DNA from: the human T2T-CHM13v2.0 reference genome, Homo sapiens
Direction: 5' to 3' (one strand)
NCBI RefSeq assembly: GCF_009914755.1
Contig: NC_060931.1
DNA: 64,000 bases
Shown: positions 1 to 64,000 of the stretch, one piece after another
How the letters are laid out: every line of letters begins with the position of its first letter
Position numbering within the stretch: position 1 is the first letter of the stretch
Made by a program: the position numbers and the translations under genes
The notes under the pieces: generated by a model
Seen by the model: the letters and a program-made list of their open reading frames with translations, nothing else
What the model was told of the DNA's origin: nothing
The model's database searches: none

Positions 1-638
1 TTTTTTTTTTTGGCATCCTCCTAGTTAGCTTTCCAGACTGGCCCTCCCTTCACCATTCCTGCCACTCACCCCTCCACACGTGTTCAGTTAAAGTGTGAGG
101 AATACCCTCCCCAGACAAACATCACAGATTTCCGAAATCAAACACGCTCCAGCAAGTGTTCTGCACACCCCACTGCCCTGCCCTGTGAGCATGCTACCCT
201 AGTGAAGACCTGAAACCTTAGAGCTTCACTACAATTCTGACTGTAATACTAAGTCCGCCTACTAAGATGGCGAGGTTTATTTATACCTTTACCTGTTCAG
301 AGTCTTCGTTGAATATTTTGTGATATTATTGAGATCAGAACAAAACACTTATACATTATAGGTTCTCTTATGTCTCTTGAAATGATTATTTTATTCTAGG
401 CTATGAACTACCCTAAATACAAAACTATTACCTCTCATTTTATTTGATTCACAGGAGCTCCTACAGTTTATGACAAACGATACTGAAACTTCCTTTATGT
501 CAGTGAACTCAACATTTTAAATAAATTGAGTCTTGTAGTTACTAAAAGCAGGTGCTGTGACACCATCATAGTTATGAACCCATTTCTGCCACATATGACT
601 TGTTTGCTTTAGGGAAAATACTGAGCTTTCTGTGCTCA

Positions 639-1036
<398 letters not shown>

Positions 1037-2086
1037 TTAATTATATAATACTTAGTTTATTCAACCAAGAAATGTAGCAGTCGTTGTAAAATTATGGACT
1101 GGGAAATCATTTTATATTTTTTTTTAATTTGAAGTTTTAATTGTCCTGAAATTAACATTTAATCTATACCAACTTTTATTGGAGAACGGTGGAAATTTAA
1201 AATCAATGGAAAAGAATGTGCTAATGACAAATTAGCTCTAATTTTCCGTACCATTATTATTATAGAGGTCTTTGATCTATCAGTGACAGTTTTGTTTATA
1301 CTGTAGCTCAGTTATTCACATATAATTAATTATAATTAATAGTAGAAATAAAGATATGGTTCATATCATTTAATTAGAAAAAATGAAAAGGTAAAAGATC
1401 ATTGCAAATAATATAAGAAGATGTAGTTGATACAGTTAATATCTTTCTTTAATTCGGGTGATTGTATTTCATTTTATTTTATTTTTTTTGTTTGGGGATG
1501 TACAGCCAAGATATTGCATCTCTCCTAGCTTACAGTAAAAACACTCAGGCCTAGCATATTTATTAATAGTAAGACCTGTTTACCAGAAAATAAAGAAGAC
1601 ATTTGATTACTTTAAATGTAAAAACAAGGACCATACATAAGATCAACCCATTCCTGGCCAGCACTCAACAACCATCTCTGTCCCAACCCTGTACCAGTGT
1701 GAACTTTTGGGTGCCTTCTTCTCTGGCTGCTGTCATCTGTATGTGTTACTTCTGACCCTCCTCTAGCCACCTGTCACCTTCTTCCCTGAAATCTTTGCCT
1801 TGCTCATTATTGATTTGGGGATCATTAGTGTCCAAAGGGCAAGAGCTATGGCATCTTCTTTTTGTTTTTGCAGCAGCGTTTTATACACTGAAGGTTCTCA
1901 GTAAATACTTGCAGTTGTCAATTGAATGGTTAAAACAGAAAGAATAAAGAGACCAAACAAACACAATCTGTTGATTACCAAGGGGTTCTCTCTTGTTTTA
2001 TGGAATAGGTGGCTATTTTAACTTGGCCTGACAGGTACAGTTTTGGCACAAACACCAGCAGTATTATTGTGCTTTGCTTTGTCTAG

Positions 2087-2383
<297 letters not shown>

Positions 2384-5300
2384 TGAAAAGAATCACTTTT
2401 TCTACACACCAGAAAGGGGCCACGTTTATGTGAGCTGAGTAATTGCCAAGTATTTAAATGACGCATGAAGTGAGACTTCAAAGTTTTTATTTTCTTTGAT
2501 AGGTTTAGAATAGTGATTTAGTTCTTCCTACCATAGAACAGAAATTGACTAATTTTTAATACATTTCCCCTTCTCTCTGAACAGAGCTTCCTCTAATTAT
2601 TTTTGTCTCTAATTGTGCATGGGAAAACATAGCTTGAGGGGGAAACTGGTTCCCCCAGCAACAAAAGGTTCTAGAATATAATATGGACATAAGATGAATC
2701 TAAACAGCCACCTAAAGAATTTTAAAGACATATTTTGATGTACGTATATACACACACCATACCATTTCACACTTTTCAATTAGCACAAGTACAAATATCA
2801 AGTATTATCTTAATGGCATGGGCAATGGTATATTATATCTGACTTATGTTTTCTTCCTGGAAAAGACGCTCCTCTAATATCAGGTATACTTATTAATCAT
2901 TACTGTCATGACAAAGAAGCATTATTTCAAGACCCTTTGCTAGACCCTAGAAGGTAGAATATAAGTTGTGTCTTTAAAACTTTGTGAAGTTTTTATAATA
3001 GAAATAAAGAGCATTTCCCTCCACTGAAAAGCCATGTGCAAAAGCAATGAAAGCAAGAAAGCACAGAACTTATAAGGCTCTCCTCTTCCTGCTTTTCATT
3101 ATCATCATTTTCATCACACCATACATCTCAACATTCTAATTATCATTCCTAACATTTCTGGGCCAAACGTTGTAACGGAGTCATGAGCTGACCTGCATTG
3201 CTTCAGTTAGCATGAGGCTTGTCTATGGAATTTGCTCAAGGTTGCAAAGTTAGTAAATGGTGAAGGCAGGATTAGACTCTCAGCATATCTGATTCCCCAC
3301 GAAGCATTTTGTTTTATTGCATCTACTTGGGCAGTATTTTGGGATAAAGCAGTAGACAGAAGCCAAAAGAGCTTATTCCATCTGCATAGAGGAGGGCACA
3401 AAAGATTCTGAAAATAGAGTTACAAAGTTCTGTTTAAGCAATATTAATCTAACAACAGTACAGAGATTAAATGTACTAAGGTTATACATTGTTTAGAAAA
3501 TGACCCCAAAGTATAAACTGCATCAGTTTCTTTAAGTGAGCGTGCATCTATAGTTTTATTACTACTTATACATAATCCAACTGTCTTGGATCATACCAGC
3601 TTGTGTGCAAAGTTGAGATCACAATAATATAAATGCCCAAAGTACAATTCTTAATATTACACGTAGACATCTACACCCTAAATGGCAGTACCTTTGCCCT
3701 GAATCTCACAATAAATTTCATGGGAAAGTCCTTTTCAACTTCAATAGCTAATTCATTCTCCTAACAGATTTAAGTCCTGACTCTCATATCTAGGCAGAAT
3801 ACACATACTGTTCCACCCTTCCATTCTCCCCTACCGCCACCACCCCCTACACTATAAATAAAGAAATAAATAACTCGTGCACATAAATGTCTACAGCCAC
3901 ACAGTTCCGAAAGCAATTGCAGCATTCAGTCTCTCAAACCTTATGCACAATAATTTTCTATCTCAACTTTCATCTCCACCACTTGTACTCTAAAGCCCTT
4001 TATAAGTGCTTTTGAAAATAAAATGGCATTTTTATTAGAAAAAGGAGACCTCAGTTCTCATTCCAGTTGCTGTACTCTGAGGTTCTCATCTGTAAAAGCA
4101 AATATTTGAGTAGGTGATCGCGAGGGTCCCTTAACCAGAAAGGCACTTCCCAGTGATAATGTAATTAATTGCTGCCATTACTTGAAAGTATTTCTTTTCT
4201 TAAAAAAAAAAACTTGTTATATATAATGTAATTGCTATGTAAATATAATAATCTATTCAATTATCATGAATAGCTTCCAATTCAGCTTTCTAACTATCTG
4301 CTATGATATTGGGCAACTCATTAATGTCTCTGAGCCTTAACTTCCTCATTTGTTTTTACATCTTGACTCTGATTTCTGATACCACTTTTATCCTTAGCTG
4401 ACTATGATTCAGTCTCATCTGACACACAGTCACATCTGGGAAATGGCAGTTATCATCCCAGTTTCAAAAGGGGAAACAAAAGCCTTAGGCTTTAGAAGGT
4501 ATGTGCAAGTCACTCCACATTCATGCCAGTTGCGTGATGACCCAGGATGGGTCCTGGGTTTTTCTATTCCTACTTTACATTTTTTTCACCACACTAAGCT
4601 AACTTGGTAGTATATTAGATAGTATGGCCTGGTAATAGAATGCCTTGTGACAGTTTCAGAATCTGCTGAATTCAGAACTGATGATGCTTAATCTGCTGAG
4701 ATTCCACTGAAAGCAGTAGTATTCACTAAATCATTTATTATTTTGCAGAACAAATACAGAGTTTCCACTATGGGCCAGGTAGTTGGGTGTGGTGGTAGAC
4801 AGGTTGTAGTTCTTGTGCCGTATACTCTCTTCCCATAGTCAACCTGTGGGAGTATGGGCCACAAATCCAGGTTCACGTAATAGGGACAGAGTCTCTATTA
4901 TAAGGTTCCAGGGCATTCATCTATTTAATAGTAAATTATTTTTATTTTATATAGTTAATTATCTTTAATAACTTTCAAGTTCTCTTTTCCCATGCCTTGT
5001 AAAAGAGATATTTGGAATGAGAGATATTTGTTGCAGAGGTACTGGTGCTTGGTTATCAATTATATTCTGGAATTTTCCTATACTCAAAAGGGATACCCTG
5101 GTGAGAATCAAGCACCAGATTCCTACATAATCTATGGCAAATACCTCCAGGATCTGTGTTTGTGTTATTAACCTTTAACCAGTTGGTATGTTGCCAAAAG
5201 TTTCTGAATGGTGATAAGATCTTGAACTACCTTGGCAACTTTATTTTGGGGTGTGTCAGTAAACAAAGAAATACACGTAACTAAACTTTTCTGTACCATA

Positions 5301-7389
5301 ATATTTTAATAGTAGTAATTGCGCTAGTTATCCAAAGACAACCTTCTGCATCAGAGAGCCTAAAAGGATGCCAGTGCAGTTTCTTCAAGTTTGTATTATG
5401 ACCCAGGTATGAAAAACTTAGGTTAAACATCCAGTTATCACCCAGCTAAGGCCACCTGGCCAAAACTAAGGTTATGGATATAACCTAAATCCCATACCTT
5501 GATCATATATCAGAGAAATCAGCTTTTTTGATCAACAGTCACTATTATTAATATGTTATTCCATATTGTCCTTTTATTGAATTTTAAATTATAGTAAATA
5601 TTCCCGGACATTACAATATAACCTCCTCAGCCTGAGGCATAAGATAGTAAAATTATCAGTTTAGCCAGTTTGAAAGTGAAGAACATCATCAATATTTTGG
5701 AGAATGATTTAGACCCATTGTCTCATAGTTAGCTTATTTTTAGACAATAACATGAAATGTGGCCAGATCTTACCAATTTACAGAGTCATTGGAAAAACAC
5801 TTTTGAACAATATATTTTAAAGTTGGTGAATTTATTAGTCATGATTTTCCCATGATTTTTAAAGATATGAACTATTTTTAGAAATTAGTAAAATTACATC
5901 TGAAAATACTGTAAAATACTACCAGTAACTGCAGAATGTGAATGATAGTGGAAGAAAAGCCCATATTCTTAAGATTTGGAGTCTGGGGTTAACTCTTGGA
6001 AAGATATGTCACAGTCAGCCACTAGTGAAGAATTCTATTTCCCAGGAGTAGGAATTCCTGTGGTGAGTTACTGATCCTGATGTTCCCCATGTTCTGTTTC
6101 CTTGCTGTTTGGTCCGTGATGCAGCTTTACCCTGTTCTCCTCACTATTTATAAATGATCACGCCCTCTCCCATTGTCCAGTCATGCTGCTTTGAAAAAAC
6201 AGTCTCCACTTCCTCATTTACCAGTCAGTCTTTAACCCACAGTCAGACTTTCACTCTCACAGTTCCTCGGAAAATGTTCTTGTTATGGGCATCGATGACC
6301 CCTGGTAAATCCGGTGGACACCGTGACATTATGCACGTGATTCTTGTGTTGCAACCCACACTTTTGACTTTTCCCAGCTTATCCAGCCTCACTCCTCCCC
6401 TGGCTTCCTTGTTTTTCTCCCTCTCAGGCCACTGTTATTCTTCTTTGCATGGCCTGCCCTTCAAGTGCTTTTTTAAAGGATTTTAATTATTGTCTCTTCT
6501 TTTATACATTCTTCCTAAGCAAACTCATCCCCACCCAGAGCTTCAACTACTACCCATGAGTCAATCTAAACTTTAAATCTAACTCAGACCTCTTGCCTGA
6601 GCTCCAAGTCAGTATTTCAGATATTTCATGTTATGTGTGTCATAAGAACCTCAAACTCAACACATCTAGAAAATGATTTCTTCTCTAATTGTCTTTATCT
6701 TATTAATGGAGCCACCACTCACTCAGGATTTCAAAGCCAAAATCCAGGAGTCATCCTGACTTCTCCCAAGTGCTCTACATTCATTTAATTGCTATCCTAG
6801 CCTGTTCCACCTTCTAATTATCTCTTGAATCTTTCCTGTTCTCTTCATTGCTGTTGATACTGTCTTAGTACCCAGTGCCTGACACATTCCTTCAAGTCAC
6901 CAGACTTTTGCTGTTGCAGATGGATTCCTTTGCTAGAATACTCGCCTCTTATTTGGCAACTTTCTCCAGCAGGCATCCAATATTTTCTCATCCTTTGATA
7001 TCCACGTCAGATATTGTCTTCTTCATAGTTTGTTTCCTGACCTTTTCTTCTGCTTCCACTGTCCAGTGTCCCAGCCCTTTAGGGTCAGATTTAGACTTAA
7101 CTTCCCTGTCATTATGCAGAGACTTGCTTCTCAGCCTTTTTTATATTGCTTGTCCATTTACTTATCAGCCTTCCTCACTCACTGTGTTTCTAAAATATAA
7201 AGCCTACAACTTACAGTCACTCAACAGATGTTTCAACAAATGTATATCTATCCAGCATAAAGTATATGGCTCATGCAGCCACATGTCTAGAGTGTTTTTT
7301 AATTCATTTATAACTCAACTGGACCCTATTCTCAAGCTCCTATTTCCCCAGAAGGTTTAAAAATAATTTTGATTTATTGAAATGAATTT

Positions 7390-8330
7390 TGAATGGCCAA
7401 TAAGTAAATGAAAAAATGCTGAACATCACTAATTATCAGGAAAATGGAAAGCAAAACCACTATGAGATATCATCTTATCCCAGTTAGAATGACTGTCATC
7501 AAAAACACACACAGAAAAGACAAATGCTCATGAGGATGCCGAGAAAAGGGAACTCTTATACGCTGTGGTAATGTAAATTACTACAGCCATTATGAAAAAC
7601 ATTATGGAAGTTTCTCAAAAAAAATAAAAATAGAACTACCATATGATCCAGCAGTCCCACTACTGGGTATTTATCTAAAGGAAGGGACATTAGTATATCA
7701 AAGGGATACGCATGCCCCTATGTTTATTGCATCACTATTCACAATAGCAAACGTATGGAATCAACATAAATATCCATAAACAGGTGAATAAAGAAAATAT
7801 GGTATACACACAATGGAACAATAATCAGCCATAAAATAAAGTATGGAATCCTTCCATTTGCACCAACGTGGATGAATCTGGAGGATATTATGTTAAGCAA
7901 AGCAAGTCATGCGCAGAAAGATAAATACTTCATCTTCTCACTCAAATGCAGGGACTTAAAAAATGAGCTCATAGATCTAGAGAGTAGAATTGTGGTTATG
8001 AGAGATTGGGAAGGGTAGGGGGAGGGGAGGCTAGGGAGAGGTTAATTAACAGATACAAAATTACAGCAATATAGGAGGAATAAATTCTGTTCTACTGTTG
8101 TATAGTGCTATGTGGTGAATACAGTTAACAATAATTTATTGTATATTTTTTCAAAGCTAGAAAAGGATTTCGAGTGTTCCCAGTACAAATAAGTGATAAC
8201 TATTTGAGGTGATTGATGTGCTAATTACTCTGATTTGATCATTACACACTTTATACTTGTATCAAAATATCACTCTGTAGCCAATAAATATGTACAATTT
8301 TTACATGTCAACTAAAAATAAAAAGGAATA
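7390..8330 (+). mobile_element. Old L1 (L1MA-like) ORF2 end and 3' UTR
   Basis: CATCACTAATTATCAGGGAAATG, ACCATATGATCCAGCAGTCCCACTACTGGGTAT and GATTTGATCATTACACA motifs; A-rich end. Confidence 0.8.
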
Positions 8331-9528
8331 AAGGTGAATTTTGTTAGCCATTAAAGCAGTTTGAACTTATCCTACCCATCCTCTTTTCCATCCCTCAGGA
8401 GTAGGGGACATATATGTAATATTGTAGCCTGGGGGTGGGGAGTGAGGATGAGGATGGATGTGTGAGTCTGATTTGTACTCATCAGTCCTCACTAATCTAT
8501 AACCTTCGTTGAGGTGTAGTCATTCCATTAATTCTTGAGCTTTCGGCTTTGGCCTCTGTTCCCCAGACATTTGCTAGGGAATATCCATAGCCTCATTTTA
8601 GTCTTCTGATGTCATGGCCACATATCACTACAACACCCTTTCTGGTTCTGTCAGCCACTACTGCATTCTTCTCAGGAACTCTGCTTTGTTTTTCCCAGAC
8701 TACCCTAGAATTGTGGGACACGGTATCCTCATCGTACCAGTGCCCCTTGGCCCAGTGGCTTGGATGCTACCCTCAGTCATTTCTGCTCTAATGCTTAGGC
8801 TCATGGAGGGGTGTAGGACAAATCAATTGGAAGGGAAGTGTGCTGGGCTCTTCTCAAAGATTGATTGCTTTGGGTTAGATTTCCTACTTTTTTCAGTCTT
8901 CTTTTTTACTTTTTGAACCAGACAAACTAGTCTTACACCACCTCACATTCTTGCCTACTCTGTGTTTCCTGCAAGATACACTCCAGCCCCTAAGACCCAC
9001 ACCGTACTGCTTAAGATGCAAAACCAGCTTTCGAAACAGCATCCTCACTTACTCCTGGCCAAAAAGCTGTAGCAAAATCAAATTTCTTTTAAATTAAAAC
9101 TATGTTGGCTTTCAGACTTTTGTCTCTGCTATTACTTAAAAATGCTTATTTTAAAACTAAAGACTGAACTAAATCTTCTCTGTTCTGGATAAATTTGTCC
9201 TTACCCCCAAAGTAATGCATACCACTAGATTTATAAGAGGAGAGCCTTGAGGCAATAAGAATGGATAATGGGAAAGATACACCAAATCTTAGATCTCTAA
9301 AATGTACCCTGAAGTAAAAGTAGGGATGAATGGCATTTATTCTGTGCCTAGTGCGTGCCGAGTGAATAGAATTGTAAGGGTAAACAGCAGATAGGCTTTG
9401 ACCTTCAGGTACTGTCAAATGCTGGGAGGCATAGACACATACACAAGTAAGAGGATGACAAGGTAAAATGTGAGACATGCAGGAGGAAAGGTGTAAACAC
9501 ATTATAATTGGAGAATGGATGAGGGCGC

Positions 9529-9959
9529 TGTAAGGTTAGCCGAGAGAAAGGACGAGAGAGAGACCCAAGGTCAGGAGAGTAAGTTTACTAACCTGCCAGG
9601 CTGCTTCACCACAGTCAAAGGAGGCAGCCCTGAGCTTACAAAATGAGGGTTTTATATGGGGGAGAGAGACCCTGGGGTTGTTTGTTGGTTAACCTTACCA
9701 CATATCATCTCGTGACCAGGTTACAATATAGGAATTTACAAGAGGGTGTAACTTAGGTTTATCCACGTTTCTCGTGACCTCCCCCATGCTGCCCGTAGGG
9801 CTGTAAGCAAGTCTGGTGACCTTGCTGTAGTGCCTAGATAAGGGTCCAGGAATGCAGCTGCAGAGTATTCAGGGTAAGGGACAGCTGCATTGGGTGGGGG
9901 GGGGGGGTGCGGGGGCGGGTGGGGAGGGGGAGGGGTTCTGGTGCAACTTGTTCCTAACA
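9529..9959 (-). repeat. 3' LTR (LTR46-like), 431 bp
   Basis: TG...CA termini; direct repeat of 16195-16595; preceded on the minus strand by the PPT AAAAGGCTGGAA (9960-9971); TATA-like CATATAAAA near 9650-9658. Confidence 0.92.
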
Positions 9960-9971
9960 TTCCAGCCTTTT

Positions 9972-10790
9972 AATAGGTAATAGAAGAGGGGCGCCGTTGT
10001 CCTCTGGCTGCTTCTTGCTGGATAGGGGCGATGGTTGGGGGGAGAGGCTGGGTAGTAGGGACTGCTGTTCCTGGAGCTGTCGGTATTCTCGGAGTAGCAT
10101 CATGTCTTGTACTGTTCCATGGGTGAAGGCTCTAACACGGCCCTGTAAAAACTGGGTAAGGAGATGTAAGAGACATGGGCCAAGTGCTAAATGGAGGAAG
10201 AGGGTAATGGCAGGGCCTAGGAAGGGCAGTAGCCAGGGTGCCCAGGAGTTACGAAATCACCTGGGCCGGGAATCTGAAAGGCGCTGCCTGATTTCAGCAG
10301 CTTTTTTTTTTTTTTTTTTTGAGATGGAGTCTTGCTCTGTCGCCCAGGCTGGAGTGCAGTGGCATCATCTCTGCTCACTGCAAGCTCCGCCTCCCGGGTT
10401 CACCCCACACGCCATTCTCCTGCCTCAGCCTCCTGAGTAGCTGGGAGTACAGCTGCCGGCCACCACGCCCGGCTAATTTTTTCTATTTTTAGTAGAGACG
10501 GGGTTTCACCGTGTTAGCCAAGATGGTCTCGATCTCCTGACCTCGTGATCCGCCCGCCTCAGCCTCCCAAAGATCTGGGATTACAGGCGTGAGCCACTGC
10601 ACCCGGCCAGAAGCTTTTTCATTTATTCGTCCAGCAGCATCTTGTACTAGTCCTGACTGGTTAGTATAGAAACAGCACTCCTCTTCTAAAAAGATACACA
10701 GGCCGCCTTTCTCGGCAGTGAGGAGATCTAAACCTCGATGGTTTTGAAGTGTCACTGCTGCTTAAAGAGTCTTTTGGAATTGGAGAGCAA
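9972..10790 (-). pseudogene. ERV env TM remnant (SU and fusion peptide deleted), interrupted by AluY
   Basis: [17 protein letters not shown] immunosuppressive domain and CIFLEEECC (CX6CC); after the Alu, WAPWLLPFLGPAITLFLHLALGPCLL membrane anchor. Confidence 0.9.
10302..10608 (-). mobile_element. AluY-like element inserted in ERV env
   Basis: Poly-T plus full Alu; AluY-type GCAAGCTCCGCCTCCCGGGTTCAC; TSD ag(c/a)agctttt; removing it restores env INEKASEIRQRL. Confidence 0.93.
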
Positions 10791-10809
10791 GTCTATTTGG
10801 GATTGGAGA

Positions 10810-13800
10810 CCCCTTCGTGGGGTTTTGGGAGGGCCTGGTCGGCTTGTTGGCAGAGGAGATAGCTCATGAGGGAGACTGTTGGGAGGTATTCTCCTAGCTG
10901 AGAGTTAGAAGGGGGCCTGTTTTGTAAGAGGAAAGGGCGTCCGTATATTAACTCAAATGGACTGAGGAAGGAGGGTGCTTTTGGACTGGCTCTAATGCTC
11001 TCCAGTGCTATGGGCAAAAGGGAGGTCCATGGTTTTTGGACTTCAAGAGTGAGTTTGGTTAACTGAGCCTTAAGGATCCCATTTGCCCTTTCGACTTTTC
11101 CGGATGTCTGGGGCCAGCATGGGATATGGAGACGCCACTGGATGCCAAGGGACTGAGAAACCTGTTGAGTGATTTGGGAGATGAAGCTAGGGGCCATTGT
11201 CTGATTGTATGGAGCCAGGGAGACCAAATGTAGGGATGATTTCTGTTACAAGAATTTGGGAGACTTCTGCGGCCTTTTCTGAAGAGGTAGGAAATGCTTC
11301 TACCCACCTAGAGAAGGTGTCTATAAGAGTAAGAATAAATTTTGTCCTCTTGACGGGATGAATGTGGGTGAAGTCTATTTGCCAGTCCTCCCCTGGGAGT
11401 GTTCCTCTGAGGGGATGTGTAGGGATGGAGGGAGAGTGGAGGGCCCCTTGGGAGGAAGTAACAGAGCATATAGGACAGTTTGAGGTTATGTCTCTTAGTG
11501 AGGTGAATAGATGGGGGGAGGAGAAATAGGGTGAAGGAGTAGGTATGGGGGCGCACACTGATATGGAAGGATTGGTGAAGAGATGTCAGAATTTCTTTGG
11601 TCTGCTCTTAGGGGAGGACGAGCTTTTGATTTTTGACTATCCAGTCCCCTTGAAAGGAGGCTCCTTGCTGTATAGCAAAGCTTTCTCGGTGGGAGAGTTC
11701 TTGGGTAGGATTGCTGGGATAACAGGAAGGAGAGGGGCAGAGGCAGAAGAAAGGGAGGCTTCTTTTGCTGCCTCATCGGCCTTTCTGTTGCCTCGAGATT
11801 TCATCTGAACCTGTTCGATGTCCTCAACAGTGTATAACTCCTGCTTTAGCTGGGAGGTGTGTGGCCTGAAGGAGTTAGTAAATAAGGTGGCCATTAGTGA
11901 TAGGGGTTCCTTTGGCAGTAAGGAGTCCTCTCTTTTGCCAGATAGCAGCGTGGGAACGAGGAATGTGATAGGCATATTTGGAGTCTGTATAAATGTTGAC
12001 TCGTTTGCCTTTGGAAAGATTTAGGGCCCTGGTGAGAGCTATGAGTTCTGCTTTTTGGGAGGAGGATCCTGGCTTCAATTACTTGGTCAAGGGAAACAAC
12101 TGCATATCCAGCAATCTGGGGGGTAGCTGGTGGGCCTGGAAGAGGAGCCATCTATGAATAGTTGATCATCGGGGTTGGTGAGAGGCTCGGAGGAAATGTT
12201 TGGGAAATGTGGCTGTACGTGGTCCAGGATATCAGTGGAAGAATGAGTAGGAAGGGAAGAGGATACGGGGAGTAAGGATGCTGGGTTGAGGGAAGCACTT
12301 CTGGTAAGACTGAATTTGGGATTTTTTATAAAGAGGGCATGGAGTAATTGAATCCTGGAAGGAGGAAGGGAGCTTACTGCTTGGGAGGAGAGGAGATCTT
12401 GTAGATTATGAGAACTGTGGACGGTGGTATTCTGGCTGAAAGTTAGTTTCCTGCTTTCTAGAGCTAAGCTGGCTACCACTTCTAGTGCTTTAAAGCAGGC
12501 TGGCCACCCTTTGACTGTGTTATCTAGTTGTTTAGAGAGGTAAGCTACAGGGGCAAAGGAAGGAGGATTTCCTTTCTGTTGTCCTAAGACACCGAGGGCT
12601 ATTCCTCAGCTTTCAGCAGTATAGAGAGTGAAAGGTTGGGAGATATCAGGTAAGGACGGAGCTGACGCAGTGACAAGAGCAGTTTGGAGTTTGTGGAAGC
12701 TGGGGAGTATGTTATGTGAGGGGTTTAGGGGTTCATTGGGAGGGCCTTTGGCCACTTCATAGAGGGGATGAGCTAGGAGGGCAAAGTTGGAAATCCATAT
12801 TCTAAAGAAGCCTGCTAGCCCTGGGAAGGAAAGGATTTCGCTTTTGGAGGAGGGTGGGGGTAGATTTTCTATTAATGCTGCCCTGGCTGGAGTCATAGCC
12901 TGGGCCCCAGGGGAAAGTTGAATTCCTAAGTAAGTCATCATGGAGATGGAGAGTTGGGCCTTGGAGGGGGAGACCCTATACCCTTTGATAGCGAGAAAGT
13001 TTAAGAGAGCAGTGGCCGTGTGAGTTTGAGAGTCTTTTAGAGAGGGGCTGCAAAGAAGAAGGTCGTCCACATATTGAAGATGACTGGGAGACAGGTTTAA
13101 GGAAGTGAGGTTTCGGGCTAGAGCTTGTCCAAAGAAATGAGGGCTATCCCTGAAGCCCTGAGGGAGGACAGTCCATGTGAGTTGTTGTGACTGGAGGGTG
13201 TCAGGGTCAGTCCAGGTGAAAGCAAATAGGTTTTGGGAATCAGGGTGTAGGGAAATGGTAAAGAAGGCATCCTTCAGGTCAATTGCAGTGTAGAGGGTGG
13301 TGTTGGTAGCGACGAGAGAGAGAAGTGGATAGGGGTTATGGACTATGGGATGAATAGGGAGGACAGCTTGACTGATGGCTTGGAGGTTGTGAACGAGTCG
13401 GTATGAGCCATCAGACTTTTTAACAGGGAGGATAGGGGTGTTATATGGAGAGTGTGTTGGTCTAAGAAGACTGCATGAGCAGAGCTTGTTTACGATGGGC
13501 TGTAGGCCCTTTTGGTGGGTTAGAGAGATGGGGTATTGAGGAACGCTGGGAAATTTGGAAGAGTCTTTTAACTGGATTCTGATGGGGTCATGGTGAGCAG
13601 CTACGGAAGGGTTAATGAGAGAGGCAGGAAGTGGGTACTGGGGAAAGGGGTCAGGGGCCGGACTAGCGGAGAGGAGCAGGAGGGGACTCTGGTTGAAGGG
13701 GGCAAGAAAAGGTGATAGAAGCTTTGACTTTGGCTAAAAGGTCTCAGCCTAGAATGGGGGTGGGGCAATGAGGCATGATAAGGAAAGAGTGTGAGAAAAT

Positions 13801-14040
13801 GGCATCAAACAGGGAACAAGTAAGAGGTCTGGTGGCAAGCGGACAAGAGATGAGTCCGTCAACCCCCACAACTGAGACTTGAGAGGGATGAGTGGGTCCT
13901 GAGAACTCAGGCAAAGCTGAGTAGGTGGCCCCACTATCAATTAAAAAAGAGATCAGCTTACCTGCTACTAGTAGAGTTACCCTGGGCTCCGATGCAGTGA
14001 TGGCAGTGGGGGCCGGGAGCCGGGGCCCAGGGGCCCTGGC
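10810..14040 (-). pseudogene. ERV pro-pol (PR, RT, RNase H, IN), frameshifted and 3'-truncated
   Basis: FLIDSGATY (PR, ~13925-13950), LPQGFRDSP and YVDDLL (RT), FIDGSS/SQKAELIAL/IYTDSKY/GNRKAD (RNase H), WQIDFTH/SDNGP/SGKVERAN (IN). Confidence 0.92.
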
Positions 14041-14044
14041 CTCA

Positions 14045-15764
14045 TCAGTCTTCAGTGGCTAGGCCAAGGAGCTATGGGAGTGCAAGTGATTCTTCACTTT
14101 TTGTCTTGTTGAAGGGATGGTGGCTCTGAGGAGCATGCTTGTCTGCCCATCTGTTGAGAGGACAGTCAGACTTCCAGTGCCCATCTGCTGGCAGACTAGG
14201 CAAGGGCTCTTCGGCACTCATGGGTGGGGACATGCCCCCGTCCAGTGGCCTTCTTTGCCGCACTTAAAACAAGGCCCAGGAGGTTTGCTGCTATCAGGTC
14301 TTTTGTGCCCTTGGGTACTATGGCTAGACTGACAGATAGCCACTGCTGGAAGCTGGTATTTAGCACGATCTCTTTGGGCTTTATCTAATTTATTTTGCTC
14401 GTCCCTGTTATTAAAGACTTTGAAAGCCAGGTTAAGGAGGTCTTGTTGTGGGGTTTGAGAGCCATCTTCAGCCTTTTTAAGTTTGTGCCGGATGTCAGGG
14501 GCAGATTGGGAAATAAAATGGGTATTAAGAACAATAGTTCCTACATATGTAACAAACCTGCACATTGTGCACATGTACCCTAAAACTTAAAGTATAATAA
14601 TAATTAAAAAATAAATAAAATTTTTTAAAGAAAGAACAATAGTTCCTTCTCAGGAGGCAGGGTCGATGCGGGTATATTTTTGGAGAGCTTCTGTAAGGCG
14701 GGAAAGAGATTGGGCAGGATTTTCATCTGCCTTTTGGGAAATGTCTTTAAGTTTTTCAAAATTTACAGCCTATGGGCAGCTTTGTTAAGGCCTGCAATGA
14801 GGCAAGTAATCATATGGCTACAGTACACTTGGCCAGGTTCTGTGGGTTGGTATTCCCAGGAAGGCTCTTCCCAGGGAACAGCAGCAGCTCCTACGGGCTT
14901 AGTAGGATCCTGCTGATGAAGGTCATCGGCATATGCCTGTGCTGCGAGCCACACTCTTTCCTTCTCTTCTGGAAGGAGGGTAGAAGAGAGGATAAAGTAG
15001 AGATCATGCCAAGTGAGTTCATAAGATTGAGTAAGATATTTAAATTCTTTGATGTAAGTATCAGGATCGGAGGAGAAGGACCCGAGACGTTCTTCAATCT
15101 GTAAGAGATCGTAGAAGGAGAAAGGGACGTGGACATGGACGATCCCCTCAACTCCCGCTACTTCCCGGAGAGGAAGCAAGGGAGCTGGTTGCTGAGCACA
15201 TTGGGCCCGAGAGCGGGTGAGGGGAGGAGGCAGAGAGGACTCAGAGTCAGAAGTGGGTTGGTTGGAGAGAGTGGGGGAGAGGGGTAGAGCCGGAGCAGGG
15301 ACATACGGTGGAGGATCATGATGCTCTGGTGGAGGATCATGATGCTGTCGAGGAGGGAGAAAATCCACGGGGTCAAAGGAAGAGGAGTCATCGGCTGGGT
15401 CTGTGGGTGGGGTGACGGGAGATGAGTCAGGTTTTGAGCTGGTGAGTAGGATTTGGAAAGTAGAGCAGGAGTGGCAGAGAGAAGGGTGGTTACGGAGAAT
15501 GAAGAAAGCCTGAATATAAGGAATCTCAGACCATTTCTCATTGCGATGGCAAAAGTTGTCTAAGTCTCTAAGTATATTGAAATCGAAAGTGCCATTTTCG
15601 GGCCATTGGGAGCCATTGTCCAATTGGTATTGAGGCCATGCAGTATTGCAGTAAAAGATAAGCCTCTTAGAACGGATCCCTGAACGGAGGCCGAGAGCCT
15701 TGCGATTGCGGAGGAGACACCCAAGGGGGGTGGTCTTGGGAGGGGTAGACTGAGAGGCTCCCAT
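14045..15764 (-). pseudogene. ERV gag (MA, late domain, CA, NC with two Cys-His boxes), disrupted
   Basis: MGASQS start at 15764; WPENGTFD MA motif; PPPY late domain; HVHVPFS CA start; CFKCGKEGHW and CLVCQQMGHWKSDC knuckles; ends ED-stop; frameshift near 14763 and an L1 insertion. Confidence 0.9.
14543..14631 (+). mobile_element. Extremely 5'-truncated L1PA 3' end inserted in ERV gag
   Basis: ACATATGTAACAAACCTGCACATTGTGCACATGTACCCTAAAACTTAAAGTATAATAA plus A-rich tail; perfect 16-bp TSD aagaacaatagttcct (14527-14542/14632-14647). Confidence 0.92.
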
Positions 15765-16173
15765 AGTGAATGGAGGAGGTGAGGGTAGAGGAAGAAGGGA
15801 CCACAGACGACAAAGACGAGAGAGGGCGGCGCCTGTCTTGCAGGCCTTGTATGGAATAGAGGAGGTAGCTGCGGAGTCAGGCGTCCAGGAAACAGAGGAA
15901 CCAGAGGCCTGGAGGCCAGAGGAAGCCCTTGGCCCAGCGCTGGGTCTTTTGGGAGTGAAGAGATGGTCAAGGGTTCCAGGTAATAGGCAAAAGTCTCTCT
16001 TACTCACCCCTCTCAGAGGCTTTGATGGTGGATGAGGTGGCCAACAATGGGAGAATTTTGGGAGATCCTTAGGGTCTTTAGCAGGTTCGGGAAGGGGAGG
16101 TTGGCTGGGTAAGGGATGATAGGAGAGAGAGAGAGAGAATCCTCTAAGGACGCCCAGCCAGAGCCTATCCCCT

Positions 16174-16191
16174 TCCTGGGTTTTGGCACCA
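16174..16191 (-). promoter_or_regulatory. Primer-binding site for tRNA-Phe
   Basis: Minus strand TGGTGCCAAAACCCAGGA vs tRNA-Phe complement TGGTGCCGAAACCCGGGA; 2 CpG-type changes; 3 nt from the LTR end. Confidence 0.9.
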
Positions 16192-16194
16192 AAA

Positions 16195-16595
16195 TGAAGG
16201 TTAGCCAAGAGAAAGGATGAGAGAGAGACCCAAGGTCAGGCGAGTAAGCTTATTATCCTGCTGAGCTGCTCCACCACAGTCAGAGGAGGCAGCGCTGAGC
16301 TTACAGAATGACGGGTTTATATGGGGCAGAGAGACCCTGGGGTTGTTTGTGAGTTAACTTTACCACATATCATCTTGTGACCAGGTTTCAATATAGGAAT
16401 TTACAAGAGGGCGTAACTTAGGTTTATCCACGTTTCTCGTGACCTCCCCCATGCTGCCCGTAGGGCTGTAAGCAAGTCTGGTGACCTTGCTGTAGGCCTA
16501 GATAAGGATCCAGGAATGCAGCTGCAGAGTATTTGGGGTAAGAGTCTGTTGCATTGGGGTGGGGGGAGGGGTCCTGGGGCAGATTGTTCCTAACA
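16195..16595 (-). repeat. 5' LTR (LTR46-like), 401 bp
   Basis: Direct repeat of 9529-9959 (about 10% divergent by eye over the first ~225 bp); followed on the minus strand by the PBS. Confidence 0.92.
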
Positions 16596-16953
16596 TTCCA
16601 GCCTTTTAATAGGTAATATAAGAGGGGCACTGTTGTCATCTGGCTGCTTCTTGCTGGATAGGGGCAATGGTTGAGGGGAGAGGAGCAGGCACTAGGAAAG
16701 ACAACTCTTAAGATGTTACGATTTGTACTTTAATATTCAGCCATAGCTTCACATTAGAATCATTTGGAAAAGTTTTTTAAAGTACTGGTAACTGTGACTT
16801 GACCCCTGAAGATTCTGATTTTAAAGTTTTGGAATTTGGTGTTTGGACTTCTTAAGACTCCTTCCCTCCAGGATACCATAACATAAGGTACACTGAATGT
16901 TGTAAATCACTTCAAGAAAATGTCTAAAGATGCTGGACAATTCAGGGTCGTAT

Positions 16954-17671
16954 TGTTACCAGTAGAAGGTATCCAAATTACCAGTGGCAAATCCATATGG
17001 GTCTGCAGCAACCTCAATTCTTACCTCCTCAGAAGAAAGAATTCGACTGACGGGCATAAGGCAGACAAAGAGACCAAGACAAGTTTCAGAGCAGGAGTGG
17101 AAGTTTATTTTTAAAGAGCTTAGAACAGGAAGGAAAAGAAAGGAACGTATGCTTGGAAGAGACCCAAGCAGGTACCAAGGTCAAGCGCGGTGTTTACTTT
17201 GATCCTAGGATTTTATAGATTCCTTTCCCATGATTCTTCCCTTAGGGTGGGCTGCCTTCATGTGCAGTGCCCTCCTTACCCTTGGGAGGTGAGAATATGC
17301 AGTGTGTCTAGGAAGTCGTACACATGCCAACCTGAGTCTTTCTTCCTTTTTCCAGTGGCGTGTCCCCAGAAGGTCATACTCCACCATGTTGTCTCATCTT
17401 GCACATCCCCAAGAAGTTGCTTCTCCCTGACGTCTGCGTTTAATTAAGTGCAATAGGTGTGGACCATCAGGAAATGGCCTCCCTGACGTCTGCATTCACT
17501 TTAGTGCAACAGGTGTGAACCTTCAGGAAATGGCCTCTTTCTGGTGCCAGCTGCCAATTTATCACTTTTAGAGAGGCAATGTGATCATTGCTGAACCATC
17601 AACTGACATTCCTAGTGGTTGGGGGAGGGCCCTCTCCTGCCCCACTCATGCCTGCGTAACTACCTGTAACA
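16954..17671 (-). mobile_element. Solo ERV1 LTR, MER50-like
   Basis: TGTTAC...GTAACA termini; minus strand begins TGTTACAGGTAGTTACGCAGGCATGAGTGGGGCAGGAGAGGGCC, like the recalled MER50 consensus; AATAAA on the minus strand near 17104-17109. Confidence 0.75.
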
Positions 17672-19695
17672 ATACGCATGAAGAAGCAGTAACTCTTGAT
17701 GTTGATTGAGCAGTTGAGTCACCAACTTAGGTGGCTGGCAGAAATGCTTTTTGTTAAAGTATGACTGTAAGCTTTTTTTTTTTGGTTTGGCAAACACTTT
17801 GAGTAGTAAGAGAATATAATTTCACCTGTGCTCACTGGTGCTATGCAAAGATCCCTCCCAAAACTGTTCATCTGGTCCTGATGAGTGGCATCACTACCAG
17901 CAACCAAGCTAGAATTGTCCAAGTCATTTTCCTTTTCCCTGTCCCTCTACTGCACATCCAAATGGCATTATTGACCAATCCTATAGGCTTAGACCTTCTA
18001 AATATTTATTTCTCTTCTCTCTATCACCACTGATCTGCCCTAATTCAAATGTAGTTGCTTCCTTTCTGGTCACCAAGCCTTCAGTGGCCCTGCACACCAC
18101 TCCATTCATCTTGTGTCCTTCATTCAGAGGTAGTTTGAAAAACACACACAATATCTTTCAATACATACGTAACTGAAGGATATTGAGTTGAGCTGGCTTT
18201 GAGGAGACAACAAAATAGATATAAAGAAACATTTGTTTATTCAAAAACGAGATGTCATATTTTAAACTTTTAAAATAAAAAAGGTTCGTGGAGTTATCTC
18301 ACAAATCATTGTTTTTAAACTATACTTAGAGAACCTCTAGGCTAAAGATACATCTTAATGAATTTCTATATTTGGGTAACTAGATCTAAGGGAAAGCTAA
18401 ACACAGGAAAGACAAAGCCAATAGATGCCAGGAAGAGGAAGAAGTCTGGCCTCACGTTCTCCTTTAATCAGATTTTAGATGTATTTAGAATAATAACTTA
18501 GAAAAGGACCAAAGAGCAGCAAGCCTATGCTGAATTCCTTGCACATGTTGAGTCAACATCGCATAGGCTGTTTTGGGTGCTCCTTTAAACACAGCCTCTG
18601 AAATCTTGCTTTTCCTCAAGGGCACCATTGAGCATTGTTTTACTTTTGCCCTTATTTTCTGTCCTCAAATGATGTCTGGCTGCACTTATTAACTCAACAC
18701 ATAGTTTAAAGAAATTTTAGAAACCTCTGATTTTCAAGACCAATAATAGGACTCCCCTCCCCAAATGTGGTTGTTTCTATAAATATAACTTGCTTGCTCT
18801 TATTTCTTGTAACTAGTGGACCAGACTAACTGCCAGTAACAGATTGTATTTATAGTCTCATTTCTTCCTTTTCCAATTGTGCAGAATAATTTTGTTTTTC
18901 TTTAATAGTTTGTATATTAAGAGTTAATTATAGTTTCACAAACTTCTGCTAGAGGATGTTCATATACAATATGTACATCAGCTTTCTGCCAGAATTTAAG
19001 TGGATTTCATTCCAAATTATTTATAAATGGATAATTTCATATTTACAGGGCTTTTTTAAACATTGCTTCCCTAGAGAAATATGATATTTAGTGTTGAGTT
19101 GTTAAATGCCTTAAGATCTTAGATGGTGAAATAGTTGCCCCTGAAACTGTTTGCTTTACAATTTTCAGTGTCTAGCATACTTAAATCAAGTCAATGAATG
19201 GTTTTTAAACTAAATTCTGTTAAAGCATTATACATAAAATAACTTAGATTATAGTGAAAACTTTCTGTTGTAGTAATAGGTATTTACCTATCACATTTAT
19301 TCAGACTTTTTTTAACTTTATGAAGGAATTTATTTTTTAAGCCTACTCCCTGGTGGAAACAGAGTAAGGTGAATTAAGAACAGAGTTTTTTTCAAGCATG
19401 GTGCCAAATGAATACAAAGTTTCCTTGTGCCAGAGTGGTGAAGTAGTCATAACTAACTACCTCTGAATAGAGTAAGTGTTGGGCCGCACAGTTTATTAAT
19501 AAAACTACACACACTTACTTCAGCACAGTAGAGCTCTGTTAAAATGAGATGTCCTAAACACACTATCCACACATGGTGGAATATACATTTTCAAATTTGA
19601 TGAAATACTAAAATTGTGTTTTTAAAGCAAGTTTTAATGTACTGCTGCCACCACTGAATGAACATTTAATTAGATTGAATAAAAACAGTGTTATC

Positions 19696-20023
19696 GGCCT
19701 GGCACAGTGGCTCATGCCTGTAACCCCAGCACTTTGGGAGGCCAAGGCAGGCAGATCGCTTGAACCCAGGACATCGAGACCAGCTTGGGCAACATGGTAA
19801 AACCCCATGTCTACAAAAAACAAAAAACAAAAAAACAAAAAAAGTTCGCTAGGCGTGGTGGCACATAGCTGTAGTCCTACCTACTCAGAAGGCTGAGGCA
19901 GGAGGATTTCTTGAACCTGGAGGCAGAAGCTGCAGCGAGCCAAGACTGCATCACTGCACTCCAGCCTAGGTGACAAAGCCAGACTCTGTCTCAAAAAAAA
20001 AGAGAGAGAGAAAGAAAAAAAAA
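19696..20023 (+). mobile_element. Alu (older, AluJ/S)
   Basis: Dimeric Alu with expanded A-linker; TSD aaaacagtgtt. Confidence 0.88.
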
Positions 20024-20441
20024 CAGTGTTTTAATTAATAATGACTTGTCAAGCATTCTGACTTTTAGCCATTTACAATTAAAGTTATTATTTTATTAAA
20101 TTTTTTATATCAACCATTGAAAAGTAAGTCTACTAAATAGGAAAATATATCACTCGTATGTAAATAGTGGCATAAAATAAGGTGAAAATAAAAAAGAGAA
20201 CACAGGTCATTCATTTTCATGCTGAGTAAGAAGTTTTCTGTAACCACTTTGCTTAGTAATTTAGTCACCTTTGAGGTAAAAAGAAAACTTGACTTTTAAA
20301 TTCTGATCTACTTTTGATCTTTCACTTTAATGTAAAATATAATTATTAGAAGTCTGTATTCTCAGACTTGCAGAGAAAATAATCACTTGCAAAATATCAT
20401 GGAATAAGATAGGAAGAGGAATTTTAGCAAAACACTGCTTT

Positions 20442-20451
20442 GTATTTCATG

Positions 20452-20487
<36 letters not shown>

Positions 20488-21610
20488 CACATTTTCTTTA
20501 TCCACTCATGGATGGGCATTTGGGCTGGTCCCATATTCTTGCAATTGTAGATTGTGCTGCTATACACGTGTGTGCAAGTATCTTTTTTATATAATGACTT
20601 CGTTTCTTCTGGGTAGATACCTATTAGTGGGTTTGCTGGATCAAACAGTAGATCTACTTTTAGTTCATTAAGGAATCTCCACACTGTTTTCCATAGTGGT
20701 CGTTAGTAGTTTACATTCCCAGCAACAGTATAAAAGTGTTCCCTTTCACCACACCCACACCAACATCTGTTTTTTTTTTATTTTTTCATCATGGCCATTC
20801 TTGCAGGAGTGAGGTGGTATCGCATTGTGATTTTGATTTGCATTTCTCTGATGATTAGTGAAGTTGAGCATCTTTTCATGTTTGTTGGCCATTTATGTAT
20901 CTTCTTCTCAGAACTGTCTGTTCATGTCCTTAGCCCACTTTTTGATGGGATTGTTTCTTGCTGATGTGTTTTTGAGTTCTTTGTAGATTCTTGATATTAG
21001 TCCTTTGTCAAATGCATAGTTTGCTAATATTTTCTCCCATTCTGTGGGTTGTCTGTTAACTCTTGATTCTTTCTTTTGCTGTGAAGAAGCTTTTTAGTTT
21101 AGTTAAGTCCTATCTATTTACCTTTGTTTTTGTTGCATTTGCTTTTGGGTTCTTGGTCATGAAGTCTTTGCTTAAGCCAATGTCTAGAAAGGTTTTTCCA
21201 ATGTTATCTTCTAGAATCTTTATGGTTTCAGGTCTTAGATTTAGGTCTACTCAGCCATAAAGAGGAACGAAATAATGGCATTCGCATGCACCTTGGATAG
21301 AATTGGAGACTATTATTCTAAGTGAAGTAACTCAGGAATAGAAAACCAAACATCATATGTTCTCACTTATATGTGGGAGCTAAGATATAAGAATGCAAAG
21401 GCATAAGAATAATACATTGACATTGGGGACTCAGGGGAAAGGGTGAGGGATGGTGAGGAATAAAAGACTGCACATTGGGTACAGTGTAAACTGCTCGGGT
21501 GATGGGAGCACCAAAATCTCAGAAATCACCACTAAAGAACTTATTCATCTAAATAAATGCCACCTGTTCCCCAGAAATCTATTAAAATTAAAAATTTAAA
21601 ACAAAAACAA
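20442..21610. mobile_element. L1PB-like element with 5' inversion (20442-21247 antisense; 21248-~21610 sense 3' end)
   Basis: Antisense ORF2 C-terminus (WRFLNELKVDLLFDPANPLIGIYP) joins a sense 3' UTR; reverse complement of 20442 end (CCATGAAATAC) continues directly into TACTCAGCCATAAA at 21248. Confidence 0.82.
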
Positions 21611-23071
21611 AGATACGTGTAGGAAAAAATATTCTGATTTATAGGGTCAATGTTTTTCTGTCATGAGTCAAGTATAAGTAAAATGTTTTCAAAACAAAAA
21701 CATTAGTTTGGGCTCAGCAGAAAAGTCTACTGAGTTGCACTGGATAATTAGATGTTACAGATTCCCTGTTGTGCACAAGTGTGGTGTGCTCAGAGTACAT
21801 CACACTTGGCACACACTGGTTGAATGCTAGAATCACCTGAGGAGCTTTTAATAAACACAGCTGCCCAGAACACACCTGAGATTTCCTAAGGATAGGGCTC
21901 ACATCTCTGTATTTTTAAAAATTACCTTGCTACTCTATTATCTGATTTTAGAGCTCAGTGGCTAAGAGTTGACTTATCACTGGGAGCCCTTTATTTTTAC
22001 TCTTTGTAACTGCTAACTTTGTCATGGTATTCAAATGACCTCCACATGTATGCCTCATATTCCAATGCCCAGATGTAGAAAAGAGGTTAAAAAGAAGCAA
22101 TAGAAGTGCACTATTCTTTTAGAAATAGGAAAGAAACACCCTTTGACCATACTAAATAACTGCATTCGATTCTTGAGAGAAGGAGATTGCTAGACGTAGT
22201 CCTTTTGATTTTATTTCTTATAAAGTTTTGCATTCCTAAAATGTGTATTTTATTCTTAAAGAGGACCGTGGATTAGGTCATCAGGAATGTTAAGCGGGGG
22301 TCAGAGAGACTATTGCAAGCCTACTTTGTTCAGAATGGTGCTTCCAGTACCTACAGGAGAGGCTGCCCCATTTTAGTCACTCAGTAAACCATTTTTTGAG
22401 TGAAGAAATGACTCTGGGCTGGAAATTTAATCAGAGAAGAATCCATTTCTCTGGATGTTTTATTTTGCTATTTCTAATTTATTTACTCTTTTGAAAAATT
22501 GCAAACACACTATCAAATACCCAGAAAGTGGCAGCCTAGGTCCATTTCCCTCACACTTAACCACAACTCTACATGGTTGACTAGATGAAACGTGTGTGGG
22601 AGTGTTGTGAAAACCAAGCACAGTGCAAATGTATTATTAGCCAATTTTTCTACCAGTCCACCTCTCCTTGCTAGTTTTTTCTTAATTATCTCTGTATCCC
22701 CAGCATAATAAGCAGTGAGTAATGTATGTGACATAAAAACAAACAAAAAAAAATCACTGACTTAGATACAGTAAACATTGAAGGCTTTCTTTCTGCATAT
22801 GCATGCCCTCTGAATCTCTTAAAACTGTTTATCATTTTTTTGTGCAAACACAGAGCCAGAGCTTGTGTTTTTGTTTCTACTTAAATGTAATTATATTATT
22901 CTATGTCTTTATTGTATACTTGATGATATACCTTCACTAATTTTCTACATCAGTATTTAAACATTTTTCTTAATTTTTAACTACTGAAGAGGAGTGGACA
23001 GGACTCATGCAATGACATTTATGTAGCCATCCTCTTATTGATGGGCATTTGTTTTGTTTCTTATTGGGGGA

Positions 23072-23134
23072 AGTCGGTAGAACATGAGATTCTTAATCTC
23101 AGGGTCCTGGGTTTAAGCCCCAGGTTGGGAGCCA
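23072..23134 (+). pseudogene. 5'-truncated copy of tRNA-Lys(CTT) with encoded CCA, joined to the MER11 U5 end
   Basis: AGTCGGTAGAACATGAGATTCTTAATCTCAGGGTCCTGGGTTTAAGCCCCAGGTTGGGAGCCA matches recalled tRNA-Lys-CTT nt 14-76 at 56/63; first 13 nt absent, so not a functional gene. Confidence 0.9.
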
Positions 23135-23136
23135 GA

Positions 23137-24149
23137 TATCGGCGGAACCCGCTCCCAATGTTTCAACATAGGTTCTTTCTATTTTCCATAAGCATCAGCT
23201 GGCTGAGAAATAAAGAGAAAGAGTACAAAGAGAGGAATTTTACAACTGGGCCTCCAGGGGTGACATCACATATTGGTAGGACCATGATGCCCACCTGAGC
23301 CTTAAAGCCAGCAAGTTTTATTAAGGATTTCAAAAGGGGAGGGGGTGCAAGAACAGGGAGTAGGTCACAAAGATCACATGCTTCAAAGGGCAAAAAGGAG
23401 AACAAAGATCACATGCGTCTGAGGAAACAGGACAAAAGGCAAAACAGAACTACTGATAAGGGTCTATGTTCAGCTGTGCACGTATTATCTTGATAAACAT
23501 CTTAAACAACAGAAAACAGGGTTCGAGAGCAGAGAACTGGTCTGACCAAAAATTTACCAGGCTGGAATTGCCCAATCCTAGTAAGCCTGAGGGTACTCCA
23601 GGAGACCAGGGCATATTTCAGTCCTTATTTCAACCGCATAAGACAGACACTCCCAGAGCGGCCGTTTATAGATCTCCCCCAAGGAATGCAATTCCTTTCC
23701 TAGGGTCTTAATATTAATATTCCTTGCTAGGAAAAGAATTTAGCGATATCTCTCCTACTTGCACGTCCATTTATAGACTCTCTGCAGGAAGAAAAATATG
23801 GTTCTTTTTGCCCGACCCTGCAGGCAGTCAGACCTTATGGTTGTCTTCCCTTGTTCCCTAAAAATCAGTGTTATTCTGTTCTTTTTCAAGGTGCACTGAT
23901 TTCATATTGTTCAAACACATGTGTTTTACAATCAATTTGTACAGTTAACACAATTATAGTGGTCCTGAGGTGACGTACATCTTCAGCTTACGAAGGTAAT
24001 AGGATTAAGAGATTAAAGTAAGGCAGGCATAAGAAATTATAAGAGCATTATTTGGGAAGTGATAAATGTCCATGAAATCTTCACATTTATGTTCCTCTGC
24101 TGTGGCTCCAGCCAGTCCCTCCGTTTGGGGTCCCTGACTTCCCGCAACA
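23137..24149 (-). mobile_element. MER11 (HERV-K11/HML-8) LTR, ~1013 bp
   Basis: Minus strand begins TGTTGCGGGAAGTCAGGGACCCCAAACGGAGGGACTGGCTGGAGCC and ends GGTTCCGCCGATA, as in the recalled MER11 consensus. Confidence 0.88.
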
Positions 24150-24238
24150 GTTTCTTTTGTTTTTATATCCCATGTTCGAATATTTCTGTAGTATAGATTC
24201 CTATAAATGGAATTTCTTGTTATTAAAAGCACATTTAA

Positions 24239-24529
24239 TTTTTTTTTTTGAGACAGTGTCTCGCTCTGTCCCCCAGGCTGTAGTGCAATGGCATGATCTC
24301 CGCTCACTGCAAGCTTTGCCTCCCGGGTTCACGCCATTCTCCTGCCTCAGCCTTCTGAGTAGCTGGGACTACAGGTGCCCGCCACTACACCCGGCTAATT
24401 TTTTATATTTTTAGTAGAGACGGGGTTTCACTGTGTTAGCCAGGATATTCTCAATCTCCTGACCCACGATCCGCAAGCCTCGGCCTCTCAAAGTGCTGGA
24501 ATTACAGGCATGAGCCACCATGCCTGACC
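24239..24529 (-). mobile_element. AluY-like
   Basis: Poly-T plus Alu with GCAAGCT...GGGTTCACGCCATTCTCC. Confidence 0.9.
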
Positions 24530-25599
24530 TTAATTTTTTTATAATGATGCTAAACCACCCTTAAAAAACCTGTGTCAGTTTATACCACCCAAATAGTGGG
24601 TGATAATGCCCACTCCCACAGCCACTCCAGGTCTGGGTATTATTCAACTTCTCTTTCTTTCTTTTGGTAAACAATGTTAATGGAGGAGGTAATTTTTCAT
24701 TATTATTTTACGTTTGTATCCTTATACCTTCTGGACACTATACCAAAATCTACAATCTAAAATATATAGTAGTTTAATCTAAATGGTAGCTAATATAATC
24801 TCTACTATATGTCACACTGTTATTCTGTTTCGACTTTTTCATGTTTCGATGTTAAAGCTTAATTTTAACAGTTAAGTATCAAATTTTCCCTATATATCAT
24901 AATTTATATAACTATTATCCTATTCTTGAACAATTAATGCCTTTCCAAGGCCTCACCAATATAATTACATAGCAACGAAAACCCTTATATGTGTGGTTTT
25001 TTCTCCTTTTATGAATAATTTATTAAAGTAAATGCCAGATAGTGATATTACTGGGACAATATCACTCTTTTTATGGCTCTTGATAAGAATTGTTAAATTG
25101 CTTTACATATATTAATTATCTTGATTCAGCCATTCCACAATGTATACATATATCAAAACATCATGTTATACACAATAAATACATACAACATGTATTTGTC
25201 AATTTAAAAACATGAATAGTTTTACAAAAATGTTATATCCATTTTATGATCATCAAGAGTATCATATTTTTACAGATTCTTTACTACTTTTCTGAAGTGT
25301 GGTATATTTATTATTTCAAATTTAATCCATATGTTTACTTTTATAAATTGTAATTTATAGATTATATACACAGAGAATGGTGATATATATATTTATATTT
25401 TCCATGCTTAAAAACTGCTTACTTTGTAATGCTAACTGAAAGCAGCAGGATGCAGAATGAAGTGTAACAATTATGTATATACCTCAACAATAGATCATTT
25501 AATTTTCCTTTTTCTTTCCTAATTAATCACAAGTATTACACTGAGGCTGAATGTCTTCCTCATATTCTTAGGGTCAACAGATCTGTCTCTTTCTTTTAG

Positions 25600-25749
25600 G
25601 AAATTTATCAGTGGTGTGGTTCCTCGTGCAACAAATATGAACGTCTGAAGGCAAACCAGGTAGCTACTGGCATTCGGTACAATGAAAGGAAAGGAAGGTC
25701 TGAACTAATTGTCGTGGAAGAAGGAAGTGAACCCTCAGAACTTATAAAG
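25600..25749 (+). CDS. SCIN: Scinderin coding exon (probably exon 4), 150 bp
   Basis: ttttag|GAA...AAG|gtattg; [50 protein letters not shown]; in frame with the previous exon. Confidence 0.97.
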
Positions 25750-25956
25750 GTATTGTGACTCCTGTTGTTTGTTAAAGGGTTACCACTCCAACTCTTATGT
25801 GTCTGTGTGGTGTGTGTGTGTGTGTGTAAGGCAGCAGGGTGGGGAAGAAGGGGAAAGAGATTCAACACATGTTTCAATAGTGAGCCTAGCTACAATTAGT
25901 AAGAGGAAACAACAGGGTTATCTAAGTGATGGAACTGGGAAAACAGAAAGTCATGA

Positions 25957-26436
<480 letters not shown>

Positions 26437-26492
26437 TTCTCAGGGTTTTTTTCAAACACGGTGGTTTTCTTCAATTTTAAAATTAACAGTTG

Positions 26493-26827
26493 CAGGTTGA
26501 GTATCCCTTTTCCAAAGTGCATGGGACCAGAAGTGTTTCAGATTTTGAATTTCCGGGGTATTGGAAATATTTGTATATACAAAATGATATATCTTGGGGA
26601 TGGGAGTCAAGTCTAAACATGAAACTCATTTATGTTTCACATACACCTTATATGCACAGCCTGAAGATAAATTTATACAATATTTTAAATAATTTTGCGC
26701 ATGAAACAAAATGTGTGTTAAGTACTTGTGGGTGGAATTTCCACTTGTGGCATAACATCAGGACTCAAAGTTTCAGACTTTGGAGTATTTCTAATTTCAG
26801 ATGTTTGGATTAGGGATGCTCAACTTG
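26493..26827. mobile_element. Tigger4/MER46-like non-autonomous DNA transposon
   Basis: TIRs CAGGTTGAGTATCCC ... GGGATGCTCAACTTG followed by TA. Confidence 0.78.
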
Positions 26828-29409
26828 TATTTCGTTAAAGGAATTAAATACAATCTTATACCAAGAGATTAAATATGCCAGTATTTAAAATATTTCAATC
26901 ATTTTAAGCTAAGAATTATACGCAACACACTTATGATTTTAGTGTAGTTCTTAAATTAATGTGAAAATTAAGTGTTCATGGCTCTATAGACCCTGCATCA
27001 TTTACTTAACGATTATATGAATCTTAGGCATTTGGTTGTGACCAAACTTTGTCTTTTAAGAATATTGCAGTGACTACCTAAGTGTATATATTGTATATAT
27101 TCCCTTAAATAAGACTGTCAGTTAAGGAGTATAACTATATTAAGATGTCTTCATACGTATTCACAAATTAATTTCCATTTGTTCATACAACAAATATTTA
27201 TTGTACTCCTGCGATGCGCCAGGCACTAAATGTTTGCACCAGTTGCTACTTCCTTGTACGAGCACTGTGTTCCATCGTGACTTTACAGAGCCCTGTCAAA
27301 ATCTGTTGATATAATACCTTTTTGAAACTTCTGCGTTTAATAGTGGTAGGTGGTATCTCTGAGTTTTCATTTCTCTGATTTCCTGGAATATTATACATAT
27401 TCCTCCAGTAATTTTAGATTTGCATTTAAATCTATCTAAAGGCTATCTCTTAAACATTTTTAATATTTTTGACTTACAGAAATTTAATGCAGTAGTTACA
27501 TGGTCCAGTGATAGCCTAAAAATCCAGTGATCAGAAATTATATGAAATAACTTTATGTATTGTAATGTCTTTAAACTTTATTGCTTTAATAATGCCCAGA
27601 CACAGACTTTCACATTAATGATGTTTTGGAAATAATTTTAATTCAGTGGGGAAAATTCTCATGGTATAATACTAGGAGAAAAGACAGAATATAAAATTTT
27701 ATATGCAATATTATACTAACATATAATATGTGTATATAGCTCTGTATTCATACATATGTACATACCTAGAAAATTGTGCTAAAATATTACCAGTATTACA
27801 TCTTGGGATGTGGCTGCTTATTTTCTTCTTCATTTGTCTTTGTTATAATTAACATATATGTTTCATTTTATAATCAGAAAAAAAGGCCATTTAAAAAATT
27901 AAGATAAAATTAGGGATGGTTTTACTGGATTTTCATTGGTTAGAATAACATAGCTAATAAATCAGACTTTGAAAAGTATTCAAAACAAATTCTTGATCTT
28001 TTAATATTCTTTTAAGGCCTCTGTTCTAGAGATGGGATCAACCATGTAAGTCTTCTAACTTGGCATATTTGGAAGCAAAAATCTATAAATAAGATGTATT
28101 TCTAGTTGACTGTAATCCCTTGTCTCAATAGCTATGCTTGGATAGAAGCAGATTCAGGAACAGGACTTGCCTTGTGAAGTGGTAAGAAGAGTGTTACATT
28201 AACTATCGGACATCACTCATGCTTCTCCAGGGTCACCCTTGGCCCAAAGCAAGTCTCCTGACTATTCATTGTGTCTGATTCCTCATATGCAAAGTGAAGG
28301 GTTAGACAAAATGGCTTCTCCAGTCCCTTTAGGTTCTAATGATCTATCCTTCTACCTTACCTCTTGGGCAGCAGCTGTGTTTAATTACCACTCATTTGCC
28401 ACTTGTAGTCTGTTCCAGGAAGTGATGCTGCTGCAGCTGAGGGGCCCTGCTGGGCATGTACATATGTGGTGTCCTGGCTTATTGGATTTCATTCAATGTT
28501 TCGAAAAAGAAAGTGTAAACAGTCAATACATTACACTGTAAAATTAAAATAAGAAAAAGCAAATGAAGAAAAACTGTGCAAAAATATAATTTGGCTTTAA
28601 AATATTAGTGATAAGGATAAAGAGATATAATGCTTAAGATAAAATGTGATGTCTGTGTTTCCAAGACTCCTCAGTTTGGTTTTTAGAAAAATCCTACAAA
28701 GCACCCACTTTGTTTTCATTCAATACATTCAGTGTCTATACTACATTTTATTTGACTGCTTTCACTCACACAATGAACTGAGATGAATTTTCAGTGAAAA
28801 CCTTTATTAGATAAGGAAAAAAAGCATTCAGTGGTCTTTTCGCTTTTGGAAATGTAGTTTTGTAGCCTGATTACAAGAAAGAGTAATTATTTGATTAATT
28901 AATTGAGCACCTATAACAAACTTGTTTGACTTCTAGGCTTTCTTAGTGTTGTAATGATAAGGATAGAATACAAAAAGCCCATGAACTTGGTTGGGAAGAA
29001 TTACAACTTTATTTTCACTAACCTCTTAACTGAAATACGGCCTTTCCTCCAATTGTGAAAGTAATAAGCAAACGTGAGTAGCAGGAACAGTACTGTGACT
29101 TTTCAGCTCACATTATAGCTATTGTACACAACCTCAAAATACGTTTATGCTCATTGCTACTTGGTAATTATTATTGTTATTAGATCTTCTGCTCACTAGT
29201 ATTTAATGAGTTAATGAAAAGCTCATATATTACTTTACCAAACTTTAAAATATGTATTTTGATATTTTAATAGCTGCATTTCAATGTAATTTATTTCCAT
29301 TATAATACTTTGTATCTTGTTTTATGCATTTAGCAAATATTTTTCTTAGAAGGGAACTAATAGGTTTCAGAAGTGTTCCAAACCAGTCTATACTACGCAT
29401 GCACACATG

Positions 29410-29443
<34 letters not shown>

Positions 29444-29560
29444 CCTTGTTTAAAATTTGAAAATGTCATTTCTTTTTCTGAGACTCTGGTGCAACAGTTG
29501 ATTTTACTAGAGATGGAGTCTGAAAATCTAAAAATTTTTCAAATATATTTTAAATTGAGG

Positions 29561-29864
29561 TTTTATTTATTTATTTATTTTTTGAGCTGGAGTCTTGCAC
29601 TGTCACACAGTCTAGAGTGCAGTGGTACGGTCTCGGCACACTGCAGCCTCTGCCTTCTGGGTTCAAGTGATTCTCCTGCCTCAGCTTCCCAAGTAGCTAG
29701 GATTACAGGCACCCACCACCACACCCAGCTAATTTTTTGCATTTTTAGTAGAGACGGGGTTTCACTCTGTTGGCCAGGCTGGTCTCAAACTCCTGACCTT
29801 GTGATCCGCCGGCCTTGGCCTTCCAAAGTGCTGAAATTACAGATGTGAGCCTATGCACCCGGCC
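29561..29864 (-). mobile_element. AluS
   Basis: (TTTA)n tail plus full Alu. Confidence 0.9.
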
Positions 29865-30176
29865 TAAATTTGACCTTTTAAAAGACTCATTTCTAATGGG
29901 GTTCTTTTAAAATTATTAACTTTAAAAGCTTTGAAAGTCTCTCTATGTGAAAGTTAGAAATGGCTTGAAAGCACGGATATTTTAATCAATTAAATGAGCC
30001 TGTTTTCATTACTCTGTATTGAGTGCTGAAATTTTTGAACTTGTCTAACACATTAAAGTGCTCAACACTGAAACTCGCACTTTTCTGAGAGTCTTTTGAA
30101 AAATTTATCTTTAGTTTGAAGTATTTCAGCTATTGATCACAGTATTTTCACACAGTTTTTATATGGCTTATCTCCA

Positions 30177-30299
30177 GGGTGACCATAAATTTATCCTCCA
30201 AAGCAAAGCACATTGTAGAGTAAAAGGGGGCACTGAGGAGATAGGACACAACCATCATTAACAAGACTGTCTGGGGAAACAGGATGTGTGCTCACCCTC
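30177..30299. mobile_element. hAT-Blackjack MITE (MER94-like)
   Basis: Termini AGGGTGACCA ... TGCTCACCCT, ~120 bp. Confidence 0.5.
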
Positions 30300-32859
30300 C
30301 TTTCTGTATCTTTAGTACTTTTAAAAGCCCGTGTGCCTAAATAGGAAGACAATCCTATATGTGGAAAAAACTAAACTCTGTAACTAAAGTCAAATTTTAC
30401 TCTGAGCTTGTTTTTGCTGCAAATATATTTACCATAAATGACTGCACATAAATTATGTAAAGCTTTTTTCATGATCTTTCTTCTTTTCATATTTAAAATA
30501 ATCAGTGAATGTGAAGAAAAATTAAATATTTCACTAGCCCTAAGGTCCCAAACTTTATTCCTTGATTAATCGTTTTGTAAACATTAGGAGGAAAGCAAAA
30601 AACAAACAAACAAACAAAAAAAACCCCAAGGAAAAAAATACTATGTTTTTTAGACTTTCATTAAGAAAAAAACCCAGCATCTGGTAGATATAAAAAGAAT
30701 GAAGATGAAGAAAGGGCAAGTTGTTTGAAACAACAACAATTTTTTTTATTCTGGAAAGACTTTTTAAATATAGTTTAATGAATTCGTTAAGCCTATAATC
30801 ATTGTAAATGCTGGTGGTGAAATACTGGCAGTAAAAATTCTACAGGGAGATGGTAGGCAGATGCTGTGTTGCTGAACTGTTGTTGAACTCTTGCTTTTAT
30901 AAAAATGACTGTAAGGCTCTCTGGAAAGTCATACATGCAATGATTGTTTCAGATTTTTGACCTAAAAAAAAAAGAAAATCAGAATAACATATTATGTCTC
31001 CATTAATAACTGTTTATCAAGTGCAGGGTTGGTTCCCAATGAAGTTTGAAGACTCTGCTTACTTTATTGTCTGGTTGAGGAGATAAGCATGCACTAGAAA
31101 ATAGTCAGAAAGTGTGGGAATAGAATCGTGAGGGTCCTCAGAGGCCAGAGAGCATGGTCTGAATAACACCACAATTTGTTGGAAGACTTTTCATGATGAA
31201 AATCCTATTTTAGACTTTATGATGTTAGCATATAGTCTAGATTAAACTCCAAAGGTTCTCCCAAAATAGAAAATGTGTTCCTTTTGTTTTTTAAGTCATA
31301 ATTCACAGTATGAAAACAAAAGAATGTATTCAGCCATTCTCTTGGAAAGTTGATGGGATATTTACCCTATGCTGATCTGGCTGTCCTGTTAGTAAAAACT
31401 AGAGTTGAATAGTGAAGATAGTTCTTAAGTTATCTTTTAGAGATGTACTCTACAAAGCCTGTTAAGGCAAAGAGTAAATTTTTAGCCATACTTCTTCAAA
31501 GTACTTTGCAAAATAAAATTTATATGTTATCAATGCTAAGTTCCTTGAGGGCAGGCACTGCCTTTATATTTGTGTAGCCCTCACAGCTCTAACTCATTGC
31601 CCACTCGTATTTGGATAATTAAGACAATTAACTGTGAAATATGTAGTTCCAGAAACTAAGTATGCTTGTTTTTCTGTTTTTTAGGGGATAGTATGGCTTA
31701 AAAAATTCCCTTATTTTAGGTGATATTGTTGATGTAGACATGAACAAAGTCATATGCTGATTAAAGTAAGTTTTAAGACCAACTAGATTTACATGGAAAG
31801 GCAGTTGGTACTTAGAAAGGATAATTCAAATATTCTGCTCCTCTTCTTTTTTCAGGTGATAGTTACAACCAGCCTCTCGAAAAACAACAAACAAGTCTTG
31901 AGCTTATTTATACTTAGTGCAATACTGTCCCACATATTAGGCAGATGGCATATACTCCAAGTGAAAGTGCTTCACACGGTAGGAAACATGTAGCTAGTAT
32001 CTAAAACTCTTCATCTATGAATTAAAATGCATGTTACCTTACGTCCCTCTCAGGTCAGGTCATCACCCCTTTTAGAATCCAGCAGCCACAAAACTCCAAT
32101 TCTTTTCTTGCCAGGACAGCATGTAACACTGCTGCCCGCTGCCTGGCTACCCTGATTGGCTGTTGCCTGCAATTCCAGTGCTGCCTCTTTGGGAACTGTT
32201 GGGGCCACCACTGCTCACTGCTCTGGACTAAAGGTGAATTTGCTCCATGAACTCCAAGGATCTACACAGATGTAGTGCTTTATTACTGAGTCATCTAGTA
32301 CATTTGTCTTGTTCCTCCCCCAAAGTTAATGTCAAAAGGCTGTGCACATTGCTAGTGCTTCCAAAGTTCTTTTAAATTTACAGAAATGAGTGATTTTTAA
32401 ATTTTAATAATTTGATCATGGGAACATTCATACATTTTGGAATACAAAGTAAAAGATTACCAAATCAAATTGGAATTTGGAAGCTTAGGATTTTGTCAGC
32501 ATTCCTTAAAGTTTTTCTGTGGAAATGTTTGTCCTAAGTTTGCTAGACTTACATGGGTTTGTATTTTAATATTTTAATGAAAATATAGTTGTACATTTAA
32601 ATAAAGAATGATTGTTTTGAAAATGATACTACAGAGAGAGGAAAGAGCTTTATTTCTGGGGCGTGACCTTTGATTAGATAAATCAATCATTCTCCATTTA
32701 TCTTTATAGGGTTGTATCGAATGAACCAAAGAAGTACTAGTAATTGAAATGGGGAGCTTTGTGAAAATCCCTCTCACGACCACTTTGTAACAATATATTT
32801 AGCATTTTTGAAAGAGTCTAAAGCTTTATAGGAAAATGGTATAAATAAATATATAGCTA

Positions 32860-33030
32860 GGCTGGTGGTGCACACCTATAGTGCCAGCTATTTGGGAAGC
32901 TCTGGTGGGAGGATTGCTTGAGTCCAGGTGTTCAAGGATGCTGTGAGCTATGATCATGCCTGTGAATAGCCACTGCACTCCAGCCTGGGCAACATAAAGT
33001 AACCCTGTCTCTTAAAATAAAAAAAAAAAA
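32860..33030 (+). mobile_element. Fossil Alu monomer (FAM-like)
   Basis: Single monomer retaining the 7SL-type GCCTGTGAATAGCCACTGCACTCCAGCCTGGGCAAC, plus A tail. Confidence 0.75.
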
Positions 33031-35848
33031 GATTAAGGTTGCTTTATGGGTTTGTAATACCCACACAAAAAATAAGTCATTAAACTATTTTTCTGTTGCC
33101 CTCCTATTTTTTTTCATTCTAGTCGAAACTCTGTACTTTGTAAGAGTGGAAATTTGAATTGTCTGAGTTATCAGTTGGGTCTAAATATTTGTATGTTTTC
33201 CAAGTAGTTTTAGCTTCCTTATTTATCCTGCTTTTATTTTCCTATGACTTTTTGTAAGTCCTTGGGAAATTGAACAATGTCTTAAATATTTTGTAATCCC
33301 TCATTCATGTAGCATTGTGCCTGACACATAGGCACTGCTCATCAAGTGTTTGTCATTTGATTGAAATAACATTATTATGAGAGTCATTGGGAAAGAGGAG
33401 GTCCATTTACCGACTTACCATTCAAAGATTTTTAAGTTAAAGGGAGCAAATATATTCGCAACCCTCTCTAAATTAGTCCTGAGGCTACACTGCATATAGA
33501 GAAGAGATGAACTATCAGAGATACAAGCAAGTAGGAATCTTTCTCTTTCTCCTCTTTGCTGCATTGTAATTAATGCATTTTCTCCATTTTGCTTTACTGC
33601 AATAATACTTAGTACACTCCTGAAATCCAAAGTATTACAGTGATAAGGAGTACCTGCCCCAAGTTGCGACGCTCTCTAGAACACTAGTGTTGCTCCAGCT
33701 ATTTAGATCTACCATGTATTGATGGCTTACTGTTTGCCAGGCACTGTTCAAGACACTATTCATTCCTTGTTATTTAATTTAATGAATTTGTTGCTTGGAT
33801 TTCTAGTATTGAATTTGGATACCCGTTTTGTTCCTCACCAATTCATCCAGTGGGGGAAGTTGAAATGTTCTGAACAAAGATAAGAAATTCATATAGTAAC
33901 AGCTTATCATATGCTGCAAGAAAGTGATAACATTTCACATAATCTCCCCCTTTGTCACACCAAATTTCATAACGAAGACTTGTAACCTTACAGACAAGGT
34001 ACCACTGTTATATTAATCAGTCCAAATTAACACCACTTGGCAATCATCTCTGAATGAGTTAATTTTCCCTTTAGCTTGCAGCTGAAGTGAGGGAATATCA
34101 ATAGACTCTGTAAATAGGATAATGCAGTTCCAAGACAGATGGATTTAATGGGTAGGACAGGGGAGAGGGATGGATCTTTGCCCCACAAGACGTATATCTG
34201 AACTGATAAGCTAATATAAATATTGAACTATAATGGCAGTTTCTATTCTATCCTTTTAGTGTTCCACTTGTCACAATAGTGATAATATATTTAAAAAAAA
34301 CTAACAGACTGTATTTTTTCAGTAATTTTAGGTCAAGTTCATCTTATCCTTTGTGCTAAGACTCAGCTAAACACAGATATAAAAGGGCCAGGTCTCTGAT
34401 TCAGTGATTCATGATTTCTTGCATTCATTTTGTAAATTAGTTTTTAAGTATATAATAATAAACAATAGTATTTACTTCGTATCAGTTTCCTCTTACATAT
34501 TGTGCTTAGAGTTAGCCAAGCCCAGATACGAAAATGTTAAATATGCAAGATTCAGCCATTCATATCTCCTTAGTATGTATTTGATAATAAGCATTTGTTT
34601 AATATCATGAGGAAATATGCTCACATATTGGAAAGAGGTTCCTAAAATGGTGGCCACCTGGATTGTGCTTCCAAGTACTGTTTTTCCAGAGCCTAGAATC
34701 ACAGAGTGTTGGAACTGGGTTATATTGACAGCACTTGTATAAACTAGTGTTAATGTATCAGAATTGCTGTTATGTTTGCAGGGGTATCTAGTGCATCACA
34801 ATTTTTAGAATTACATTATTTTGAAAAAATGTATATGTAATAATATGTTTATTTAAAGGCTTTAAAGTGACTTTGTAAGGAAAGGATGGTTTCTTCATGT
34901 AAATATAGTATTCTGCTCAGTGGAAACCAATAGGAAATTCTCAGTGTTAGATATCCCATAATCTACTAATCATGAAAAAGGTACCAACATGCTGCTAAAA
35001 TATATTAATATCTGTATGTAAACAAAAAAGCTTCATAGAACTATGTTGGTAAGTGAAGTCATGTACCATGTATCACAGAGAAATTAAATATTAATGGTCT
35101 GAAATCTGCTGTCAAAAATACATCTTAACGATGTCTGATAGAGTGCATGTAGAGAAGACAAATATATTGATTAAAAACAGTTTTGAAACAAGGAGCAAAT
35201 GCTCTACAATTGCATTGTGATATTCACTGTTATGGAACACTATTGTTAGGGAATGGCACGACTTCTCTCATCTTGTGTTCTACAAGGGTAAATGTAGATG
35301 GCTCACTGGTAGGCTGAACTTCCTGTTCATTCCTTAATCTTTTTGTTACATTTTCTTGATGGCATACAAGTGCTTCTTCTTATTAACACAGGAATTAAAT
35401 AATCTAGGAAATGGATTTTAATTGCTGCAAAAGAGCTAACAACTACTACCCTGACAAACATTCAGTGCTAACCATAGAAGAGGCACTCTTCTAGGAGCTT
35501 TACAGGATTTAACTCTTAAAACCCTTACTGTGATATGGAGACATTTTTTATTCCCTGTCTATGTTGTGTTCCTCCAAAAGTTGACTCTGAGACAAGGACT
35601 TGGGGGCAGGTTGTTATTTGAAAGGTGATCCTGAAAGCATCAAGTAGGAGTAAAGTGAGACAACATTTTGTTAACAGGTGTCTTACTACAGTGAGCAACT
35701 GGGGCTGAGTCCCAAAGAGACCCTCAGGCATTAGCCCTCAGAAGGCTGAGTGGTTGCTGGGTCTAGCCAGTAACTCCCATCCCTCATTGCTTGAGCATTG
35801 CTCCTTGGTTCTTAATGTCCCAGAACCTGCCTTGTATTTGGACACAGT

Positions 35849-35990
35849 ACAGCTCCATGGCTAGAGAATGCCACCAGATAGAAAGCAAAAGACTTCGAGC
35901 TTTAAGATACTATCTATAGACAGCTCCATGGCCAAATAATGCCACCATGTAGAGAGCAGAAGACTTAGAGCTTTAAGACACTATCTGCAA
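35849..35990 (+). repeat. Diverged 71-bp tandem duplication
   Basis: ACAGCTCCATGGC...AATGCCACCA...AGACTT.GAGCTTTAAGA.ACTATCT at 35849 and 35920. Confidence 0.85.
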
Positions 35991-36324
35991 ATGAACTCTA
36001 AGTTAGATCAAGGTGATATGGGCAGAGCACCAGTAGCATCTGCTACATCCTTACTTTACAGATGAGGAAACTGAGTCATAGAGAGGCTATGTAACTTGCT
36101 TAAGTAGAAATAAGAATAAGAAATCTGTGGATCACACCCAAACTGTCTTTCTTACAGACACTGCGATCTTAAACATACAGAGCAAGGGAAATCCCAACTG
36201 CTGTGAAGTTATTTTATAACTTCAAAAACTTTGCCAGAAATGTTTGATAATTATGCCTCATTTTATATATTCCATATAATAATTACTAGTTTTAATAGCA
36301 CAGTGTTTGTACTCAGTGGACTGG

Positions 36325-36694
36325 TGATATGGTTTGGCTCTGTGTCCTCACCCAAATCTCATCTGTAATTGTAATCCCCACACATCAAGGGAGGGACCTG
36401 GTGGGAGGTGATTAGATCATGGTGGCAGTTTCCCCCATGTTGTTCTCGTGATAGTGAGGGAGTTCTCATGAGGTCTGATGGTTTTAAAGGTGGTAGTTTT
36501 TTCCTGTGTGTTCCCTCTCTCTCTCCTGCTGCCATGTAAAATGCGCCTTGCTTCCCCTTCACCTTCCGCCATGATTGTAAGTTTCTTGAGGCATCCCCAG
36601 CCATGCGGAACGGAGAGTCAATTAAACCTTTTTTCTTCATTAATTACCCAGTATCAGGTATTTCTTTATAGCAGTGTGAAAATTGACTAATTCA
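36325..36694 (+). mobile_element. MaLR solo LTR (THE1D/MSTA-like)
   Basis: TGATATGGTTTGGCTCTGTGTCC...ATTAAACC...CA; perfect 5-bp TSD actgg. Confidence 0.88.
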
Positions 36695-37359
36695 ACTGGC
36701 TTACCCCTTTGTTTTTTATCTCTTACCATTAGCATTCAGCCCTTCATCCAAATTACAGGGGCATTTGGTTTAGGGTAATTGAGGTACACATTTTTTTTTG
36801 GAAAGAATATACATTTTCTTAATGTATAGCATAGAAGTTATGCAAATATTTTTAAGTGCCTCAGAGTACTTGAAAAGCCATTTTTGAGTTTGCTCAATTA
36901 AAATTTCATGCTTGGAAATTTTCTGGATTATGTAGATAAAAAAGTTTTCCCAACTCCCTTGCCATTGAAACAAAACTTGGCCAGATTGAATTAAAAGTTA
37001 TATATAAATCAGGTTTATGTACCTTTTCCTCAAAGGATAAGATGAGATAAAATTAAACAAGTTCATATAAATATGTGTATATGTATATGTATATGGTGAT
37101 ACAGGGCAGTGAAAAAATACTCCTGGAGGTTTAGCTCATGTTCTCATTATAGGGGTGCCCTATTTTCTTCTCCATTTCTCCCCTTACCCAACTTAGTTTT
37201 TTATCCAACTTAGAGTACCAGAGGGTAATCTTTTCCAAAATCAGTGAAAATAAGCAAGAAGTTACTGAGACTAATAATGTTACCAGAGACACTGTAGTGA
37301 AGCCCCAGCGGTGAGAGGAGAATGATCTTTATGGACCCAGCAGTTTTGGGAAATGGGAC

Positions 37360-37656
37360 CTAATAAGAGATGACTAGAGCCCTCATGAATAGTTTGACAT
37401 TATTATTGCAGAAATGGGTTATTTCTTGAGAGTGGGTTTATTATTATCTAAAAGTGAGTTTGGCCCCTTCTTGCTCTCTTGCTCTCCATGTTCTCTTGCC
37501 TTTCTTCCTTATACCATGAGAAGAGATAGCAAGAAGGCCTCACCAGATTCTGCTACCTTGATATTGGACTTCATAATGTGAGAAATAAATTTATTTTCTT
37601 TATAGATTACCTAATTTGTGGTATTCTGTTGTAGCAACTCCAAACAGCGAAAACAC
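37360..37656 (+). mobile_element. MaLR LTR fragment (MST/MLT1A-like)
   Basis: AGCAAGAAGGCCTCACCAGAT and GAGAAATAAATTT...GTGGTATTCTGTTGTAGCAAC. Confidence 0.6.
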
Positions 37657-39239
37657 TGCACTGAAAGTTAGTTCACCTAAAGCAGGGATCAAAGCTAACC
37701 TGTTAACCATTGTAGACTCAGCTCTTTCCCACAGAGCCAGAATATTATAGACACGCAAGAAATAAACCTTACATAACAGATATATCTTGCCTCACCAAAA
37801 TAAGGTCGTATGTACAAGACTATATGGGAAAATATGATGGAAACACAGAGGAGGATCAGAGAATTCGTTTTATAATCAAGGACTAATGACATCATAGACA
37901 ACACAATTGTGGACTTCAATGAAAGGAAGAGATTACTATATCATATTCCTTTTTCTCAGCATTGTCACCTACTCTTCTGCTGATTGCATAAAAGACTTTT
38001 CTCCAGGTTTTGCCTGGAGAGGGATATACAGGTCTATATTCAATTTGTAGTTTAAATCTAAGATATAAGATTTTGACAAAGGTACATTACCAAGACATAT
38101 AGACTGCTTTATAAAATCATTAGATCAGTACGTGAACAAATAATAAAGTGTAAGTCCATGAGGAGGTGTGTGGCAAGAAGTCCAGTGGTAAAATCATTAT
38201 GCAAAGGATTAGTCCAGTAATTTGCAGGGTTGTATAAGACAGAAAGAGTAATGCTTTGACCAGGGAAAGATTTGACTCTGCATATGTAAAGGTGAAGAAA
38301 GGGTACAGGATCTACCATTTGTTGAATTTTCACCATATGCTAGTCATAGTAATAATCACATGATAATTGAGCCATATTATTTATTATACCATTTTAAGTG
38401 TGGAAATTAGATTACAGAGACTCTTAGTAGCGGCTCCACCCAGCTCAGCCTGCCTGATCCTGCCAAGTGAAGGGAGGTGTCAAAAAGACAATGGAAGAAT
38501 GCACAGAAATTAGGAACCCCAAAGGCAAGTTTCGGAAGCGTTCATCCAAGCACTGATCAGACAGAAATGTCCAAAGTGGGTTTGAAGCCTTAGGGAAAAA
38601 GGTTTGGTGATGTCTAGAAAAGGCAAATGACCTGAAATCTTAATACCTGAGATTTGCCCCAGAGCAGCTCTCAGACCACCAGGCCCTAATAATTTGTCCA
38701 GGGGAGATGTGTTCTAACAAGCTAATGTGAACCTCAGAAATGCTTGGCAGACCTATCCCAATGGTTGAGGTAGATAAACCAGGCTAGCAAAGCTGATGCC
38801 ACAGAGCACTTGAATCACATCACCAAAGCAGGCCTAGAAGGCTTTTCAAATATACAATGCATGGGCTCCAATCAGAATAAATAAATCTGAATTTCTAGAG
38901 ATTGGATTCAGACATTGGCATTCTTTTTTATATCAGCCCAGATGGTTCTAATATGCAGCCAGTGAAAACAACTGCTCTTGTTTAATAAGTTGGCATTCTG
39001 GCTTATGGCTTTTAATGACTTGTGATTTTGCTTTCTGTGTTATAGTAACTTGTAAGGTAACTTTCCATATTATAGTAACTTTTGGGGTAATTTTCTTATG
39101 AGTTTGACCCTTCAACATCTATCCTCTAATACGCTGATATTCTAGGAATGCTGAAGTCCAGTCCTGCCTGATAAGTTCCCCACTGCCACAGCATTCCCTG
39201 AGGCCTCTCGGGCTGCACTCTGTGTCTGGCATCCTCAAG

Positions 39240-39428
39240 ACATGAGTGACTATTTAAGTTTACATTTAAATTCCTTAAAATTAAATAAAATGTAAAATTC
39301 AGCTACTCAGTCACACTAGCCACATTTCAGGTACTCATTAGCTACAAATGGCTAGTGAGAACTGTGTGGGACAGCAAAGATGTGGAATATTTCATCATTG
39401 CAGAAATTTCTACAGGACAGCACTGCGC
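39240..39428. mobile_element. MER3/MER33-like hAT MITE
   Basis: CTCAGTCACACTAGCCACATTTCAGGTACTCATTAGCTACAAATGGCTAGTG. Confidence 0.6.
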
Positions 39429-41079
39429 TATAGCTAAATCTCTTGCAGAAGCCCAGTTCACTTTGTCTTTTTATCCAAATATGCTTTCCTACCTCTAAAA
39501 TACCTCACATGCTTTCCCTCCTCTAAAATACCTTTATCCATTCTTTAATATATGAAATCACCCTCTATTTTACTTATGAATAAAGGAATAAAGGTATTTT
39601 TGAGGCCATCACTGAGAGAGAGCAGCAGAGTAAATGTTGGAATCTTATATCCAGAGTGGGTGGAGCTGGCTAAATAAGACCACAGCTTTCTCGGAATAAC
39701 TGGTCATTTTATATCTCTGTGGATCTTCCCTAATATCAAATATTTGTCTTACCTAAGGCATAAAATGCCTTGCAGCAAGTAAATATACCATAACAACAAG
39801 GATTAGCTTCACTCTTACAATTTATTTCTATGCTCCCTATGTTACACTCTACTGATTGTTTCTCAGTTAAGGAAAAGAAGTAAGATACAGAATTTACAAA
39901 TTAAAATGTTCATTCTTGGAACCTGTGAGCTGATTCTGTTTTTAGTGAAAATAAAACAGAGTCATCTACCCTAAAATGATTAAGATGAGAAGAATGAAAT
40001 GCCTCATTTTCTATATAAAGAGCTTTGAAGTAGAGGTTAGAAGGCCTGGGGTTTACATATTTGCTTTAATATTTATGAGACACGGATCTAAGGCAAAACT
40101 CCTAACTTCCTTCAGGCTCATTTTCTTAATCTATGAAGTTAAAGTAATCATGATACAGGTTCTGCCTCTCTCTCAGAGTTCTGCTGGGAGCACATAAGAC
40201 CCTCAATGATAAATGCCTTTAGGACTTGGCACCAGCTTGGCACATTTTCATCCACAGTGATATGTAGCTTTGAGTTACATATTGTGCTTCTTCAAGGTCA
40301 TGCATCATTATTGTTTTCTTATGATGCATTACAAATATTTATTCTAAAGTGGCCAAACATCTTGACTTTTTTGTATAAAGAAGGGAAACCACATCTTGAG
40401 AACAAGCCAGTGTAAATGTTGGAAGTTTTTATCCAAAGTAGGTAAAGTTGACTAAAAGGTAAAAAATAAATAAATAAATAAAAACAGAGGTACATGCTGT
40501 GAAAAACTAAGGATTAAGAGAGTAAAAGAGTATAGCAATTGTTTCTTGGCTGCCTGATCCTTTTATCTGAAAATACAAATTTCCACATAAGCCTGCTTAA
40601 GTTTTAAAAAGAAAAGTTCACCTTGGATCATAGTAGGGAAAGAAATAAACAAACACCAAGGGTGGTCTTGAGACAGGTCATGAGAAACTCTGAAGCTGGT
40701 CGATTATTAATCTCCTAGCTAGCTACGGGGAAAGAATGGGCATGGCTTCCATATGGAATGCCGAGTATGTCAGCCTGATTAGAGACAGGTACAAGGTAGG
40801 GAATGCTGAGAAATAAGGCAGGGTAGATGACATTCAGCATCTGAAGGGGACTTGGGATTCAGACAGAAGTTTTGGGTCAGTGGGAGCACCCAATTCAGAA
40901 TAATCTAGATTGCAGATTCCTGGGCCTTACCATAGACCTGTTTATTTACTCAATGGCTGGCAGCTAAGAATCTGTATTTACAAAGTAACACAGGTGTTAC
41001 TTGAGTACATTGAAGTTCAGGAACCACTGCAGCAGATGTAAAATATAAATCTTTTTTATTTTTTAGTTTTTTAAAATTT

Positions 41080-41622
41080 AAAAATAAATTTTAAATGTTT
41101 TCCTGCTTTATAAAGGGATAATTGACAAAGTTTGTACATATATATCTATCAAATGATAGACATATATGTACAAACTTTGTCATATACAAAATGTCATATA
41201 CAAAATGTGATATTTTGATAGAAGTATAAGTTGTGAAATGATTACCACAATCAATATAATTAACATCTGTCAACTCACATTGTGTGTGTGTGATGAAAAT
41301 ATTTTGATATCTTCTCTCTTAGCAAATTTCAAGTATAAACTACATTATTAATAACTGTAACCATCATACTATACTTTGTCTCCAGAACTTATTTATCTTA
41401 TACCTGAAAGTCTGAATTCTTTCACCAACATTTCTCCATTTCCTCTATTTTTCAGCCCCTGGCAATCACCATTCTACCACTCTATTTCTATGAATTGGAT
41501 ATTTTGGATTCCACATATTAATGAGATCATGCATTGTTTATCTTTTTGTGTCTGGCTTATTTCACTTAGCATAATATACAATAGGTTCATCCATGTTGTT
41601 GCAAATGACAGGATTTCCTTGA
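41080..41622 (-). mobile_element. Old L1 3' end (L1MA/MB-like)
   Basis: CTTAGCAAATTTCAAGTA and TGTCTGGCTTATTTCACTTAGCATAAT...CCATGTTGTTGCAAATGACAGGATTTC. Confidence 0.78.
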
Positions 41623-43886
41623 TCTAGAGTCATATTCCTACAACATAGGAGTAATGTGAAATAAGGGGCCTTGCAGCCAGTGTCCAGGAATAAACAGGAA
41701 TCAGTGACTAACCATGATTAAAAATAATAATAATGACTAAGTGGGTAGGAGATCCAAATTGGAGGAGAGGAAGTATTTAAAACTGACCACATAATTTTAA
41801 GTCCATATAAAGAGGAGAGAATAGAGATACATTGACACAAATGGAGAATTGAGAGTGGCTAATTTTGTAGAAAATAAGTTCAGTTTGGAGTATTTAGATG
41901 ACGGCAATACTTTTAAACAGAAACTTACAGAAAGTAATTGAAAGAGGAGCTCCAAACTTGCAAGATACATCTTGGCTAGAACAACTGATGAAATTTTTAT
42001 GTAACACCTTCAAATGAGGCTTCTCTGTGTTTGTACCCCATTAAATTGTCAAAATATATGTTATTTCACATACAAAGGATTACATGAGCTAAATGCCAAT
42101 CGCGTGGGCAACCCAAAATGAAAATGTTTCACATTCAGGCATGATCTTCCAAGCTGTGTTTACAGTTTATGTCAAAGATCAAAATGTATGGCCTAGTTGA
42201 TAAAGTGAACATATTTAGTTATGTTGCTCTTTCTACGCCAGATGTAAAGCCCTTAAGTGTTGGACAACATGGTTAGAAACTCATTTATATACCCCAGTGA
42301 CCTCAAATATTTGATAAATGCTTAGTTGAGCTCAATTTTAAAGTGATCCTTAGAGATGATACCTGACAATATATGGCATCTCTCTACCTCTGGAGTTAAG
42401 CCTGTTTTTGCTAAATCCCTTGGGTTCAATTCCCAACTATGCTGCAGTCCTTTGAGAAGCTAATTAAGATGCCTGGCTAATATGGGAATTGTGGTCTGAA
42501 AATTAAGAGTTAGAGTGTGCCTCAAATCCCAGACTGGGTCCGCCCACTGGGAGGTTTCCTAATATTAGATATGCCCTTAACACAAACTGTTTATTCCTAA
42601 CTATGGTCTTAGTTGGAGGAGAATTAGAAAAGTATATGTGAGGAGATCTTTGATGGCTCTTACAAGCTATACATACTTCTAGCAAAAGTGTTTTTTTAAA
42701 AAGCTTTTGGTCACAAGTGTTTTAGTTTTTTTTTTTTTTTTTTGCTTGATTCTATTTTTAGCAAAAAAAGAAAAACTGCATTACAATCATTTAGCATGTA
42801 CAGTATCTAAAACATTTTATTGATCACAGTACAAATAAAAAGATAGGTATGTTCCCAGAGGACATAAGTTCTCTGATGCATCTCTAAATTTGAGAGTGTA
42901 CTTACACTCATGCAAGGATTAAAGTACATTTTTATTGTTTTCTGGTATTTTGCAGTACACATTTTTATGCAATATATTGTAAGGAATAGCGAATATAAAA
43001 CACATTATGTAAGGAACTTATTGTGTGTTAAATATTTGTTGTATCTAAATGAACATCTTTGCATTTTCTAAACTTGAATTTATATCTATATTATAAAAAT
43101 TAAATTATTTAAAATAAGTTTATATTTGATTCCTGTCCTTGACATTCTATGCTGTTTGTGTTAATTAATAAATTAATTAAGGTACTCATAGACATATTTT
43201 TTATTTTAATATAAAGAAATTCAAAGCAGATTCAAATGTATTTTCTACCAAACACTTTTTTGGACTTTTGGATTGCATCACATATGCACAGAATAGATAA
43301 ATTCATTTATTCATTATTTTGACAAACACTTACTCTGCGTATACTATGTCCCAAGAACTGTTCCAAGTGCCAAGGATACAGCAGAAAACGAAGCATGATT
43401 TGGGTGATCAAGAGCTTGCACTTCATCCTATATGTCAATAATTATAGTAGTATTTTACCTCCAAATAGTAATTTTGATTCAAATCTTTATTATAATAAAC
43501 TCATAAAACTGAGAGATTATTTCTAGAAGCAGAGGTCATAGAAGAAATTCTGCTGCAGAGCTGAACATAGAGCTCAAATTTTAATTAATTCCTTCTAGCT
43601 TTCAGTAATATGGACACCTAGGCTCTCAAATTAGGGATTTTCCTTTCTTGAAATTCATTGTTTGAGGTTGCAAACAAGCAACCTCAGTGCTTGTTTACTT
43701 AATGCAATTGATTGATTTGGCCTATATGAAAAGGACTACCTTGTATGCATTGATGAGAAGTGTTTGAGCCTGGTCATTTTAATTGCAAATATTTTATAAT
43801 CCATGTCTTTATAAGTGTATTTTTCTAACTCTGCATCCTTCAATGGGAGATCTTTATCTTTGCATCCACTGCTCACTTTTTTCCAG

Positions 43887-43979
43887 GTCTTAGGGGAAAA
43901 GCCAGAGCTTCCAGATGGAGGTGATGATGATGACATTATAGCAGACATAAGTAACAGGAAAATGGCTAAACTATACATG
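43887..43979 (+). CDS. SCIN: Scinderin coding exon (probably exon 5), 93 bp
   Basis: ttccag|GTC...ATG|gtgagt; [31 protein letters not shown]. Confidence 0.96.
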
Positions 43980-46095
43980 GTGAGTTCACTGTAACCAAAT
44001 TTATTGTTTCAACAGTACTGGATGTAGCTAGGGAGGCCTGTATTGGGCGGGATTCCCGTTGCTGCAGTTGAGAACTCTCCTCATTGCTCTCCAAGAGCAA
44101 TGTGTAGATAGAATCAGTTCTTTGCTCTTGTATGTTTTTTTAATTAAGTTTTAATACTTTTTGTTATTTTTATGAAAAACAACAAATATGTGAACTTATT
44201 GCTGTGACTTCATAAAATTATATATTGTTGCTGTACTAGTTTGCAACGATCTTTTGATATATAATACTCAATACAATGTTTCCTTTATGGAGTAAAAATA
44301 TTTTATCAGCTTTTTCTTATAAATTCTTGATAAGAATGTAAAGTCTTCACCCTATTTAAAACATTGTCTTTAGCCATAATGAAGGAGTTCTTTGTTACAG
44401 GAGGGCTGAGCTACCAAATGAAACAGCTGGAGGGAAACAGGGTAAAAACAGTTCTGTTCCAGGCATTAACCTACCTACTTCCATATCAGCTCTATAGCAC
44501 ATGATTAGGAGCATGACTTTGCACAGGACATAACCACTCTGGGTCTAAGTATTCTTATGCACACACAACAAAGAAAGTAGGTTCCTTCCAACTCTATAGT
44601 TTTTTTTATTCTTTGTTTGTTTGTTTTTTCTGTTGAGGGTAACAAAAACTGCAAGACACTCCAGTTAAGGAGGTTGCTACAGTGGTATTCTTCCAGTGTT
44701 CCCTCCCCTTGCAACTTTCTAAGCGTGTGATTTGGAGCAGATCGTAAATCTCCATGCAGAATTTAGTAGTTTTCTCATCTGTAACAGAAAGAAACTATAT
44801 TTGCTGCTCTTTAAGGGATTTTTGGCTCCGAAACTCTGTGATTTTACATGAAGACCAAATTAATAACTTGTTTAGCGTAATTTCCTTTTCATAATGAATA
44901 AGTGGATTTTTTTTCTTCTAGATGCAAAAGGAAATATGGTTACCATTTCTGCTAAATACTGGTAATTTTAATATGAGCCATACAGAAAGTGTTAGCTAAA
45001 TATTTTGTGACTGCTTTTAAAAATTACTATTTCTAAAACTCATTTTCAACAGCCTAACAGATATCTTTTATTTCACATCATCAACCAAAACTGTTCTCCC
45101 TCCTGGACAGCATTATGAACTAAAGAAGTATTTTTAAATGGGAAAATATTCATCCTGAGTCATAGCTTCCTCTAGTGGAGCTATGCTGTATTACATGGAT
45201 ATAAAGTATAAAGTTCCTTTGAAAATAATTCGGGTTTCTTAACAAGGCTGGCAAGCAAAATCACCTGGGGCATTTTCAAAACTACAGAATTCAGACTCCA
45301 CCCTGGTCCTGCAAAACTCCACTAATCTAGGGAGGGCTCTGGAATCTGTATAATAGGTAACTAAACTGTAGCATACAAGCTGGCCATTGAAAACCAGTAA
45401 ATCCTAACCTGCACATGAATATCACTTTCAATTTTGTAAGACCACTTAAAAATTTGTTTTAATAGTCTGTAGTCATTTCTAAATGTGACAGAAGAAATTT
45501 ACTTTGATAATTTATACAAAGTTTACTTAAATTGCAGGACCTATGTTGAAAAAATCTTTGTGCATAAACTATATCAATGTCCTCCTTAACAAAGCGACTG
45601 GTATATGGTAGACAGTAAATGTTGACTGAGTGATTGTTTAAACTTCATCTTGTGTGTATGTAATGATTTTAAGATTATTACCTACTTGAAAAGATTACTC
45701 TAAAATGTACAAGAAATAATCATGGAAAGTTAATTACATGATGCTTAGTACATAAGAGCATCTGAATAGACCTCAGCCATTATTATTATCACTATTCTTT
45801 TCTGATGTTTTAGGCACAGTGTCAAAACTTAACTTTTTATTTGTAGTTCCTTTACCCCAAAGGACTTTCAAAAAAATTAGAGTATAATTAGTCTTGTGGA
45901 TTCTTTTCATTTTCTTTGAAACAGTTTTATTGAGATATAATTTATACACCATAAAATTCTTGCATTTAAAGTGTACAATTCAATGCTTTTTATTTGATGA
46001 CATTTACCGAGTTGTACAACCATTACCATAATCTAATTATAGAACATCCTTATCATCCCCAAATGAAAACATGGAGGTCATGGTTTTTATATTAG

Positions 46096-46228
46096 GTTTC
46101 AGATGCAAGTGGCTCCATGAGAGTGACTGTGGTGGCAGAAGAAAACCCCTTCTCAATGGCAATGCTGCTGTCTGAAGAATGCTTTATTTTGGACCACGGG
46201 GCTGCCAAACAAATTTTCGTATGGAAAG
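46096..46228 (+). CDS. SCIN: Scinderin coding exon (probably exon 6), 133 bp
   Basis: attag|GTT...AAAG|gtaaaa; [45 protein letters not shown] (G3). Confidence 0.96.
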
Positions 46229-46517
46229 GTAAAAAATTCCATTGACGATGCTGTATTTCAGATTTATAGATATTTCCTCTATAAGGGTAAATAAAATATA
46301 TTTTTTGATTTTAAAAAAAAGCCCACCTTTTAATTAAGACATGATCTATAAATGTCTCACATAAAATGCAGCCATTTTCCTCCTACCAACATCATATACC
46401 AGGGATTATGGAGTTAAAAAAAAAGCATTTGGGCAATATAAAAAGAATTGTTTTACAAATAACGTTTTTTCCTGTATTGTTAAATACACTTAATATACCA
46501 GGAAATTTTTGCTATTC

Positions 46518-46715
46518 TTTTTTTTTTTTTTTTTTTTTCCGTCGCCCAGGCTGGAGTGCAGCCCGCCACCACGCCCAGCTAATTTTTTTGTATTTTTTGT
46601 GGAGATGGGCTTTCACCGTGTTAGCCAGGATGGTCTCGATCTCTTGACCTCATGATCCACCTGCCTTGGCCTCCCAAAGTGCTAGGATTACAGGCGTGAG
46701 CCACCGCACCCGGCC
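46518..46715 (-). mobile_element. Alu with internal deletions
   Basis: Poly-T, fragmentary right arm and complete left arm; TSD ttttgctattcttt. Confidence 0.85.
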
Positions 46716-46848
46716 AATTTTGCTATTCTTTCACTGCTGTATTTAACTTCAATTATAATCATGTTTATTATGGTACACAAGTATTTCTTAATCATAGAAT
46801 GTCTTCCTTCTCTGAAGTTCTTTCTCTTTAATTTACCTTGTATTTTAG

Positions 46849-46937
46849 GTAAAGATGCTAATCCCCAAGAGAGGAAGGCTGCAATGAAGACAGCTGAAGA
46901 ATTTCTACAGCAAATGAATTATTCCAAGAATACCCAA
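46849..46937 (+). CDS. SCIN: Scinderin coding exon (probably exon 7), 89 bp
   Basis: ttttag|GT AAA...CAA|gtatgt; (G)[29 protein letters not shown]; phase 1 matches the previous exon. Confidence 0.96.
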
Positions 46938-47670
46938 GTATGTGTGAAACTGAACTGGCTAGAAAAAAATAGAAAACATTGGAGCTCATGACATCTCCAC
47001 GAAACTCATGAAAAAGTTTGGGTCAAAGTAACGTCTGTATGTGAAGTGATTCTCCACCTGCCTGTCTGCTGCAATCTGGTGTCCCTCTTCTTTATCTGCG
47101 TGGGGGTTAGAATTTTTTAGAAACTGCACATCAGACTTTCCATAGAGCTGCCCATTCACTTCCTCCACAGCCTTTAATTCAAGATAGTAAACCACAGTAG
47201 ATTTAGCTAAGAGCACTTAAGAGTTATTATTCCTTAGAGCAAGTTGTGCAGACTTGGCCTGAAACCCAGATGATATTTGTCTTCATCGAAATCAATTTAG
47301 ACCCTGGCTAGTTACTCCTTTCCTTTCCGAATCTCTCAGCCTCATCTACTCTCCTCATTTTTATGTCCCTGCACAAGGAACACAATGAGATCATTTCTTC
47401 CAGGTCACAGAGCTCTTGTGAACCTTATGTAGAAAGACAAACTTATTTTACTGCAGGGGTAACATATTAAAGAACTTGATTCTTCTCTCAAATATTCAAA
47501 TTCAGCGGCAATTACTTTAGTTGTGAGAAAAAGCAATTTTGGATTATATGAGCTTGATAGCTAAACCAGGATAATTTTCCATTTCCTTACTTTTGTCTCC
47601 ACTGCCAGATTCATATTTTCCCTTAATTTCTTATTTTCCTGTTTACTATTATTATTATTTTAAATTTCAG

Positions 47671-47886
47671 ATTCAAGTTCTTCCAGAAGGAGGTGAAACA
47701 CCAATCTTCAAACAGTTTTTTAAGGACTGGAGAGATAAAGATCAGAGTGATGGCTTCGGGAAAGTTTATGTCACAGAGAAAGTGGCTCAAATAAAACAAA
47801 TTCCCTTTGATGCCTCAAAATTACACAGTTCTCCGCAGATGGCAGCCCAGCACAATATGGTGGATGATGGTTCTGGCAAAGTGGAG
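47671..47886 (+). CDS. SCIN: Scinderin coding exon (probably exon 8), 216 bp
   Basis: tttcag|ATT...GAG|gtattt; [20 protein letters not shown]...[20 protein letters not shown]. Confidence 0.97.
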
Positions 47887-47947
47887 GTATTTACCTGTTT
47901 TTGTTTTTATCAAGCCCATTAATGCCAGTGTATGTAGGGGGAGGGTG

Positions 47948-48290
<343 letters not shown>

Positions 48291-49119
48291 TGGCTCTCCA
48301 CAGCCTTCCTGAGAAGATCCATCTTCAGCTGGACCCTTCACCCTTTCCGTCATCTTGGCTTCACCCTTCCGCTGCCTTGAGGACTGACTTCCCCTCTGCC
48401 ATCTAGCTAATGTTCCTACGCCTCCTTGGCAACTCAGTTAAATCACAAGCCATACCTTTTCTGAGAAGGCTTCCCTCAGCGCTGAAGTGGCCTTTCTCTG
48501 TGCTCAACCTCTAGCGATACTTCTCACATAATTTATCATATACCTACCACAGAGTTGTTCATTTACTGCCAGATTTCTCCTAGAGCTCTCATCGATTCCT
48601 TGAGGACAGGAATGAAATATTTCATCTCTATATTCCTAGGGCTTACTACAATTCTTGGACCAAAGTATATGGTCAAGAAATTAGGGAAATAATTTTTCCT
48701 CTTTTCAAAGACGTGAAGCGTGAATCTAAGCGGCATGGGTGTTGGAGAGTGGGAAGTGCCAAGGGAGAAGGTCACAAATGTCCCTCATGGCTGTTGTCAG
48801 AGGGGTATTGACTTCTGGGTCTGCATCTGTCTCCTGCTCAGACATTCCTGCCAGAGCTCAGCCCTCCTGGCAAACTTGGTCCCCAGCACCAGCTGTGTCC
48901 TGGCTGCAGCCTTCTCCTGTGCCATCCTAGGGCTGCTGAAATCTGGGGGCTCTCTCTCGGATCTTGTGCTCTCTCTAGGATCTAAGGCTTCTGCTCACTA
49001 GGATAGTATGGGGTGGCCTCTCTCTAGAAGCACTGCACTGTTCCTGTCCACTTGCTTATCTTCAGATTTCAAAGCAAAGAGTCTGCCCTTCCCAACTGAG
49101 AACTTAGGCAAGTGTGCGC

Positions 49120-49157
<38 letters not shown>

Positions 49158-49371
49158 GCATGTACACACACAGTGCCTGGCAGCCTCTCCTTCGTTTGTT
49201 ACTCTCCTGTTTCATCTACAATTCTCATCTCTCCAAGTTGGAGGGTCTTTAATCTGTGCTGAAGATGAGGAGGCAGAATGAAAGTGGTTCTGCCTGCTTT
49301 TCTCCCAGCATCACATTTCGGTCTTATTCCTGGATGGCACCTTTTAAAAACAGAAGTCATATTATTGGCAT

Positions 49372-49720
49372 GGTCTTAGTCTGTTCAGGCTACTATAACA
49401 AAAGTACCATAGATTGGGGGTTTAAGCAGAAACATGTATTTCTCACCAGTCTGGAGGCTGGGGAGTCTAAGCTCAAGGTTTTGATGGGCTCAGTGTTTGG
49501 TGGAGGATCCACTTTCAGGTTCATAGACTTTTTGCTGCATCCTCACATGGTGGAAAAGGAGCTAGAGAGCTTTCTGATTATAAGGGCACTAATTTCACTC
49601 ATGAAGGCTCCAGCCTCATGACCTAATTACCTCCCAAAGGTCCCACCTCCTAATACCATCACACTGGAGGTTAGGATTTCAACATACATTGTGGAGGGAC
49701 TCAAACATTCAGTGTGTTGT
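49372..49720 (-). mobile_element. MLT1A-like LTR
   Basis: TCTTAGTCTGTTCAGGCTACTATAACAAAAGTACCATAG...CCTAATACCATCACACTGGAGGTTAGGATTTCAACAT. Confidence 0.72.
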
Positions 49721-50185
49721 AGCATTTTTAGTATTTGGTCACAGTCTATCAAGTTTTGCCTGGGAAAATAATAGTCCGCTATCTTAAAGCACAGGGAAAA
49801 AAATATATATATATGTTATTTCATAATTGAAGAAAAAAATTAACTATAAAATAGATATATATTTCTGAGCTGAATCTTGCAGTTTTTTATTCCACTGGAG
49901 TGTCATGTTATTTCCACTAGTAGATGAAACAATAAGTATTTATTAATCAATGGGCTCGGAACTGAGCTTAATACTGTAGAGGAAGCAAAAGACACATAAA
50001 AGTAGTTAAAATGTCAATAAATTGGCAAATCGATAACAATTTCTTTGCTTGATTTGTAAACTAGTTAATAAATAATTTAAAAGTTGTTTAATAATGGATT
50101 TGAACCAAAAATTATTTAAAGCTTATGAGAAATATTATTAGATCAAGAAAATTGTAATTTGTTGTATATATTCCATTCCTTCCAG

Positions 50186-50307
50186 ATTTGGCGTGTAGAA
50201 AACAATGGTAGGATCCAAGTTGACCAAAACTCATATGGTGAATTCTATGGTGGTGACTGCTACATCATACTCTACACCTATCCCAGAGGACAGATTATCT
50301 ACACGTG
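50186..50307 (+). CDS. SCIN: Scinderin coding exon (probably exon 9), 122 bp
   Basis: ttccag|ATT...TG|gtgagt; [41 protein letters not shown] (G4, FYGGDCY motif). Confidence 0.97.
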
Positions 50308-51319
50308 GTGAGTTTATACGGGTAAAGATCTCGAGTTCCACAGGAGCCAGATTTTGCTCCAAAGTATTAAATTCTATGCATTATGGGGTAGAATAATCCT
50401 ATAATCATCCCAGTGAGATTTGTATAGCATGCATATAGTATTTTCTTTTTACATGATTTTGACTATGTTTTGCAGCTGCCATCCACACAGGCAGCAGGAG
50501 TCACATAAAGATCATGCTATCTAGTCTAGGCAAAAAGTTTTGATATCCTAAACCAGTGATGTTCTCCTAGTGGATATGTAGTTGAATATCTCATCTTGTA
50601 TGCAGGTTAACACTGCAACAGCAAGTGTCAGGTACCATGGTTTCTTATGGTTAAAATTCACAGAGGTCCATCCTAATTGGAACTGCAAAGTTGCAATATG
50701 GCAAAACCTGTAAGAGATACAATTTGTGATTCCACTGATACCTCAACTTGATGCAATTCTTATTCTTGTTTCCATTAAATTCACAAGAATAATGGAAAAA
50801 ATATGCAACTGTGTTTTCATATTACATGGTTTTGCATGATGATTTAATTGAAGTCTAAATTTGCCAATGCCCTGCTCAAGGAGGAAATGATCAAATGTCC
50901 AACCAAGTAATTTATGTGCATACACCATGCTAGGATATGTCAAGGGATAGGGATTCTGCAACAAATTATATAATGTGAAATTCTCTAACTTTTTATTAAG
51001 TGAAATCAGGTAAAAATAGAATATTGCTAAGACGGCTGGAAAAAAGAAAATAATTCTTAAAAAAGATCTTCAAGCAGAGAAATGTGGGCTGTGGGCGTAA
51101 GGTACAAAGGCAGGGCAGACGCCTACCTTTGCCTACATAGTGATAACAACCTATAATAGGTATATAGAATATAGATGCATTCAGTCCTCTGCTGATATGG
51201 TGACATTTCTTTTTGGTGAACCTCACACCGAGACAGTCACATGCATCCCCATAGTCTGGTCATCCACACTGCCCAGTGCCTTGAGCCCAGTCAAGTTCAG
51301 GAGATGGGATGACACCAAA

Positions 51320-51600
51320 AGAGTGGTCTGGGAACTCGGAGGTATCAATATCACCTGGGAGCTTCTTAGATATGTAGACTCTCAGGCCCCACCTTTGACC
51401 CACAAAGGCAGAACCTGCATTTTAGCAAGGACCTCAAGTAATTCATATGCACTTTAATGATTGACAGGCACTGCTTCAGGCAGTGGTTTAGAACACTGAC
51501 TGCATATTGGAATAACCTGGACAATTTCTCATAAATCCAAATGCTGTCACCCACACCAAATAAATCAAAATCTCAGCTGGGGGGAATCCTGAGATTCTAA
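51320..51600. mobile_element. MER5-like hAT fragments
   Basis: ATCACCTGGGAGCTT...CTGCATTTTAGCAAG motifs; a second copy follows. Confidence 0.55.
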
Positions 51601-52509
51601 TCTATACCACCACATCGGTGTGAACCACCACCGCACCCAGAACACTCTGACGCCACAGTCAATCCATATGCTGTCCTAGACGAATGCATTTAGCTATTTA
51701 GCTCTGCGATTAACATGTCGTCTTAATAGCAACCATTCTGTGAGCAGCATGTTTGCACTGGCAAAGTGCCAGATGTTTCCTTGTATTTTTTATTTCTTTC
51801 CAAAAAGAGTGGAGCAGGGGAGATTAGACAGATTAAGTAATTTAACTCAAAGTCACAGCTGTTGTAACTGGTAAAGCAACATTTTAAATCTTAATCTATT
51901 GGTCTCTTTAAGGCCTGAGTATATCAATACCAGGTAGTTATGTCCTTATTTTGCAATTTCCTTTTCTAAAATTTTAATTCAGAAAAGTGTTTGTGCAACA
52001 AAATCATGGCATTTATAGGGATAAATTAATTATTCCCAGTTAACTTTTCTTTTGCATTTTATTTCATGGTCTTCCTCTTAATTCTCTTTTGAATATGAAA
52101 AACATAATTGATTGTGGTACTTACATTAAACGAAAAAAGACTAAGCAAGTAATGCAAAAGAGTGGTTTGAGGAATTAACAGTTTGCAACCCATATAAATG
52201 CCTATGTGGACATATTAAAATAGAATAAATCAGGTTACAAATTTTAAATGCTAAATTTGAGTTTTAAATAGTAGCTATTTCTTGTATCATTTGAAAGTGT
52301 TTATTGAGCACTTTATGTGCCAAGCATTGTACTAATTTCTGGAGATACAGTGGTGGAAAGAAAACTATAACCCGTGCCTTCAGGAGCTTATACGTAATGA
52401 GAAACAGATGATTAACAGGTGTTTTTAGTGCAATATAAAGGATTTTATGTAAGATCAAGTTGAGTGATCTTTGGATAATTATATACAGACCCTCCACCAT
52501 ACCCCTAGG

Positions 52510-52898
52510 CTATTGGTTAAATATTTGTACCCTCTAGAACTCATGTTGAAACTTAATTTTCAGTGTGGAAGTATTGGGAGATGGGGCATTTAAGAGGTGA
52601 TAGCTCTCATGAATGGATGAGTTCATTAATGGATGAATGGGTTATCATGAGAATGGGGCCAGTGGCTTTATAAGAAGAGAAAGAAGCCTGAGCTGGCATA
52701 CTCAACCCCCTCACTGTGTGATGACCTGCACTGCCTCAGGAGTCTGCAGAGTCTTTGCCAGCAAGAAAACCCTCACCAGATGTGATCTCTTGACTTTGGA
52801 CTTCTCACCCTCCATAACTGTAAAAATAAGTTCCTTTTCCTTATAAATTACCCTGTTTCAGGTATTCTGTTATAAGCAACAGAAAATGAACTAAGACA
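52510..52898 (+). mobile_element. MST-like MaLR LTR
   Basis: ACTCATGTTGAAACTTAAT...GCAAGAAAACCCTCACCAGATG...GGTATTCTGTTATAAGCAACAGAAAATGAACTAAGACA. Confidence 0.72.
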
Positions 52899-53170
52899 GG
52901 CTCCTAGAAAAAGTGACATTGAAGTGGGAGATAGACAGGCATGCAAATAGAGAAGTTGATCCAAGAAATGCAGGAAAATAGTGTGCTCCAATCTACTCGT
53001 CATAGAGTATGGCTGAAGAACATTTAGGGAACAAAAGATAAAACGAGGGAAATTAGAAGGAGCCAAATTGCAAATGGCCTCATAAACCATGCTGAAGAGG
53101 ACAAACTTTATTTTTAAGACATTGGGGGTCACTCAAAGAGTTTGTATGGGGTGTTATATGATTGGTTTTC

Positions 53171-53517
53171 ATTTTATTTTATTTTATTTTATTTTATTTT
53201 ATTTTATTTTATTTTATTTTATTTTATTTTATTTTAGACAAAGTCTCACTCTGTTGCCCAGGCTGGAGTACAGTGGTGCCACTCTTGGCTCATTGCAACC
53301 TCCGCCTCCCGGGTTCAAGCTATTCTCCTGCCTCAGCCTCCTGAGTACCTGGGATTAGAGGCGCACACCACATGCCCTGCTAATTTTTTGTATTTTTAGT
53401 AGAGATAGTATTTCACCATGTTGGCCAGGCTGGTCTTGCACTCCTGACCTCAAGTGGTCCACCTGCCTTGGCCTCCTAAAGTGTTGAGATTACAGGCATG
53501 AGCCACTGCACCTGGCC
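53171..53517 (-). mobile_element. AluS with (ATTTT)n tail
   Basis: About 13 pentamer units followed by the Alu body. Confidence 0.9.
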
Positions 53518-55237
53518 TGTTTTTTATTTTAGATAAATTATTCTGATTGACATGTACAGAATGGATTGGTGGAGGAAGGCTAGCAACAGGAAGACCACTG
53601 GGAATGTGTTGCAATAATCCAGCTGAATGATGTGGCCTGAATTTAGTGTAGTGACAACAGGGAAGGAAAGAATGAAACAAATTTGCAAGGTGTTAAGGTA
53701 TTGGCACCAGAAAAACTGTTAATGGGGAATGGAGAAGACAAAGTTGAGGATGACCCCTGGGTTTCTGGTCTGAGCATAAATGGGTAGTGTTTTATTTCCT
53801 GAGATTAAAAATCTTAAGAAGACAGGTTTGGCCCACACTGTAAAAAAATGCAAAAGGAAAAAGAGAAAGAGAAGGCACCACATCGGTAAAAGTTACTGTC
53901 TTTGGAATGCGGCTGGAGGGGATGGTCATTTAGCTTTCTTCTTTCCAATTTGAAATGTTCAACATTTCCATCATAAGAATGTATATATTGGGGGGATATC
54001 AAGAATGTAAGTTAGATACTTCAGAGTCCTTGTGAGTCTTCACCATTTGAAATCATGGATGTGAAGTATGTAAGTTTGTTAGTGTTGTATGGTTTGTGGA
54101 ACTTCAAAAGCTTCCATAAAGATAGTGAAGAGGCTTTCAAAAAATAAGCAGTTCCGTTGAAGACTGGCTTTTAAATTAAACAACTTTCCAGTTTATGTGA
54201 TAATTTCAATACAGGGACATAAACAGGTTAAGTCCAAGAGGCAGAGTTAAAGGTGAGAAACTAGAATTAAATCAATTATGAAATCACTTGTATTCTGAAA
54301 TGACAGGACAAAAAAAAAATTCAGCAATGATATTTTATCTGAAATAACAGGTAATTAAAATTGAACAGATGACAATGATGAATCTCTTGAAGTAGTAACT
54401 CCCATTTTTACACAGCACTCATCTTTAATGAGCAACAACCACCACAGGTTTATAAAGAAAAAATATGTCAAAGTAGATTGCTTTTTTTGTTCAGTATACA
54501 ATTTCAGAATTAGAAACAAAGAGTGACTGCGTTATTTCTTGATTGGAGTGGAATACTTGAATCTGTGTGGATGGCAGTTTGGTACTTGGGATCCAGAAGA
54601 GAGGTTTAAGATGAGTAGAGAAGTATTTGTTCAGGGTGTCATGAGGCAGAACTTAGTGATGTTTTGCAGGTTTGCTAGTTGAAATACTCCAAAAAAATAA
54701 AAGGAGCAAAATGAAGACAAAAGTTAGGTAATATTGTCTGTTCGGTGGTTGGATTTCTTCCCTCCAGAATAAAAGCAAAATGGAAAGCAGACATTTTTAA
54801 CAGCTGGAAGCGAGAACTCAGGAAACCACAGATGTGACAAAGAAACAATGCATGATAACAGACCCTGCGGTGGCCCATCATCATGCAGCTCTGTGTAACT
54901 CCTCACCTTGTGCTTCCAGTGCACACAGATGTGTTGGCTAGCATTATAGGCTCTTGGGAAATGTAGGCTATTGACATTAAAACACTACGTTTTTAGTAGT
55001 TCCTTTATTAGGGAAAGCATTTTTTATTTTCTTATCAACATTTGTATGCATGTTTTTTTTTTTTTGCACCCCTCTGTAGAACATTTTTACATCAACCATT
55101 TGCCTTTTCTGGTCCAGTGGAAAATTCTGTGATAAGATACACACCCTGTTCCCAGTGTTTTGGGCGGAGGGGGGTGGGTATTGCCCAACGTGGCAGGTTA
55201 TTTTAATCTGTTCCGAGTATGGAACAGTTTACTGTCA

Positions 55238-55650
<413 letters not shown>

Positions 55651-55987
55651 TAGTTAACTTTCAAAGTCTAAATCCAAGTTTAGTATTCCTGCTGCTAAGC
55701 TAACCACTAGTCAAATAGAAATGGGAAACCTGGCTAAAAATAAATAATGCTCAATGAATGCTTTTACCATGTTTGGGGCTTTGTTTTGTTTTTTTACTGT
55801 CTTCTCTACAAGCTCATCAAACAGCAGATCTCCCACAAGTTGCTTTACAGGTTAAGGTGACACAGAGTTAACAGCCACAAGCCACCCTAGAAAGAGAGGC
55901 TACGAATGAACTGGACATGTTGATTGACCCTTATCTGAGTGTTGGAAGTTTAGCCTCTTGTATAGCCTTATTAATAATTCCTTATGG

Positions 55988-56276
55988 TGGGAAGGGTGCA
56001 GTGCCTTACCCCTTTAATCCTAGCACTTTGGGAGGCCGAGGCGGGTGGATCACCTGAGGTCAGGAGTTTGAGACCAGCCTGACCAACGTGGTGAAACCCC
56101 ATCTCTACTAAAAATACAAAAATTAGCACCTGTAATCCCAGCTACTCAGGAGGCTGAGGCAGGAGAATTGCTTGAACCTGGGAGGTGGAGTTTGCAGTGA
56201 GCCAAGTTCACGCCACTGCCCTCCAGCCTGGGTGATGAGTGAGACTCTGTCTCAAATAATAATAATAATAATAATA
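55988..56276 (+). mobile_element. AluS with (TAA)n tail and a short deletion after the linker
   Basis: TSD aataattccttatgg. Confidence 0.88.
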
Positions 56277-56414
56277 AATAATTCCTTATGGAATTGCTAA
56301 GATGACAAAATGGGACCTCTCCATTGTCTACTTCTCATTATTATTTTCTTGATTTTTCTGGGTTACAGACGTTTGGTTCATGCTCACCAAATATTCATAG
56401 AAAGACAAAATGCT

Positions 56415-56843
<429 letters not shown>

Positions 56844-57129
56844 TTAAAATCAGGTGAACCCAATTACTTAGCTAAATTATGTAAGAAGCAAAAGCTCAAT
56901 TTCTTTAACATGGAGATAAAAATGCCTACCATATACAGTTCTAGACAACACATAGGACAATTAAATGTTAGATACCTTGACAAAAACAATAGCTTAACAG
57001 CTTGTATCATGTTAAAACAGTTCGCTTCTTCTTGATCTTTCATAATAACTTGTCTCTGCTTGCAATGCCTACATGTGACGATCTTAAAACTTAAAGGCAA
57101 GCTAATTCGTTTCACTTTCATTCCTCTAG

Positions 57130-57220
57130 GCAAGGAGCAAATGCCACACGAGATGAGCTGACAACATCTGCGTTCCTGACTGTTCAGTTGGATCGGTCCC
57201 TTGGAGGACAGGCTGTGCAG
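57130..57220 (+). CDS. SCIN: Scinderin coding exon (probably exon 10), 91 bp
   Basis: ctctag|G CAA...CAG|gttggg; (W)[30 protein letters not shown]; phase 2 matches the previous exon. Confidence 0.95.
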
Positions 57221-57554
57221 GTTGGGATATTTTTACCCCCAAAACTCACACAAGTTAAAGTCTTGCTAGCTCAATGGATAGCTATAGCTCCCTCCCAAGT
57301 TGGGATAGAAATTTGACATTTTCTTGATATGAACTGTGTTTTCATTTTGAAATTCAAATATTCCTACTCTCATTTCAAATTAGTTATCTCAGATTCTGGA
57401 AAGGAGGTAGCAAACAAAAACAACAAAAATCTATCAACAGGTGTAAGATTCCAAAAGAATCTTCCCAATAGAATCACACCCTATGTCAATGATAGCCTCT
57501 TGACATTAAAACGGTTTTATCTGTATTACTGTTTCCAGCTGTTGTTCAACAGAT

Positions 57555-58300
57555 ACAGTAGGCAGAATAATGCCCCCAAGGTGTTCATGTCCTAATCCTC
57601 AGGACCTGTGAGTGTGATATGTTACAAAGCAAAGGAGAATTAAGGTCGGAGATGGAGTTATGGTTGTTCATCAGCAGATCTTAAACTAGGGAGATTATCT
57701 GGGATTACTGGGTGGGCCTAGCGTAATCACCAGGGTCCTTGTAAGTAAAACAGAAGCCAGACAGAGTCAGAGGGATGCAGCATGGGAAAGACTCAACCAG
57801 CGATTGCTAGCTTTGAGGATAGAAGGAACAATTACATATTATGTAGTTGCAAATTGCTAGAACGAGGATATCGAACATTCCCAACACAAAGAAATGATAA
57901 ATATTTGAGATGATGTTATGCTAGTTACCCTAATTTGATCACTATACATTGTATGTACCCCATGAATATCTACAATTATTATTAATCAATTAAAAAATAA
58001 AATTAAAAAAAAAGAAGGTGGAAGAGAGTCCCCAGCAAAGGAATATGGGCAACCTCTAGAAGCCAGAAAAAGCAAGGAATAGATTGATTCCTAGAGCCTC
58101 TGGAAAGGACTATAGCCCTGCAATAGCTTGATTTTAGCCCTGTGACTAAATTGTTATTCCAGATTTTAGCCCAGTTACTAAATTAGCCCCATAACTCATT
58201 TCAGACTTATGACCTCCAAAACTGTAAGATGATAAATTTGTGTTGTTTTAAGCCACTAAATCATAGTAATTTGTTACAGCAACAATGAGAAATAAATACA
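57555..58300 (+). mobile_element. MLT1D-like LTR interrupted by an L1 3' fragment (~57828-58012)
   Basis: GTAGGCAGAATAATGCCCCCAAG...GGAGATTATCTGGGATTA...GACCTCCAAAACTGTAAGATGATAAATTTGTGTTGTTTTAAGCCACTAAA; insert CCCAACACAAAGAAATGATAAATATTTGAGATGATG plus poly-A. Confidence 0.75.
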
Positions 58301-58499
58301 ACAGTGCAGAACAAGCACAGATTAACAATTCGAATTAATAGGTTAAAAAAAGATTCATTTTCTTACACTCTCAAATCGTAAACATGCGTAAGTTATGTTT
58401 TGCACAAGTAAACAGAAATAAATCTTGATAAAATAGCATGGGTCCTTATATTTCCCTTTTAGGTACCAGAATCTTTACTGAAACAAAGTCCAACACCCA

Positions 58500-58790
58500 A
58501 AAGTGAGGGAGGAAGTGGTGGAGAGGGAGAAAGGATGAACAGAAATGGGAGGGACAAAGAGAAAAGACAGGGAGAAAGGGGAAAGAAAAGGGATAGGAGG
58601 AGAGGAGAGGGAAGAGAAGAGAGGGAAATCATGGAGGAAGAAATGAGACAAGTAAGGAGGAGAGGAGGGGGAAGAGAAGAGAGGGAAATCATGGAGGAAG
58701 AAATGAGACAAGTAAGAAGGAGGAGAGAAGAGGAAGGGCAAGGGAGAGGATAGTGTGAGAGGGAGGAGAGATTGAGAGGGAGGAGAGATG
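58500..58790 (+). repeat. Polypurine tract containing a near-perfect 60-bp tandem duplication (58595-58716)
   Basis: GAAGAGAAGAGAGGGAAATCATGGAGGAAGAAATGAGACAAGTAAG repeated with period 60. Confidence 0.9.
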
Positions 58791-61433
58791 TATTTTTTTA
58801 CTTGGGTATTTCTGAAATAAAAAATTACTTGTCGAGAATGACTGAATCCAAATTCAAAATGAAAATTTCATGTAATTATAAATGAGTCAACTTTTTAGTA
58901 TATCTATCTATCTAACTTATCTATCTTAGGTATCTCTATCTAGAGAGAGAGATTAAGATAGAGAAAAAGGGACAGGAAGAGATAATATGCTGTTTTATTT
59001 ATTATAAAACTTTAAATGTTATACAATATCAGACGATATCAATGTCTAGTTCTAGATCTCCTCACTGTGTCTAAGAGACTGCTGTTTCTAGCCTGGTTCA
59101 ATCTTCTGTACTCTCCTAAGTTCAACTGCTCCTCCTTTTATATTTATGGTGGAGTATCTGCTACTTGTTTCAGGACGCTTATTAGTTACCATGAAAAAGT
59201 TTTTGGGTCTTTGTTTTTTAGATTCCCTTACTGTATAACTGACATACAGACTTCAAGAAGACCCTATTTTCCTCTAGTGTGCCCCAATGTGTCCGTCTGC
59301 TTTCTCGTTCATTCTGTGAGAGAGTACTTTGTTGTTCCTTTTTCCTACAGCTAGCTGGAACTATCTCTCTCCCTCTCTCTCATTCCCTGTGTCTTCCTAG
59401 CTGGAGCTGCACACACTGCTGCCTGTTTTCTGCCTGCCTGTTGTCTTTGGCCAGTTTCTGAGAAGCCATCTGCTCCCATCTGGTGGGAAAAGCATCTTAC
59501 AGATTAGAGTTCAAACTGAAAGCAGGTGCTTACTTGGCCAATGCAGTGATGTTTCTGATACAGCAGCATTAAACACTCCCTTTACATGGTTGTGCCTGTT
59601 TAACTTCCTCATTCCTGATGTCAAGGGAGCTAAGACTCTATATGGTACAAAAGGGTTTTTCTGTCTTGTTTTCAAATCTTTGTAAGTGTGTAATTGCTTA
59701 TTTTAATGTAATAATTAAATAGAGAGAGGCAAGTTAGACACTTCAGAACATAAAGTATAAGATGTGAAGGCTGAAGTTGGTCTTCCAGCTGGTCTCCTTT
59801 CCATCTTGATACAAGTTAGTAGATACAAAAATCAAGTTAAATCTAAATTTAAAGGCGCATGTTAACTTTTTAAAAATAAGTTAACTTGCTACTTTTAATC
59901 AATAAATTAATGAAATGACTGAATTCTTTAAATGCACTCAATTCTATGGAATTTAGTTGATCTTTAAGGTATTACTTACCAAACTATTAAAAAACTATGA
60001 AGACATGCATTGTCTTACATATTTCATATTTCATAGTACTATATTTGATGCACTCGATTAATGAGTTACCATGAATTGTTAGCCGGTTGAATCCTAAATT
60101 GACAACAAAATGGTAATTTTTAGTTTAATCACTAGATGGCAGTAGCTTACAATAATGCATGAAAAAACTAAAGTATTGCGGTTTTCAACGCTCCTTTGTA
60201 GAATATATTAACCATATTGAACATATTTTAATCAGCCTTTTTTCTTTCTTATTCTCCTTTGACAGTAAGGGATGGGCCTTAATCAGTGTTTCTCTTTCTC
60301 TCATGTTGGCAATTAAAGTTTTCTCCATGTTATATGAAATGCTAAGCTAACAGTTTTAGGTATTTGTGAGACTATAACTGACAAAACGTTTCCATAATTT
60401 GCTGCTCACTTATTTGAATGCCTACTAATTGAAATATATTTATGAAGTCAATTATTTTCAATGCCTTTCGGCCTCCCTATATGCAGGTATGTATATGCAT
60501 GTAATGAGTACATGCATCAGCATTCCCATTCACCTGGCTTCTAGAAAAAGACAAACCAGGGGAAGTGAGACAGTTCAATTTTAGCACAGGGCAGAACAAA
60601 TGAAAACAATGGGAGACTGACATGAAATTTGAACTCTTTATGTAAATGCATCAATAGTTTGTGTGAGAAATAGGAAATTCTAATCCAATATTTGGGGCTA
60701 ATAAATAAAATCAAGAAAATAATTTCCCTTTTTTTTTCAATTTCCTCATCCTGAAAAGTCTTTATATTGTATTTTTTAAAGTTTCTTATATTGAGCATAT
60801 CTACTATTACATTTCTATAGGTAAGTTAAAAAGTAGAAAACATATTCTGTTTATTTTTGCCCATTTTTAGTGCTTGCATAGCAATCTTTGTGTGTGTGTG
60901 TAATTTTTTTATTTTACAAATACAGAGATATAGAAATAATGGGTATGATTTGGGGTCATCTTATGTTGTGAAGCATTTGAATGCACATCTCTTAACCTTC
61001 TGAACCAGATCCAAAACACGTGAGATTCTAGTACCTCTGTAAATATCTGTAAGTGTTACTGGTGCCCTTGAAAGAAGAGTGATTTTCACATAAGGTCGCA
61101 GACACCAGCACCTTTTCTCTTTCGGAGATGTAGATGAACAGACTTACATCTTCATACTTTTCAAAAACAGAAAGTATTGGAGCATGGTGATGTTTCCCCT
61201 GACAAGAAACTACTCATGGACACCGTGCCTGCGATAACAAAAGATTCTCAAGTCAACAGGGAAAATTAATTATCATTAACCTATATGTTCTGTTAATCAT
61301 CATTCCTCCTGCTCTTGACTTTTTATTTTTTGTTTTATTTTCAAAAAGACAACATAAGAACACATTTGGAACTAAAACCTTCTTTCACAGCACTCTTAAT
61401 TATATTTCTTTTATTCCCCCTCTCCCCCATCAG

Positions 61434-61604
61434 ATCCGAGTCTCCCAAGGCAAAGAGCCTGTTCACCTACTGAGTTTGTTCAAAGACAAACCGCTCATTA
61501 TTTACAAGAATGGAACATCAAAGAAAGGAGGTCAGGCACCTGCTCCCCCTACACGCCTCTTTCAAGTCCGGAGAAACCTGGCATCTATCACCAGAATTGT
61601 GGAG
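61434..61604 (+). CDS. SCIN: Scinderin coding exon (probably exon 11), 171 bp
   Basis: catcag|ATC...GAG|gtaatg; [57 protein letters not shown]. Confidence 0.97.
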
Positions 61605-62899
61605 GTAATGTCATGCATTCCATAAAACATGCCCTAGTTATGGACTTCCCAATGGACCTGAGCCATCAGCAAATATTAGACTTTAAAAACTTGGCAAATA
61701 AACTCCCTTCATTCCTATAATTAATCCACTGTTCAAAATTTTAAAAACATTTAAAGCAGGAGAGTTGAGTAAAAAGTAAAACTCCAGATACCAGGCCTTT
61801 CGCAATTTTCAATTACATTGAACCCAAACAGATAAATTTTTAAGAATACTGTCACAAATTAGCTGTCAAAAGCGTGAGGCTGCTTAAGCTCCATCTTGAA
61901 AGGCCTTAGGTGGATAGATCATGGGTGATGGTCAGGTGACTGATCACACTGGAGACATTTGAGAGGGAAGGCCCTCGTTTGCCCAAGTGTAACAAATATG
62001 GGAGGCATGTCCCACCACACTGGACCAGAACCATAACTGAACTGGCCCCATGAGCTGTTTCTGACAGCAGCTGGGATCAAACCCCATGCCATGGTGCCAT
62101 AAGATAAGAAGACCTCCAGGTATAGACAAGGCCAGCCTGCCCAGGTTTTTAAATGGCTAAGTGCTTTCACCTTAGGACAATCCTGTCACCCCAGTCACCA
62201 TTGAAATCCAGGTCTTCCACATCACCCTTACGCTGCCTGGCATGCTCTGCATATCAAGCCTGGAGCTGTCCCTCAAACTTGCCCTCCATACAAGTCAATC
62301 AGCAGACCCCTTAAACTTGGGTTGGTCATCTCATCCCTCCACCTGCAACTTCTTCTCTAAGCCTCCCTCTCCCTGCACCTGATTTCTCTACGACTGTCCT
62401 CTGAGGACAGATTCCCTGGCAGCCCTCTCAAGTGGAACTTGTGTTTTCCCAAGACCCACTCACCATGGCCTCAGGGATGGGGCTGGACAAGTTCCCTCCC
62501 TGCTCACCCTTACCTCTTTGATTTTATCTTGCCTCTCTCTTTTATATCAGACTTTCCGTCCTCTAGACCTCTTGTGCTTTCATAGACTGAACTGCCAGTC
62601 CTCCTCTTCTTTGATGACTTCAGCCATTATCTCACTATTTCCATCTCTCCGGCTTCTCTCTTCCAGCAGTCTTTTCCTTGACCGCATTTCATCTCACACT
62701 CACATGGTCCTATACTAAATTTTGCCATTTGCAATAACTATAGCTCCTCAGAAATCTGTTTCAGTCATCTAATCTCTGACAACTCTCTCCTGTCCTTTGG
62801 CTCCTTTACTCCAGAATGCACATTCTGGCAATTCTCCAGGCCTATAGCTGAATCCATGAACCCGCTGCCTCCTTCACACCCCATGCTTCATGTCCTCCT

Positions 62900-64000
62900 T
62901 TCTCCCCAGATCCCCAGCACCCCCTTCTCTCTACTGATAACTTTGATTCAGAGTTCACAGAGAAGATAAATCAGGCATAAATCTCCTTATCTACTCCCCT
63001 GCAACTTTATCAATTTGTCTGCATCTGTGTATATATTCTCTTTCCCTCCTCTTTTATGAAATAAATATCAAATTTTTATTTATTTTTTAAGTTAATATTT
63101 TATATTAGGAATTTCCATATGATGAAGTGTCTTGTAAGTGAATATTATATACTATATGTATTATATATATACTATTATCCATAAATTAGCAATAAATAAT
63201 ATATTTGTGTACAGTGATATATCAATAAATAATTTATTAAATGTTTATTACATAGACTATTGCTCCTATCTAAGGCCCAATTCCTCCCCCACCCATCTGG
63301 CCACCAACTTCTGTCCGGATCCTTCCCTCTTTTGCTTTCCTAAGGAATCTCCTGGATTTCTGTCTTTCCCGTGCATTTATTCCATTTCTATTTCATCATG
63401 ATTGCAGGCAGTAATCTCCTTTCATTCTGTATTATCAATTTATTTTTCTATCTGGAATCATTCACTTTGAACTACAAAGATGGCTGTAACAGAAACCTCC
63501 TGTCATTTCTTTAAAAACTGTGTCTTGACCTTGACCATGACCTTCTCCAGCTACTGCATCATTTCTCTGTCCTTCTTAAGAGCACATATCATTGAAAGGT
63601 TTGTCTTGAGTGTTTTCACTCACTCACCATCTCTACTTTTTAAAGCCAGTTCTCTCTAAAGCCACCTCAATCAGGTATCCATCCCACTAGTCCACTGAAA
63701 TGGTTTTTATCTAGTTTGCCAGTGACCTGCCACATGCCACAAACAAAGGTCACTTTTCTGATCTCATTTTTCTCAACCTCCCACTAGCATTTGCCAGTCA
63801 GCCTTTCCAGTTTTATTGAGCAATTCTTTTTTCACTAGGTGAATGTATCCCCACACTTACAATGGTTTCTTCCTAATCTATCGGCCACTCCTCTCGGGCT
63901 AGTTTGCTGCGTTTTCCTCTTCTGTTTGACCTCTAAGTTCTTGAGCGCTCCAAGTCTCGGCCTTGGCCCCTTCACTGTGGTCTCATTCAGTCATATGGTT
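62900..64000 (+). mobile_element. Ancient L2-like fragments
   Basis: TCCACTGAAATGGTTTTTATCTAGTTTGCCAGTGACCT...CTCAACCTCCCACTAGCATTTG; similar decayed sequence at ~6100-7250. Confidence 0.5.

What the first reader, a model, noticed from the sequence alone, without database searches (positions are those of the whole stretch)
23056..24155. LTR-tRNA-att chimera: probable fossil of reverse transcriptase reading through its tRNA-Lys primer and still being integrated
Seen in sequence, on the + strand: TSD gtttct (23056-23061); TATTGGGGGA (23062-23071), a second copy of the MER11 U5 tip (compare TATCGGCGGAA at 23137); 63 nt of tRNA-Lys(CTT) ending in the non-templated CCA (23072-23134); GA; a full MER11 LTR; TSD gtttct (24150-24155). 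On the LTR strand the PBS sits 2 nt after U5 as usual, but tRNA complementarity continues 45 nt past the 18-nt PBS, through the T-arm, anticodon and into the D-arm. Established knowledge: plus-strand strong-stop synthesis normally halts at m1A58 of the primer after 18 nt, and betaretrovirus-like HERV-K integrases make 6-bp TSDs. Inference: RT copied a hypomodified or unwound primer almost fully, then switched template to the U5 tip and regenerated an att end that integrase used. This is neither a recombination-derived solo LTR nor an L1-made tRNA pseudogene (no poly-A, single shared TSD). It would be a retroviral route for fixing tRNA copies in the genome.
Basis: partly seen in the sequence, partly recalled or inferred. 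Interest (0 to 1): 0.85.

Follow-up and report, generated by a model that had tools for sequence, protein, structure and literature searches.

The report
Retroviral LTR fused to its tRNA primer
An ancient HERV-K-type retroviral LTR in a SCIN intron carries a DNA copy of 63 bases of the lysine tRNA that primed its reverse transcription plus a re-copied LTR tip, a real molecular fossil of a replication error that recurs at about ten places in the human genome.

Summary
Between two perfect 6-bp target duplications (GTTTCT) lie four pieces. They are a 10-11-nt copy of the LTR's U5 tip, tRNA-Lys(CTT) nt 14-76 with CCA (53/60 to the gene), the spacer GA, and a full 1013-bp MER11-type LTR on the minus strand.

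Two of two true HML-8 proviral 5' ends leave tRNA homology within the PBS, so the extra 45 nt are not viral sequence.

Own-genome searches found nine sibling loci where tRNA-Lys(CTT)+CCA+GA abuts an LTR U5 end. Two siblings share the window's layout: target duplication, U5-tip copy (54 nt, or about 400 nt), tRNA, GA, LTR, target duplication.

Position A58 is a transversion in 3 of 10 copies (P about 1e-4), which looks like a methyl-A read-through signature.

Best reading: plus-strand DNA read through the primer tRNA, re-annealed inside U5, ran off a normal end, and integrase inserted it. Whether only one LTR was ever present is unresolved.

Read-through inserts are already documented in HIV-1 proviruses, so this is a new variant of a known kind. 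Orthologous primate sites could not be checked.

The parts
23056..23061 (+). Left copy of the 6-bp target-site duplication, GTTTCT
   Evidence: It is identical to 24150-24155. The hexamer frequency on this strand is about 4e-4 per position.
23062..23072 (-). Stub: a second copy of the last 10-11 nt of U5 (LTR sense TTCCCCCAATA). The base at 23072 is shared with tRNA A14.
   Evidence: It matches 10/11 to the tip carried by 5 of 8 other copies and is identical to the tip of L003. The one difference is a CpG G>A.
23072..23134 (+). DNA copy of tRNA-Lys(CTT) nt 14-76 in tRNA sense, ending in the post-transcriptional CCA. On the LTR strand it is the PBS plus 45 further nt of tRNA complement.
   Evidence: It matches 53/60 to gene L012 and CCA is intact. 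The anticodon CTT is at the expected place in the Rfam alignment.
23117..23134 (-). The 18 nt that correspond to the normal primer-binding site (tRNA nt 59-76)
   Evidence: Proviral copies L008 and L085 share homology only up to this stretch.
23135..23136 (-). Two-base spacer, GA on the + strand and tc in LTR sense, between U5 and the PBS
   Evidence: The same tc is present in L003, L008, L019 and L085. GA follows CCA in 9 of the 10 LTR-linked tRNA copies, with GG in L020.
23137..24149 (-). Complete MER11-type (HML-8) LTR of 1013 bp, running TGTTGCGGG...CCGCCGATA in LTR sense
Evidence: One search gives end-to-end alignments to L004, L005, L006 and L003. One search gave 41 matches genome-wide (lower bound).
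24150..24155 (+). Right copy of the target-site duplication, GTTTCT

Best explanation
This is the integrated product of an aberrant reverse transcription of an HML-8 (HERV-K-type) retrovirus.

Plus-strand DNA made on the minus-strand LTR did not stop after 18 nt of the still-attached primer tRNA-Lys(CUU). It copied the tRNA from nt 76 back to about nt 14. Its 3' end then left the tRNA and re-annealed, with 1 nt of overlap, to the minus-strand DNA 10-11 nt from that strand's 5' end. It ran off there and recreated a normal U5 terminus.

Integrase used this end together with the U3 end and made the family's usual 6-bp target duplication.

Shown: the anatomy, the identity of each piece, the normal proviral PBS boundary, and the recurrence of the same layout elsewhere.

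Inferred: the order of events; that the acceptor was a minus-strand 5' end freed of its tRNA; and how the locus came to have one LTR. It may have had one LTR from the start, as an extreme case of the 'deferred second-strand transfer' seen in HIV-1, with the stub as the remnant of the 3' LTR. Alternatively a two-LTR provirus with this 3' end recombined later.

The locus has no evident present function. It lies antisense in a SCIN intron.
For: Anatomy and piece identities.

Normal boundary. Two of 2 genuine HML-8 5' ends leave tRNA homology within the PBS and share a leader: L008 (Gag_p10 9.9e-13, Gag_p24 2.9e-24) and L085. In one search, only the window's own locus covers the tRNA part, among 41 scored matches.

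Same layout elsewhere. L051 reads GGGAAG | 49-54-nt U5-tip copy (47/49 to its own LTR tip) | tRNA nt 7-76+CCA | GA | 990-bp LTR | GGGAAG. L024 reads CACTT | about 400-nt LTR 3' part ending at the U5 tip | tRNA 14-76 | GA | (repeated) | full LTR | CACTT.

Recurrence. Ten loci have tRNA-Lys(CTT)+CCA+GA/GG+U5 end.

A58 is a transversion in 3 of 10 copies, against a background of 5/531 non-CpG site-copies, P about 1e-4.

6-bp duplications occur in 3 of 4 ordinary solos.

Published precedent. [quoted passage not shown]
Against: The stub is only 10-11 nt and overlaps the tRNA by 1 nt.

The inverted U3 tip shares AGTC with the tRNA and is 12/14 alike (pair I16), so microhomology alone would favour that rival.

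This copy keeps A at position 58, so there is no direct trace of how the stop was passed.

Its tRNA part holds 3 of the 4 CpG transversions seen in all ten copies, including a compensatory C49:G65 pair that no present gene shows. This is unexplained.

No outgroup genome could be examined, so a single insertion event rests on the duplication and on the parallels.

Seven of the ten loci do not share the tidy layout. They show no duplication, a 55-bp duplication, inverted gag, or rRNA pieces.

The own-genome searches score only the best candidates, so all counts are lower bounds.
Confidence: 0.85

Rival explanations
1. The read-through is the same, but the terminal stub is an inverted copy of the U3 tip. 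In this version the plus-strand 3' end (...GACT) annealed to AGTC at nt 11-14 of a plus-strand U3 5' end and copied it. The element would then carry two U3-type ends, and integrase used those.
For: (I16): 23064-23075 is 92% complementary to 24136-24147. There is 4 nt of microhomology, against 1 nt for U5.
Against: Over the 10 stub-specific bases, U5 fits 9/10 and the one difference is a CpG transition. Every one of 8 U3 tips examined differs at 2 or more positions, including the end (ATA against ACA). The two parallel loci L051 and L024 carry unambiguous U5-end copies of 54 and about 400 nt.
Confidence: 0.06
2. A provirus had an HIV-type tRNA insert after its 5' PBS, or an ordinary two-LTR provirus was present. 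A later genomic deletion unrelated to reverse transcription then happened to remove everything up to 11 nt before the 3' end.
For: Deletions in old proviruses are common. The outcome would look the same in a single genome.
Against: The deletion would have to start exactly at the distal end of the tRNA copy and stop 11 nt from the provirus end. The same coincidence would be needed at L051 and L024.
Confidence: 0.05
3. There were two independent events: an LTR integrated next to an older tRNA-Lys retropseudogene, or an L1-made tRNA retrocopy landed next to an LTR.
For: tRNA retrocopies without an LTR do exist. L010 has CCA, an A-run and roughly 30-nt flanking repeats.
Against: The tRNA's CCA is separated from U5 by exactly the 2-nt proviral spacer, in the primer orientation. 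It is the cognate primer tRNA. There is no poly-A. One 6-bp duplication encloses everything. The same junction recurs at 9 other loci.
Confidence: 0.02

Closest known systems
HIV-1 defective proviruses with tRNA(Lys3) inserts ('deferred/aberrant second-strand transfer'; PMC12657518, passages read)
   Same: The plus strand runs past the PBS into the primer tRNA (7-54 nt there, 45 nt here). It then transfers to minus-strand DNA at a non-PBS site, and the product is integrated.
   Different: Here the acceptor is 10-11 nt from the very end of the minus strand. No internal viral sequence is left, and a U5 end is recreated. The virus is a betaretrovirus-like ERV primed by tRNA-Lys(CUU). The event is fixed in the germ line and decades of millions of years old.
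Cloned circular MLV DNA with a reverse-transcribed tRNA between the LTRs (Colicelli and Goff 1986; seen only as described and cited in PMC12220202; the paper itself is not held)
   Same: A primer tRNA left on the minus strand is copied into DNA next to U5.
   Different: That case was an unintegrated circle from a mutant virus with a spurious tRNA-Gly primer. There was no regenerated end and no target duplication.
Ordinary MER11 solitary LTR (504 solitary LTRs against 78 proviruses in PMC10194239, passages read)
   Same: It is a full LTR with a 6-bp target duplication, of the same family and similar divergence.
   Different: 75 extra nt (spacer, tRNA copy, U5 stub) lie between U5 and the duplication. 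Simple LTR-LTR recombination of a normal provirus cannot produce them.
L1-mediated tRNA retropseudogenes (general knowledge, recalled; L010 may be one)
   Same: It is a DNA copy of a mature, CCA-bearing tRNA.
   Different: There is no A-tail. The duplication is 6 bp. The tRNA is truncated at its 5' end at nt 14 and fused to a retroviral U5 through the proviral 2-nt spacer.

Membership tests
MER11 / HML-8 LTR | Full-length similarity to other genomic copies of the LTR | tested here: met
   positions 1-1013 align to L004 (89.4%), L005 (88.3%), L006 (84.3%) and L003 (83.6%).
MER11 / HML-8 LTR | The same LTR flanks a betaretrovirus-like internal region with a Lys PBS | tested here: met
   In L008 the LTR is followed by tc, a PBS, a leader, Gag_p10 and Gag_p24. 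L085 has the same PBS and leader.
MER11 / HML-8 LTR | Match to the curated Dfam/Repbase MER11 model and subfamily | not testable with these tools
No repeat library is held.
tRNA-Lys(CTT)-derived sequence | Sequence identity to tRNA-Lys(CTT) genes, anticodon in place, and a 3' CCA that is not gene-encoded | tested here: met
   53/60 plus CCA against L012. See also the Rfam alignment.
tRNA-Lys(CTT)-derived sequence | Complete cloverleaf (a functional gene) | tested here: not met
   Nt 1-13 are absent. Rfam gives 23.8 bits, below the gathering score of 29. ARAGORN finds nothing.
Primer-tRNA read-through product of plus-strand synthesis | U5, the proviral spacer and the PBS, continuing without a break into the cognate primer tRNA beyond nt 18 | tested here: met
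   Normal proviruses stop within the PBS.
Primer-tRNA read-through product of plus-strand synthesis | Misincorporation or stop signature at modified tRNA positions | tested here: inconclusive
   The window copy keeps A58. Across the ten loci, A58 is a transversion in 3.
Integrase-mediated insertion | Family-typical target duplication directly abutting LTR-type termini at both ends | tested here: met
   GTTTCT is 6/6 at both ends and the ends are ...CAACA and ...CAATA. Duplications of 6 bp occur in 3 of 4 solos.
Recombination-derived solitary LTR | The target duplication directly flanks both LTR ends | tested here: not met
   75 nt lie between U5 and the left duplication. Recombination of a provirus with an already aberrant 3' end is not excluded.
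L1-mediated retropseudogene | A 3' A-tail and a longer, variable target duplication | tested here: not met
   There is no A-run at either junction and the duplication is 6 bp.

The most novel reading that the evidence does not exclude
Read-through of the primer tRNA, followed by re-annealing inside the LTR, is a recurrent germ-line pathway of HERV-K-type viruses. It yields integration-competent 'strong-stop' mini-elements: one LTR, a tRNA copy and a U5 stub, made without LTR-LTR recombination.

This pathway would account for most CCA-bearing tRNA-Lys(CTT) retrocopies in the human genome. Some of these are called as tRNA genes by gene finders.

The copies would also preserve a record, tens of millions of years old, of how RT met tRNA modifications. 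That record would consist of the A58 transversions and the break points clustered at nt 11-15 beside G10.
Probability: 0.4. Interest if true: 0.75.

Novelty: new variant of a known kind. Interest (0 to 1): 0.6.

Why it matters
It shows that plus-strand read-through of the primer tRNA does not always make dead-end DNA. One paper in the field states that such cDNA cannot be integrated (PMC8599865, discussion passage). Here the product re-created a usable U5 end, was integrated with a normal target duplication, and became fixed in primates.

It gives a retroviral origin for a set of tRNA-Lys 'genes/pseudogenes'. ARAGORN of the 9 sibling copies as tRNA-Lys.

It warns that some 'solitary LTRs' may never have had a second LTR.

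It offers natural sequence data on RT behaviour at m1A58 and near the D-arm.

It has no evident bearing on SCIN function.

Tried and rejected
ARAGORN on the region found no gene.

The Rfam weak hits to mir-8364, mir-9428 and MEG8 (E 1.8-4.9) are chance.

The inverted-U3 reading of the stub was considered and ranked low.

I looked for an extant tRNA-Lys gene with the window's C49:G65 pair. None was among the 20 candidates.

Literature searches for earlier descriptions of LTR-tRNA read-through fossils in endogenous retroviruses found none (eight full-text searches). They did find the HIV-1 and MLV precedents. The HML-8 census paper has 0 occurrences of 'PBS' or 'tRNA' in its main text, and its supplementary list of solitary LTRs was not opened.

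PMC12220202 (tRNA-Gly next to HIV proviruses) concerns a non-primer tRNA and was set aside.

The Colicelli and Goff paper is not held.

A scan for other primer tRNAs and other ERV classes was not run.
Full report
**What is there**

On the + strand of the window the region reads as follows:
- GTTTCT (23056-23061)
- TATTGGGGGA (23062-23071)
- AGTCGGTAGAAC...GGGAGCCA (23072-23134)
- GA (23135-23136)
- TATCGGCGGAACC... up to ...CCCGCAACA (23137-24149)
- GTTTCT (24150-24155)

**The LTR**

Read on the minus strand, 24149-23137 is a complete LTR of 1013 bp (TGTTGCGGG...CCGCCGATA). It aligns end to end with other copies in the same genome: L004 at 89.4%, L005 at 88.3%, L006 at 84.3% and L003 at 83.6%. 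A search of the window's own assembly gave 41 matches to its U5 part, with only 40 of 1198 candidates scored, so this is a lower bound.

In locus L008 the same LTR is followed by tc, a lysine-type PBS, a leader and gag (Gag_p10 E 9.9e-13, Gag_p24 E 2.9e-24). That fits the HERV-K(HML-8) group described in PMC10194239 (passages read): 78 proviruses, 504 solitary LTRs, and main activity 43-17 million years ago.

**The tRNA piece**

Positions 23072-23134 match tRNA-Lys(CTT) genes of this genome over nt 14-73 at 53/60 and end in CCA, which genes do not encode.
- The seven differences are G24A, C32T, G49C, C56T, G57A, C65G and C72A.
- The anticodon-stem pair is of the A29:U41 kind, as in gene L012.
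- Rfam aligns the anticodon loop correctly but scores 23.8 bits, below the gathering score of 29, because nt 1-13 are missing.
- ARAGORN finds nothing.

On the LTR strand the order is U5, tc, then the complement of tRNA nt 76 down to nt 14. This is the normal 18-nt PBS followed by 45 further nt.

**Is the extra tRNA part of the virus?**

No. Two of 2 genuine proviral 5' ends (L008, and L085 on C17) have the same tc spacer and a PBS. After 16-17 nt they run into a shared leader (..ttttctttctcctaagtgcatgtggg..) that has no tRNA homology.

In one search only the window's own locus covers the tRNA part. Three copies reach into the PBS and no further.

**The stub**

In LTR sense the element ends ...GACTTCCCCCAATA, followed by the duplication.

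U5 tips: of 8 other copies, 5 end TTCCCCCGATA (L004, L005, L007, L019, L085). One ends TTCCCCCAATA exactly like the stub (L003), one ends ..CCTGATA (L006) and one ends ..CCCGGTA (L008). The stub's single difference from the commonest tip is a CpG G>A.

The 11-mer with up to 1 mismatch occurs twice in the 64-kb window, against 0.5 expected. Both occurrences are in this element.

A rival came (pair I16). Read on the + strand, the stub plus the first tRNA bases (TATTGGGGGAAGTC) also resembles the U3 tip (TGTTGCGGGAAGTC, 12/14), and would be joined through 4 nt of microhomology. Over the 10 stub-specific bases, however, U5 fits 9/10. All 8 U3 tips differ at 2 or more positions, including the terminal ATA against ACA. 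The parallels described below settle it for U5.

**The duplication**

GTTTCT flanks the unit on both sides with no spare base. On this strand the hexamer occurs 28 times in 64 kb. Three of 4 ordinary solo copies examined have perfect 6-bp duplications: TTTTAC, CCTTTA and GGTACC. L006 has none. The whole unit therefore looks like one integrase-made insertion.

**Sibling loci**

I searched the assembly in four ways:
- with the tRNA piece (20 candidates, all scored);
- with a 26-nt pattern of the tRNA 3' end including CCA, up to 3 mismatches (26 hits, 0 in the reversed control);
- with two LTR-tRNA junction queries (40 of 406 candidates scored, 40 of 89 scored).

Besides true genes, these gave nine further places where tRNA-Lys(CTT) in sense, CCA and GA (GG once) are followed by the antisense U5 end of an LTR.

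Two siblings carry MER11-like LTRs:
- L019, C7:98.37 Mb
- L047, C11:54.70 Mb

Seven siblings carry, or in L025's case retain about 20 nt of, another HERV-K-type LTR. I recall it as MER9-like, which I did not test:
- L011, C19:55.01 Mb
- L020, C16:2.95 Mb
- L024, C1:39.37 Mb
- L025, C19:38.12 Mb
- L030, C5:26.30 Mb
- L032, C15:93.55 Mb
- L051, C18:46.28 Mb

For that second family, at least 13 rows end at the 18-nt PBS. This shows the ordinary proviral boundary there too.

**Two siblings repeat the window's architecture**

L051 reads: GGGAAG | 49-54-nt copy of the U5 tip (47/49 to the tip of its own LTR) | tRNA nt 7-76+CCA | GA | 990-bp LTR | GGGAAG.

L024 reads: CACTT | about 400 nt of the LTR's 3' part, starting exactly at the U5 tip | tRNA nt 14-76 | GA | the same unit again | full 981-bp LTR | CACTT. 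A CTCA microhomology sits at the LTR-tRNA joint, and the units are 96-98% alike.

So in three independent loci the DNA beyond the tRNA copy is LTR sequence in the same orientation. It ends precisely at the U5 terminus and abuts a target duplication.

**The other seven siblings are untidy**

- L019 sits in an Alu, with no clean duplication and a (T)AGTC overlap.
- L011 has a 55-bp target duplication, 53/55.
- L030 and L032 show no duplication.
- In L020 the tRNA is preceded by gag in sense (Gag_p10, Gag_p24, and a CYNCGQIG zinc knuckle running into the tRNA).
- In L025 the tRNA is preceded by 28S rRNA pieces. It is followed by only about 20 nt of U5 and then antisense protease/G-patch.
- In L047 the LTR is cut short.

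These look like one-ended or host-repaired insertions and multiple template switches.

**Traces of the tRNA's state**

Across the ten copies, A58 is changed in three: A>T in L011 and L025, and A>C in L020. All three are transversions. The background for non-CpG transversions is 5 in 531 site-copies, which gives P about 1e-4 for 3 or more of 10 at this pre-specified site. This fits read-through of m1A58 with misincorporation, and the HIV-1 study reports the same kind of change in 5 of 44 inserts (PMC12657518).

The window copy keeps A58. That is compatible with an unmethylated primer but does not prove it.

The tRNA copy breaks off at nt 11-15 in 4 loci (window, L019, L032, L024) and at nt 1-7 in 6 loci. 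The first cluster lies just before G10, which I recall to be m2G in this tRNA. That is a lead, not a test.

Unexplained: the window copy holds 3 of the 4 CpG transversions seen in all copies, including G49C and C65G, which keep a T-stem pair. No present gene among the 20 candidates has that pair.

**Mechanism**

Established knowledge: plus-strand strong-stop DNA is copied from U3-R-U5 of the minus strand and from the first 18 nt of the attached primer, and m1A58 is required for that stop in vitro (PMC8599865, passages). HIV-1 proviruses with 7-54 nt of tRNA(Lys3) at deletion junctions show that read-through products can transfer to other sites on the minus strand and be integrated (PMC12657518, passages).

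Here the transfer went to the last 10-11 nt of the minus strand's U5 (54 nt and about 400 nt in the siblings). The strand then ran off a normal end, presumably after RNase H had removed the tRNA, and integrase could act.

Two routes to the present single LTR remain open.
- In the first, the short plus strand bridged both ends of a full-length minus strand, and replication of the heteroduplex gave the short form directly.
- In the second, a two-LTR provirus with this aberrant 3' end later recombined. With a solo-to-provirus ratio of about 7:1 in this group (PMC10194239), the second route is not unlikely.

The sequence of one genome cannot decide between them.

**Rivals**

- An inverted U3 tip (see the stub section).
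- A later chance deletion.
- Two independent insertions. This is excluded in practice by the exact proviral spacer, the cognate primer, the orientation, the single duplication and the recurrence.
- L1-made retrocopies. There is no A-tail and the duplication is 6 bp.

**Novelty**

Eight full-text searches found no description of such fossils in endogenous retroviruses. The mechanism itself is known from HIV-1, and from a cloned MLV circle that I saw only as cited in PMC12220202. I therefore class this as a new variant of a known kind.

It is of moderate interest for three reasons:
- It shows that read-through products can regain a usable end and reach fixation.
- It explains a set of tRNA-Lys look-alikes, since ARAGORN of 9 siblings as genes.
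- It suggests that some solitary LTRs never had a partner.

**Limits**

- No outgroup genomes and no repeat library were available.
- The own-genome searches score only the best candidates.
- The supplements of PMC10194239 were not opened.
- Other primer tRNAs and other ERV classes were not scanned.

Noticed in passing
L003 (G000:C7:129549579-129552720), LTR end at locus position about 1624: A MER11 LTR is followed by tc, 16 nt of PBS and ATA, then the 6-bp duplication CTGAGA inside an Alu, with no internal viral sequence. It looks like a strong-stop-length insertion. Its last bases (G)ATA equal the U5 tip, so it may be a minimal version of the window's layout.
   Followed up: partly
L033, L037, L040, L044, L053, L054 (for example G000:C17:50039263-50039288): Six copies of another ERV family carry 26 nt of tRNA-Lys(CTT) complement, not 18, next to their LTR (GG(G/A)TTCGAGCCCCACGTTGGGCGCCA, then cttgctgagaccagctcgg...). 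This is a family-wide extended PBS reaching through the T-loop. It may be an inherited short read-through.
   Followed up: no
L025 (G000:C19:38119315-38122379): This is a chimera of rearranged 28S rRNA pieces, a full tRNA-Lys(CTT)+CCA joined at GCCCGGCT-like microhomology, GA, about 20 nt of U5, then antisense retroviral protease/G-patch (RVP, G-patch). ARAGORN calls it a tRNA-Lys gene.
   Followed up: partly
L020 (G000:C16:2952779-2955842): HERV-K gag is in sense (Gag_p10, Gag_p24, zinc knuckle) and runs directly into tRNA-Lys in sense, followed by an antisense LTR. This is an inverted arrangement. It implies a switch from the tRNA 5' end onto a plus-sense viral template at GCCC(A/G)G microhomology.
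   Followed up: partly
L011 (G000:C19:55008346-55009404): An LTR plus a near-complete tRNA copy is flanked by a 55-bp target duplication (53/55) instead of 5-6 bp.
   Followed up: partly
L010 (G000:C1:54838082-54838144): A full tRNA-Lys(CTT) copy with CCA and no LTR is flanked by roughly 30-nt imperfect direct repeats and an A-run. It is probably an L1-type retrocopy. It is the only CCA-bearing long copy found that is not linked to an LTR.
   Followed up: no
window 23107-23124: The window's tRNA copy has C49:G65 in place of G49:C65, a compensatory double transversion at two CpGs, plus C72A. No present tRNA-Lys gene among the hits shows this. The cause could be a lost isodecoder, RT errors or chance.
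   Followed up: partly
window 23137-23165 and other MER11 copies: The last roughly 25 nt of the MER11 U5 form an imperfect palindrome (ATATTGGGGG..CCCCCGATAT in most copies), so the U5 3' end could fold back on itself. Its relevance to the re-annealing step is unknown.
   Followed up: no
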